Positions 1 to 64,000 of a stretch of DNA of 64,000 bases are shown piece by piece. This DNA is from Paramecium tetraurelia (lineage: Eukaryota): contig CT867997.1 of assembly GCA_000165425.1 (NCBI GenBank), forward strand, positions 434,001 through 498,000, read 5' to 3'. Made by a program: the position numbers and the translations under genes. The notes below the pieces were generated by a model that was not told the DNA's origin, made no database searches, and worked only from the letters and a program-made list of their open reading frames with translations. The stretch's first letter is position 1, and every line of letters begins with the position of its first letter.

Positions 1-1142
1 TTCTAATGTTAGATAAGGTTAAGATTCTGATAAGATTTATGGTATCACTGAGATAATTCTGTGCCTTTTAGCCCTACATTTTTAAATGGCACATCCAACA
101 ATTAGAGTAAGGAATGCACAAGCCAAAGAAATTAAGATAGTAATTAGAATTTAGATTGCGTCATTATAACTATTATCTGAAGGCTTTTCGGAGATCTCAA
201 ATTACAATAATGATTCCTAATTAGTAGTTATTTTGAGAAGTAGACGATTGAATCTAGATCATTAATATAAGTACCTCTATAAATTTGCATTATAAGTTAA
301 GTTTGAGATGTCAATTATCCTACTTATTTTCATCGCTTCTTTGGATAAAGTACAGGTTTCATTAATTTAAATAGGAACACCATATATAAAATTTTCGAAC
401 ATGTAAGATAATGACACTTTCACATTATCTTGATAAAAATTCCCTTAGAATCCAAAGCTGAACTAAATTTTTTCTAATTTTGTTTCTTATTAAAAATAAA
501 AGTAGGATGATCCTTGTAATGTAAAATTATCAAGGGGTTAATCCAAATTTAAAGCAATTGCATCTATGGAGCAATCTAAGTCTATTTTATTAAAATTGCA
601 TTAACATATCCCATTAATACAAGTTCCAAAAGGTGAAGAACAATTTTTAGGGCAAGGTTACTCAACTAGTTTTCTTATTTTAAGGATATATTAATAAATG
701 CGTCGATCATTTCTTATTAAATTTGTTATGTATAAAGTGTCATTTAATTTGAAATGGTGGGCAGGAATTACAATAGAATGATAATTTTTATGCAAATAGT
801 AAGCATTATAGTCAGCATAGTCAGCCATGATAGTAGAATTTTATAAGCTTGTCAATTTATTATTTCCTGCAGTTGTAATGAAATTGACATCTCCATTCTT
901 CGGATATTAAAAATTAATTCTAGGTTATTTGTATTAGCTTACTCTAAAAATATATATTTGGCAATATCTTCTTCACTTACTGTCAGATAGAAAGTTGCGT
1001 TGCTAATTTTTTATGTGATAAGATATTCTTCTCTTACTAATTCTAACAAATTTCCATCTTCACTGAAATTCACATCTACATCTATGTCAATTACTATATT
1101 CCCAGAGTAGGAACAAATAAATAAAACAAAAAATTTGAACAT
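1..1142 (-). CDS. Secreted or membrane protein with a tenascin-type EGF-like domain (3' end outside window)
   Basis: Starts MFKFFVLFICSYS (signal-peptide-like). After a 23-nt intron it reads CPKNCSSPFGTCINGICQCNFNKIDLDCS in code 6. Confidence 0.7.
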
Positions 1143-1386
1143 AAAGTTATTTGTTATTATAATTTTTATATATATGATGCAATTTCATTTTTTAATTTAT
1201 GCTAAGTCCAAACCTTCGATCCTCAATAATAGAATGGATTAAGAGTATTTTGATGAATGTTTTCACTTCTAGCGTCAATTAATAAAATAGATGTCAAAAA
1301 TCAAAATTTTATTATTATTTATAAAATACTTGAGATTTATTTTATTATTAATTTTGCGCGACGTTAATTATTTTAACGAATAAATT

Positions 1387-2627
1387 ATGGAAATTAAATA
1401 CAACAGATCACTAAGTGGAATACCAGAAAATCAATTATAGTAACCATTCAGAAAAGTAACTAAAACTTAAATTGAAAACAAAGATCCAGTCAGAAGGAAT
1501 TTGACTCAATTGTATAATGAAGGTAAAAATTAAACATTATTGCAATCAAGACACATAATAAATTAATAAATCAATGCTCAACAGTAATTATGATTTGAGG
1601 AAGAAGGCATTCAATTAAGAGAGAGTAAAACGATCTCTCAATCAGGATGTCTTGGATGATAAGGAAAACATGCCTCAACATAAAGGACTTATGACTAAGC
1701 TCTATACTCTCCCCCAAGAATTATCAACAATTACAATTAAGCATAAATTCGATCATACCATTGAGGAGAATAAGAATCTTCAAAAATAGTATACAGATGA
1801 AATATTTTTCTATTTAAAAGAACAAGAAGTATTTATGATTGCAATTTCATTAGAGAAAATCGACACCCTTAGAATGGTTAAAGAATCACTCTATTCCAAG
1901 TAATTTGAGAGCTAAAATGATTGATTGGATGGTTGAAGTTCTATGTTCATATAAATGCACAGATTAAACATTCTTTGTGGCAGTAAGAACTTTGGACTAT
2001 TACTTCTCAAAATGTGAAAAACAATTAGAAATATCAGATTTGCATCTTTGTGGAGTGACTTCAATGTTTATTGCTGCAAAATATGAAGAAATTCATCCAA
2101 TGAAATTGTCTGTTGTTCATGATAAAATTGCCCATAAAAAGTTATCAACTGATCAAATTAAGAAGAAAGAGAGTGATATGTTGTAAACTATTGGTTTTGA
2201 TCTGGGTGGTGGTACTCTCTATGATATGTATAATCTAATACTAACAAATTGTATTGTTGAAAATAGATTACAAGAGAAACATTACAAATATCTCAAAAAA
2301 CTTTGTTTATATCTCTCTAAAATGGTACTGTATGATTATGAAATTTGCGGTAAAACTAATTACACTTTGTTGGCTGCTGCCTTAATTTTTGTCGCCTTTA
2401 AAATCATAGAACAATTAGATTCTAGTTTTAATGCTGATAGTTAAGTATAATTTTGTATTAAACATTAGATTAAAGATGTGGCTTAAATCATATAAGTTGA
2501 TCAAGATTAACTGATAGAAACTGCAGCTAAGGTCTTGAATCTAGCCAAAAACTTTGAGAAGCATTTTCCAAATTTGGAAAATTTAAAAAAATTTAATGGA
2601 TTTTAGTTAGAAGATGATGAATAATGA
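1387..2627 (+). CDS. A/B-type (mitotic) cyclin
   Basis: Cyclin box LRAKMIDWMVEV...AVRTLDYY...LCGVTSMFIAAKYEEIHP; three short introns; TGA at 2625-2627. Confidence 0.92.
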
Positions 2628-2707
2628 TCTAAACTTATGTGTGTTACTTTATTTAATTATATGTGGCCAACAAACAATATTTCTAATGTACTTCTATATT
2701 TAATAAA

Positions 2708-3166
2708 TCAATCAGCTTTCTTAGTGCTTTCAGTGGTATGTTTCTCACCCTTTCCTTTTGTTGAAACTTTGGCTGATGCCTTTCTTGCTAACAATTATTT
2801 TCTGTCTTCATTGAGGTAGGGTTTTGTGATGATGCATTATGATGCTCTGATTGGGATTTAGTATGGCATTCCTACAATAACAATTATTAATTTACCATTG
2901 GCTTTTGTTCTTGTGAGTTTCTCGATTTAAATAGTCCACCTCTTTCTGTAAACCGATGAAACTTTACCCTTTGTACCCTTATGTGTGCCCCTAACAACTG
3001 TGACTTCATCATCCTTTCTAACAGGTAATGCTCTAACATTGTATTTCTTTCTTAAATCCTTTGAAAGATGAGCACTCATTAATTTATATCTCAGGTTTGA
3101 TGGTGCTCCCAATTGGGCTCTTCTGCCCTTTCTTCTTTAACTTGAAACTTCGACGTGAGTTTTCAT
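2708..3166 (-). CDS. RPL26: 60S ribosomal protein L26 (uL24)
   Basis: [60 protein letters not shown]; one intron of about 24 nt near 2872-2895. Confidence 0.97.
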
Positions 3167-3996
3167 TTTGAAAAAGATTTAATTAAAAATAAATTTTTTG
3201 TTTTTTCTAAGTACTTTCACACAATATATTAAATTTCAATAAATTCTTCTAAAACCTATATTGTTCTAAACACCATCTCCTTTAATTTTTCCATCCAAAT
3301 TTAACATAACTCATTAGCTTTTCAATATAAATAAGAAGGGATGAAATTGCAATAAACTAATTAATAAAATTCATTTAATTTATACCTAACTAGTAGTCAA
3401 AAATAATATATAAATTTTAAAATCTCTATTTTCTCTTTTACTTTCTATATTAATCACTCACTCACATCTATTCATTTATTAAAATTTTACTGTCATCAAT
3501 AATCCTATCTAGCTTCATTATGTTGTTTTCCAATGTTTTACAGATTTAACTTTCAAATTATTAATGTACATTTTCAAGTAATTGTCATAATAGCGTAGAA
3601 AAATATGAAAAATATAAAGTATTCTACTTTATATGAGGAGATATCTCAGATTCGATACAAATTAGATTTTCCTACTTCTACAAAGGATTGGTTTATGTTT
3701 AATTAATCCAATTTAATTTAATCTAGCCAATAAAAAGTAAGCTTTATTTGGCTCTTAAAATTTTGAATTACTCAATGAAGCGTCAAGAAATCAAAGTTTG
3801 GGAGAGATGAACAGTTGATGGGAAGAATGGTTATAATGATAGTCATTATTTAAGCAATTTTATTAAGCTCAATAAATAGTAATAAATTAAAAATTGGTTA
3901 GCTTAAAATAAAATGAGAGAAAAGTATTTTTAAGAAAAGAACCATGTTTAAAAAGGAAGTTAAGGTAAATTAATTAATCCTGAATGAAAATAAGAC

Positions 3997-4305
3997 TCAT
4001 GCACCAAATCCATAGAGGGTTCTTCCTTATCTCTTTAATGAGTAAACGACGTCCATAACAGTGACAGTCTTTCTTCTAGCATGCTCAGTGTATGTAATGG
4101 CATCTCTGACGACGTTCTCCAAAAAGCTCTTTAAAACATTTCTTGAGTCATCATAGAGGAATGATGAAATTCTTTTGACTCCTCCTCTTCTAGCTAATCT
4201 TCTGATAGCGGGTTTTGTGATTCCTTCAATTGAAGCCTTGTTTGGCTTTCTAGCGTGTCTTTTAGCACTAACTTTTCCAATACCTTTTCCTGATTTTCCA
4301 GCCAT
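3997..4305 (-). CDS. H4: Histone H4 (intronless, 102 aa)
   Basis: [19 protein letters not shown]...[20 protein letters not shown]...[12 protein letters not shown]. The in-frame TAA sits at the conserved Gln of KRQGRT. Confidence 0.98.
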
Positions 4306-5326
4306 TTTATATTTATTTTGAATTATAATTATTACAATTAAAAACTGGAGGTTGTATATTGGATCAAAATCCAAATGATGCCAAAATTAACCAATCAAAT
4401 TTTTCTTAAAAAATTCATTTATATAGTGTTGAATAATAATTATATGCGCCATTTTTTCTTTTATTTAATATATTCAAATAAAATCATAATAATAATTCTC
4501 CATCTCTTAATAATTTTTATAATTTTTTCACAATCTATTTTCGATATATTTCTTTGCCATTATATTTCAGAATATTATGCTTATATTAAAATAGTTTTTT
4601 AGAAATTTGAAGGTTTCTGACAGGTTTCATATCAATCTTGAGTACGATAAATTCAGAGTGTCTAATCTTATCGATGTCATAATCATTACAAACTCAACCA
4701 TGAATCTTATAATAAAAGATTTAGTAAGAAATATTTTAGAAGAGCCAATTCGTTGAATGGTCACAAAAATTTGTGTATATTTAATGATTGATTCTTTGAG
4801 ATATTCACTTCATCTCAATACTATACTTATAGGATTTATATAAGTCAACATAAATAATAACTATATACTAATTTTACAGTGAAAGAAAAAGATTACAAAT
4901 TATTTATAAAATAAAGAACTAATAGGTGAATAATGAAGATGATCATAACTAGTCATGAATAAGAGAAGTTAATCAAATCAAGTATTCTAAACTATTAATT
5001 CATTATACAAATTAAAATTAAATTAATTTTTTAAGGCTTAAATCTAAGAATTGGGAGTTCTGAAATATATTGAGATTATGATTATGAGAGAATTATAAAA
5101 TATCTAACAAATGAAGAACTAAAATCATCAATATTAATATTATTAATCAATTCATTGCTTATTGATCTTTTATTGAATTTAATTAATAATAAAATAGAAT
5201 AGTATAGAAATTACAATAATAAATCAAAGATAAACTACACATCCTTTAAAAACAAAAGATGAATAAGATTAATAAAAATAGTTAAATAATGAATTAATAA
5301 ATAATATTGATAAAATTAAATGATAC

Positions 5327-6426
5327 TCATGCCAATCCTCTTTCTTTCATAACTTCCAACATAGTTTTACCAATTTAAGCAGGTGATTTCACAACTCTGA
5401 TTCCTGCTTATTCAAGAGCTCTAATTTTTTCTGGGGCACTTCCCTTTCCCTCTAAAGAATGAATAAAATAGTAATATTACTAGATACAATAGCTCCTGCA
5501 TGTCCCATTCTTCTTTCAGGGGGTGCAGTGATACCAGCAATGAAACCAACAACTGGTTTATTTTTGGGATTATTTTACTTGATCCATTCAGCTGCCATTT
5601 CTTCATTTTCACCACCAATTTCTCCGATCATAACAATTCCTAAAATGAATATATTTCTGATTTTATACCTTCTGTTTCTGGATCAACCATGAATCTTTCT
5701 AAAACATCAATAAAATTGGTTCCATTGAATGGATCACCACCAATTCCAACAACAGTTGATTAACCTAATCCAGCTCTTGTTGTTTAATCAACAGCCTCAT
5801 AAGTGAGAGTACCAGATCTGGAGACAATACCAATTTTTCCATTTTAATGAATGTATCCAGGCATGATACCAATTTTGCATTCATTTGGTTTAATGATTCC
5901 TGGACAATTAGGCTAAATTATAAACAATATGAACATACACCAATGACACGAGTGACTGATTAAGATCTCAATGCATGCTTCACTTTAATCATATCATGTT
6001 ATGGGATTCCATCTGTAATAACAACCTTTTACATACAAATAGTAAAATTACCACCAAACCAATTTAGGCTTCGATAGCTTCAATGATAGCTGAAGCAGCT
6101 GTAGGAGGAGGAACATAAATAACTGAGGCATCACATCCTGTGTTTTGTTTGGCTTCTTGACAATTCTTGAATACAGGTAATCCTAGATGAGTGCTTCCAG
6201 CCTCTATTTTATTGTTTCAATTCTTACTCTTAGGTGACACTCCACCAACCATCTTTGTGAAATAGTTTAATGCTTATTCTGTTTAGAAGGTACCCTATTA
6301 TTATTTAATATCAAGCAATACCTAATTACCAGTGATACCTTAACAGATCACCTTCGTATGTTTGTTAACCCACACATAAGGAGCTGTGGTCGATGAAAAT
6401 GCACGAAAGATTTATTTGCCAATCAT
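5327..6426 (-). CDS. SUCLG1: Succinyl-CoA ligase alpha subunit, mitochondrial
   Basis: [68 protein letters not shown]; several short introns. Confidence 0.97.
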
Positions 6427-6606
6427 TTATTTTATTTAATCAATATATATTATTCTGTTCTTAACTAAATCATTTCTTAAAATCAATGACCCATTGCATG
6501 ATCTCTCTAATCCTGAATTCATCTATTGTACTGTTTATTGCTATCATTAATTTAATTGGAATTGATTTGATTCTACTTTAGAGCACCCAATTTATCTATT
6601 TATTTA

Positions 6607-7959
6607 ATGAAATAATATTAATCATAACCATAAAAATCACCTTCAAATAGAGAAAAGAGTAATACAGTTTTTACTTAAATGGAATCGGCTGAGCATTTTT
6701 ACTCTAATGAACATAATTAGCATGATCAATATTTCAATCAGATTATTTAAATGCTTTAAAAAAGACAAGTGTTTTAAGAATAAGAATATAAAATCAAGGT
6801 TACTTCTTTAGAAAAAAGAATTAAATACCTCATTTAGATTAGTTCCTAATTGACACAATAAAACACTCAGCTAAAATTATAATATTCTGATTTAGCCAAA
6901 GAATACGAGATTTTGAAAGGCAGAATAATTAACTATGAATCTACTGTGCAAAACAAGAATTAGGACTATTCATTAAGTCTAGACGATTTAAATAAGTTGA
7001 AAATTGAAAGGGAAAAACTGATAGGCTTAGCCAATAAATATCATGAAAGATCAAAAATAAGAAAAAAATAAATTATAGACTAAGAGAACACGATCACTAT
7101 CTTATAAAAGTAAGTTAATGATTTGCATAAGGATAATATATTTTTAGGGTCTGAAAAATAAAATTTATTATTGCAATTTCAATAAAACCAATAATTTGTA
7201 AATTAATAATAAAATATTTTGGAAGAGGACATTATAAATAAAACATAACAAATAGATCTATCAAATAAAAACGAAATACAAACAATTATCACAAGATTCT
7301 TGAATGATTATTGTGCTCATCTAACCTACATAAATAATGAGACTAATCAATTAGTTCATTTAATAAAAGAGTATCACGACATTAATCTAGATGTCAATAA
7401 TTAATAGAAATACAATAGACTCATTAAACAATTTGATTCATTAATAACTAAATATAATCAGATGTTAGAATAACAAATAAAATTTCAATATTAATTTAAC
7501 ATTTCAACATAAGACAATTTATTATTAAGTAATAATTCTTAAAACCAGTACTACCATAATAATAATGTAAATAATACTATATAATGCAGTAAGAAGAATA
7601 GCTAAAATAATTTTTATCAAAACAATCTTAAATAGGATATACTTAGAACAAGTAAGTTTATTAAAATCTAATCGATAAATATCTTTCTAAACTAAATTGT
7701 TGAATCCTTTATTATTTATATTTTTAGAATCAGAAACTTAAATCATTAAATTCTATAATCAGATCCATCTCATAATGAATAGAAAACTACATTAAAGAAA
7801 ATTGTAATTTTAATAATTGCAATTATAAGAATGCAGAAGAAAAAGAAATATCATGATTATAAACAGTTGGTTGTAGAATTGCCTATAGAAGAGACTATGT
7901 ATTAATTACTAGAAATAATAAGTACATAGTAATAATTAATAGAGAAATATTAGGAGTGA
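6607..7959 (+). CDS. Hypothetical coiled-coil protein
   Basis: Long Q/E/K/N-rich code-6 reading frame from ATG 6607; ends approximate. Confidence 0.55.
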
Positions 7960-8038
7960 TTTATATTTCAGCGTAATTATTCACTAATTTTTAAGAGTAA
8001 CATATCAATATTTTTATGCAATCTCTAAACTATGAGAT

Positions 8039-8854
8039 TCATTTGGTTGTTTAATTATATAGTATATTTTTCTTAAGGTGATTACACTTGTACCAAATCA
8101 GCAAGGATCTTAAATTTATGCTCTATTTTTTTAATTTCACTCAAATATTTTCTTTTAGTTCCAGCCAATTAATAATTGAGAGATCTAGCCTTTTCTGAAT
8201 CACAAGCAATTAATTCCTCAAGAAATCTTTTGGTGTTTTGATTTTCATATAAATCAAGTTCTTCAATAAAGGTTTCTAATTCTAATAAATTTATAAGCAA
8301 TAGTTTATTATTTTCTAGATTAATATTTTGGGTCTTAATTTTATTAGTAATCTTTTACTTCACTTAACTATTAATTACATAATCTAAGTCACATCTTAAT
8401 CCATTCATTTCCTAATTTAAATAAAAAGTCTACTTTATAAATATTTTTGTATTCTTATTGCACTTCTTGTTTAACAGAATTCAGATTTTTTTTAAATGAG
8501 TTTTCAATTTAGAGTATTTCAGGTCGTCTAGGTTATGTTTTGGAATTCAAAATCTAATTGTCCATTTCAATCATTCTCGATTCAAGCAATTTAATTTGAT
8601 GTGATAATTGAGAATTATTTTTATTATATGATTTGACTTTTCCACAATTTTCAGAATCATCTATTCTTTGTTCTAATGAGTTGATTAATTCTTGAACACC
8701 TTCGAATAATTTAATCTATGTAATTAATCCATCCTATTCAGTGATGATTTTGTTGATATTATCTATGTTAAAATCAGTTGTTACTTTCTAAAGTTGTTAT
8801 TTTTGAATTGGAATCTGTTTCTTAATTCAGTTTTACAGTGCTTAGAAATTGCAT
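8039..8854 (-). CDS. Hypothetical coiled-coil protein
   Basis: MQFLSTVKLNQETDSNSKITTLE, 22-nt intron, then NNINKIITEQDGLITQIKLFEGVQELINSLEQRIDD. Confidence 0.6.
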
Positions 8855-9063
8855 AAAAGAAGAATAAAATTTAACGAATAATAATAATCAATTTAGTATA
8901 ATAATGGAGAAATTAAATTTTTATAAACTTATAAACATATAGTTAATTTCATGTCTGAAGTTACTGGAGATAAAGAAGTCTGAATTTTGATTGGACATTA
9001 TTTAAGAATGCTAAAGAAAATAATAAAGATTATTTATTTATTTTTTTAATGTGTATGGGTGAA

Positions 9064-10136
9064 TCAATTTACAACATTGCTTAGAGTTTAGATTAATTGA
9101 TTCTCGTTTACTTTTAAGATGAAGGTCACTTAATCTAATGGGTTAATGATTATATTTAATACTTGCTTTTGGATCTTTTTCTAACCATTTTACTGAAACC
9201 ATTCCTCTTCCTTCTCCTTCCAAAATAACATTACAAGGTCTTTCAACGTATTCAGTGATAATGTCTGGCATGGTGGCTACTAGTATGCATAATGGATCTT
9301 GAATATCATATCTGTTATTGGCATTTTTCATTCCTTCGTAAATCTCTTTAATGAATTTGCCTTTGATTGTTGTATCTTATTCAAAAACTTTTGTAATCTA
9401 AGGTTAATTGTTAAGTTTACCGTGAATTCAGATACTGAGATGACTCCTTCATAAGGTATGACGATGAGCTTCTTAGCTAGGACCTTAAAGACAAGGTGAG
9501 CAGCCTCTGGATCTGTGTGAACATTATATTCAGCCACGCCATCATTCATGAATCCTAATCCTAAAATGTTACCACACAGACTAATTATTTGTCCTACGTT
9601 TTCTTCGAAGTCTGCAGTCTTCATCATAGCACATGCTACATTTGTCAATGCGCCCAGACATATGACTACTAATTCTTCCTTGTATTTAACAGCACTTTCT
9701 ATCAAGAAATCAACTGCATGTTCAGGCTGGATTGGATATTAGGATATATTTAACTCTTTGAGATATCTTTCTTGATGGCCACTTAATCCATCATCACCAA
9801 AAAATTTAGAACTTAATGTGATTTATTATTTCAAGTTTCTATCACATCCCTTATAAATGGGGATAGTCACTCCAGCTATTTTTTAAACTATGGAAATGTT
9901 TTTGATTCCATCATCAATATAGGAGTTTCCACTATTTTGATTAGAAATTAATGATACTTGATGCAAGTGATTCCAATGATTTCTATATTCTTTTTGGTTG
10001 CCAAATCGAAGGCTGTCAACAAAGCATGAATGTCATCGCCACCAGAATCTGTGTCTATGATCATCTTCGATCTTTGTTTTAAGAGTTTTTCAGGAATCCC
10101 AAATTGATGTTTGATGAATGAAGGAAGCGAAATCAT
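9064..10136 (-). CDS. Inosine/uridine-preferring nucleoside hydrolase
   Basis: IIDTDSGGDDIHAL, CLGALTNVA, AEYNVHTDPEAA and IQDPLCI motifs; three short introns. Confidence 0.93.
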
Positions 10137-11146
10137 TTATAAATATTATTTTTAATACTAATTTAATTTGCCTTTGGAGTGAAGATTTTTGTTATCAAAT
10201 TTTAATTCTTCCGTTTGGCTCTATCGACACATGATTTTGGTCTTAGTAAACTTTTTTTGAGAACAACCACCTCATTTATTCGATCTTTCTCCTAGATAAT
10301 TGGTTTGATGAAATCCATAACAAAATCAATTTTATCTTCTATTACCAACTTAGGTTGATGGAAGGATTGTTTTAAAGAAGTGCTTTTCATCTTCATTTAA
10401 TTTTCATTATTGTGAAATAGAATTCTCTTTACTTTCTTGCCTCTATATTAGGTGGTAGTATTGTTGAAATTTTAACATGAACGTGTATGTTGTAAATCAA
10501 GATCTTATCCAGATAATATCCAAGTCTACTGTCTCAAATAATCCCAAACCAAGATGTGAATATTTTCAAAATAGCAACCAGCACACAACTTCTTTGTTTC
10601 ACATCTCCAGATATTTAGCAAGAAATTTTTAAAATTTAATTATACCTCCATATTTGATTACATTCCTTATATCAAACAAATGTATATACATTATTAACTC
10701 TACTTTGAAGTTATGTAGAGTAATTTAGTTTATCTAAAGAACTAAGTTTATTTGAAGCATATTTATCCTTTTGTTGTGATGTGCCCACTCTCTATTTCAG
10801 CGATCATGGTTTGAATGTCCATATAAGTTAAGTTTATTTCAGTTTCAGCTTGTTACAGTAATTTGATTTCTTTTGGGGATTGGGTGAAGTAGAAATCCTT
10901 CTAACCCAAAATAGACCACAAGTCTACGCTGCCGAATATGGGCAAAAACTCGTCTTCGGTAGTGCATGTGCCATGTTCGGTTTTTAGTATTGTTCCTTCT
11001 GTTTTCAGTATTGTTGCATCTGTTTTGCATCGGACTTCAGAACGAGATTTCAAATTGATTCTGCAGATATCTAATGCTGAAGTGAATTGAGTGAGAATTC
11101 GTCTACTGTGAATTGCAGATGGCAAACGAGAGTCTAACTATTTCAT
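10133..11146 (-). CDS. Hypothetical protein (337 aa, apparently intronless)
   Basis: Uninterrupted code-6 frame MKQLDSRLPSAIHSRR...KNNIYK*; its TGA overlaps the first ATG of the hydrolase. Confidence 0.65.
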
Positions 11147-11170
11147 TAAAATTAAATAAAATTAAATTTC

Positions 11171-12175
11171 ATGTTTAGAGAAACATCATTCTCTAACTAT
11201 TTTGAATAAAATAATTATTCAACAGTGTTATTATTATTACATGAAGCGAGATTTATATCATACTAAAAGCGTAATGCGCTGATGTAACTTAAAAACATTA
11301 AATAGATGCATTAAAATTTTGTAAGGCAATCAAATATTCACTTCAGAGACTAAATCTAATGAAAACTTGAATCCCAAATGGAATCAATCATTTCAATTGA
11401 GCATGAGTGGCATCGAAATTATAGTCAATGACTAAAACATGGCCATAGGTTCACTCTCCTTGGATTTGAGAGAATTGCAATCCAACAATCTGAATGAGTG
11501 GTACAGCTTCTCAGATAAGAAATAAATTACAGGCACTCTTCGTCTCACTTTCCAATTCAACCAAAATAACAAAATACAAAAATGTCAAGAATAATTATAA
11601 TACCTATTTTCTCAATTAGAAGTTAAACTCAAACAATAACGAATTGCATCACCCACCGTAGGAAGTGTGCAATTAATGCAATAGTTTCTAACCAAATAAA
11701 AGCATAATAATAGTAACATCATCAATTCAGAATATTAGATTGGTAATGAATTCGAAGTTCACACCATTAAACAACAAATGAATGAAATCAAATAACTCAT
11801 TAATAAATTCCAATAATTGTAGGCTTAAAAATCTAGAGTCTATCAACAACAAAGTATACTTTTATTTAAAACACTCTAGAAATTATTAGCAAATAAAAAG
11901 AAATCTCTGATTTACAATAACAAATTGCACAAACTAAAGAGTCAGTCTAAAGTCAGATGGCATTATTAAAAATTATAAACGAAGAGGGCAATTATGGAAT
12001 AACCAAAAAACAATTGATTTTGCAAAAATACAAAAAGAAACAATAAGTTCTCATATCATTAAAGTAAAAATTGAACGAACACAAATTTGATAAAAGATAA
12101 TCCTCTTTAGTCGTCCAGGCTTACAAATATGAAGGAAGACCAAGGCAAAATAATAGCGAATTTTAAGTTAAATGA
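11171..12175 (+). CDS. C2-domain protein with C-terminal coiled coil
   Basis: TSETKSNENLNPKWNQSFQL...IEIIVNDQNMAIGSLSLDL...EWYSF matches the C2 fold pattern; two short introns. Confidence 0.75.
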
Positions 12176-12220
12176 ATCAATTTCTTTTTTCTTTTATATT
12201 ATAAAATTATTTCTAATTTA

Positions 12221-13203
12221 ATGGAAAAATTTAGAGCTTATGCTGATTCACATACAGGAATCAATCTCTTTGTGCCAGCCTTTGTTAATTAAAAAATATC
12301 CCCCCTTATCCTTTTAATCCACATAGTAATGTTATGTCATTATACTATTTAGATTCTAGGATCCTTATTAATTTTGATTAGAATTCCTCTATTGGCCATT
12401 TTGATCCTATTATTAAAAACATTGAATGCTTTGAAAGTAGACTCTCTAAATTAATTGATTGGTAAATTGATGTTGTTTACATGTGGATTTGTTAACATCG
12501 AGAATTAGATTCCAATTCAAGATAAGGGTGGATAACTCATTTTATCAAATCATTCTAGCCCAATAGATTGGATATATTTCTTAGCTTAATCATCACCAAA
12601 CTTTGCAACATTTGTAGAAAATGGCGACGAAATCAGATATCAAATGCTATCCTTAAATTAAGTACTTAAGAATTTGTTTTCAATTACTACTGTATAAACA
12701 GGAACTGGAGTATACTTAAATTAAGTGATATATTAAGATAAACCAACTTTATTGTTCTTTGAAGTATTTTCTATTATATACACATATTTATAGGGTTGTT
12801 AGACCAATCAATTAGGAGTGTTATCACCACCAAGATAAATGATTACTGAATTACAGAAACTGGGATAACCTATTGTAATTGATATTCTTATCATAGAACA
12901 TTTATGTGTTAACTTACCCAGACAAATCTATTTTTACTCCTATTAATACTACAAGGAATGGGTTATGGCATTTTGTATTGTTGTTGACAAACATCTGGAA
13001 TGATTTGAGAGTTGTTAGCCAAGAATTCGACACCTCCAAAGACTATTAGAAACTCATAAGTAATATCTATGAATGTGAAGGATTGAAAATAGTATATAAT
13101 ATAGATATTTAATTAATAGATCCATTAAAGATACACTGTATAAACAGAATTCTTAAATTATTATTGGAGAACCTCCAGTGGAAGTTATATTAAATTAGAT
13201 TGA
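12221..13203 (+). CDS. Lysophospholipid acyltransferase (PlsC family, Loa1/Vps66-like)
   Basis: N-terminus MEKFRAYADSHTGINLFVP, a TM segment, catalytic NHSSPIDW (HX4D) and FFEG..TN motifs. Confidence 0.8.
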
Positions 13204-13239
13204 TAATGCTATTAATGTTTTACAAAAATTAAATTAAAA

Positions 13240-14297
13240 ATGAATTCTAATTTTTTGAAATAGATTGAAGAAGAAAATAGGATTTTGGAATAGGAATTGT
13301 AGAATCTCTTAAAGTAAATAATAATTCCCAACCTTTTCTAAGTTAAAAGAGACAAAGAGTAGAGAAAGAACTTGAAGATCCTGATGAGGATAATAATCCA
13401 AATTTTAGAAGTGAAAAAGGGGATCTAAGTAAAATAGATGAAGAAACAGATGAAGAATAACCCAATCGCATTGAGCCACATAGATTGATGGAGTCTCCAT
13501 AAAAGCCAGGTAAAATATTTTTGAATTTTTTATTAGAATCGGTAATAGATAACATTTAAGATTCCATAAACAATTATTTGGAGAAAAATAGTAGTAGTAT
13601 TGTCGATATTTAAAGTAATAGGCAATCATAAAAAAATGTAGACTAAAAAAATAAATAAATTAACTCTTTGGAAATGCGTCTATTGGGTACAAGAGAAGCA
13701 TTGAAATGTTTAGAAAAAGAAGTGAAAGATAAAAATGTCATTATATAAAATTTGGAGATTGATTTGGCTAAAAAGTAAAAGTAAATTGATTCTCTCCAAA
13801 AAACTACTCATAAATCAAATACTCCTCCAAATAAAGAAGTTTATAATGAGGGGTTTTAGGAAATCAAGAAATAATGTAAGGAATGGGAGAGAAGATATAT
13901 TGAATGCAATAGCTAATTAAAAGAGAATCAGAAGTATGCATCAAAATTATAAGAATTAAATCAGCAATTATTATATAAGTTAAAATAATTTGAATCTGAT
14001 AAGGAATTCTCAAAGACCGAATTGGATTAATAGAAGAATATAAACAATGAAATGAGTGAGACAAATACAAATATTTTGATTAAGTATTAAATATGATTAT
14101 ATCCTCTTTAGATATGAGTAGATTATAAAGCTTAGTAAGAACAAATCTAATCTTAAGAGGATAAGTACATATTATTGGAGGATAAGTATGATGAATTAAA
14201 GCAGAATAGTGAACAATTTCTATTAAGTTCTCGTGACTTAAAATATCAATATGAGCACATGCTTAATACTCTACAATCGATTGCAAATAGTTATTGA
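13240..14297 (+). CDS. Hypothetical coiled-coil protein
   Basis: MNSNFLKQIEEENRILEQELQ...; acidic segment followed by heptad-rich sequence; short introns. Confidence 0.6.
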
Positions 14298-14409
14298 ACT
14301 CTTTTGTTTTTTTTATTTATTTATTGACATTTATGTACATTATTAAAATATTTTTATTTTTTCAACTATCAATTGGATTATAAGAAAATACATTCAAAGA
14401 GTTAATACA

Positions 14410-15339
14410 ATGAGTGATAATTAAAATAATAATTAAGAAATTGCAAATGAATATGTTGGTTATTATTATTATTTAATTTTGATTAAAAAATTAATGAACA
14501 ATCATTATGAACCATATGTTAGAAATAAACGAGATTTAAAAGTTCCATACATTTCATGCTAAGATTATACAAATTTAGAGTAGGCATCTAAATTGATACC
14601 TGCTTTGAAGTAAATAAATTAGAGTGAAAGACATTTGGCAGATGCTACTAATGCATATTCATACATACTTCGTAGTAACAATGATGATGATATTCATAAG
14701 GTAATAAATACAAATATTAGAAAATAGTCTATAAAATATGGAATTTGGACATCAAGCAAAGAAAACAATGAGAAGTTGAATGCAAAGTATTTGGAGGCTC
14801 AATAGGATGAAATTCCAGTTTATTTGTTTTTCAGCGTAGTTAGAAGTGGGCAATTTGTTGGAGTGGCCAAGTTGACATCTGGATATAAAGAGGAGAGCTT
14901 CCAATATTGGTGGGAGATAAAGAAATGGAAGGGACATTTCAACGTGTAATGGTTGTATGTAAAGGATGTGCCAAATAAACATTTTGAGCATCTGAGAAAC
15001 AGGTTAGAATTAATCATAACTGTGAATAGTGATAACGTAGAGGTGACTAGATCGAGAGATGGCGTATGTCTGAGTTGGGAAACTGGGAAGGAGATGATGA
15101 AAATATTTGAAGAATTTTCAGATAAAAAAAGCATTTTGAATGATTTCACAGTAATTGACGAGAGAGAATAAGCGTTGAGATAATACAAATATTAGATGCA
15201 GCAGTAACGCAATCAACAATAATACTATCCTTATTATCAATATCAATATTATGATTACCAATAATAATACCAATAGTATCCTCAAAAATATCAATAGTAG
15301 TAATATCAAAATTATTATTGGTAACAACCCTAGAAATGA
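14410..15339 (+). CDS. YTH-domain (m6A reader) protein with Q/Y-rich C-terminal tail
   Basis: ILRSNNDDDIHKSIKYGIWTSS...VYLFFSVVRSGQFVGVAKL...WKGHFNVQWLYVKDVPN...VTRSRDG. Confidence 0.93.
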
Positions 15340-15405
15340 TTTTATATAACATAGATTGTTAAAGTTTCACCATACACATTAAACAATAAAATTTATATAA
15401 ATAAA

Positions 15406-17492
15406 ATGAAAATGGAGAGAAGTCTCTATCTAAATGGCAAACCATTGATTAATCCTCCATTGACAATTGAAGAACAATTGAACGAGAGACTCGATAGAAC
15501 AGGATACAAAATTGATGATTTAAATAGATTGAATGAAAAACCAGTTTTACAAATAGTACTTATTTAATTTATGGACTAGATAGATCTTGATGGTCTTACT
15601 TCCGGTTACTTGAATAACAATCCAGTATTTTAAATGTTGAAACAGTAATTAATGAATTGGAATGAAAAGGTGACACTTCATAGAGCTGAACAAATCAAAT
15701 TATAAGATCCTTTAGTTTCTGACAATCTCTATAGATAACTCAAGAATTCCCTACTAGAAGTGGTTAGTACAAGGAACAAAATATAACAATAAGATTTCCT
15801 AAAAAAAGTATCTAACTGGTTCTTTTCTTAATTACCAAAATCTTAAACTGCTTCATTAAAATAATCTCTCCTAGAGAAAAAGGACTCGGTAATTAATTTA
15901 TCACTATTTAAGACTCTCCACTTTATTCCCAATATATACAATGAAAATTTGTATGCTTCTGTCATTGAAGATTATACTCTTAAATTTAGATCAGTTCATC
16001 CTGAATTTGATCCCCCTGAAGATAGGGTTAAAAGCTATCAAAGAAAAAACCTACTATCAGATACTAGTACTCGTCCTGGAACTACTCCAGGAGTCTTAGG
16101 AATTTCACAATTTACTAGACCTCAAACTTCTCAAACTTCTTACAAAATGATTGATTAAGTTGAAAAACTCTCGAGACCTAAAACCAATCAGTAACATTCA
16201 CTTCCCAAATAATAATAATCTTGGATGTATGACCCGACATTTCCAGTCTTCTAAACTAACGAAGATTAATAATCCAAGTCAACCAGAAGGTAAATTCAAA
16301 GAGAAGAGTCACCTCTGAAAGCAGATAAACCAACCGACAGAGATAAATTAGATTAAATAGAAGGAATCGAATAAGAACCAGATGAAGATGAAGATTAATC
16401 TCCGGATAAATTAGAGGAGTCAAACAAAAATTTGGCTTCTGACTAAGAAATTTAGCCAGCAAAAAAGAAAAAAAAAGAAAGACCTGATAAATATATTAGT
16501 ATTGCTCCTACAAATAAAACCTATAAGACTGATCTTGAGACATAAAATGCTTACTAAATTGGATAAAATAGTAGATTAGGAGAATTTTAAGGGACATTTC
16601 ATCAATATGACCCTACTCAAATTGAAGATAAAATGGTTGCGGCCAGACTTAATTAATATTATACTGAACAAAGAGTCAAAGACGTCAGAGAATAGAGAGA
16701 AGATATAGAGATGGTTTAATCAATGAAAAACTGGTCAACTAATAAAAGTAGAATTGATGAAATGGTACTTCAATCTGAATATGTAATATAAAAATTATCA
16801 TCTTTATTAGTTAACTGCCATGGGATCGCAATATCCAAATGTTGGAATTAAAATCTCGGAATTATATGAATCAAAAAAAATGGATTTGGCAGAAGAAAAA
16901 GCCTATGCAAATTATCTTAACAAATCTTCTTTACCAAAAGCTAGAATGGTATAAAGTGCTGTGCCTATGGCAAAGATAGTTTCAAACACTGTCATACCGA
17001 CATAAGTTGAGGAAGAGGCAGAAGATTTTTAAAGCAAATAAGCTGATCTTGAAAAATAAATTAATTCATAACGACTTCACTTGTTGAAAATGTCAAGAGG
17101 AGCCTGTCTGCCAGGTGGACTTATAAATAATCCTAATCAAGAAACTATTTAAAGTAACAGGGTTATGTCTTCTAGTTGTTTTAAGAGTGCTTAACCTAAA
17201 AGATAATTTAGTTCTGTTTTAAAAACACATAGTATTAAATAAGAATTAGATTCGCAAGTATTTAGATAGGTTTATTGAATTTATTTAGATTGGAGAAATA
17301 AAGCAAATAAAGAATAGATTAGCATCCGCTAATAAATTTGTTCCAATCAATATTCTTCAGAAATCTATTTTGATTCCTTAAGGACATACCAATCCTTATA
17401 AAGTTCCTCTTCCAAAACCAGGAATTCTCTTAGCAAACCTTCCAGTTGATACAAAATAAAGGAAAGGTAAAAAAAAGAAGACATAAAAATGA
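15406..17492 (+). CDS. Hypothetical protein with basic C-terminus
   Basis: Long code-6 frame with short introns, MKMERSLYLNGKP...PKPGILLANLPVDTKQRKGKKKKTQK*. Confidence 0.7.
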
Positions 17493-17649
17493 TTAAAAAT
17501 ATATTATGAATCTAAATGATATCTAGATTTTTATTAATTAGCTTGTGTAATCAAGACATAATTCTGAATTGATTATAGTTCTAAAATAGGATTAACATTA
17601 ATGAAGAATTTATAAGTATTCTATAATAAATTTAAAATTCATTTTCACA

Positions 17650-18123
17650 ATGTCTCAATCAGACAGCAAGCCCGGATCCAAAAACAAAAAGTCATTGTTA
17701 AGCCCTCTAAAATTGATGGCTGATCCAAACCTAAAATTAATAAACTTTTCTATTTAACATGAAGAATAAATTCTTAAAAAAACCATTTACTTGAATTCTA
17801 AAATAAAACTTATAGATGCTGTTTATGAAGTTCTTTAAGAAGTAGGAAAAGTGCATCCATTAGATAATAATCCAAATAATTATGCCATTTATATTTCTAA
17901 AAAGAATGGGCTACCAAAATTGGATTTTCCATCCTATTAGAAGGACATTATATTAGAAGAAACCGGAAATAGTAACTTTTCTTTGGTTCATATTACATTA
18001 TAAAATACAAACTCGCCTGAAAATAGCACTCATAATAGTCAAGAGAATGAAGGAAAGTAAAATGATGGCAAACAAAAAAAGAAGCTTAAGAATTGGTTTC
18101 TTAATCTTCTAGGATGTAGCTGA
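17650..18123 (+). CDS. Small protein with a Sin1/Avo1 CRIM-like domain
   Basis: Intronless 157-aa frame containing NYAIYISKKNGLPKLDFPSYQKDIILEETGNSNFSLV and ending KKKLKNWFLNLLGCS*. Confidence 0.6.
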
Positions 18124-18613
18124 TTTTAATCGGTTTATTTTATATACTACTTTACAAATATATTATATTTATTATGATTATATTCTCTTTTATAAATTAC
18201 GATAAAAGTTTGTTTTAATAAAATGATAATAAATCTCATAAAAGTGACTAGGTGAAAAACATAGGGTTTCAAATTGAAAACTGAGATAAGTTTAATACAA
18301 ATTAATCCTCGCTTTAATTTTGATAGATCTTCATCATAATATTTAAAAATTGTATTGAAAATAAATACAGACAAATTTTTAATATTTATTATAAACTCAA
18401 TTAATACACTTGAGTATAATGATCTACACTTTAATTTAAAACAGAAGGCGCATGGTATTGAATTAAGATGATTATAAATATTAAAAATTTACATTAATTC
18501 TAAAATCATATATAAATAGATAATTTTACAATTAATTTTAATGCATTTACTCAAATTTTATAAGGATTTAATGGTTATTAAATTTGGATAAATGAGTTAT
18601 AATTCTCAATAAT

Positions 18614-19930
18614 ATGTATTCAAAATTTCTCTACACAAGAAGACTTGAACAAAAGACTTACGTAGATCATTATTTGAAATATCTCATTCCAATTTCAAAT
18701 TATAAGGTAGTGTGTTTCTTTCAATCTAATACCGAAGAAGCTGGAGAATATGAAGTTTACGAAATCAGGAAAACAGCGCCGATAGTTAAGAAATAAATGA
18801 AAGAAATAGTAATAATGAGCGAACCATTTGAATATTCAGATAGAGAAATAGGATTTTTCAATACTGAAACATTATCTTTATGGATACTTGACTTTATGGA
18901 TTCTAAAATAACCAATACAGAGGTAACCTTACCTAGTTAAAGATTAAACAACTTTTTTACTCCAGAATTTCTAAACATTAATAAAGTTGTTTATGTGGAT
19001 CAATGTTTAAGGTACAAATACTTTTAAGGGATCTAAAGTTTTATTACTTTAGAATAATTTTATGTTTTTGCAAGTGAAGATGCCACTTGTAATGAAAATA
19101 ACTTTATAAGTTGGAATGTAATTGAAAACAAAAAGATAGACGAATGCTAGATTAATGAGTCAAACTACCTTGTTTTTGAAGAGTTACAAAAACAAAAGAT
19201 TATCTTAATCTGTAAATAGGTGTATTTGGATGAGGATTTCACTTTTAGTTTATGGATACCCGGAAGCAATCTATATAAGTTCATTAATGTGAAATAGGCT
19301 TTGAATGCAACCATTCTGAAACCTTTTGATAACCAAAATAAAATTATAATCAAAGAAGAATAACCGGATGCATCATTTATCAGCAAGAAAATTATGATAA
19401 CTGCAAATCCAAATCACTAGGCTCATCCTATTTTTATTAATATTGAATGTGATTAAGACCTCAATCTAAAAGACTTTAATTACGCTCCTTATTAAATCGA
19501 CTCAAAAGGATGCATCTTGATAGAAAGTCCATGGCTGGTAGGAAATGAATTAATAGTATCTTACTATACTCACACCAATATCACAATTGCTGTATGCGAC
19601 ATTAATAAGCAATTAGAACCCTGTAAGTTGATCAATTTTAAATAAGAGTAAAGGGTTTCGAATTTCTATTTTTCTCAAAGTCCAAAACACTTTATTGAAC
19701 TATTTGATGATGCAACCAAAAATAAAGTTGAGGAAGAAATTATATTACCAAATCAAACTCAGGAAGTAACACAATATTATCACCATTCCTTTGTTCCTAA
19801 CCAAATTCATTTCTTTCATTACTTGATATAAAAAGGGATTTATAATTAAATTGGAGATTTGTGCATGGAAGTAATGCAGTTTGCATTTTCTAGTCCAATC
19901 AAGAAGGAAAAAGTAGAACATTAGAATTGA
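18614..19930 (+). CDS. Hypothetical protein (438 aa, intronless, beta-rich)
   Basis: Continuous code-6 frame from MYSKFLYTRR to KEKVEHQN*. Confidence 0.7.
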
Positions 19931-20351
19931 TTAATAATAAATATATGTGTTTACAATTTATTTTTATCTGTTATAAAACAATCAGAAATTATTCTATTTA
20001 ATAAATTATGTGAACTAGAAGATCAAGGCATCAATCCTATATTATAAAGGTTAAAAATGAAGAAAAAGTCACAGATTTATTATGAAAAATTTTATCAATA
20101 TGACTAATAACTTCAATAAGGTAAAAGATACAAATTACAAATGAAGTTGAGAGGGCATTGGGTGGTTAGTTTATGTGCAATAGTTATTAAATTATGTATT
20201 AATATTTCAATTTCAAGGAACTTAAAAATTATCTGTCAGTATTTACTGCAGGTTTTTTTTGAATTGCATAAACTAATTAGAAAAATTTTAGAAAAATTCA
20301 AAACTTAATAAACTAAAATAATTGATACTTCTTTATAAAATAACATTCATT

Positions 20352-20729
20352 ATGGGAAATCATTGTATAGCAGAGGTAATAATTGAGGAAGATGATGAAG
20401 TATTTGCAAAATCAAGTATTTAAGCAAGTAATTTGAATCATTTTTTTTCACAAAAATATAAAATGGAGGCTGATGAAGATTATCTTTAAAACTTAATTGA
20501 TTAAATTGAGCCAGGTTTTAGTGTTTAATTTGAAATGATAAAAAGAAAGAAAAGAATCAGGGGCGGCTCAAATTTTGAATCAGTAATTTATAATAAAGAT
20601 AACACCCTAAAAAAACTTAAACCTTCGCTAAAATAAATATCTCATAATAGCATTTTTATGAGAGAGCATAGTAATAAAACAGTGCGATGGGAAAGTTAAT
20701 GTTATTCATCTGATTCTTTCAAATAATGA
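20352..20729 (+). CDS. Small, putatively N-acylated protein
   Basis: 125-aa frame beginning MGNHC, with KTVRW near the C-terminus. Confidence 0.6.
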
Positions 20730-20991
20730 ATTGTATATTTTATATTAACATTTATATTGAAAGCTAATTAAACTTATCAAAAAGGATTACCAACCTAAGT
20801 ACTTTTGATACTAAATATTATCATATTTATTTACTAAATAATTAACTATAAAAACAACCAGCTTCTTGTTTCTATTACTTCTTATCTGAATAACTAAATT
20901 GATCGATTTAATAGAATAAGCCACGAGGTACTTAATAAATATATAAGCAACTAAATATTAATTAATTTAATGATTAAAGTTATTTGAAACA

Positions 20992-22539
20992 TCATTTATA
21001 CAAGATGGACCTCCCTTTTAAATTTATGTCTAATCTTCTTTCCTTCTGATTCTATTGGGAAAGGTTAATTAAAACTTACTAAAATGGTGACTTTTTTCTG
21101 CTTAATTATTTTTCATCCTTCCATAACCTTGGAGTACATAATTTACTATTTGTTGGTGAAACTTATTTGCTCTAACTTAGTACTTCCGTTGATGTTCTAA
21201 ATATGGAATATTCAGATTTAAGATTATTACATCTGGTTTCACATTCAGGTGAATTTTTTTCTATGCTCTGAGATCTTTTCTTAAATTATCCAGATAAGAG
21301 TTTGAATTTTTATAATTCTTATATAATTGATATTGGAAGTCTATCAGGATTATTTCCATATTTATTTTTATCGTTCATCTATTATTAGCTAAATAATTAT
21401 TCCCTATAATTTTGATTAATTTTATTTAAATTCAAATTTAAATAAGGTTTGTGAATAAAGTTCTTCTGATTCGAAGGAGATTAATTTAATTTTAATTATA
21501 GAGATTTCATATTGTGTAAACTCTTGAAATCAGAATTTAATTAGGTTGAAAATTTATCTATCTTAAATGTTGGTTAAAAGCTGATTGAGTTTTAAAGATT
21601 TATTTTAGAACTTTCTATACTTTTATTTAACTATAACAAAGTATTTGTCTATTTCTTTTTCTCCGATTTCAATTTTTATAATTGAGGTAAATCCTTGCCA
21701 TTTAAGTCTTGGGATTAAGTTATAAAAATTACATGAACTTTTGGAAGATTTATATTTATTTTAGTAGGTTTTAGTGAAATCAATTTCTTTTTTGGTAAAA
21801 TTTTACTCTTCTTATGAATTGATATTTGTTTAAGTTTGATTGTTAAAATTTTGCATCTAAATTTAATTTAATTCCAGCAAGGTCAAATATTTTTAGAATT
21901 TTTCAAATGTTGTTTGTTAAGCTTCCTATTAGATAATCTTATTAATACCTAGATGGATTTTTGTAATTCATCTCTACTAATTAGATAATTTAAATAGCTT
22001 ATCATTTCATTAAATTGAAATGGAATATAACCATGGTTACTTTAAGATTCATTTTAATCCTATTCTCTAATTTGTTTGATGATATTATAGAACACTATAT
22101 AGATTAACTTTCCTTACATTTGGATGCTTATTCATCAAATACGGAATTCTTGAATTCATTCCAGTTCAATGCATCTATTAATCATATAATAATGATACTA
22201 TCTTTATCTTTGTCTACCACTTTAAAGAAATGTTGAAGTTATTATTCTGTAACTTTAAATCCGTATTTTTAAAACATATCATACATTTCAGTGATGTCAA
22301 GGTTATCTTAATTTACTAATTACATAATACTTGAATTGTCTCTATCAAAATTTTAAAATATCTTTTGAATCTCTTACTCTTGCTTAATTTATTCAGGAAA
22401 TAGGAGGTATGATTTTTTCACTTTGTTACAATGCCTTTTTTTAAGTAATTTCATACCTACTCTTAAACCATGAATTTACATTACTTGCATGCAGTGGGGA
22501 TCTGGGAGATGTCTATTAATGATCATTGAGTGGATTCAT
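20992..22539 (-). CDS. EF-hand protein
   Basis: IFQNFDRDNSNNLDITEMYDMF and FFKVVDKDKDNALNWNEF form an EF-hand pair, followed by a long low-complexity tail. Confidence 0.8.
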
Positions 22540-22550
22540 TATTAATTAAA

Positions 22551-22940
22551 ATGATTTTTATTATTTTGATAATTCTCTTTCTCATAATTACATTTTTAGT
22601 TGTTTTTGTAAAAAGGCATAGAAGGAGATAGCAGATTCCTTAATCTTAGATGCCAATCTAATTGGAAGAAAATAAAGAGGATATCAAAGAGAAGGCAGAA
22701 ATAGAAGCAATAACCATTACAAAATAAAGCTCTAGTAAAACTGATGGGAATGAATAAAATAATCATAGAGAACATTTAATTGATGAATAAGCCTTTTAAT
22801 TTGGTGAGGATAGTGATAATGAAAAAGATGAAGAGAGAAACTCTTCTGGCAATTAATCATCGGATCATAAATAGAATCATGTATTCTAATTCTAGGAGGG
22901 CGAATAAAAGTTGGATGAATTAATTGAACCAGAAAATTGA
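22551..22940 (+). CDS. Small single-pass membrane protein with acidic tail
   Basis: MIFIILIILFLIITFLVVFV-KRHRRR (signal anchor plus positive-inside cluster), then an E/D/Q-rich tail; 129 aa. Confidence 0.75.
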
Positions 22941-23048
22941 GTGATGTCAAAAGAGTGGAATTTAAATTTGATTTCATTTATTTTTATATATTGTCTTAAA
23001 TGAATAAAAGTCTAATTATTCTAATTAATTCAATTAATTTAATTAGCA

Positions 23049-25354
23049 TCACTTTCTTCCTCATCAAAATCTTGGTTCTCCTCATCTCTTATATAAACTC
23101 TTTTCTGCCACTGTCTAACATCCTTACTGAGAATAAATTCTTTAAATAAATCGTAATTTCCACTATTTAGATGGATATAAGGATAAATTTTAAAAAATGT
23201 AATTATTATGTTATCAGCTGGTCTATTCTTTTAACTATAATTTATTAATAGAGGAACCCTAGAACCCTTATCTTTTAATCTTTAGAAAAACCTGACCAAA
23301 TTTATATATTCATTTTGACGCTCTTCCTTTCTTAAATAGAGTGGTTAATTATTTTAGGTCTAATCCATTGGCTCTAAATCTAAGATAATTCTAAAATACA
23401 CTTGAGACTTAAAAAGTAATTAAGGCTTTATTTAAAACAAGAAACTAACAAACTATGATAAATCAGATATATTCTAAAACTATTACAATTTCACTTATTT
23501 CTAACCAAATAAATGTATTAAATTACTTGAATACACTCCTAAATAATTTATTAATACTAAATTAAATCTTTAATATTTAAATTAAGCCAGGCCACTAATT
23601 TTCCATTTTCTAATTTATTCTACTCATGATCACTTAAGTAATTCTTTTAAAATTTATCCAACTTTTTTATATTTTGATGAATATTTTCTAAATTCTGAAT
23701 TGCAGATGGAGATCGTATATCGAATTCAAAGTCACTAGCTGATTAGATTGATATAGAAGTAAAGCTTAGAATCATTAGAAAAACGTAAATTCGACAAACC
23801 TCAACATATTTTATTAATATTTACCATAAATAGAACTACTAATAGGGCATTTGTTATTTGACCAGTGTTCATGGCACCTCTTTCCCACTCATTTTCTTAG
23901 GTTGGAATAGACCAAATTATCATGCAATAAAGTGAACTAGCATATGAGTCATAACTCTCAAAGTTTTTGCGAAATGCTATATAAAAGGCTAGAGACCAAG
24001 TCACATATTGTGCAACTCGAATGAAAAACATTTTTAAAAAATGAATTGTAGTTCTGTATATTAAATTAATAAATTTAACTATCAATTCAGTTCCATTTAA
24101 ATAGCTTAATATCCAAAATACGTTAAATGGGATGAACAATAAGACAAATGCCAAAAAAATGATTCGTATTTGTTAAATTTAATATGTAGCATCTAACAAG
24201 ATGTAATTATGACAAGTGGAGAGCATTGGGAATCCATTGTTCCAAATACTAACTGCTTTGTTTTACAAACAATTTTAATCATTCAAAGCTTCTTGGATAT
24301 CGCTATTTAAAACAGCAGACTCAAGTGTACATATAACTGAAAAGGCTGATTCTAAAATAGAGACCAAAAACACTAACAATTAAGTAGCTCTTGGATCTAT
24401 TGACCCTTCAAATATTATTTTCATGATAAAAAAGAAATTAAACACAATTAAAATGATTGAAAAAGAATACCATGTTGAGGAGTTCATCGAATTAGTATTT
24501 ATTTAATTAATTTAATACTCAAAAGTTTATTCTTTAGTTTCATGAAATTATTGAACAAAAGTATTCTAATAGATTACATTATTATATTTATTAATCCTAT
24601 TAAACTAAACAACAATAGCAATTGTATTATTTGTAATCCAATCATTCCGTATTAATTTATCAATCATTTCTTCCATTTCTGAACGATCATTGAATTTGAT
24701 ATCAGCAATAAATGCACTATTCGGATATGTCCCAAATTGTCTGGTCTTTATTTAATTTTCTGAATATTTCTTTAGAATCCCCTCATAACTATTTTTGAAT
24801 ACATCTCTCAATGAAAATTCAATGCAGTCTGTTGAATATAAACATAGTTTTGTGCTGTTGCATATAAATAATGAGGGTTATAACGATGAAAGAGTATCAC
24901 TATCCGCAGGATTACAATTGCTCGACAAACTATCAATAAACTTTTATTATTCTGAAATATCAGTTTCTAATTTAGACACATCATAATGACAATCCACTGA
25001 ATAAGCTATTTAATATTAGACTAATCTAAATCCAGATAAGAGTATTTCAAATTCATTGGGATCAACAAATAACTCCCAAAAATTCTCTTTTAAAACATGT
25101 AAACTAGCATTTTGCAATTTGTCCTTATAAAATTAATGAGATATCAATTTCTAATTTAATCTATCTAATGATGATTTTTATTAATCCTGAGATATTATTT
25201 GATATTGAATATTGTTGCTTAAATCATTAAGGGTATCTAAATATAACAGAATCAAAATTGAGATAATCCGAATAAGTAAGGTAAGTATTTCTGCTTGCGG
25301 AGACACCAGAATTGTCTTAATTGCTCTATATGCTCTTTTAGAAAATAGTGACAT
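23049..25354 (-). CDS. Polycystin-2/TRP-like multi-pass cation channel
   Basis: First TM (AEILTLLIRIISILILLYL), a large loop containing LSGFRLVQY, then further TMs and a pore-like FESYDSYASSLYCMIIW segment; 25-nt intron at 23800-23824. Confidence 0.6.
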
Positions 25355-25406
25355 CCAAACTTTTGATTATTAAATAAAATATCATTGTTAATTATAAAGT
25401 TTAAAA

Positions 25407-28400
25407 TCATTCCAGATGTACAACTGTTTCCTTATTTTTGCCTATGATAATGGATTAATTCTTTAAAAAGGCAGCGTTACTCAATATTTTGCTTTCTCTT
25501 ATCAATGTAATATATTATTTTTTTTCCCCATCGCCTGAAAATACTTTATATAAGCATCCATCAGATTCTTCTACGATTATTGAAAACTGGAACTCATCAT
25601 TATTTATAATAACGGTATTTACTTTGGCAAGATTAACCTACTTCCTTGAATTGTATTCTATTGATTTAAATTAGAATTCCCTATTGCTTTCTTCTGCCTC
25701 CATTTCATCACTTTTTTGATTGCAATCCTTTAAGATCAAATACTTGATTTCTAATTAATATTTATTATTTGATTCGCTTTTTACATTGCAATAACTATAA
25801 AATAGCAACAAATCCCCATTTTATAAATTTGCTACTATTGTGGGTATTTACATATTCACTTAAAATGAAACTTATTTGGATCTAGTAATTGGTGATTATT
25901 AGAACTACAGAGGTTCTTTCTCCCAAGAATTGAACTTATATCTTAAAATGTAATCCCATTTTGTTTTTCTTATCTACTTTATTGAAATCTCATAAATGGT
26001 AGTACTTGTGCACACAACTAAATATGGGCATCTTTATCCTTGCTCGTTTTACCATTTCACTTCAAGCCCAATCAAACAAAAATCTTCTTTAAGTTCAGCA
26101 ATTCTAAAGATTTGATTCATCGGAACCTTTGTAATTGCATCTTCAGTTGAATCCTTTACATCTTATAGATTTATCCAAGCACTATTGTATGGATTTAATT
26201 TTTACCTTTCATATAAATCTAAGTAGATCTTATCTTGATGATTTATCTTTCGAACAATCCAAAGCTGCTCATTCTCCAAATCATTCAAAATTACTTCATC
26301 AAAATCTAAATTGTCTTCTTTATCCTATTGGTCTTCAAAGATAAACTTCCTTGTCTTCGGTTTTGGCTTCTCTTAAAAATATAATAAATATAAGTTCTGC
26401 ACTCCATTGTAATGAAATATGTATTAATTGTTCCTATCCTCCAACCACTAATTTAAAAAACTATATTTACATTAGCATAAAGACATGCATTTCTTAGACT
26501 ATTAGATTTTTCTACTTATTCTATTACAAAGTAAAAACTTTCCTCTTGAATATCAAGTATCTATTTCGTTTTGTTATCCTCTATTACCTGTTTTGCAGGG
26601 TCATATGTAAATCGGAACTTATGAGCTTATAATTAAACTTATTTTGATAACTATTTCAAATTAATACTATCCTCTTCATCTACTATTTTTACCTTATCAT
26701 ATATCAATTCTTAGACCACCACAATAAAGTCAATTTTCTTTTTACTTTATTCAATTATCTTTTTATTTAACTGATTAGATCTAAACAATTTCTTTTTCTT
26801 TTGGTAAAAATCAAATTGATTCTGATTTTAAATCTTACAGTTATCAAATTGCAAATTTTATTCATATCCAAATATTGACATCCTCTATATTTATGATTAG
26901 AATTAGCCTGCTTAATACTTGGTTTATCCTTCAAAATATAAGAATGATTAATCATTGATTTTCTAAGTAAGACAGTTCTCATAGCATTTTAATTTACCTA
27001 TATTTTCTGTAACTTTTAATTTATTCTTTTAATTTTCATCTATTTCCACAGTTACTGCATATGCACCAAGATTAAATTCATATTCGGATTACCTGCTTTA
27101 TTATTCATGCTCTTTCTAGGGTATGTATGATTCATAAGTTCCCCCTATTAGTATGAATTGATTATCCTTTATTGGACTAATTGTAAAATTTGTTAATTAA
27201 TCCAACCCATCTTTCTGATTTTCGATATTATGATAAAAGTCGGGAGCTTTTTCATATCTTAAATTGTATTTCTTGTATTAAACATAATATTTAAAACCAG
27301 ATGTTCTTTTTCTTTCCTTTAAATTTGATACTACTTTTTAAAATGATACATTAAATTAACAAAAATAGTCACCTTATAACAAATATGAGCTTTTTAATCC
27401 TTTATTGAATTTTTCAAAATATTTATATTCTTCCAAATAGATTGAATCTTCGATTTATTTTTCTTAATCTATTTTATATGCTTTATATTAATAAAATAGC
27501 TTATCATCTTTTACAATACAAATGATAAAGGATTTATTATCTTAATTGTAATAAATGAAATGCTCAACTTCAAAAATTCTTATAGGTTATTTTGAATATC
27601 TCTCATATAACTTTGTTAATTCTATTTAGTTTCTGCTATTCAAAATTCCGAATAGATTGTATTCTAGATCTTAGGTTTAATTGCTATCTTATGCTTCAAT
27701 AACTTATGTACTCAATTCTGTCGGTAACATTTGCTTCTAGTATTCAATTTCCATTTACTCATTTTATTGAAAAAAATTTTGTCGAACCTTCAAGGCTAAG
27801 TATTACCTAAGGAAGAACTGTTCCTCCTTTTAAGTTTACGAAAAATATGTGCTATACTCTTTATACTTTTAAGCAGAGATATCTTCGCATTAATAATGAG
27901 TTTTGTTTTTTCTCTTAAATTTGTAGTCAAAGTATGAATTGCTTATTAAGAGAGTTTACTTTAAATATTTTTCAAAGCTTTCTGAAGTGTATGATGTGAG
28001 TATTGGAATGATTATGAGACAGTTTTATGAGATTTTCTCTAATTAAGAAATTAATTTTTAAAAGAAATACGTTTCGAAATCAAAGCTATCATTAATTTCT
28101 ATCAATAATACTATCAATTTTGGTTAGTACTTTCGAATTTTCATTTTTAAAAAGTACCTGTAAAGATGTAAAATTTCATTTGTAATTTTTTTGTTCCCAA
28201 GGTTTAGTTTCATATAATATTGATCTTATAAGACCAAGCTTTTAAGATCCTATTTAAGTTTATAATTAAATGATTATGAATCCTACAGCATTATTGAAAA
28301 ATTTTAAAGAGAATTAGTCTCAAAATCTTAGAAAACATCTGGTATATGATACTCTTAAGTAATTCCAATATAAGTTATTTTCAAATTATTAATCTTTTTT

Positions 28401-29071
28401 TTCACCTCTTCATTTTTTTTCAAGTCTTCATTTGTCTCTGATTATTCATCTTTTTTTTTTGTTTCATTAAATTCTTTAATGGCTTATGAGATCAATTACC
28501 TTAATAGGTTTGGCTCATTACTTATGTGTTGTAAAATTATTTATGAATTATCTCCTTCGTAAAAACTATTAAATATTTCAGTTAAACAATTTTTAAAGTT
28601 ATTATAAACCAGCAAATTAGTTTTATCAACCTTTGTCCTATCAACCCCATTTTGTTCTATTTAAACCTCTTTTGTTCCAAAATCAACCTATTTTGCTCCT
28701 GAAACAACCTTTTTGTTTTTTTTATCATCATCTTTTGCTTCTTTATTAACCTCTGTTTTCTCTAAATCAACGTAAGATCTTCTTAATTAGTAAATTTGTT
28801 TTTATGAGATGTTATATTGCTATTGATATTCAATAATATAATTAATGATTTTATCTTATTTAGTCTAAGTATCTTTAATATAGCAACCTTTTTCACCAAA
28901 CTCTTTGTTTGAGAAATCAATAATCTAGATTAGTTGCTAATAATTATCATGTCTTTGAAAAGTTGTGTTAAATCTGAAAAAATTTTACCTGAATTCTTCC
29001 GAATTCTCATATTTTGGATTAGAGTTCTTCTAAGATCCTTGAACAAGCTCTGTATTCACTTTTGGTCGCAT
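25407..29071 (-). CDS. Large hypothetical protein (about 1200 aa), beta-rich C-terminal half
   Basis: Frame from MRPKVNTELVQG to KETVVHLE*; spot-checked as open in several segments, not end to end. Confidence 0.6.
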
Positions 29072-29887
29072 TTTGTATATTATAATATTAATTAATATAA
29101 ATTTTATGAAATTCTCTAAGCCAAATCAATCCAATACTCAAACTTATTACTTGTTTAAAAACTTATGACCTTATCAATTGAAGTATTTTATTAAGAGAAT
29201 AGAAATAGTGATGAGATAAAATATCAGAATTTATAAACCTGTAATTAGTATAAATTAATAAACCCGAATGTCAATTTTTTTTATTTATTTTCCTTTCATT
29301 CTTAAATAAGGGTTTTAATTGAAATTGTCTAAAGTTCTTCTTATTTAAAATCTTTTAAGGAAACTATTTTAGCCCTTTTAAAATATTTTTTCAATTTAAG
29401 CAGTTTAACAAAAGGATTGAACTAATAGAAAGATGATTTTTAATATTCTACTCTTTAGATTAAAGCTGTATTTAACAAGATAAAACCAAGGGTTGTTAAT
29501 AGAGTATTTTCATTATTTTTATTATCTCCAATGATACCTTTTTTAATTGATATCATAAAAATATATATGATAAAATTATTATCACAATTTTTACTTTTTC
29601 AAGGGTTTCATAAAGGAACATAAGTAAATTTAGGATTGTTTACACCAGGATAATCACTTTTTAGTTTTCTAAAGACATTTTAAATTTCTTTAAATTTTTC
29701 TTGATAGGTCTTGATTGATGGAATTAATTTATATATTTTAAGAAATTAAAATTTAGCTTTTTTAAGAAGGGATGATCTTGGAAATGAGCTAATTTCTTTG
29801 AGGACGGCAAGGGTTGCTGCGAGAGATGAAAATTTATGAATGAGATTATTTTATAATCATGATTTTCTATTTAGTATTTTGATGCTT

Positions 29888-32148
29888 TCATAATATATTT
29901 AATATTTATTTTTATGTTAATGGTTTTTAAAATAAGCGATCTGCTCCTTCTTTGATGCACTATTATCTCGTTTCTTGATCATCAAATGCGCTAAGTATAT
30001 AAATTTTAGCATTTTTGTTAAATTTTTTAAAGTCTCTTATACATTAAATTCCACTCTTATCAGGTAAATTGACATCCAGTAATATCATATCAAATTACTT
30101 TTGCTTAACCATTTAGATTGCTTCACTGGCAGAGTAAGCTATCTAAATTTAATTCACTCCACATTATTAAAACAACTATTTATTAGTTGCATTATTAAAT
30201 AGTTCATCATCTACTAGCAAAACACTTCTTTATTTATTTTAAGGAGTTTACTTAGGTATTTTCTAGTATCGCACTTAATGAATCTAAATTGGTTAATCAT
30301 CCAAATTGTCAACATCATCTTGATGAACTCTATAAATAACAAACTAAAAATTGGTTCCAACTCCAATCCTACTGTTAATGTAAATATATTTCAGAGGCCC
30401 AATATATCCACACAACTATTTGCTAATCATTAATCCTAGTCCTACTCCATTCCTATTATTTGAAGATTTCTTTACCTATTCTATTTTTTCTCACCATCAA
30501 AAGTGCTGTAACTTTTGAATAACTAACCCTTAACCTCATCACTAATACCCACTCCCGTGTCTGAAACTGTAATCAAAATCAAATTATTTAATTATTCATC
30601 TAACTAACACAAACTTTGTTTCGACTTATTTTGTTTCATCTAATTCTTAACATTGACATAAAACTCCTAAATGTCCTAATTGTTATCCGTTATATTCAAC
30701 GAAATATGTCCATTGGAAGTAAATTTCGAAGAATTGGAAATTAAATTAAATAAAACCTACTTTAATCTAACTTCATCATTTTTTATCAAGGTGTCCTCTG
30801 CTTTATTTTTAATATGAAATTCAATTTACTTTATTTACAATTACAATTAGAAAGCTTATTAAATTTACTAGCAAAGATTTAAGATATCAAATTCTGTTAT
30901 AAAAACCTTCAATTTTTACATTTTAATCATCTAAAAATCAGATAAATCCTTAACAAAACTTTATAAAAATATTATGTTATTGATGCAAATATCAATAAAT
31001 TGAACACTCTATTATAGATCTTACTGCTATTGGATTAATTTTTATAAATCATCTTAAACAAATAAAAGTGTTTAATAAATGGCCCCAATAGGGTTTTTTA
31101 AATCATGACTAACTGTGGCAAGAATGTTATCTTTATAAGAATCTAATTTTTTCAATTCCATCACCAATTGATCATCTGTTATGTTGATGATAGTGATTGC
31201 ATAACTCTATTATCCTTTCCAAGTGCATTATTGCATATTTATTTTATAAGTTTAATCATCCAATTATGCCTGTGCAATAAAGGGTGCTTACAAAAATAGA
31301 TCCTAATGATTAAGACTTTCTAATATATTTGTTGACTTAGTAAAATAATGGTCAGTTGATTTATTTCCCTCATTATTATACTCATGGTCAGTCTGGAGGA
31401 TGAACTATTCTAATTTCCTTAAGATATTAGTTTATGCTCCGAATTTCTTCAGAAATGGCTTATTTACATATAGAACCTCATGGTTTCTGACCTTTTATTA
31501 AATATCAATAAAAAATTACATTTAAAACAACGAGGAACTACTTTTCATTGATATCAAATAGTTATTCGCATCCCTATAGCTTTCTGCATCTTTGGCAATG
31601 CTGAATTAAGGGAATGTTAAGGATAGTTTTTTTTTATTCGTCACAAATAAATTTAGATAAATTGTACATAAAATTAACCAAGAGAATATTTGTTCTCCAT
31701 TATTTAACACGAAATTTTCAGGTTTCAATGTCTCATAAATTACTTAAAATCCCAAATAATAGAACACCTTCATTGCGTCTAATTCTATTGCTGAGGAAAC
31801 GTAAATCAAGTAAATAAACAAAAAATCTGACGTTTAAAATTTATACAAATAAAGTGCTGAAAACAATAATGAATGCAAAACTCTTATTAAAGGATTTATT
31901 TTTGTTTTTAAATGTATTAAAACTATTGAGCTTAAGCTTGAAAGAGATAAAAGGAAAAATGTTATTGCATATAAATTAGGCAATAGTCTGTACCCCAATA
32001 ATAATTCCAACACACTCTTAAAAACCTCCATTGCAAAATTAATCTTCTTCTATGCTTACACCAAGGCCTCCTACTCCTGGTCCATTTCTTATTGAGACAA
32101 AAAGGGTTCTTTTATTCTAAAGAGTCTTATTAATTTGGACAGATACAT
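29888..32148 (-). CDS. Membrane-bound hybrid histidine kinase (HisKA + HATPase + receiver)
   Basis: H-box LATVSHDLKTP, N-box RLKQVLFNLISNSSKFT, G1 VSDTGVGI, G2 GVGLGLMIS; receiver VLLVDDE...ILLDVNLPD...FQKP; N-terminal TM helices. Confidence 0.93.
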
Positions 32149-32761
32149 AATTAATAAAAAATTTATTAAATGTAAGACAATCGATGCTCCAAATGAAATA
32201 AGAAATTTACAAATATTAATCTGTGTAGAATATTAACGAATTGCAGAAGCAAAGATCACTAAATAAAAAGTTATTATAAAAATGGGAAGAAGAGGTTCTA
32301 CTCTTCCTAGCAAGAGCTTAAGAAATTTAAATAAAACATAATAAACCATCTTTTTGATGAGATAGATCAATAAAAATTGATCGTATAATATGGAATTTGC
32401 AGTTATAATTTATATTGCTTCGAATGAAAAATTATTAGTTAGCCAAATACATATGCAATGTTAATAGAAAAAGTTTAATACTATATTTAAATCCTGGAAA
32501 TAGTCTGAAGTCACTTAGGGTTAGTTCTGTTAAAAGTAATTGCATATCTTTAAAATTGATTTTTGAATGATCTATTAAAATTTGGTTAAATTCAGCAATA
32601 TGAGAACGAATTACACGAAATAATCAAGTTCAATAAAATAAAATAATTCTTATGGAGTGATTACTAATTAAACGTAACAACAAAAGACTATTGTTCCAAT
32701 ATTTTAAGATTAAGAATAAAATTATTCCTTCGAGAATTCAATATTTGTAAAAATTAGCTAA

Positions 32762-34995
32762 ATGAGTGAGTATACATAATTTTGAGTATAAATGAAAGAT
32801 CTATTATAGTATAAACAAACTCATATTAATTTTTGGGTTTTTTTGTGAATCAAAAAATATAAGAATTTTACAGTTTAAAAGTGGGGTGGTGCTTATGATA
32901 TAATAATAGTCACACTTAAATAAAATTCTTATAAATAGGAAATGGTCTAAAACTATTGAACACTGAAGATCTTATAAGAAAATTGAAATAAAATAAATAG
33001 TATTATGATTAATAATAATTTATTATGATTAACTCTTAATCAGTGCCTAATCTTTAAAATTCAAGTGCATAACCAATAAGTGAACCAACTTTGGAGTAAA
33101 TTAATAAAAAGTAGTATGGAGATACTTTGCGATAGTAAATTGAATAAAAGAAGATAAGAGAGTAGTAAGAGAAAATTTAAGAACGACTTATGGTTATTAA
33201 TTTTAAGTTATTAGCTAGGAATTATAATTGTAAAATCAACTAAATGGTTAAGCAAGAGGAGGAGGAGGTGCTCCATTACGAGATTTTTATGGAAATATAA
33301 CTGTAAATAATAACATTGTGTTTAGACAACCAGAAGAAATCCTATGGACCCTAATTCGTCATCAGCTTAAATTTTCGGTCAATCTAATTCATCTGTTTAA
33401 TTCAATTAACCGGATTATTTAAGTGCTAGTCAATTACCTATTTAAACACAAAGACTAGTAACTACAAACCAAAGTATGATAAATCTGCCCACTTAAAATA
33501 ATGTAAGATATTTTTATATTCAGAGTATGAATCAAAGTTAATTAAGTCAAATTGGAGAATAGATAGCTTAGGCAGAAAAAAAATAAAAATAATTTGTTTT
33601 ATAAAGAGAATTACTAACATAAATTGAAATAGCAGAGAAAAAGAAGTAAGAAGAGAAATAAAGAATAAAGAGAGACAAAGAATTAGATGACTTAAGAATA
33701 TTAAGAGAAAGGGAAGAAATAGAAAGAAGAATGAAAGATGAATTTGGAATTGATAAATTGGAAAAAAGAAATCTTCAATAATCAAATTTTGATGTTGATG
33801 GTTTAAAAGCATTAAAAAGGTTGGAAATGTTAAGATACTAAAACGAATTAATTGAATAACAAAATAGAAAAAATGCTAAAACAGGAGTCAGACAAAGAAC
33901 TCCTGTTTAAGAAGCTGAAAAAGCTTATAGAGACTAAAAGAATGACATCCTGCAGTCTAGAATCGAATAGAGAATTATCAAAGAGTTACCTATTGAAGTT
34001 GAAAAGACTGTGAGAGATACAGTAAATGTTGAATTACATAGATTGAGATAAGAAATGAATCTTCAAACTAATTAAGTATCTGAATAGGTAGTTTCATTAA
34101 AGAGTCAATTAATGAAAGCAAACGAATAGAGACACTATAACGAAGAATAAATCAGAAAACTAAAAGAAGAACTAAGATCAACCTAAATCATTGATGAAAT
34201 TCGATAAAGAGAATTATATTAAGCATTTCAGAATTAAGAAAGGACTAGATAAATAATAGAAACAGCTTAAAGATAAAAAACACCAGATGCAATAAAATAT
34301 GCATTTCCAAGAAGATAAAAATTAAATTCCAACCCATACGACCCATTCCTAGGAAGTAACGAAGATGTCAATAAAGATTTATATGAAATAATCACAGACA
34401 ATACTTAAATTGGTCCTGCATCTTAAGATTTTTAAAAAGGATATAATCTATAAACAAAAGAGAAGAATTAAGATCAAAGACTATAAACTGAAGAAGACCA
34501 TACAATAATTAATCATAGAATGGGCTCAGAAATAAGGCATAATGAGTTTGATTTACCTGAAGATTATCTAAATCGTTAATAATTGTATATTGCTAAAAGT
34601 TATTTGGATTCTAAGCCTGTTAATAATTATGATTATACAAAAATAGAAAATAATTCAATTATTCCAAAATCAGATTATGTTTCTTTGATTAGTAATACCC
34701 ATCCTTATTACATGCAAGAATAGGATGAAGTTAAAGATGTAATTTAAAGATATTCTAGTATTTTATTTAGTTTATATCTATTTTAGATAAACTTGATAGA
34801 TTAGAAGATATAGATCTTTTATAATAAAAGAGAGACTTTAATCAAATGGACTATGCATTATAAGATTTATTGGATTAGTAAAGTAATAAAATAAATAAAC
34901 ATGAATATATCAATGACCCTATTGAATATAATGATTATTATTCAACTGATTACTAAGAAACAAATTTTTATAATAAAATGAATAAATTATCTTGA
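32762..34995 (+). CDS. CSPP1/CCDC66-like centrosomal or ciliary coiled-coil protein
   Basis: YGDTLRQQIEQKK...RGGGGAPLRDFYGN resembles the CSPP1 GGGGAPLRD motif; start uncertain. Confidence 0.6.
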
Positions 34996-35717
34996 CTGAT
35001 TATTATAATATTATTATTTATATATTCTGTCACACAATACTTCATAACACTTACTAAAATTCATTTATTAAAGTTTTAAATAATTAATCATAAAAAAAAC
35101 AAGAAATCATAATTAAATATTTTAGTAATTATTCAATAAGAAATATAAGTAAATGTTATTATTTTATTAACTATTGAAAGAAGGTTTAGAAGTCAGTAAG
35201 CCAAAAGTAAGTCGTTTATTAAGATTTAATTATCTTTTTCTAAAGTATTATTTAAAGATTTATTCTATTTGAATAATATCAACACCTCAGGCTATATCAC
35301 AAATCGAGAATAAATTAATATAAAAAAAATTAACTTTATGACATTCCTCCATTAGCATAGTCATATTAGAATTAAAGGTTTAAAAACTAATTTTATCTCT
35401 ATTTATTTAATAATTTCATTATTTAAGATATTTTTTACCCAAATATAGTTTTTAAAAACAATATACTATGGCAATAAGTCACACATAAGTCTACTGGGTT
35501 CAATCGCTTCTAATTGATGTAGTTGATTTGAATTTTATTTCAAGTTTTTTAATTCATTACATAATGTGATTATCCATTTTTTGATAATTTCTTTAGGGTG
35601 ACCTGTTAAAAAAAGTTATAGTTCTAAAATTTTGAAAGGATATTGGTAGTATAATATGAATAGTTAAGTTATTAAGAAAGTATTTATTTAATAATTGAGT
35701 TTAGTTAGAATATTAAA

Positions 35718-38700
35718 ATGGATATTCAAACTTAATAATTAAATGTATAAGTTGCTGTCAGAGTTAGACCTTTAAGCAACAAGGAACTAAATGCTAAGGA
35801 TGAATGTTGTTTGAAGACTGAGGACAACAGAGTATTAATTACAATGAATATAGATAATTTTGCCACAAAGTGGGAAAATATTTACTTTTGACCACGTATT
35901 CAATTAGGATTCCAATTAAGAAGAAATTTTTGAATGGTAATGACTAGAATTTCTAAATTTAGTTGTGTAACCAATTTAATCCTAAGATGCTTTGAGGGCT
36001 ATAATAGTACAATATTGGCATATGGCCAAACAGGTTCTGGGAAAACCTTTACAATGGGAACATCAGGTTTGGATCAATATTCTGGTTTAATATTGTGATT
36101 AATGCATAGACTAAAATGAATGGGGAATGATACCAAGAGCAGTATATTTTTTATTTGATGAAGTGGAGAAGAGGAAATAGGAATAGGAAATAATTATTAC
36201 ATGTTCATACGTAGAATTATATAATGAATAAATAATTGACTTGCTAAATGAATCTACAATGAAATCAAATTTATAACCAACAATAAGAGAGGAAAAGGAT
36301 CATACAATTTCAATTTAAAATTTGACGACAATAGCAGTAATTAATCCATAAGACATGCTTCAAATATTAAATAAGGGAGGAACCCATAGAACAACAGCAG
36401 CAACTCAAATGAATTTGAATAGTTCGAGATCCCACGCAATATTTACAATTTATTTTGAAATTAACCGGGAATCTGAGGAAGGGTCTTTGAGTGCCAAATT
36501 CCATTTTGTTGATCTAGCTGGTAGTGAGAGACTAAAAAAAACTATGGCTATAGGTAAGCAAATGGAAGAAGGAATTAACATTAATTAAAGCCTTTTGGTG
36601 TTAGGAAATGTAATTAAAACATTAAGTGATTAAAAAAAATCAGCTCATGTTCCATATAGAGAAAGTAAGTTAACTAGGTATTAAAAGATCTAAATAATTA
36701 TATAGAATTCTACAAGATTCCTTGGGAGGTAATTCAAACACCTACATGATAGCCTGTATTTCACCATCAGCTAGTAATTATGAAGAAACAATTAATACTT
36801 TGAAATATGCTAGTAGAGCAAGAGAAATTAAAAACAAGCCTACTCAAAACAGAGTATTTTGATATTTTTATATAAGGATCCTCATGCTGCTTAAATACTG
36901 TAGTTAAAATAATAAATATTTGGTCTTTAGGATCAAATCAAACAATACTCCTAAATACTCTAAGATAATAATATCAATACAGATTCTGTAAAATCAATGG
37001 CTATTTAAATTTATGAATCAATTTCTCCGAGTTCTGGACCATAATAAAATTGCTCAGAACATGGAGAGACTATTCTTAAATTGAAGAACTAAAATTACCA
37101 ATTAGAAAAACAATTAAATAGTGTACAAAAAGAACTGTAGAATTCTTAAAAAGGTTTGAGTGAAAGTATGTTGGAATCTTATAAAGCAAAGAAATAAAGA
37201 GATTAAATAATGAAGCAATTTTAAGATGCAAAGAAGTAGTGTGTTAATATATTTTAGAATTTTATAAAAATACAATATCTAATACAATTTTAATGAGGAT
37301 CAGCAGATGGATACATATTATAACGAAATAGCTAGTTTAAAGAAAGTTGTTTAAGAACAAGAGCAAAGGATATTCCTCTTGTAATCGAATAATGATTAGC
37401 TATTAAAAGTAATGTATTTTGATACATAACTTAGTACAGGAAGCACGCAGAGATCAAAAGCTATTGAGATAAAAACAACATGAATTAATGAGAATAGAAA
37501 AGCAAAAATAAGATGTAGATTAAATTGATGACGATTTTGAATTAAATGATTCTGAATTAATAGAAAAAGATCTTCAAATTGAAGAATAGGAGTAGCAGCT
37601 ACAGGAACTTGATAAAATAAAGATAGAGACAATTCAATTATTGTAAGATGATAAACAGAACTATTTAAAACAAATTTCTATTTTAGAAGAAGAGAAGGCT
37701 AAACTACAAAAGCAATTGAATAACAAGTAGGATTCTGCTTAAATGAATTCACTTAAATTTAAAATATAAGAGTATGAAACTAAGATTTTGGACATGAGAT
37801 AGAAGGAAATGACATCCAAATAATTGTAAAAGAAGTTAGAAGATTAAGAATGTTAAGTAAAAGAACTAAGAACTAATATTGAACAAATGAAAAAATAGAA
37901 AGTTGATCTGATTAAGAAAATGAAATAAGAGAATGAGAAATACATTAAAGACAAAGAGTAAAAGCATAAAGAATTGATTTATGCCAAAAAATAAAAAATA
38001 TAGCAAGATACTTTAGTAAGTAAATTGAAAAATGAAAATACTAAGAAAGATGTCTAATTGAAAAGGAAGGAGGATGAATTATAGAAATAAAAGAATGAAA
38101 AATTGATTGTCAAATAGCATAATCGTTATAATCCAAATAAATCTTTATAATATGACACATTTGAAAAATAAATTGATGATTTGTTTACAGAGTTAGTTCT
38201 TGGAGAATAGGCTGAGGAATAGATAACAAAAGAGTACTCTAAATTAGAGGAACTTTAAGAAGAATTAAGATAAATTGAAGTTAAGATATGTTCATTACAA
38301 ATTAAAATTGATTAACTTCAATTTGATATGACTTAAAATAGTGCAGTTTGTGGCATAGAAAACGTTTAATAATATGAATTAGAATTGAATGATTTTTAGT
38401 AAAAAAGAGAAAATATATCAGAAACAATAGAATTTTAAATTAAAAAAATTGACGATTATCGAGTGATTTCCTAGAAAGCTAACGATTACTACACCATAGT
38501 TTTAACAAATTAGTATTTCAAAGATTTACCGAATTGGTGTACAAGGTCATTCAGATATGTTATTGATAATTGGGTTAAAGATCATTATTAAATGACTTTA
38601 TATGCCCAATAAATAGAGGAATTAAACTAAACAAATTAGGAACTCATTAATGCAAAGCCTAGTCCAATTAAAAAATCAATTAGATAAAATACTCCTATAG

Positions 38701-40091
38701 ATGATCTCAAAAGGTAGATAAATGAGTACAAAAGAAAACTTTAAGCATTACAAAACTAATATAGAACCACAAGCATAGAATTAGATTATTATAAAAACTT
38801 TTATAGCGAATAAATAAATAAATAATAAAAGGATAAATCAATAGGAATAAGTTAATAACTATAGCATTCTTAATCATTTCATTCAATTAGAAATTCAATC
38901 ACTAAAGAATAAAAACAAGAATAACTACCTCTGGCTTTGACCCATGTAAAGTCATTCGGATAATTAGGATCAAGCATGAGAATTAGGAATTCTGTATCTC
39001 AACATTGGATTACTGAATAGTTAAATTCGTCTCAAGAGATTATTAATTACGAGTAAAAATTAATATTACTTTAGTATTGTGAAAACTCTTTAAGGACATG
39101 ACCAACCAGTCTTATCTTTATATACTAAAGATAATATTTTGTGTTCTGGGTAGTATAAATAATTGAAAGTTTGGGATATAGAATCTCAATAACTTATTAG
39201 TACAATTGATCAAAGTAATCACTGTAGATCCATCTATTATTGGGCTGATAGAGATGCTTTTGCTGTTTCACATGGATCTTAAATATCATTATATGATCCT
39301 TTAACGTTGATGTGTAAAGGATTACTTAAGTCTTCTATTGAAGAAATCAAATCAATAACTAGCATCAATGGATTATTGGTCGCAGCTGGAAAATCGATCA
39401 ATTCTAATGCCTTAAATATTTGGGATTCCAGATAAAATACGTATTTAATCAGCCTATTTAAGTATTCTGTACGAATTCGAAAAAGGTTCTGATATCCTAA
39501 GTCTTTATGGTTCTGATGAAAACTCTGAATTGATTTATGGAACTTTGAAGCATTATACAAAAAGGATTCCTTTCAACAAAAATAAATATAATCAAATTTA
39601 ATAGTTATAGCCTCCTTAATTAGATAAAGTAACTGGAGTTGCTTCTTTTGGTGACTATATAGTGAGTTGGTAAGGAATTTTCATAATTAATTTAGTTCTC
39701 TGAGTAAGAGAATGTTGCTCTGGAATTAGCAAACAGGGTTAGAAATTACAACAAATGATAGCATTCATAAGGATTTAATTACAGCTTTAACAAGTATATT
39801 TGATATTCATCTCTAGTTGATAAAAGTCTAAAATTAATTTATACAGCTTCTAAAGACGGTAATGTTAGGGCCATAAAAGTTAATGAAGATGGAAAATTCT
39901 AGTTACTACATGATATTACTGCTTCAAATGTATGATTATTCTAATTTTAGTAATAAATTAATGCTTTACATGTCATTTAAGATAATCATTTAGTTATAAG
40001 TGGAGGATAAGATAAATTAATTAAAATATGGAAACCATCAAAAAATTTATTACAAATGTAAAATGCGATTGGTGAATTTATTGTTGATTGA
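35718..40091 (+). CDS. Kinesin-4 family (KIF21-like) motor with coiled coil and C-terminal WD40 repeats
   Basis: [53 protein letters not shown] repeats (LKVWD, LNIWD, SGGQDKLIKIW). Confidence 0.95.
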
Positions 40092-40132
40092 TTAAAATTG
40101 ATATTTATTTCAAATTAACGAAATATTTAAAA

Positions 40133-44417
<4,285 letters not shown>

Positions 44418-44461
44418 TAAATTATAATAAAATTAAAACAAATTTCGCATAGTCATATAAA

Positions 44462-45666
44462 TCATTTCAGTATAGTTACCAATTATTAAACAAGCATTCG
44501 ATCATACTATCCTCCAGCTTGATGATTCATTTAAATCCATTTATGAACGGCCATCTATTCCAATCTCAATCTTTATGAGGGATCCTTCCTCAAACAGCAC
44601 TTTGAAAAATCTTATAATTCATTAGAAACATATTTAGGAAAATCAACTCTACCTTCTATGATCTTTCTCATGGTATCTTCTTTAGATGATTAATAAAAAG
44701 GAGTTATTCCTGTTGTTAATTCATAAGCTAGAATGCCTATTGACCACAAATCAACTGAGTGATCATAATCTTATCCAGAAGCTATCTCAGGAGACATATA
44801 ATCAATGGTGCCACAAAAAGATTGCCTAGGTTTTGATTCTGGTGAATAAGTAGCTAGCCCAAAATCTGCAATTTTTAAAAATTACTAATTTTATTCATTT
44901 GCCTTACTAGACTAATAAGTATATTTTCTGGTTTGATATCTCTATGGATTACTTTCATTTTGTGCATGTATGAAATTCCTTCAACAATTTATGCAATATA
45001 ATTTCCGGCTTTATTCTCACTGAATCTACGATTAGGTTGCTTCTTTAGTAATTTATATAGTTCCCCATCAGGTGCATATTCTAAAATTAAAACAATCTAT
45101 TTTATATTATTCAATTAAATACTTTAGTTTATTCTTAGAATACCCCAAATAATTTAAGGATGTTTGGATGATTGAGATAACTCTAGATTTTGATTTCATG
45201 GGCCAACTAAGCCTCCATTTTATATTTGCTAATAACACTTTTTTGGATTACTTTCAAAGCTACTAGTACTTTTGATGTTTTCTCTCTAACCTTAATTATA
45301 ATTTTACTATGCTTAAAACACATCGCTAAATTTACCTTTTCCTAAAAATTTTCCTATATGAAATCTATCTGATATATTTTGGTATTTGGGACTCAAAATT
45401 TCTGCTGCCTTTAGTTGCATTCTCAAAGTGGAATTATGGACAATGGATGAAATTGGAGATGGACAGTCTGTAGTTTCAGGAGTTCGAATAGGAGATTTTG
45501 ATGCACATTGTCTCAATGCTGGTTTTTCTCTCGTTTCAATGGATCTGCTGTTATGTTGAATAATTAAGGGAACATTTGTTTTTGGAAGGACAGGGTCAGG
45601 ATTGTTGATTTTATTATTTTCTTCAGATTGAATGATAAGCTGTGTCAATGCTGATTATAATCTCAT
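44462..45666 (-). CDS. Aurora-like Ser/Thr kinase
   Basis: FHIGKFLGKGKFSDV, EIKIQSYLNHPNIL, LEYAPDG, HRDIKPEN, DFGLA, SFCGTIDYMSPE. Confidence 0.9.
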
Positions 45667-45776
45667 TTTAATATTCTTTATTTATTAATCTAGCTTGGTT
45701 GTTGTTTAAACTACTTTTTACCATTCATTGTCTTCGGATTGCATAATTGAATAATAATTTATTGAATATAATTTAT

Positions 45777-47467
45777 ATGGGTAGTGGGACATCAAACAAT
45801 CAATTAAACAATTATAGGTATCTATGATTTAAACTGGTAAGGATGCTATCGCTACTTTAAGAGCCAGAAAGACTGAAAACAGATCCAAGTGATTTTAATC
45901 TCAGATGGGATGATACAACTTTGTTTTCGCATAAAAATAAACTTAAACATTAGACTAATCTCCTTGAAATAGTCAGAAATGTTCCTTCAAAAATAGTTCT
46001 AAATTAAAATCCATCAAACTTACAAGCCTTCAATTCTAAGTCGCCAGGAATCAAAACGCCATTTCTTGACTATGTTACTACTAATCTGATTGATGTTGTT
46101 CGGAAATCAAACAAAATGGAGGTAAGAATGAGTATATTGTATGAGAAAGTAGAAATATCAATGGAAAAATATTTGAGTATTAAGGAATCCTAGATGCTGA
46201 GCTCTTAGAGGCAGAAACAACCCAGGAAATCTTTATAAGTCTAACACACTCTAGAGGTGGTCCAAACTTCGCATTTAGAGAAGAGCGTAAATGAAGAAGG
46301 CATGGCATAAATCAACTAATATACTATCTTAGAATCTCTGGGACAAGGAGCCTTTGGAAAAGTTAAAAAAGCATCAAATTTTAAAGGCGAAATCTTTGTA
46401 GATATATTAACTCGATTTCATAGGCGATTAAAATTGCAAATAAAAAAAAGCTGAAAAAGAAACTGCTTTCGAAATCAAATGCTTACACGATGCTTGAAAG
46501 AGAAATTGCAATCATGAAAAAAGTACAAAGACTCTAAAATAGATTTCTCATGAAAATGTTGTTCAATTATTTGAAGTCATTGATGACCCAAACAAAGATA
46601 AATTATACTTAGTGATGGAGTACATGGGCAAAGGAAGTATCTTAAGCAAAGGATTCTTTAAAAAATAGAAAACCTCTTCAAATATACTTGATGAAATTGA
46701 TGACAAAAATCCTGTCTCTAGATTAACAGAAGAGTAGTGTAGGCATTATTTTTCTGATTTTATCAAAGGATTATATTACTGTAACATAGTATTCATATTT
46801 AGTGCATGAATGTGTCAATGTGATTCACAGAGATATCAAACCAGAAAATCTATTAGTCAACATCGAAAATTAACTTAAAATTGCAGACTTTGGAGTTTCC
46901 CACATTATGGAAGATGGAGGAGATGGTCGAATATCAAATTAGACAGGTACTCAAGCATACTTAGCTCCAGAAGTATTTAAAGGTATGAATCCTCTCAATC
47001 ATTTAGGATAGAATTTCGATGGAAAGCCAGTTGATATTTGGGCAGGAGGAGTCACTTTATATTAAATGGTCTATGGAAAATTGCCATTCACAAGTTAAAA
47101 GTCTATGGAGTTAAGATAACAAATTTTGGAAGAGAAGTACAATATATTTGTGTTATTTAGTCCTCCTTTCTCGTAACCCTAAGGATTTTCTAGTTCAGTT
47201 ATTAAATTATTGCAGGGTTTATTATAAAAGGTTCCTGAGAAAAGGTTGAAAATTGATTAGATTATTATGGATGATTGGGTCACTGATTTTGGTAAGTAGC
47301 CAATTATTAATTAATATATTGAATATGTCGATGTCACAGAGATGGATATTCGATTTGCCTTAACTAGTCTCAATATTTAAATGGCTTTGAAAATAGTTGT
47401 AAAATTATTGTATCAGGCTAAGAAAGCTAGAAGGAAGATTGCAGAAAGAAAAAATATGAAAAAATGA
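45777..47467 (+). CDS. CaMKK-like Ser/Thr kinase with N-myristoylation signal
   Basis: MGSGTS start; LGQGAFGKV, REIAIMKK.SHENVVQLFEVIDDPNKDKLYLVMEY, HRDIKPEN, DFGVS, GTQAYLAPE. Confidence 0.9.
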
Positions 47468-47561
47468 TCATAAAATTATCTTTATATAGAACATCAATTT
47501 TATTATTTTGTATTTATGATTTATTACATAATGCAGAACTATAGAAATTATTATTATAATT

Positions 47562-48289
47562 ATGACTTATAGGTACAGTCAAGAATTAGCACTAAACATT
47601 TATGAAAAGCCTCCCCAAAATCCAGACTGGCTTCAAAAGTAAGAAAATATAGATTTGATCTTAAACAAGATTAAATAATAGAATCTGCTTAAAAGAATTC
47701 AATACACTATTAATGAATAGATACAAGTATTAAAAAATAATAAATTAAAGGAAATTGACCCTTTATTACTCAGAAGTCATCGATTAAACAAAAAATTGAA
47801 AGAATTTGATCACTATCATGAAGAATAAATCGAAACATATAGAAAGATTTTATAATCTGATAGAGAGTAAATAACAAATGCTATGTCTCAAAGAAGAAGA
47901 ATGGGGTCATTTGTGAAGCATGTGAGAAGCATTAGTACAACAGTATTGAAGCCGTAATATTTATAATTTTAGTAGTAGACATATTTAAATCAATAATATT
48001 GTAAATCCATAAAACAATGATAAAAAGGTTGAACATCAAGTTATTACAAGATAGAAAATCAAATCGATACAAGAAAATAGAAAAACAATTGATAATTGCT
48101 CCAAAAGACTTTAATAATTATTTAAGGAGGACTCATCGAATCAAGTTTCCAGAGTTCAGAGCCATTTGGAACAAAGATCGAAAATTAAAAAAAAATCAAT
48201 TGAGTTAATTCGAAACCTTTATTGATTTGATTTCTATATACTAAATTTGTTAATGTATCTTTTTTAAAGAAAATTTTAAAGCCGTGTGA
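47562..48289 (+). CDS. Hypothetical protein
   Basis: MTYRYSQELALNIYEKPPQNPDWL...; one short intron; 3' end approximate. Confidence 0.55.
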
Positions 48290-48329
48290 GCATGTAAATT
48301 TCAAAGCATAAATTACTTTACTTTTTAAA

Positions 48330-48988
48330 ATGAATACTTCTACTTCTATTACTAATAAGCACTAATCCTTCAAGAGAGTTAAAGAGAGACTTGTTTGTGA
48401 GGCAATTGAGAAAGTCGAGAGATGGAGATAAATGTTTACTGAAGGATTATAAACCAATAACGGAGAAATAATCAAAGTTACCTTGAATTAAGCTGCCGAA
48501 ATAGTTGGCATCCCCAAAAAAACGCTTGAAGATTATACTCAACTTTTCAAAAAAGTGAAATTACTTACTGCAGATATTAAGTAATTTTCTAATGAAAAGA
48601 TGGGATTTCTAAGAAGCTATTTGAGAAAGAATCAAAACAAACTTAAAAAAAAGCTTAAGGATATCAGGCTCAAAGAGCTTGAAGCCTAAAGAAAGACTCA
48701 AGAAATGATCTTGGAGTAAAATTTATTACTAAAATAAAAATTGCAGGAAGATCCTGAAACTACAGATAGTTGTGGATCTCAATAAGAATCATCCAATCTT
48801 ATAATATGTGATGATCAAAATTATATTGATACTGAAATATAATTTATATAGGTATTTCCATTTTCTAATATTATTAGGAAGAAAATTTAAATTTTGAAGA
48901 TTACGAAAGCCACTAATATTATTTTAACAGAGTGTCCAATTTCTAACAAGAAGAAGATATTGACAATTATTTCCAATCAACATAATGA
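48330..48988 (+). CDS. Ciliate-type helix-turn-helix protein
   Basis: KRVKERLVCEAIEKVERWR...TLNQAAEIVGIPKKTLEDY HTH pattern; acidic tail. Confidence 0.75.
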
Positions 48989-49602
48989 ATAAGAATTAAA
49001 TATTTATTTTTAGCACACATTAAACAAACATTATTTTTAGTTAGTTATAAAAATCCTGTTTTATATTAATATTAATTTTATAAATCCTAAAGAATATAAT
49101 ACGTAATACTATGCTTCATCCGAAATTAATCATAGTAAATTGATACACACAAGTTTTATTTGCGTATTAATAAAAAAAGATTAGAAAGTTCGAACTATGT
49201 TTTAATTGATTTATTTCAATCCTTTAAAAAAATCCATATAATATAAGATTAAGGATAATTTAGTAAGATTGTAATGAATGTCCAAATCGCAATTCGCTGA
49301 ATTAACGGTAGATTATAATTGCATATGATGAATGTTATTGATGAAAGGAATGATAATTTGACAAATTTGTAGATTTCATTATTAAGTATATATGTTAAGA
49401 AAAAGTAATTATAATAATTTATTTATTATACCAATGTATTGATTGTGGCCCTTATTTATAACACTTAAAGTAATTCTATGTTTATGGATTGAAGAATAAA
49501 ATAAATGTGAGAATTCTATCTTGAATTATTTGGGAATTGAGGCAAATTGTAAAATATAATCATGATTATATATTAACAAACTTTTGAATTTTAAAATAAA
49601 TA

Positions 49603-51423
49603 ATGAGTAAGCTATTCTTTTAAGATTTCTTATCATCTAGAACAAGATCTATGTAAGAGAGGAAGAAGATTGTTAAAACACAACAAGAAATAGAACGAAT
49701 AAGCGAAAGAAAAATTAGTGAAACATTAAAATCTAACGAACATATGGTTGACGAGTTAAGACTTTACAAAATGAAATTAGAGAAATAGGTTCAAGAGTAT
49801 TAATAAAAAGTACTGCATTTATGAAAAATAGAATTTAGAATTGGTTGAGAAGGTATCATATTTAGAAGTGCAGAATACGACATTGCAATATGAATTGGAA
49901 ACATCTCGACTCAAATTAGAAACAATAGCGAATACACAATAGTCATCATAAACATAATAAATCAATATATTGAAAGAATAGGTAGATTCATTAATTAAAT
50001 ATAAAACTGAGAATGAATCTTACAAGGTATAAGTAGGAACATTGAAAAATGAGAATCAAAACTTTTAGAAGGAGATTAAAGAATTAATAGAAACAAATGC
50101 CTCCATGAAATCCTAATATTAGAGTATAATGAAGGAGAATAAGAGATGTTAATAGTAGTTGGGCACTAGTTAAAATGAATTCTACAAATTATCTGAAAAG
50201 GTATTATAATGATGTCTATAATTTAGTTCAATCAATTCGAATCTATGTATCACAGTAAAATCAAATATTATGAGGAGCTACAGAAATAGTTTGAGTTAGA
50301 ATAGTAAAGAGAGAAGTTTCAATATTAAGAATTGGTTAGAGAATTGCACTTATTGGAGAATGAAAATTAATAATTATACAAATAGTTATAAATTACTTAA
50401 TTTGAAAAAGAAGAGAAAGATAAAAAGATATAAGATGAATAAAATTAATTAAAATTAGAATTAAACAAAATTTAAGACGAAAATAAAATATTGGAGAAAT
50501 CTCATAGAACTTTAAAAATAGAAAAAAAGGTTATTTATGATAATTAGAATCATATCAAATAGAAAATTAATAGGTTAGAATAAGAATTAAATTAGAAAGA
50601 GCAAATAATAAAATAAATGGAATAAGAGTTATAGGAAAAGATTCTAATAATTAACTAACTTGAGAACATTGCTTATGGATTAAAGCAGAGTGCAGAAGAA
50701 GGGAAAGAAAATACAAATTAAACATTATTATAATATAAGGATTTAATGAAGGAATGTGACTAATTGGAGCAACAAATAGCTAGGTTAGAACAGGATAATG
50801 ATATTGTAAAAAAGGAATATGAATAAATTTTGTATGAGTTAAAAGATCTACAACAAGAAAACCGATAATTACAAGAAAGAAATGCTTTACTTATCAAAGA
50901 TAATTAATAAATCTAAATTGAGAATACTAATCTATAAATGGAGATCTAGAATTTAAATTAAAGAGTTGTTGAACTATAGTAATACGCAGTGGAATTTTAA
51001 AGGGAACTTAAAGATCATATAGAACAACAAAGCAAAATCAATTAATAAAGATCTTTTTAAAATTCTCAATATTTATAGAATTCAGCTACTTTGAGTAATC
51101 AAAGAAATAGTTACAATTCAATACAAAGAGGTACAGATGATTCTTAAGCTATGGGCAATCAATCACCATTATCTAATTAGACTACAACAGTGAATCAATT
51201 AAAAAAGTTAGTTAAATAACAATGTGTAGAGGGAAATCCAAACATTGGTTAATAATCTATTGAAAATACGAAAAGACATTAAGCTAGGACTGATCATTTT
51301 TCGAATTCAAGCAAACTCTAAACTGATAGACAAATAGATGATCACTCTAAAGAAAATTGTCTATAAATCTTACAGGATAAATACTATGCTTTAAGGAACA
51401 GAATTTATGAATAAAAAAAATGA
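49603..51423 (+). CDS. Long coiled-coil protein
   Basis: E/Q/K-rich heptad sequence in code 6 with short introns. Confidence 0.7.
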
Positions 51424-51466
51424 TAATTATAACTTATTAATTTATATATAGTAAACAAATATATAA

Positions 51467-52525
51467 TCAACAATTCTTGTGCTTAACTCTTAATGGGTTC
51501 AAATCTTATTCTTAATGTTTTGATCTTATGAGTTTAGGCTTGACGCAGATTTGATGATTTGTTATAATATTAAGAGGCATTCTTGCGTTTTACGTAACTC
51601 TAGTTACAGGAGGCATAGATTTGCAAGTAGTAAGTGTATTAGGTGACAAGGCTCTTGAAACACTTTTTGTATTGCTTAATGAATTGTTTTATAAAAGATT
51701 ATTGAGTTGACCATATGTGTCAATCAACAATTGATTTTAATTTTCTTCAAGCTAAGCTTATAGTTAATGTGGACTAGGGAACATAACCAAAAAATTACTA
51801 CAGAGGATGCAACCGACATTGTTTTCTCATGTATAAAACGATTGCCATAGCCAAAATCTTAGTGTTAATTTACATCAATTAAGGTATTTTGGTTACTTAA
51901 TAGGCAATTTTAGAATGGTCTTTTAGCATTTTACAACAAACAAAATTGATAATGTTGTTATCCAGAATTCCATCATTAGTGTCTGTTGAGAAGACTACTC
52001 CAATGCATAGGAGACTTTAGACTTGTTCATATAGAGTGCTGACTTTTAGTTTCCTATGGGAATAAGCATATTAAATTACCAATTTAATGTTTTTAAAACT
52101 AAGCATTCTGCCTATTTGTATTCATTTTTATTTAAGTTTAAATCACTTGCTTTAGACAATTTGCTCATCCCTGGAATATGAGTATCATCTTCGATCATTT
52201 TCGAACTAACCATCAAACACAACAATGATATTAATTTTTAATTTTGAAATTGAAGTAAGTGTTGACATCTATCCAAGTAGTAAATGGCTAAATGAAAAGT
52301 TTGATCAGTTAATTATAAGCGCTGTTTAGTTTAAAAGAGGAAATCAATTAGTTCTTCTCTTCGTTCATAATTTGGGTTTATGTTGCTTAGATCTTCGAAT
52401 AGATTTTTGGCTTATTGATGACTCTTAAAGTTATTATGCTTATAAGCAACAGATCCATCTTTATAAACAGCTATTCCACATAATTTGCATATGTTTTTCT
52501 TTGGTTTATGTTGGCAGTTTAGCAT
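51467..52525 (-). CDS. Divergent cyclin
   Basis: RREELIDFLF...LTDQTFHLAIYYLDR...LISLLCLMVSSKMIE cyclin box, preceded by a Cys/His motif (CQH..CKLCG). Confidence 0.85.
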
Positions 52526-52554
52526 TCGTTAAAAATTAAATATATATATAAAAA

Positions 52555-53373
52555 TCACAAAGCATGAATACTTTTGCTTAGGACCCTTTTTTCTTCATTT
52601 GGAATATTGTGTTTCCGATTCATATTTTTAATGAGTTTTTTAGCAGTTCTTTTTGCCATCATAATAGTCCAAAAATCCTCATGTTAGGAATTTTATGCTT
52701 TTTTTGGATCTTTCTTTACCAAAACTTCAAAATGCCTCTATTTTTAAAGGTGAAAATCAGTTTATTTTCTTCTCATTTCCTCCACTTCATGTTGTAATCT
52801 GAGAAATGTAGTTATATCTTTGCAATCTATATCCACATATATTTCTTTGTCTATTTTATATTCATCCAATTTCACTAGACTATTATTTGTTAATTCTGAA
52901 TTTTGACATAAGCTACGTAAAAACTGAATTTCTTTTTTTTAAGGTCTTGGTTAGCTTCTTTAAGTGGGAACATGCTTTTAGGGAGAGGGTTGAGGAGTAA
53001 AGATATTCTAATTTATAGAGTATTTGAATACCATGCCTAGTTTTTTGATTGAACGTATTGCACGATTTTAATCATCCTTTTCACCAATGCCTTCAGAGCT
53101 TGTAGAACTACTAGACGAGGAGACATTGAATTCGAATTATTAGGCTTGTCTGTCACCTAATATTTAAGCATTTTATCTATTAGAACTTCTAGATGCTTAA
53201 TTTATTTTGGTTTTCCTGGGAGGTTTTAATTGTTATTTACTTTTTTCGATGAGAGAGAGCCTGTGATCGATTCTGATTTGAGACCTGCTGTTGATAATGT
53301 CTTTTGATGATCTCATCTCTCTAGAAACTAATGATTGAAACTTAAATGCTCCGATGCCTAATTAATTATCCAT
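52555..53373 (-). CDS. Hypothetical basic protein
   Basis: Open frame MDNQLGIGAFKFQSLVSREMRSSK...; short introns; ends RVLSKSIHAL*. Confidence 0.6.
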
Positions 53374-53376
53374 TAA

Positions 53377-54640
53377 ATGAATTAATAGGCAGAAAAACTA
53401 CGTCTTTATGCCCAAGAAAATGTGGTGTTTCTACTCTAGAAATTGATGGAGGACATTCTAGCCCAACAGCCAAAAAATGTGGTATGATCAGACCAAAATA
53501 TTAGATTGATTGGTCAATTGCTTGGTTAGATAAAAAGGGAAGGGATATTGTTAAATCCAGATAGAAATAAAATGCACATTCCTCTTCCTCTGATGACGAA
53601 GTTATAGAATTGCCTAAAAGACCTGTTGCTGCTAGGAAATAAAGAGCTTCTATTTCAGCTGAAGCATACGGATAATACAATAGAAAGGAGGTGTATATTT
53701 AATATTAAAATAACAGTCATTTTAACCTAGAGTGATTGTCAAGACTCAATAATAGAAGGAAAAAATAGGTAAAAGATTGGAGCAATCATTCATGTTTGCA
53801 TCACTCGATTAGAAAGAAAAAGATATTGTAATTGATGCAATGGAAGAACGTAGTTATAAGTAAACATTGATATGCAATAGAGTAGTGCAGAGGACTGGGT
53901 CATCAAATAAGGAGACAATGGGGATAATTTATACGTTGTAGATTAAGGGGAGTTGAATTGTTATAAGAGATTTACAAAAGATGGGGAAAACAAATTTTTA
54001 AAAGTTTACTATCCTGGAGAATCATTTGGAGAGTTAGCCTTATTGTACAATGCACCACGAGCTGCCTCAATTCCAGGGTAAAACTAATTCTGTCTTGTTT
54101 GCATTAGACAGATAAACATTTAATCACATTGTTAAGGATGCAGCAATGAAGTATTCATTACCTATTACATTTCTAGAAAGAGGGAGAAATATGTAAATGT
54201 CCTTAAGTAGATTGAATTGCTTTCAATGATGGATCCATATGAAAGATCTCATGTTGCAGATGCTATTAGAAGTGCCGTTTTCTAAAAAGGGGATTACGTT
54301 ATTCGAGAAGGAGAATAAGGAGATATTTTCTATATGATAGAGGAAGGTGAATTAATAGCAACCAAAACTTTGATTCAAGGATAAGAACCCACTAAAGTCT
54401 TTTAATATAAAGCAGGTGACTATTTTGGAGAATTAGCCTTACTCAAGGACATTCCAAGGTAAGCCAATGTTGTTGCTGAAGTAAAATTTATTATTCACTC
54501 TTTTATAGACAGAAGTTAAATTGATATATTTGGATAGACATAGTTTCAAAAGAATGTTAGGGCCTTTAGAAGACATATTAAAAAGAAACACTGAGAAATA
54601 TGAAAAATATGAGTAATATTGGATCAACTAAGGTAAATGA
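53377..54640 (+). CDS. PKAR: cAMP-dependent protein kinase regulatory subunit (with an apparent +1 frameshift near 54073)
   Basis: N-terminal dimerisation-like helix, inhibitor site KQRASISAE, two CNB domains (FGELALLYNAPRAAS; FGELALLKDIPRQAN). Confidence 0.93.
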
Positions 54641-55189
54641 AAAAATTATATAACAATTAAATCTTTCTCTTTTTTTGTGTTTCTTTTCAACTTTGAAAAA
54701 TTCTATTGATTTTTCAATTTATTGATACTCTTCATTAATAAATAAATCTTAGATATTAATATACTTCAAGATAGAAGATAATATAATAATATTTACTATA
54801 TTCCTCAATTTTAATTGTTTTTCTTGACCTAAATTCTTAATAGAGAAAAAACCATTTGATAAAAGATCGAAAATGTAAAGCAGGATTTGTTGATGTAAAA
54901 GTTTATAAAATTCTCTTAAAAAATTATAATTTAATATTTTTTTTGTTCTGTGCCTCTTCATTTATGGTTGCATACCTTCGTTTCAATATTTTACTAAACA
55001 ATGAGTGCGCTTTGTTTCTTGAAAGACTCAAATACTATACTTTTAATTTTGATCCTCAATATTGAGTATATATATAATAATTAAACTCATTTTAATAAAA
55101 AACATAATTTGTTTTGATTTCTAAGTTTTTAGGTTTATGGATGAGTGAATGTATCTAATTTAAATAAATATCTCAATTTTCTCAATCAA

Positions 55190-55828
55190 ATGTCTCAATC
55201 ATTACCTATTCATGCTGAATAACGCAAGTTATTTGTTTTGCAGCAAGTCAGCGCACTTGAAACTCTCTTTTAGAAGTGGATCAACTCCAACAATCTAAAC
55301 GAAGAACAAAACCTATCCTCTCAAATCGAAGAGCAAGTCACGCAAAGTCAAACAGCCACACATATTTCTCATTTTCAAGGTTTCTTAACCTACCTCCGTT
55401 CACTGAATAATAACGAATTGGAATGTCACACCATCAAATCTCTATAATAGCACTTTGACTACATGCAATAGGTCCTGGAGAATGAGGTTAAACTCTATTC
55501 ATAACGCCAAATTCTCAAGGATCAAAATCAATAGGACAATAAGAAGGGCCACAAGTTTTCAAAAAAGTCTAATATTATTCTCAAAGGTTGGTTATATAAG
55601 CATTTTTCATACCCTTATCCAACGAAAGAATAAACAATCCAATTGGCTGAGAAGTGCGATCTTACATGCAAATAGGTAGCTCTTTTATTTGACAATTAGA
55701 TTTAAATTTGGTTTATAAATGCAAGAGGGAGGATTGCCAATAAAACTTATGAAGAAAAGAAATTTAAGAATATTGTTAAATACAAATACCTATCAATAAA
55801 CAAAGTACAAGAAAAATCAAGAGAATGA
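55190..55828 (+). CDS. TALE-class homeodomain protein
   Basis: FSKKSNIILKGWLYKHFSYPYPT...LAEKCDLTCKQ, intron, IQIWFINARGR. Confidence 0.88.
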
Positions 55829-56048
55829 ATTTTATAGATCAAACATCAATATATATTTTATGACATTTAATTGGGTCTTCTGTTTAAATTATTTATATAT
55901 AGATGTTGATTAGGCTATTCAATATTAATTAAAAATCAATTATTTTTAGTAAAAAAATATGAAAATATCTCAAACATCAAAATACAAATATCAACCAATT
56001 TTGTTTATTTGAATGCGGATAAAATAACCATTAAATATATATTAATTA

Positions 56049-57578
56049 TCAAGATAAGTATGTGAATTCCTTAGCTTTAAGTTCGTATAATTTTGAGTTA
56101 TTTATTCTGATTTTCTACATTAAATCAGTCATCTCCTGTTTCAAGTGTTATTTCTATTATTCAGATAATTGAGTGTTCTTCGAGAACTACTAGAATTATG
56201 TTTAGTAATTATTATTTAATCGAAACGCTTCCTTTTCAACTTCAATTATTTGTGAAAGTAATAATTTATATTCAAGATCTCTTGTAGATGTTTATGGTTA
56301 CTATTAATATAGTAAATCATTTTAAGAATGAGACGTTGTTAATTACAGAGTTTTATCATTATGCAAGGCATTATAAATTTCTTTCTTATCATCATCATTT
56401 AATTCAGATTCTTCATCAAAATTCTGTTTCTCTACCTCTATTTTTTGTGATAAGTCTTATATTTAAAGGTTAAATTAATTAATAAGTTCATCATTCATTT
56501 ATTTCAACTGCTCATGTTGAATTTACAGTTATTCTAATTAAGATTTTAAGTTAATTAATTCTGAATCTTTAAAGAGTAGTTATTATTTTAACTGTCTATT
56601 TAAATCTTCTAAGTCTTCTATTATTAATTCTTATTCCTACAATTATTGATGATAAGTGCTGTTTTTACTTCTTAATTCTTACATTGCACATGAGACTTCT
56701 GTTTAGACTTACTACATCTAGGCTTCGAAAAATCCTTTTATATCAGTATACTACTTTTATAGCTTTTAGATCTCTTATTTTTAATGAGAGACAAGCTCTT
56801 TATAAGTGGTTTCTAGTTCCTTTATTTATTCCTATTAATCTTATTTTTCTTTCACTAATATGGCATTTTAGTTTTTCATTTCTTAATAAAGTTTTTATTG
56901 ATAATGCAATTGCTTTTCATATTATTATTCATTATCCTCGATTGATAACCTCTAATCTAATTTTAATTTATTCAGCATTTGCCTTTCCTTTCTTAATTCA
57001 TCTAGAGTGTTCTGAAGTAGACTATCCTAATCGTTTCTACATACTTCTATGTTCTTATATCGTTCATTTTGCAATTGCATTTATTACTTCATTTCTTCTA
57101 GTTGTAATTTATATTGTCGATTGATTGAATCAATACATTAATCCTTTTCTAATTTTAGTTGACTTAATTATAATTCATAGGATTGCAACAATTATTTATG
57201 ATCTAAATCTAAGGCAATGTACTGTTATTATAGATTTTGATAGATAGTATTGATTTCATTAATAGTGCTTTATTAATTTTAATAATTTTTTAACTGCTCT
57301 TTCAAACTATCGTTATCTGTTTTGAGCTCCAGATTTTTTCTTTACAAAGCCTATAGAGCTTAAATTTATGAATTGCTTCTTTGAGTTGTCTTGTCAGGTG
57401 TTTAAATTCTAGTGTGATAATTGGATCGTTGATCATTTGAGATTGAAAATGAATTTTCTTTGTTAGTAGAATTTTAGAGGTGAGGCAGAGGAGCAATTTA
57501 AGCCATATATTAATCAAAGATTTTTTGAACTTTCACACTGCTGCTTCTAATAGAGCATGTGGATGTGTCGTTGTCCAT
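56049..57578 (-). CDS. Coiled-coil protein
   Basis: MDNDTSTCSIRSSSVKVQKIFDQY followed by Q/E-rich heptads. Confidence 0.7.
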
Positions 57579-57802
57579 TCTTATAACTTATTTAATTTAA
57601 ATAATATTTCGAGAATTCTTTTAGGGAAGTATAAAGCTACTCTAAAAAGAATGATATTATCAAAGAGCATATAGATGTCTTTAAAATAAATTAATAAATT
57701 GAATATAACATATTGGATTCTCAACTTCTACTATGTCTAATTATTAAAAACCTTTTGAATTGGAATTATTATAATAAATATAAATCAAACTAGAATTCTG
57801 TA

Positions 57803-59810
57803 ATGGATGAAACATTTAAGATGGATCATTATTTAAGGCCAATTATCATTATGAGAATAGATGAGCCTCAAAATGAATAGCAACTGAAAAAAACTAAAAA
57901 CAGTAATGACACTTAATGGAAGAAGTATGAAATCATATTAGAAAAATTCCATCGAGATGCAGCTGCTGCAGAAGAAACCTTGATATAATTTGCGGAGCCG
58001 AGTTCCACAACCACCAACATTCAGACTTTCATCATTACATTTTATTCTCTATATACTGCAATGACTCTTGGCTGGAATGAAGAGCGCATTAAAAGTGAAA
58101 TCGACAGATTAGCTAAGAATGAGAGAATTCCAAAGGACATTACTGATTTCATTGAAAAGAATACTCAATATTTCAACAGAGCGTATTTTTATTTGGAAAA
58201 AGACTCTTATTACATTGACATAGAAATGAAATTATTGTAAGAATTGAAACACCGAAAATTTGGGTAGATGCACAACTTAACAAGCATTGAGAATTACGAG
58301 AGATAAGATAGCCTATTGAATGACAACAAAACATTTGTTAAATTTAAAATCAAAGCTAATGAACACTTTAGTGTTAATAGAGAATTGGTGGAAGATTTCA
58401 ATGTACCTGTTAAACAAGAATTCGATTATCTAAAAGACTTGGAAAATACAAAGCAAGACATATAAAAGAAGCTGTAACAATTTAGAATGAAGGCTATCTA
58501 TTAGTTATATAGTCATTAGAATAGAGCCTTGAAGAAAATATTCTAAAATGACAAAGCTCATTCTGGAGTTATTATTTTACCTTGTGGTGCAGGCAAAACT
58601 CTGCTTGGAATCAATGTGGCTTTAAAAATCAAGAGAAAAACACTTATTATATGCGATTAGGTTAATGATGTCTATTAATGGTAAAAGTCTTTTATTAAGT
58701 TTACGGAAATGGATAAAAACAATTTAGCTATTATTTTGAGAACCTAATAAGAAGTACCTATGGCAGTCTTAGGAAGGGAACACATCATAGTGATTACAAA
58801 CAAGGACATGATTTCATCAAATAGAAAGGACATCAAACATGTAACTACTTTGGAATGGCCATTATTGATTATGGATGAAGTCCATGGTTTGCCTGCAGAA
58901 TAGATAAATGCTGAAATTTCAAAATTGAAAGCAAATATGAAAATTGGTCTAACTGCAACACCTTACAGATAGGATAATAAAATCAAGGAGATTTTTTATA
59001 AAGTAGGTCCTAAATTACATGAATCCATGATTGTGGATCTTAAATAAATGGGATATGTCAGTAAAATCTATTGCATCTAAGTTTATGTTGGCATGTAGGA
59101 TCTGTATAAACAAAAATATGAGGAGTACAGAAGAGTCAATAATCAATTTGTTACTAATACTTTGTATTAAATGAATGTAAATATGAATATTTAAATAGCC
59201 TAAAAAATTCGAAGTCTTATAAAGTTTAATCAATATACACAGAACTAGAAAGGATAAGATCCTGGTATTCTGTGAGAAAGTCAACAAATTAGCAGATACT
59301 GGCACTCTTGAGAAATTTGCTAAACTTAATAATTGTCCTATTATTAGTCAGAAGGTTGAATAAACAGAAAGATCAGCTATCTATAAATTATATCAAGAGG
59401 ATAAATTAGATGTTATTATTTTCGGTTAGATTGCCGATCAAGGTTTGGATTTGCCATCTGCAAATGTGGGAATTCAGATTAGTTTTAATTTCAAGTCTGT
59501 TCGATAAGAGTTTTAAAGAATGGGTAGAATTCAAAGAAAAAAGGAAAATTAAATTGGGGAGTATGATTGTTTCTTCTATTCAATTGTAACTAAGGGAACA
59601 AGAGAAGTAGAAATACAATTTGAGAGATAAATTGCCGTAATTAATTAGGGATACCCTTATGAAATTATTTCAGCAGACGAACTCAAACCTCCTCAATCAG
59701 AAGCAGATAAAAAATTATAATTGGATAAGATTGTAGATGAAATGCAAAGGAAGGTTCTAGAGACTTGCACATAGAAAGGAGATGATGATAGGGAAGAAGA
59801 TGGTTATTGA
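57803..59810 (+). CDS. XPB: Divergent XPB/Ssl2/ERCC3-family DNA helicase
   Basis: XPB N-domain (FAEP...FIITFYSLYTAM), SGVIILPCGAGKT, MDEVH, GLTATP, MNPKKF, DQGLDLPSAN, RQEFQRMGRIQR. Confidence 0.9.
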
Positions 59811-59938
59811 AGGTTATACAAAATATAAAAATATTATTAAATTATTATATTGTAAAATAGAAGAGATAAGATGTCTATTTACATTCTATATATATATATA
59901 AGGCATTTGTGAAATTAATTAAGTTATATTTGAAGAAA

Positions 59939-60419
59939 TCAAATTAATTTTCTTTTATATTTATTATGAATTGCGCTAGAAAGTAGCTTTTTTTAAGAGG
60001 ATTGCAAATTTGTAGCAGGCTTCTTTCTAAATCCCATATTGCTGGATTATAAAGTTCTAGTTTAAGGTAGTAATCTTATTGTTTATGAAAAATTCAATTT
60101 ACTTTTTTGGTGGGGTTAAGTGTGTTTCTACTTCATCTTCCCAATCTTGATCATCGATATCTCGTTAGAACTTGTTTTTAAAAAAGTCAATTGAAAGTTG
60201 AGGATCCTTAATCAATTCTTCTTGTTCAGAGACTGTGAGTAGTTGATTAATGTCCATTTCCAGAGTTTCCTTTGGAAGTAAATTGAACAAATTATTAAAT
60301 GACTTTTTGATCCACATCTTAGAATTGTTGAAGTTCTGCAGATTAGATTCTTTTGCTTCCTCAATCAAAATAATATTGGTTTAAATCAGTTCTTTTAGAA
60401 TAGACTTGTCACAATTCAT
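59939..60419 (-). CDS. Small hypothetical protein
   Basis: MNCDKSILKELIQTNIILIEEAKESNLQNF...LLPKETLEMDINQLL; open code-6 frame. Confidence 0.6.
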
Positions 60420-60468
60420 ATTTTAAATTTAAATCAATAATACAAAAATTATTAATATTTTAATTACA

Positions 60469-60768
60469 ATGAATGATATGATAGATAATGAATTGTGTTT
60501 CCAAGAAATGAAGGAAATCGAGAAAAGAATTCTCAAATATTTATGTGAATAGTTAAAACTAGAACAACTAACAGATCCACATTTGAAACAATTGAACTAC
60601 GAGGACTCGAAAAAGAAACAAATATTCTCCTTTAGATCTCTTGATTCTGACAATGAGACATCAGATAATATTTCAAATACTCCAAGTCATCGATGCTCAT
60701 TACTAATTGCTCGATCTCCCCTGATTTTAAAAAGGTTAAGTGCTTCCATCTCAGAATAACTCTAATGA
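60469..60768 (+). CDS. Small hypothetical protein (99 aa)
   Basis: Intronless frame MNDMIDNELCFQEMKEIEKRILKYL...SASISEQLQ*. Confidence 0.55.
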
Positions 60769-61446
60769 TGATTGTATATATATTTTATTTGTTAACTAAT
60801 TCTAATCCATAAGATTCTTATGATAAACAGCTGAATTAGCTACTCTAAGCATAGAGAAGTCAACAAAATTTTTATTTCCATTTTTAGCTAATAAGAATCT
60901 TTAAGAACAATCAAAGAAGAGTTAACATTATTTTTTCAACTAAAATTAGTAGAATATTATCCATAGATTTATTAGTATTTGGCTTCCTTAAAACAATAGT
61001 CTTAACTATAGTTACTTAATTTAACTATTTCAGATAGTTAAAATGATATTACTTCAATTTATCAAACATTTTAGATAAGAATAAACTCTTTGAAATCTTT
61101 TAACTTCAGTAAAATACTATTATTTCATAAGAACAAGAGTTAAATTTAACTTGAACTATGGATTTTATTTAAAATTTATAAATTTAAATTTTATAATAGT
61201 ACTTAAATTTTTATATTTTATAAACTACGTCTTTTAGAGGATCTACTAATCTATGATAAGGCACTAACCATAACTAGCAGACTGAATGATTTTATGAGTT
61301 ATCATTTATTGTAAGTTGATTTATAAAGTATTAGGATTAATAAATTTATATTATACACATAAATATATAAATATAGTTTATATAATAATGATCTAATTAG
61401 GATATTTATTGGAATAAAGATTTAAACACAATTTTAATATTAATTT

Positions 61447-62988
<1,542 letters not shown>

Positions 62989-63015
62989 ATCCCCTGGCCT
63001 TAATGGCTAGGGGAT
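62989..63015 (+). promoter_or_regulatory. 11-bp RNA hairpin immediately after the stop codon (SRE-like candidate)
   Basis: ATCCCCTGGCC-TTAAT-GGCTAGGGGAT: 10 Watson-Crick pairs plus one G:U, GC-rich within an AT-rich context. Confidence 0.65.
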
Positions 63016-63104
63016 GTTTTAAGCAGAAACTCCGCCTAACCTTTAATAGAAGTATTCTGAGACTGATTTCGAGGAAGGAAGACATTTGTTTGTTTTGAAT
63101 AAAG

Positions 63105-63168
63105 AACAAACTTAATGAAACATTTATTGGAAATAAAGCATCGATAAATGTTGAAAAAAGATGTTTTT
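63105..63168 (+). promoter_or_regulatory. Eukaryotic SECIS element (type I-like)
   Basis: ATGA core at 63115-63118; helix II ACATTTATTGG / TCGATAAATGT (11 bp); apical loop starting AAA at 63131; 3' TGAA at 63152-63155. Confidence 0.9.
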
Positions 63169-63277
63169 TGGATTTGAAATTTGTTAAAGAGTATTTCTCA
63201 AAAATATATATTCAACTTTTAGATTAAAGATATAAGGATATTAAAGATAATAATTATTTTAAGGACAACAAAATGAT

Positions 63278-64000
63278 TCAATTTAATAGTTTTCCTAGTT
63301 CTTTTCTTCCTTAAATAACTAAATTGTGTTGATTTCCCAATTCTCCAAATATTTCTATTAACTTTTTTTAAGCCTTCTTGTCAGCCCAATTCTTATCCTT
63401 TTTAACAATCTAAAATAACTAAGTAAATTACAGTTAGAAGTGATTTAATAGCCAATTCATTGTTTTTTATACTAAGAGCTTCCAAAGCCAAGTCAAAATA
63501 TAGATCATAATTTTCAGGATTGTCATTTATTCGTACTAAAATATTTTCGATTTCAGGAGTCATGGATTTTATTTGCTTAACAAGTTTATATTGATCTTAG
63601 ACTAATTAATATAATTATTTTGTATTCATGTCTTCTAAATCATCTTTGTATTGTTTATCGAATAAATCTAAAGTTTCTTAGATTTTATTTAAATCTTCCA
63701 TCAAAACATATGCTAGTGCTTTGAATAATAAATATTTTGGATGTTCCTTTTTAACGTTATCTCTTGCCAATGCCTCAGTCGTTAAAGTCATTAATCCTTA
63801 ATAATTCTTGCTATCAAACAGTTGAGCCATTTGTTCCAATATCATTTGTTCAACGTTTTCACCTCTCAATATTCTTGATATTTATTCGACGATAGTCATA
63901 AATCTATCAAACTTTCCATTCTTGAAATATCCATCAACAAATTAGTTATTGTATACCACACCTGCAAAGGGCACAGAATTAATTTACAATTGAGTGATCA
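63278..64000 (-). CDS. CnoX/YbbN-like thioredoxin-TPR chaperedoxin (5' end outside window)
   Basis: LQINSVPFAGVVYNNQFVDGY (end of a Trx fold), MAQLFDSKNYQGLM, and C-terminal IVKKDKNWADKKAQKKLIEIFGELG...GRKELGKLLN*, matching the YbbN TPR tail pattern. Confidence 0.75.

What the first reader, a model, noticed from the sequence alone, without database searches (positions are those of the whole stretch)
62971..63168. Two UGAs one codon apart with opposite meanings in a genome whose only stop codon is UGA
Seen: the TrxR gene ends TGC TGA GGT TGA, with a SECIS about 130 nt downstream. Known: animal-type TrxRs end Gly-Cys-Sec-Gly, and in code 6 UAA/UAG encode Gln, so no other stop is available. Inference: the ribosome must insert Sec at 62980 and terminate at 62986, although both codons are nearly the same distance from the SECIS. 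That implies a local discrimination mechanism. Readthrough of the second UGA would add about 24 residues (up to the TGA near 63058) and bury the redox tail.
Basis: partly seen in the sequence, partly recalled or inferred. Interest (0 to 1): 0.75.

Follow-up and report, generated by a model that had tools for sequence, protein, structure and literature searches.

The report
Paramecium selenoprotein gene: Sec-UGA beside stop-UGA
A Paramecium thioredoxin reductase gene ends Cys-UGA-Gly-UGA, so the first UGA should be read as selenocysteine and the second as stop, and an unusually strong RNA hairpin right after the stop is a testable candidate for telling them apart.

Summary
The gene (ATG 61447, three tiny introns, genetic code 6) is an animal-type thioredoxin reductase. 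Its largest exon is 100% identical to a Paramecium tetraurelia protein. It ends GGT TGC TGA(62980) GGT TGA(62986). A canonical type-1 SECIS (core 63115-63154) sits about 130 nt downstream, at the tip of a 151-nt structured arm.

The situation itself is known. Code-6 ciliates use UGA both as the only stop and for Sec, and Tetrahymena has three Sec-containing TrxRs. The public Paramecium gene models, however, stop at the Cys codon.

New here: an 11-bp, GC-rich hairpin (62989-63015) is by far the strongest local fold in the 64 kb. It starts 6-7 nt after the Sec UGA and 0-1 nt after the stop UGA. That matches the placement of the known Sec redefinition elements of SELENON and SELENOS.

My reading is that the hairpin boosts Sec insertion at the first UGA only, and that termination at the second UGA is the default. 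This is inferred. No orthologous DNA could be fetched, so conservation is untested. "A local mechanism is implied" is plausible, not compelled.

The parts
61447..62988 (+). Thioredoxin reductase gene (code 6), from ATG to the terminating TGA. Exons: 61447-61688, 61714-61879, 61904-62896, 62923-62988.
   Evidence: Translations. PDB search: thioredoxin glutathione reductase, TrxR2 and TrxR1 at E 1e-125 to 1e-114. Pfam Pyr_redox_2, Pyr_redox and Pyr_redox_dim. CVNVGC redox centre in exon 1. Exon 61904-62896 is 331/331 identical to P0128, P. tetraurelia GSPATT00004919001.
61689..61713 (+). Intron 1, 25 nt, GTA...TAG
   Evidence: It restores the frame and the conserved ...EAGW... join. The Paramecium protein P0003 reads EAGWVDTQ across it.
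61880..61903 (+). Intron 2, 24 nt (a multiple of 3, with no in-frame TGA)
   Evidence: An 8-residue gap falls exactly here in the alignment to solved TGR structures. The public Paramecium proteins lack these 8 residues.
62897..62922 (+). Intron 3, 26 nt, GTA...TAG
   Evidence: Its removal gives ...[26 protein letters not shown], identical to the tail of P0128.
62980..62982 (+). First UGA: inferred selenocysteine codon (penultimate residue, Gly-Cys-Sec-Gly)
   Evidence: Its position matches the Sec of animal-type TrxRs (established knowledge). A SECIS lies downstream. 13 of 13 full-length aurelia-complex homologues are annotated as ending ...KEGC, that is, at this codon.
62986..62988 (+). Second UGA: inferred true stop codon, followed by A
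   Evidence: Sequence. Sec-containing TrxRs end GCUG, so the tail needs to be C-terminal (established knowledge).
62989..63015 (+). 11-bp GC-rich hairpin with a 5-nt loop; candidate Sec redefinition element (SRE-like)
   Evidence: In a 30-nt sliding fold of the whole window it scores -22.3 kcal/mol. The next best is -12.3 on the + strand and -13.5 on the - strand elsewhere; mean -1.33, sd 1.66. On the - strand the same place scores only -16.9, because one G-U pair is lost. z = -4.4, with 0 of 300 shuffles as good. It is intact when the Sec UGA is in the A site (-21) and reduced to between -5 and -10 when the stop UGA is there.
63016..63030 (+). Small 5-bp hairpin abutting the big one
   Evidence: Minimum-free-energy fold. 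No independent support.
63048..63198 (+). 151-nt structured arm carrying the SECIS at its tip: 34 bp of stacked lower helices plus a side hairpin at 63088-63111
   Evidence: -47.1 kcal/mol, z = -7.9, 0 of 300 shuffles as good.
63115..63154 (+). SECIS core: AUGA (63115-18), helix II of 11-12 bp, apical loop starting AAA, then GA (63153-54). Quartet UGAA/UGAA.
   Evidence: The same core motif (UGAN/KGAW; UGAA/UGAA in TtGPx10), an 11-bp helix II and the adenine triplet are described for ciliate SECIS elements in PMC7409322 (passages).
63058..63066 (+). Next in-frame UGAs (63058-60 and 63064-66, again one codon apart), at the foot of the SECIS arm. These end any readthrough product.
   Evidence: translation ...IEVF*D*F; helix list.

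Best explanation
This is the 3' end of a Paramecium tetraurelia selenoprotein gene, a high-molecular-weight thioredoxin reductase with the tail Gly-Cys-Sec-Gly. At the first UGA (62980), the type-1 SECIS in the 3' UTR (core 63115-63154) delivers Sec-tRNA in competition with the release factor. At the second UGA (62986), six bases on, termination wins by default.

I propose that the asymmetry comes mainly from the very stable hairpin at 62989-63015. With the first UGA in the A site, the hairpin is intact and begins 6-7 nt downstream, at the mouth of the mRNA channel. That is the placement of the functional Sec redefinition elements of SELENON (6 nt) and SELENOS (9 nt). Such elements hinder termination and favour Sec insertion. 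With the second UGA in the A site, about half the stem has already been unwound and the spacing is wrong, so that help is largely gone.

What is shown: the gene, the codons, the SECIS features, and the hairpin's existence, rarity, strand bias and spacing. What is inferred: actual Sec insertion, any effect of the hairpin, and efficient termination at the second UGA.

Sub-confidences: Sec-containing TrxR with UGA-Sec and UGA-stop, about 0.9. Hairpin as an SRE-like element that sets the register, about 0.4.
For: Identity as an animal-type TrxR comes (CVNVGC). The SECIS is the single pattern hit in 64 kb on both strands, with 0.04 expected at this helix length. The SECIS arm has z = -7.9.

The hairpin is the strongest 30-nt fold in the window by about 10 kcal/mol. 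It is stronger on the sense strand: -22.3 against -16.9. The stretch 62971-63044 is essentially the most GC-rich 74-nt stretch of the window: 0.50 against a mean of 0.27, and only 0.011% of windows reach that value. Folding by ribosome position gives about -21 kcal/mol at the Sec UGA and -5 to -10 at the stop UGA.

Precedents: SELENOS SL1 lies 9 nt 3' of a penultimate Sec UGA, raises Sec insertion only when close to the UGA, and was called the second functional SRE; the SELENON SRE lies 6 nt away (PMC3628699, abstract and passages; PMC8704476, passages).

The GC-then-stop end is conserved: 13 of 13 full-length aurelia-complex homologues from two paralogue clusters about 68-70% identical to each other. 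Ichthyophthirius, Cryptocaryon and Aristerostoma homologues also end in GC; 5 of the 7 proteins fetched do.
Against: No Rfam SECIS family matched, even at E<=10.

No orthologous or paralogous DNA could be obtained (searches found nothing). Conservation and compensatory changes in the hairpin and SECIS are therefore untested, and one sequence cannot show function.

A residual 4-6 bp stem still stands at the channel mouth when the stop UGA is in the A site, so the hairpin's effect need not vanish there.

PMC7409322 (passage) reports finding Sec-tRNA genes by similarity only in Tetrahymena species and Ichthyophthirius, and not in the other ciliates tested. The window holds no tRNA gene, which says nothing about the rest of the genome.

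From recall, not checked here: selenoprotein P reads UGAs one codon apart both as Sec, so closeness alone does not forbid a second insertion.

Public gene models end the protein at Cys. This is an annotation default, not evidence either way.
Confidence: 0.55

Rival explanations
1. There is no dedicated discrimination. Both UGAs face the same competition between the release factor and the SECIS machinery. Sec insertion is inefficient and non-processive, so chains that gained Sec at the first UGA nearly all terminate at the second. The hairpin and the long arm serve something else, for example compacting an unusually long 3' UTR so that the poly(A) end stays near the stop, or stabilising the mRNA.
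For: Competition with termination and a non-processive mechanism are the standard view. I saw only the title of Nasim et al. 2000, in the reference list of PMC4967479. The stacked helices would fold most of the roughly 210-nt UTR into a few compact units. PMC4967479 and PMC6879139 (passages) stress short 3' UTRs and closeness to the poly(A) end for termination in ciliates.
Against: It leaves unexplained why the strongest hairpin in 64 kb, in the most GC-rich stretch, sits exactly 6-7 nt after the Sec codon. There is no backup in-frame UGA for 23 codons, although tandem stops are over-represented in code-6 ciliates (PMC6879139, abstract and passages).
Confidence: 0.3
2. The second UGA is also decoded as Sec at an appreciable rate, giving a functional isoform extended by 24 residues.
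For: Both UGAs lie at a permissive distance from the SECIS (129 and 135 nt). The extension ends in two in-frame UGAs.
Against: The extension sequence is dictated by the hairpin and other UTR stems. Its codons include CCC, GGG, GCC and TCC in a genome that is 27% GC. A GCUG tail that is not C-terminal is unknown among TrxRs (established knowledge).
Confidence: 0.05
3. The gene no longer makes a selenoprotein. Translation ends at the first UGA as annotated (protein ending ...GC), and the SECIS is a relic.
For: All public models end at Cys. One paper found no Sec-tRNA by similarity in ciliates other than Tetrahymena and Ichthyophthirius (PMC7409322 passage). Rfam SECIS models do not match.
Against: A relic would not keep a perfect UGAA/UGAA quartet, an 11-12 bp helix II, an AAA loop and a 151-nt arm with z = -7.9. 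The GGT codon and the second TGA are still in frame. Lineages that give up Sec usually replace it with Cys rather than truncate the tail (established knowledge).
Confidence: 0.07
4. The second UGA is removed by splicing of a 27-nt GT...TAG segment (62984-63010), so the mRNA has only one UGA near the end.
For: The segment has the size of a Paramecium intron, starts GT, ends TAG, and is a multiple of 3.
Against: It starts GTT, whereas 3 of 3 introns in this gene start GTA. Splicing would bury GCUG under 17 further residues. The segment forms most of the stable hairpin.
Confidence: 0.02

Closest known systems
Tetrahymena thermophila Sec-containing thioredoxin reductases (TTHERM_00047660, _00486500, _00823430)
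   Same: A code-6 ciliate in which UGA is the only stop and also the Sec codon, with TrxR homologues carrying an in-frame UGA and a SECISearch-positive 3' UTR (PMC2612030 Table 2 and passages; PMC1557398 passages).
   Different: A different genus. I did not see their stop-proximal UTR sequence, so whether they carry the hairpin is unknown. The passages I read do not discuss the two-UGA problem.
SELENOS SL1 and SELENON SRE (Sec redefinition elements)
   Same: A stem-loop 9 nt (SELENOS) or 6 nt (SELENON) 3' of the Sec UGA. In SELENOS the Sec is penultimate, followed by Gly and a stop, and the stem-loop opens the 3' UTR, which is the layout seen here. SL1 helps only when close to the UGA (PMC3628699; PMC5133445 passage; PMC8704476 passage).
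   Different: In SELENOS the stop is UAA, so no second UGA has to be read differently. Those elements have conservation and mutational support; this one has neither yet.
Mammalian TXNRD1, TXNRD2, TXNRD3 and schistosome TGR
   Same: The same fold and the same Gly-Cys-Sec-Gly end (E 1e-125 to 1e-114), with a SECIS in the 3' UTR.
   Different: Human TRs have type II SECIS elements (PMC3737529). From recall, their stops are not UGA. The SECIS here is type 1 on a long three-way arm.
Euplotes crassus TR1 and TR2: one codon, two amino acids
   Same: A ciliate TrxR in which identical UGAs in one mRNA are read differently, governed by the 3' UTR and SECIS and by position. Sec insertion is limited to about the last 20 codons (PMC3737529, whole-text parts 1-2).
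   Different: There UGA means Cys or Sec and is never a stop. The discrimination was mapped at UGA positions tens to hundreds of codons apart, not two codons.
Condylostoma magnum and Parduczia UGA 'triality'
   Same: UGA serves as stop and as Sec in the same transcriptome, and a TrxR with a penultimate Sec is the example shown (PMC4967479 figure legends).
   Different: There UGA is also Trp, termination depends on closeness to the poly(A) end, and the SECIS follows the Sec codon almost directly. Here the SECIS core is about 130 nt away.

Membership tests
High-molecular-weight (animal-type) selenoprotein thioredoxin reductase | Class I pyridine nucleotide-disulphide oxidoreductase fold with a dimerisation domain, closest to TrxR/TGR rather than glutathione reductase | tested here: met
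   Pfam PF07992, PF00070 and PF02852. In the PDB search, TGR and TrxR score 1e-125 to 1e-105 against glutathione reductase at 1e-61 or weaker.
High-molecular-weight (animal-type) selenoprotein thioredoxin reductase | N-terminal redox-active CVNVGC next to the FAD site | tested here: met
   Exon 1 translation reads [13 protein letters not shown].
High-molecular-weight (animal-type) selenoprotein thioredoxin reductase | C-terminal Gly-Cys-Sec-Gly encoded by GGN TGY TGA GGN followed by a stop | tested here: met
   GGT TGC TGA GGT TGA at 62974-62988, in frame after the third intron.
High-molecular-weight (animal-type) selenoprotein thioredoxin reductase | Selenium actually incorporated at the UGA | not testable with these tools
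   Needs 75Se labelling or mass spectrometry of the C-terminal peptide.
Eukaryotic SECIS element | AUGA ... GA non-Watson-Crick quartet (UGAN/KGAW) | tested here: met
   AUGA 63115-18 and GA 63153-54, giving quartet UGAA/UGAA. The motif definition is taken from PMC7409322.
Eukaryotic SECIS element | Helix II of about 9-13 bp leading to unpaired AA(A) in the apical loop | tested here: met
   11-12 bp helix; the loop begins AAA.
Eukaryotic SECIS element | Helix I below an internal loop | tested here: met
   Two alternative folds both provide it: 63077-87 paired with 63159-69 in the global fold, or 63100-13 paired with 63157-72 in the local fold. Which one forms is open.
Eukaryotic SECIS element | Match to the curated Rfam SECIS covariance models | tested here: not met
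   No SECIS family at gathering score or at E<=10 on 62800-63500. The Tetrahymena genome paper likewise called most of its Rfam SECIS (RF00031) hits false positives and noted that high AT content may affect accuracy.
Sec redefinition element (SRE) | Stable stem-loop starting about 6-9 nt 3' of the Sec UGA | tested here: met
   The stem starts at 62989/62990, a spacer of 6-7 nt; -21 kcal/mol.
Sec redefinition element (SRE) | Phylogenetic conservation of the stem, with compensatory changes | not testable with these tools
   No ciliate DNA other than the window was reachable; both genome-contig scans were empty.
Sec redefinition element (SRE) | Raises Sec insertion or lowers termination at the adjacent UGA | not testable with these tools
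   Needs reporter assays or ribosome profiling.

The most novel reading that the evidence does not exclude
The hairpin acts as a codon-level ruler. In organisms whose only stop is UGA, a stop-proximal SRE-like stem gives the distant SECIS single-codon resolution, so that Sec and stop can be written with the same triplet six bases apart. If so, every GCUG-type TrxR of code-6 ciliates (Paramecium, Tetrahymena, Ichthyophthirius) should carry a stem at the same spacing. It would work by resisting the release factor's pull on the mRNA only while the stem is still intact at the channel mouth.
Probability: 0.3. Interest if true: 0.75.

Novelty: new member of a known kind. Interest (0 to 1): 0.5.

Why it matters
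How a ribosome decides between Sec and stop at a UGA is still only partly understood. This gene is a natural experiment with the tightest possible design: the same codon, the same mRNA, the same SECIS, six bases apart, opposite outcomes, and no alternative stop codon available to the organism. The hairpin found here turns the puzzle into simple tests, namely comparing 3' UTRs across Paramecium paralogues and species and moving or breaking the stem in a reporter. There is also a practical point. Public Paramecium, Ichthyophthirius and Cryptocaryon TrxR models stop at Cys, so these selenoproteins are annotated without their catalytic Sec. Such genes would also be miscounted as having a 'tandem stop' in surveys of ciliate termination.

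Tried and rejected
Rfam: whole window at gathering score and 62800-63500 at E<=10. No SECIS family matched. The only hit over the hairpin was a terminator-like bacterial sRNA model at E = 0.19, taken as meaningless.

tRNA scan of the window: no tRNA genes, so no tRNA-Sec here. This says nothing about the genome.

Orthologous DNA: a protein-based scan (68 pattern matches, 0 confirmed) and a degenerate DNA pattern scan (0 matches) of genome contigs. That collection holds only bacteria and archaea, and I was hoping for host contamination. Covariation in the hairpin and SECIS therefore stayed unchecked.

Stop-codon context (+4 base) of Paramecium genes from the window. With TGA as the only stop, 143 overlapping ORFs of 150 codons or more appear in all frames. 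Two self-trained codon-score filters kept only 1 and 2 candidate gene ends. No usable sample resulted, so I make no claim about UGA-A versus UGA-G preference.

Hairpin as a second, stop-adjacent SECIS: rejected. There is no GA after its 3' arm, and my scan found only the 63115 element.

A 27-nt GT...TAG 'intron' spanning the second UGA: considered and judged unlikely (see rival explanations).

Howard et al. 2005 and 2007 (PMC1142574, PMC1869034) are not held. SRE facts are taken from papers that cite them.

Lobanov et al. 2007 (PMC2375036): no mention of Paramecium in the held text, and figures are not held.

In searches I found no paper in the held library that describes Paramecium TrxR as a selenoprotein, its SECIS or this hairpin. 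The library lacks most subscription journals.

Full report
OBSERVATION. The sequence at 62974-62988 reads GGT TGC TGA GGT TGA. The window is 27% GC, and TAA/TAG occur in frame throughout the gene, so code 6 applies.

The gene starts at ATG 61447. It has three tiny introns: 61689-61713 (25 nt), 61880-61903 (24 nt) and 62897-62922 (26 nt). With these removed, the reading frame runs without any TGA up to 62980. It ends ...[33 protein letters not shown]. Reading through the second TGA would add 23 sense codons up to TGA 63058, followed by another in-frame TGA at 63064.

IDENTITY. The large exon matches solved thioredoxin glutathione reductase and TrxR2/TrxR1 structures at E 1e-125 to 1e-114. Glutathione reductases score far lower, 1e-61 or weaker. 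Pfam finds Pyr_redox_2, Pyr_redox and the dimerisation domain. Exon 1 carries the CVNVGC redox centre. An 8-residue gap in the structural alignment falls exactly on the 24-nt intron.

The best database relatives are Paramecium aurelia-complex proteins. Exon 61904-62896 is 331/331 identical to the P. tetraurelia protein GSPATT00004919001. All 13 full-length aurelia-complex homologues in two clusters end ...KEGC at 486 residues. Eight are in the 90% cluster and five are in a paralogue cluster about 68-70% identical to it. The public models therefore take the first TGA as the stop and omit Sec-Gly. Of the 7 homologues fetched, 5 end in GC, including Ichthyophthirius, Cryptocaryon and Aristerostoma. 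The other 2 do not: a 475-residue P. sonneborni protein of a different type, and a model that ends early at ...IHPTIAEV.

SECIS. No Rfam SECIS model matched, either at gathering score or at E<=10. A pattern scan of my own required four things: [AG]TGA; a helix of 8 bp or more directly after it; AA 9-13 nt from the core; and GA after the helix. It found exactly one site in the window on both strands: ATGA 63115-18, a 12-bp helix including one G-U pair, a loop beginning AAA, and GA 63153-54. Simulated sequences gave 0.81 hits per window for helices of 8 bp or more, and 0.04 for 11 bp or more.

The quartet is UGAA/UGAA. That fits the UGAN/KGAW core, the 11-bp helix II and the adenine triplet described for ciliate SECIS elements (PMC7409322, passages). 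The element sits at the tip of a 151-nt arm (63048-63198) with 34 bp of lower helices and a side hairpin. The arm folds at -47.1 kcal/mol, z = -7.9. A more conventional local fold with a contiguous helix I is also possible. The core lies 135 nt from the first TGA and 129 nt from the second.

The base right after the stop opens an 11-bp, GC-rich hairpin with a 5-nt loop (62989-63015). In a 30-nt sliding fold of all 64 kb on both strands it is the strongest structure by a wide margin: -22.3 kcal/mol, against -12.3 for the next best on the + strand, with mean -1.33 and sd 1.66. It is stronger on the sense strand than on the antisense strand (-16.9) because one pair is G-U. That points to a role in the RNA.

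The 74 nt around it (62971-63044) are essentially the most GC-rich 74-nt stretch of the window: 0.50 against a mean of 0.27.

The stem begins 6-7 nt after the Sec codon. Assume 5-7 nt of mRNA lie in the channel beyond the A-site codon. Then the hairpin is whole (about -21 kcal/mol) when the first UGA is being decoded, and reduced to between -5 and -10 kcal/mol when the second is.

MECHANISM. Shown: the codons, the enzyme family, the SECIS features, and the hairpin's rarity, strand bias and spacing. Inferred: everything about what the ribosome does.

The best-supported reading is ordinary SECIS-dependent recoding at the first UGA and default termination at the second. The hairpin would act like a Sec redefinition element. 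Functional SREs lie 6 nt (SELENON) and 9 nt (SELENOS SL1) after the Sec UGA. SELENOS has the same layout as this gene (penultimate Sec, Gly, stop, then the stem-loop), and SL1 works only when close to the UGA (PMC3628699, abstract and passages; PMC8704476 and PMC5133445, passages). A stem that helps only at one spacing would give the first UGA an advantage that the second lacks.

The main rival is that no discrimination is needed. Sec insertion is inefficient at each UGA, so double insertion is rare, and the structures would serve UTR compaction or stability instead. The other rivals are an extended isoform, loss of Sec use, and splicing out of the second UGA; I rate these as unlikely for the reasons given under rival explanations.

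WHAT IS KNOWN. UGA as the only stop and also the Sec codon was reported for Tetrahymena in 2006 (PMC1557398, passages). Three Tetrahymena TrxRs with an in-frame UGA and a SECIS were re-annotated in 2008 (PMC2612030, Table 2 and passages).

Position-dependent reading of identical UGAs in ciliate and mammalian TrxR mRNAs, set by the SECIS and 3' UTR, is documented. The positions tested lay 15 or more codons apart: codons 498 and 483 both accepted Sec in human TR1, and Euplotes TR1 restricts Sec insertion to about the last 20 codons (PMC3737529, whole-text parts 1-2).

Condylostoma uses UGA as Trp, stop and Sec, with a TrxR as the example (PMC4967479, figure legends).

I found no paper in the held library on Paramecium TrxR as a selenoprotein or on this hairpin. 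Subscription journals are mostly not held, and figures and some supplements were not visible.

LIMITS. Conservation of the hairpin, its spacing and the SECIS is therefore untested. My attempt to derive the usual stop-codon context from the window failed. One paper reports not finding Sec-tRNA by similarity in ciliates other than Tetrahymena and Ichthyophthirius. I could not check the Paramecium genome for the Sec machinery.

VERDICT. The gene is a further member of a known class, the Sec-containing TrxRs of code-6 ciliates, and is under-annotated in public records. The two-UGA puzzle is genuine but not new in kind. The hairpin is a new, specific and easily testable lead on how it may be solved.

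Noticed in passing
window 62977-62988; proteins P0128, P0003, P0004, P0006, P0028, P0013: Public gene models of this TrxR end at the Cys codon, so the Sec-Gly tail is missing from the records. This holds for P. tetraurelia and its relatives (13 of 13 full-length aurelia-complex homologues). The Ichthyophthirius, Cryptocaryon and Aristerostoma homologues also end in GC.
   Followed up: partly
window 61880-61903: A 24-nt intron whose length is a multiple of 3 and which has no in-frame TGA, so retaining it would insert 8 residues without a stop. It is supported as an intron by the gap in the PDB alignment and by the public proteins.
   Followed up: partly
window 63058-63066: The readthrough frame ends TGA GAC TGA. 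This is a second pair of in-frame UGAs one codon apart, lying in the basal helix of the SECIS arm. It may be a backup stop that keeps stray ribosomes out of the SECIS, or it may be chance.
   Followed up: no
window 62984-63010: A 27-nt GT...TAG segment of intron-like size spans the second UGA and most of the hairpin. It starts GTT, whereas the gene's three introns start GTA.
   Followed up: partly
window 62800-63500 and whole window: Rfam's SECIS covariance models miss this AT-rich ciliate SECIS entirely, even at E<=10, although it meets the manual criteria. Scans that rely on Rfam would overlook ciliate selenoprotein genes.
   Followed up: yes
window 62980-62988, in relation to PMC6879139: With the public annotation (stop at the Sec UGA), the true stop looks like a 'tandem stop codon' at position +2. 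Mis-annotated selenoprotein genes could slightly inflate tandem-stop counts in code-6 ciliates (for the paper's method).
   Followed up: no
window 33879-33908: A near-perfect palindrome folds on both strands (-11.8 and -13.5 kcal/mol). It is the second or third strongest local hairpin of the window. I did not examine it.
   Followed up: no
window 63088-63111: A 9-bp side hairpin lies just 5' of the SECIS AUGA. In the global fold it makes a three-way junction in place of a plain internal loop. An alternative fold uses the same bases as helix I. Which one forms cannot be told from a single sequence.
   Followed up: partly
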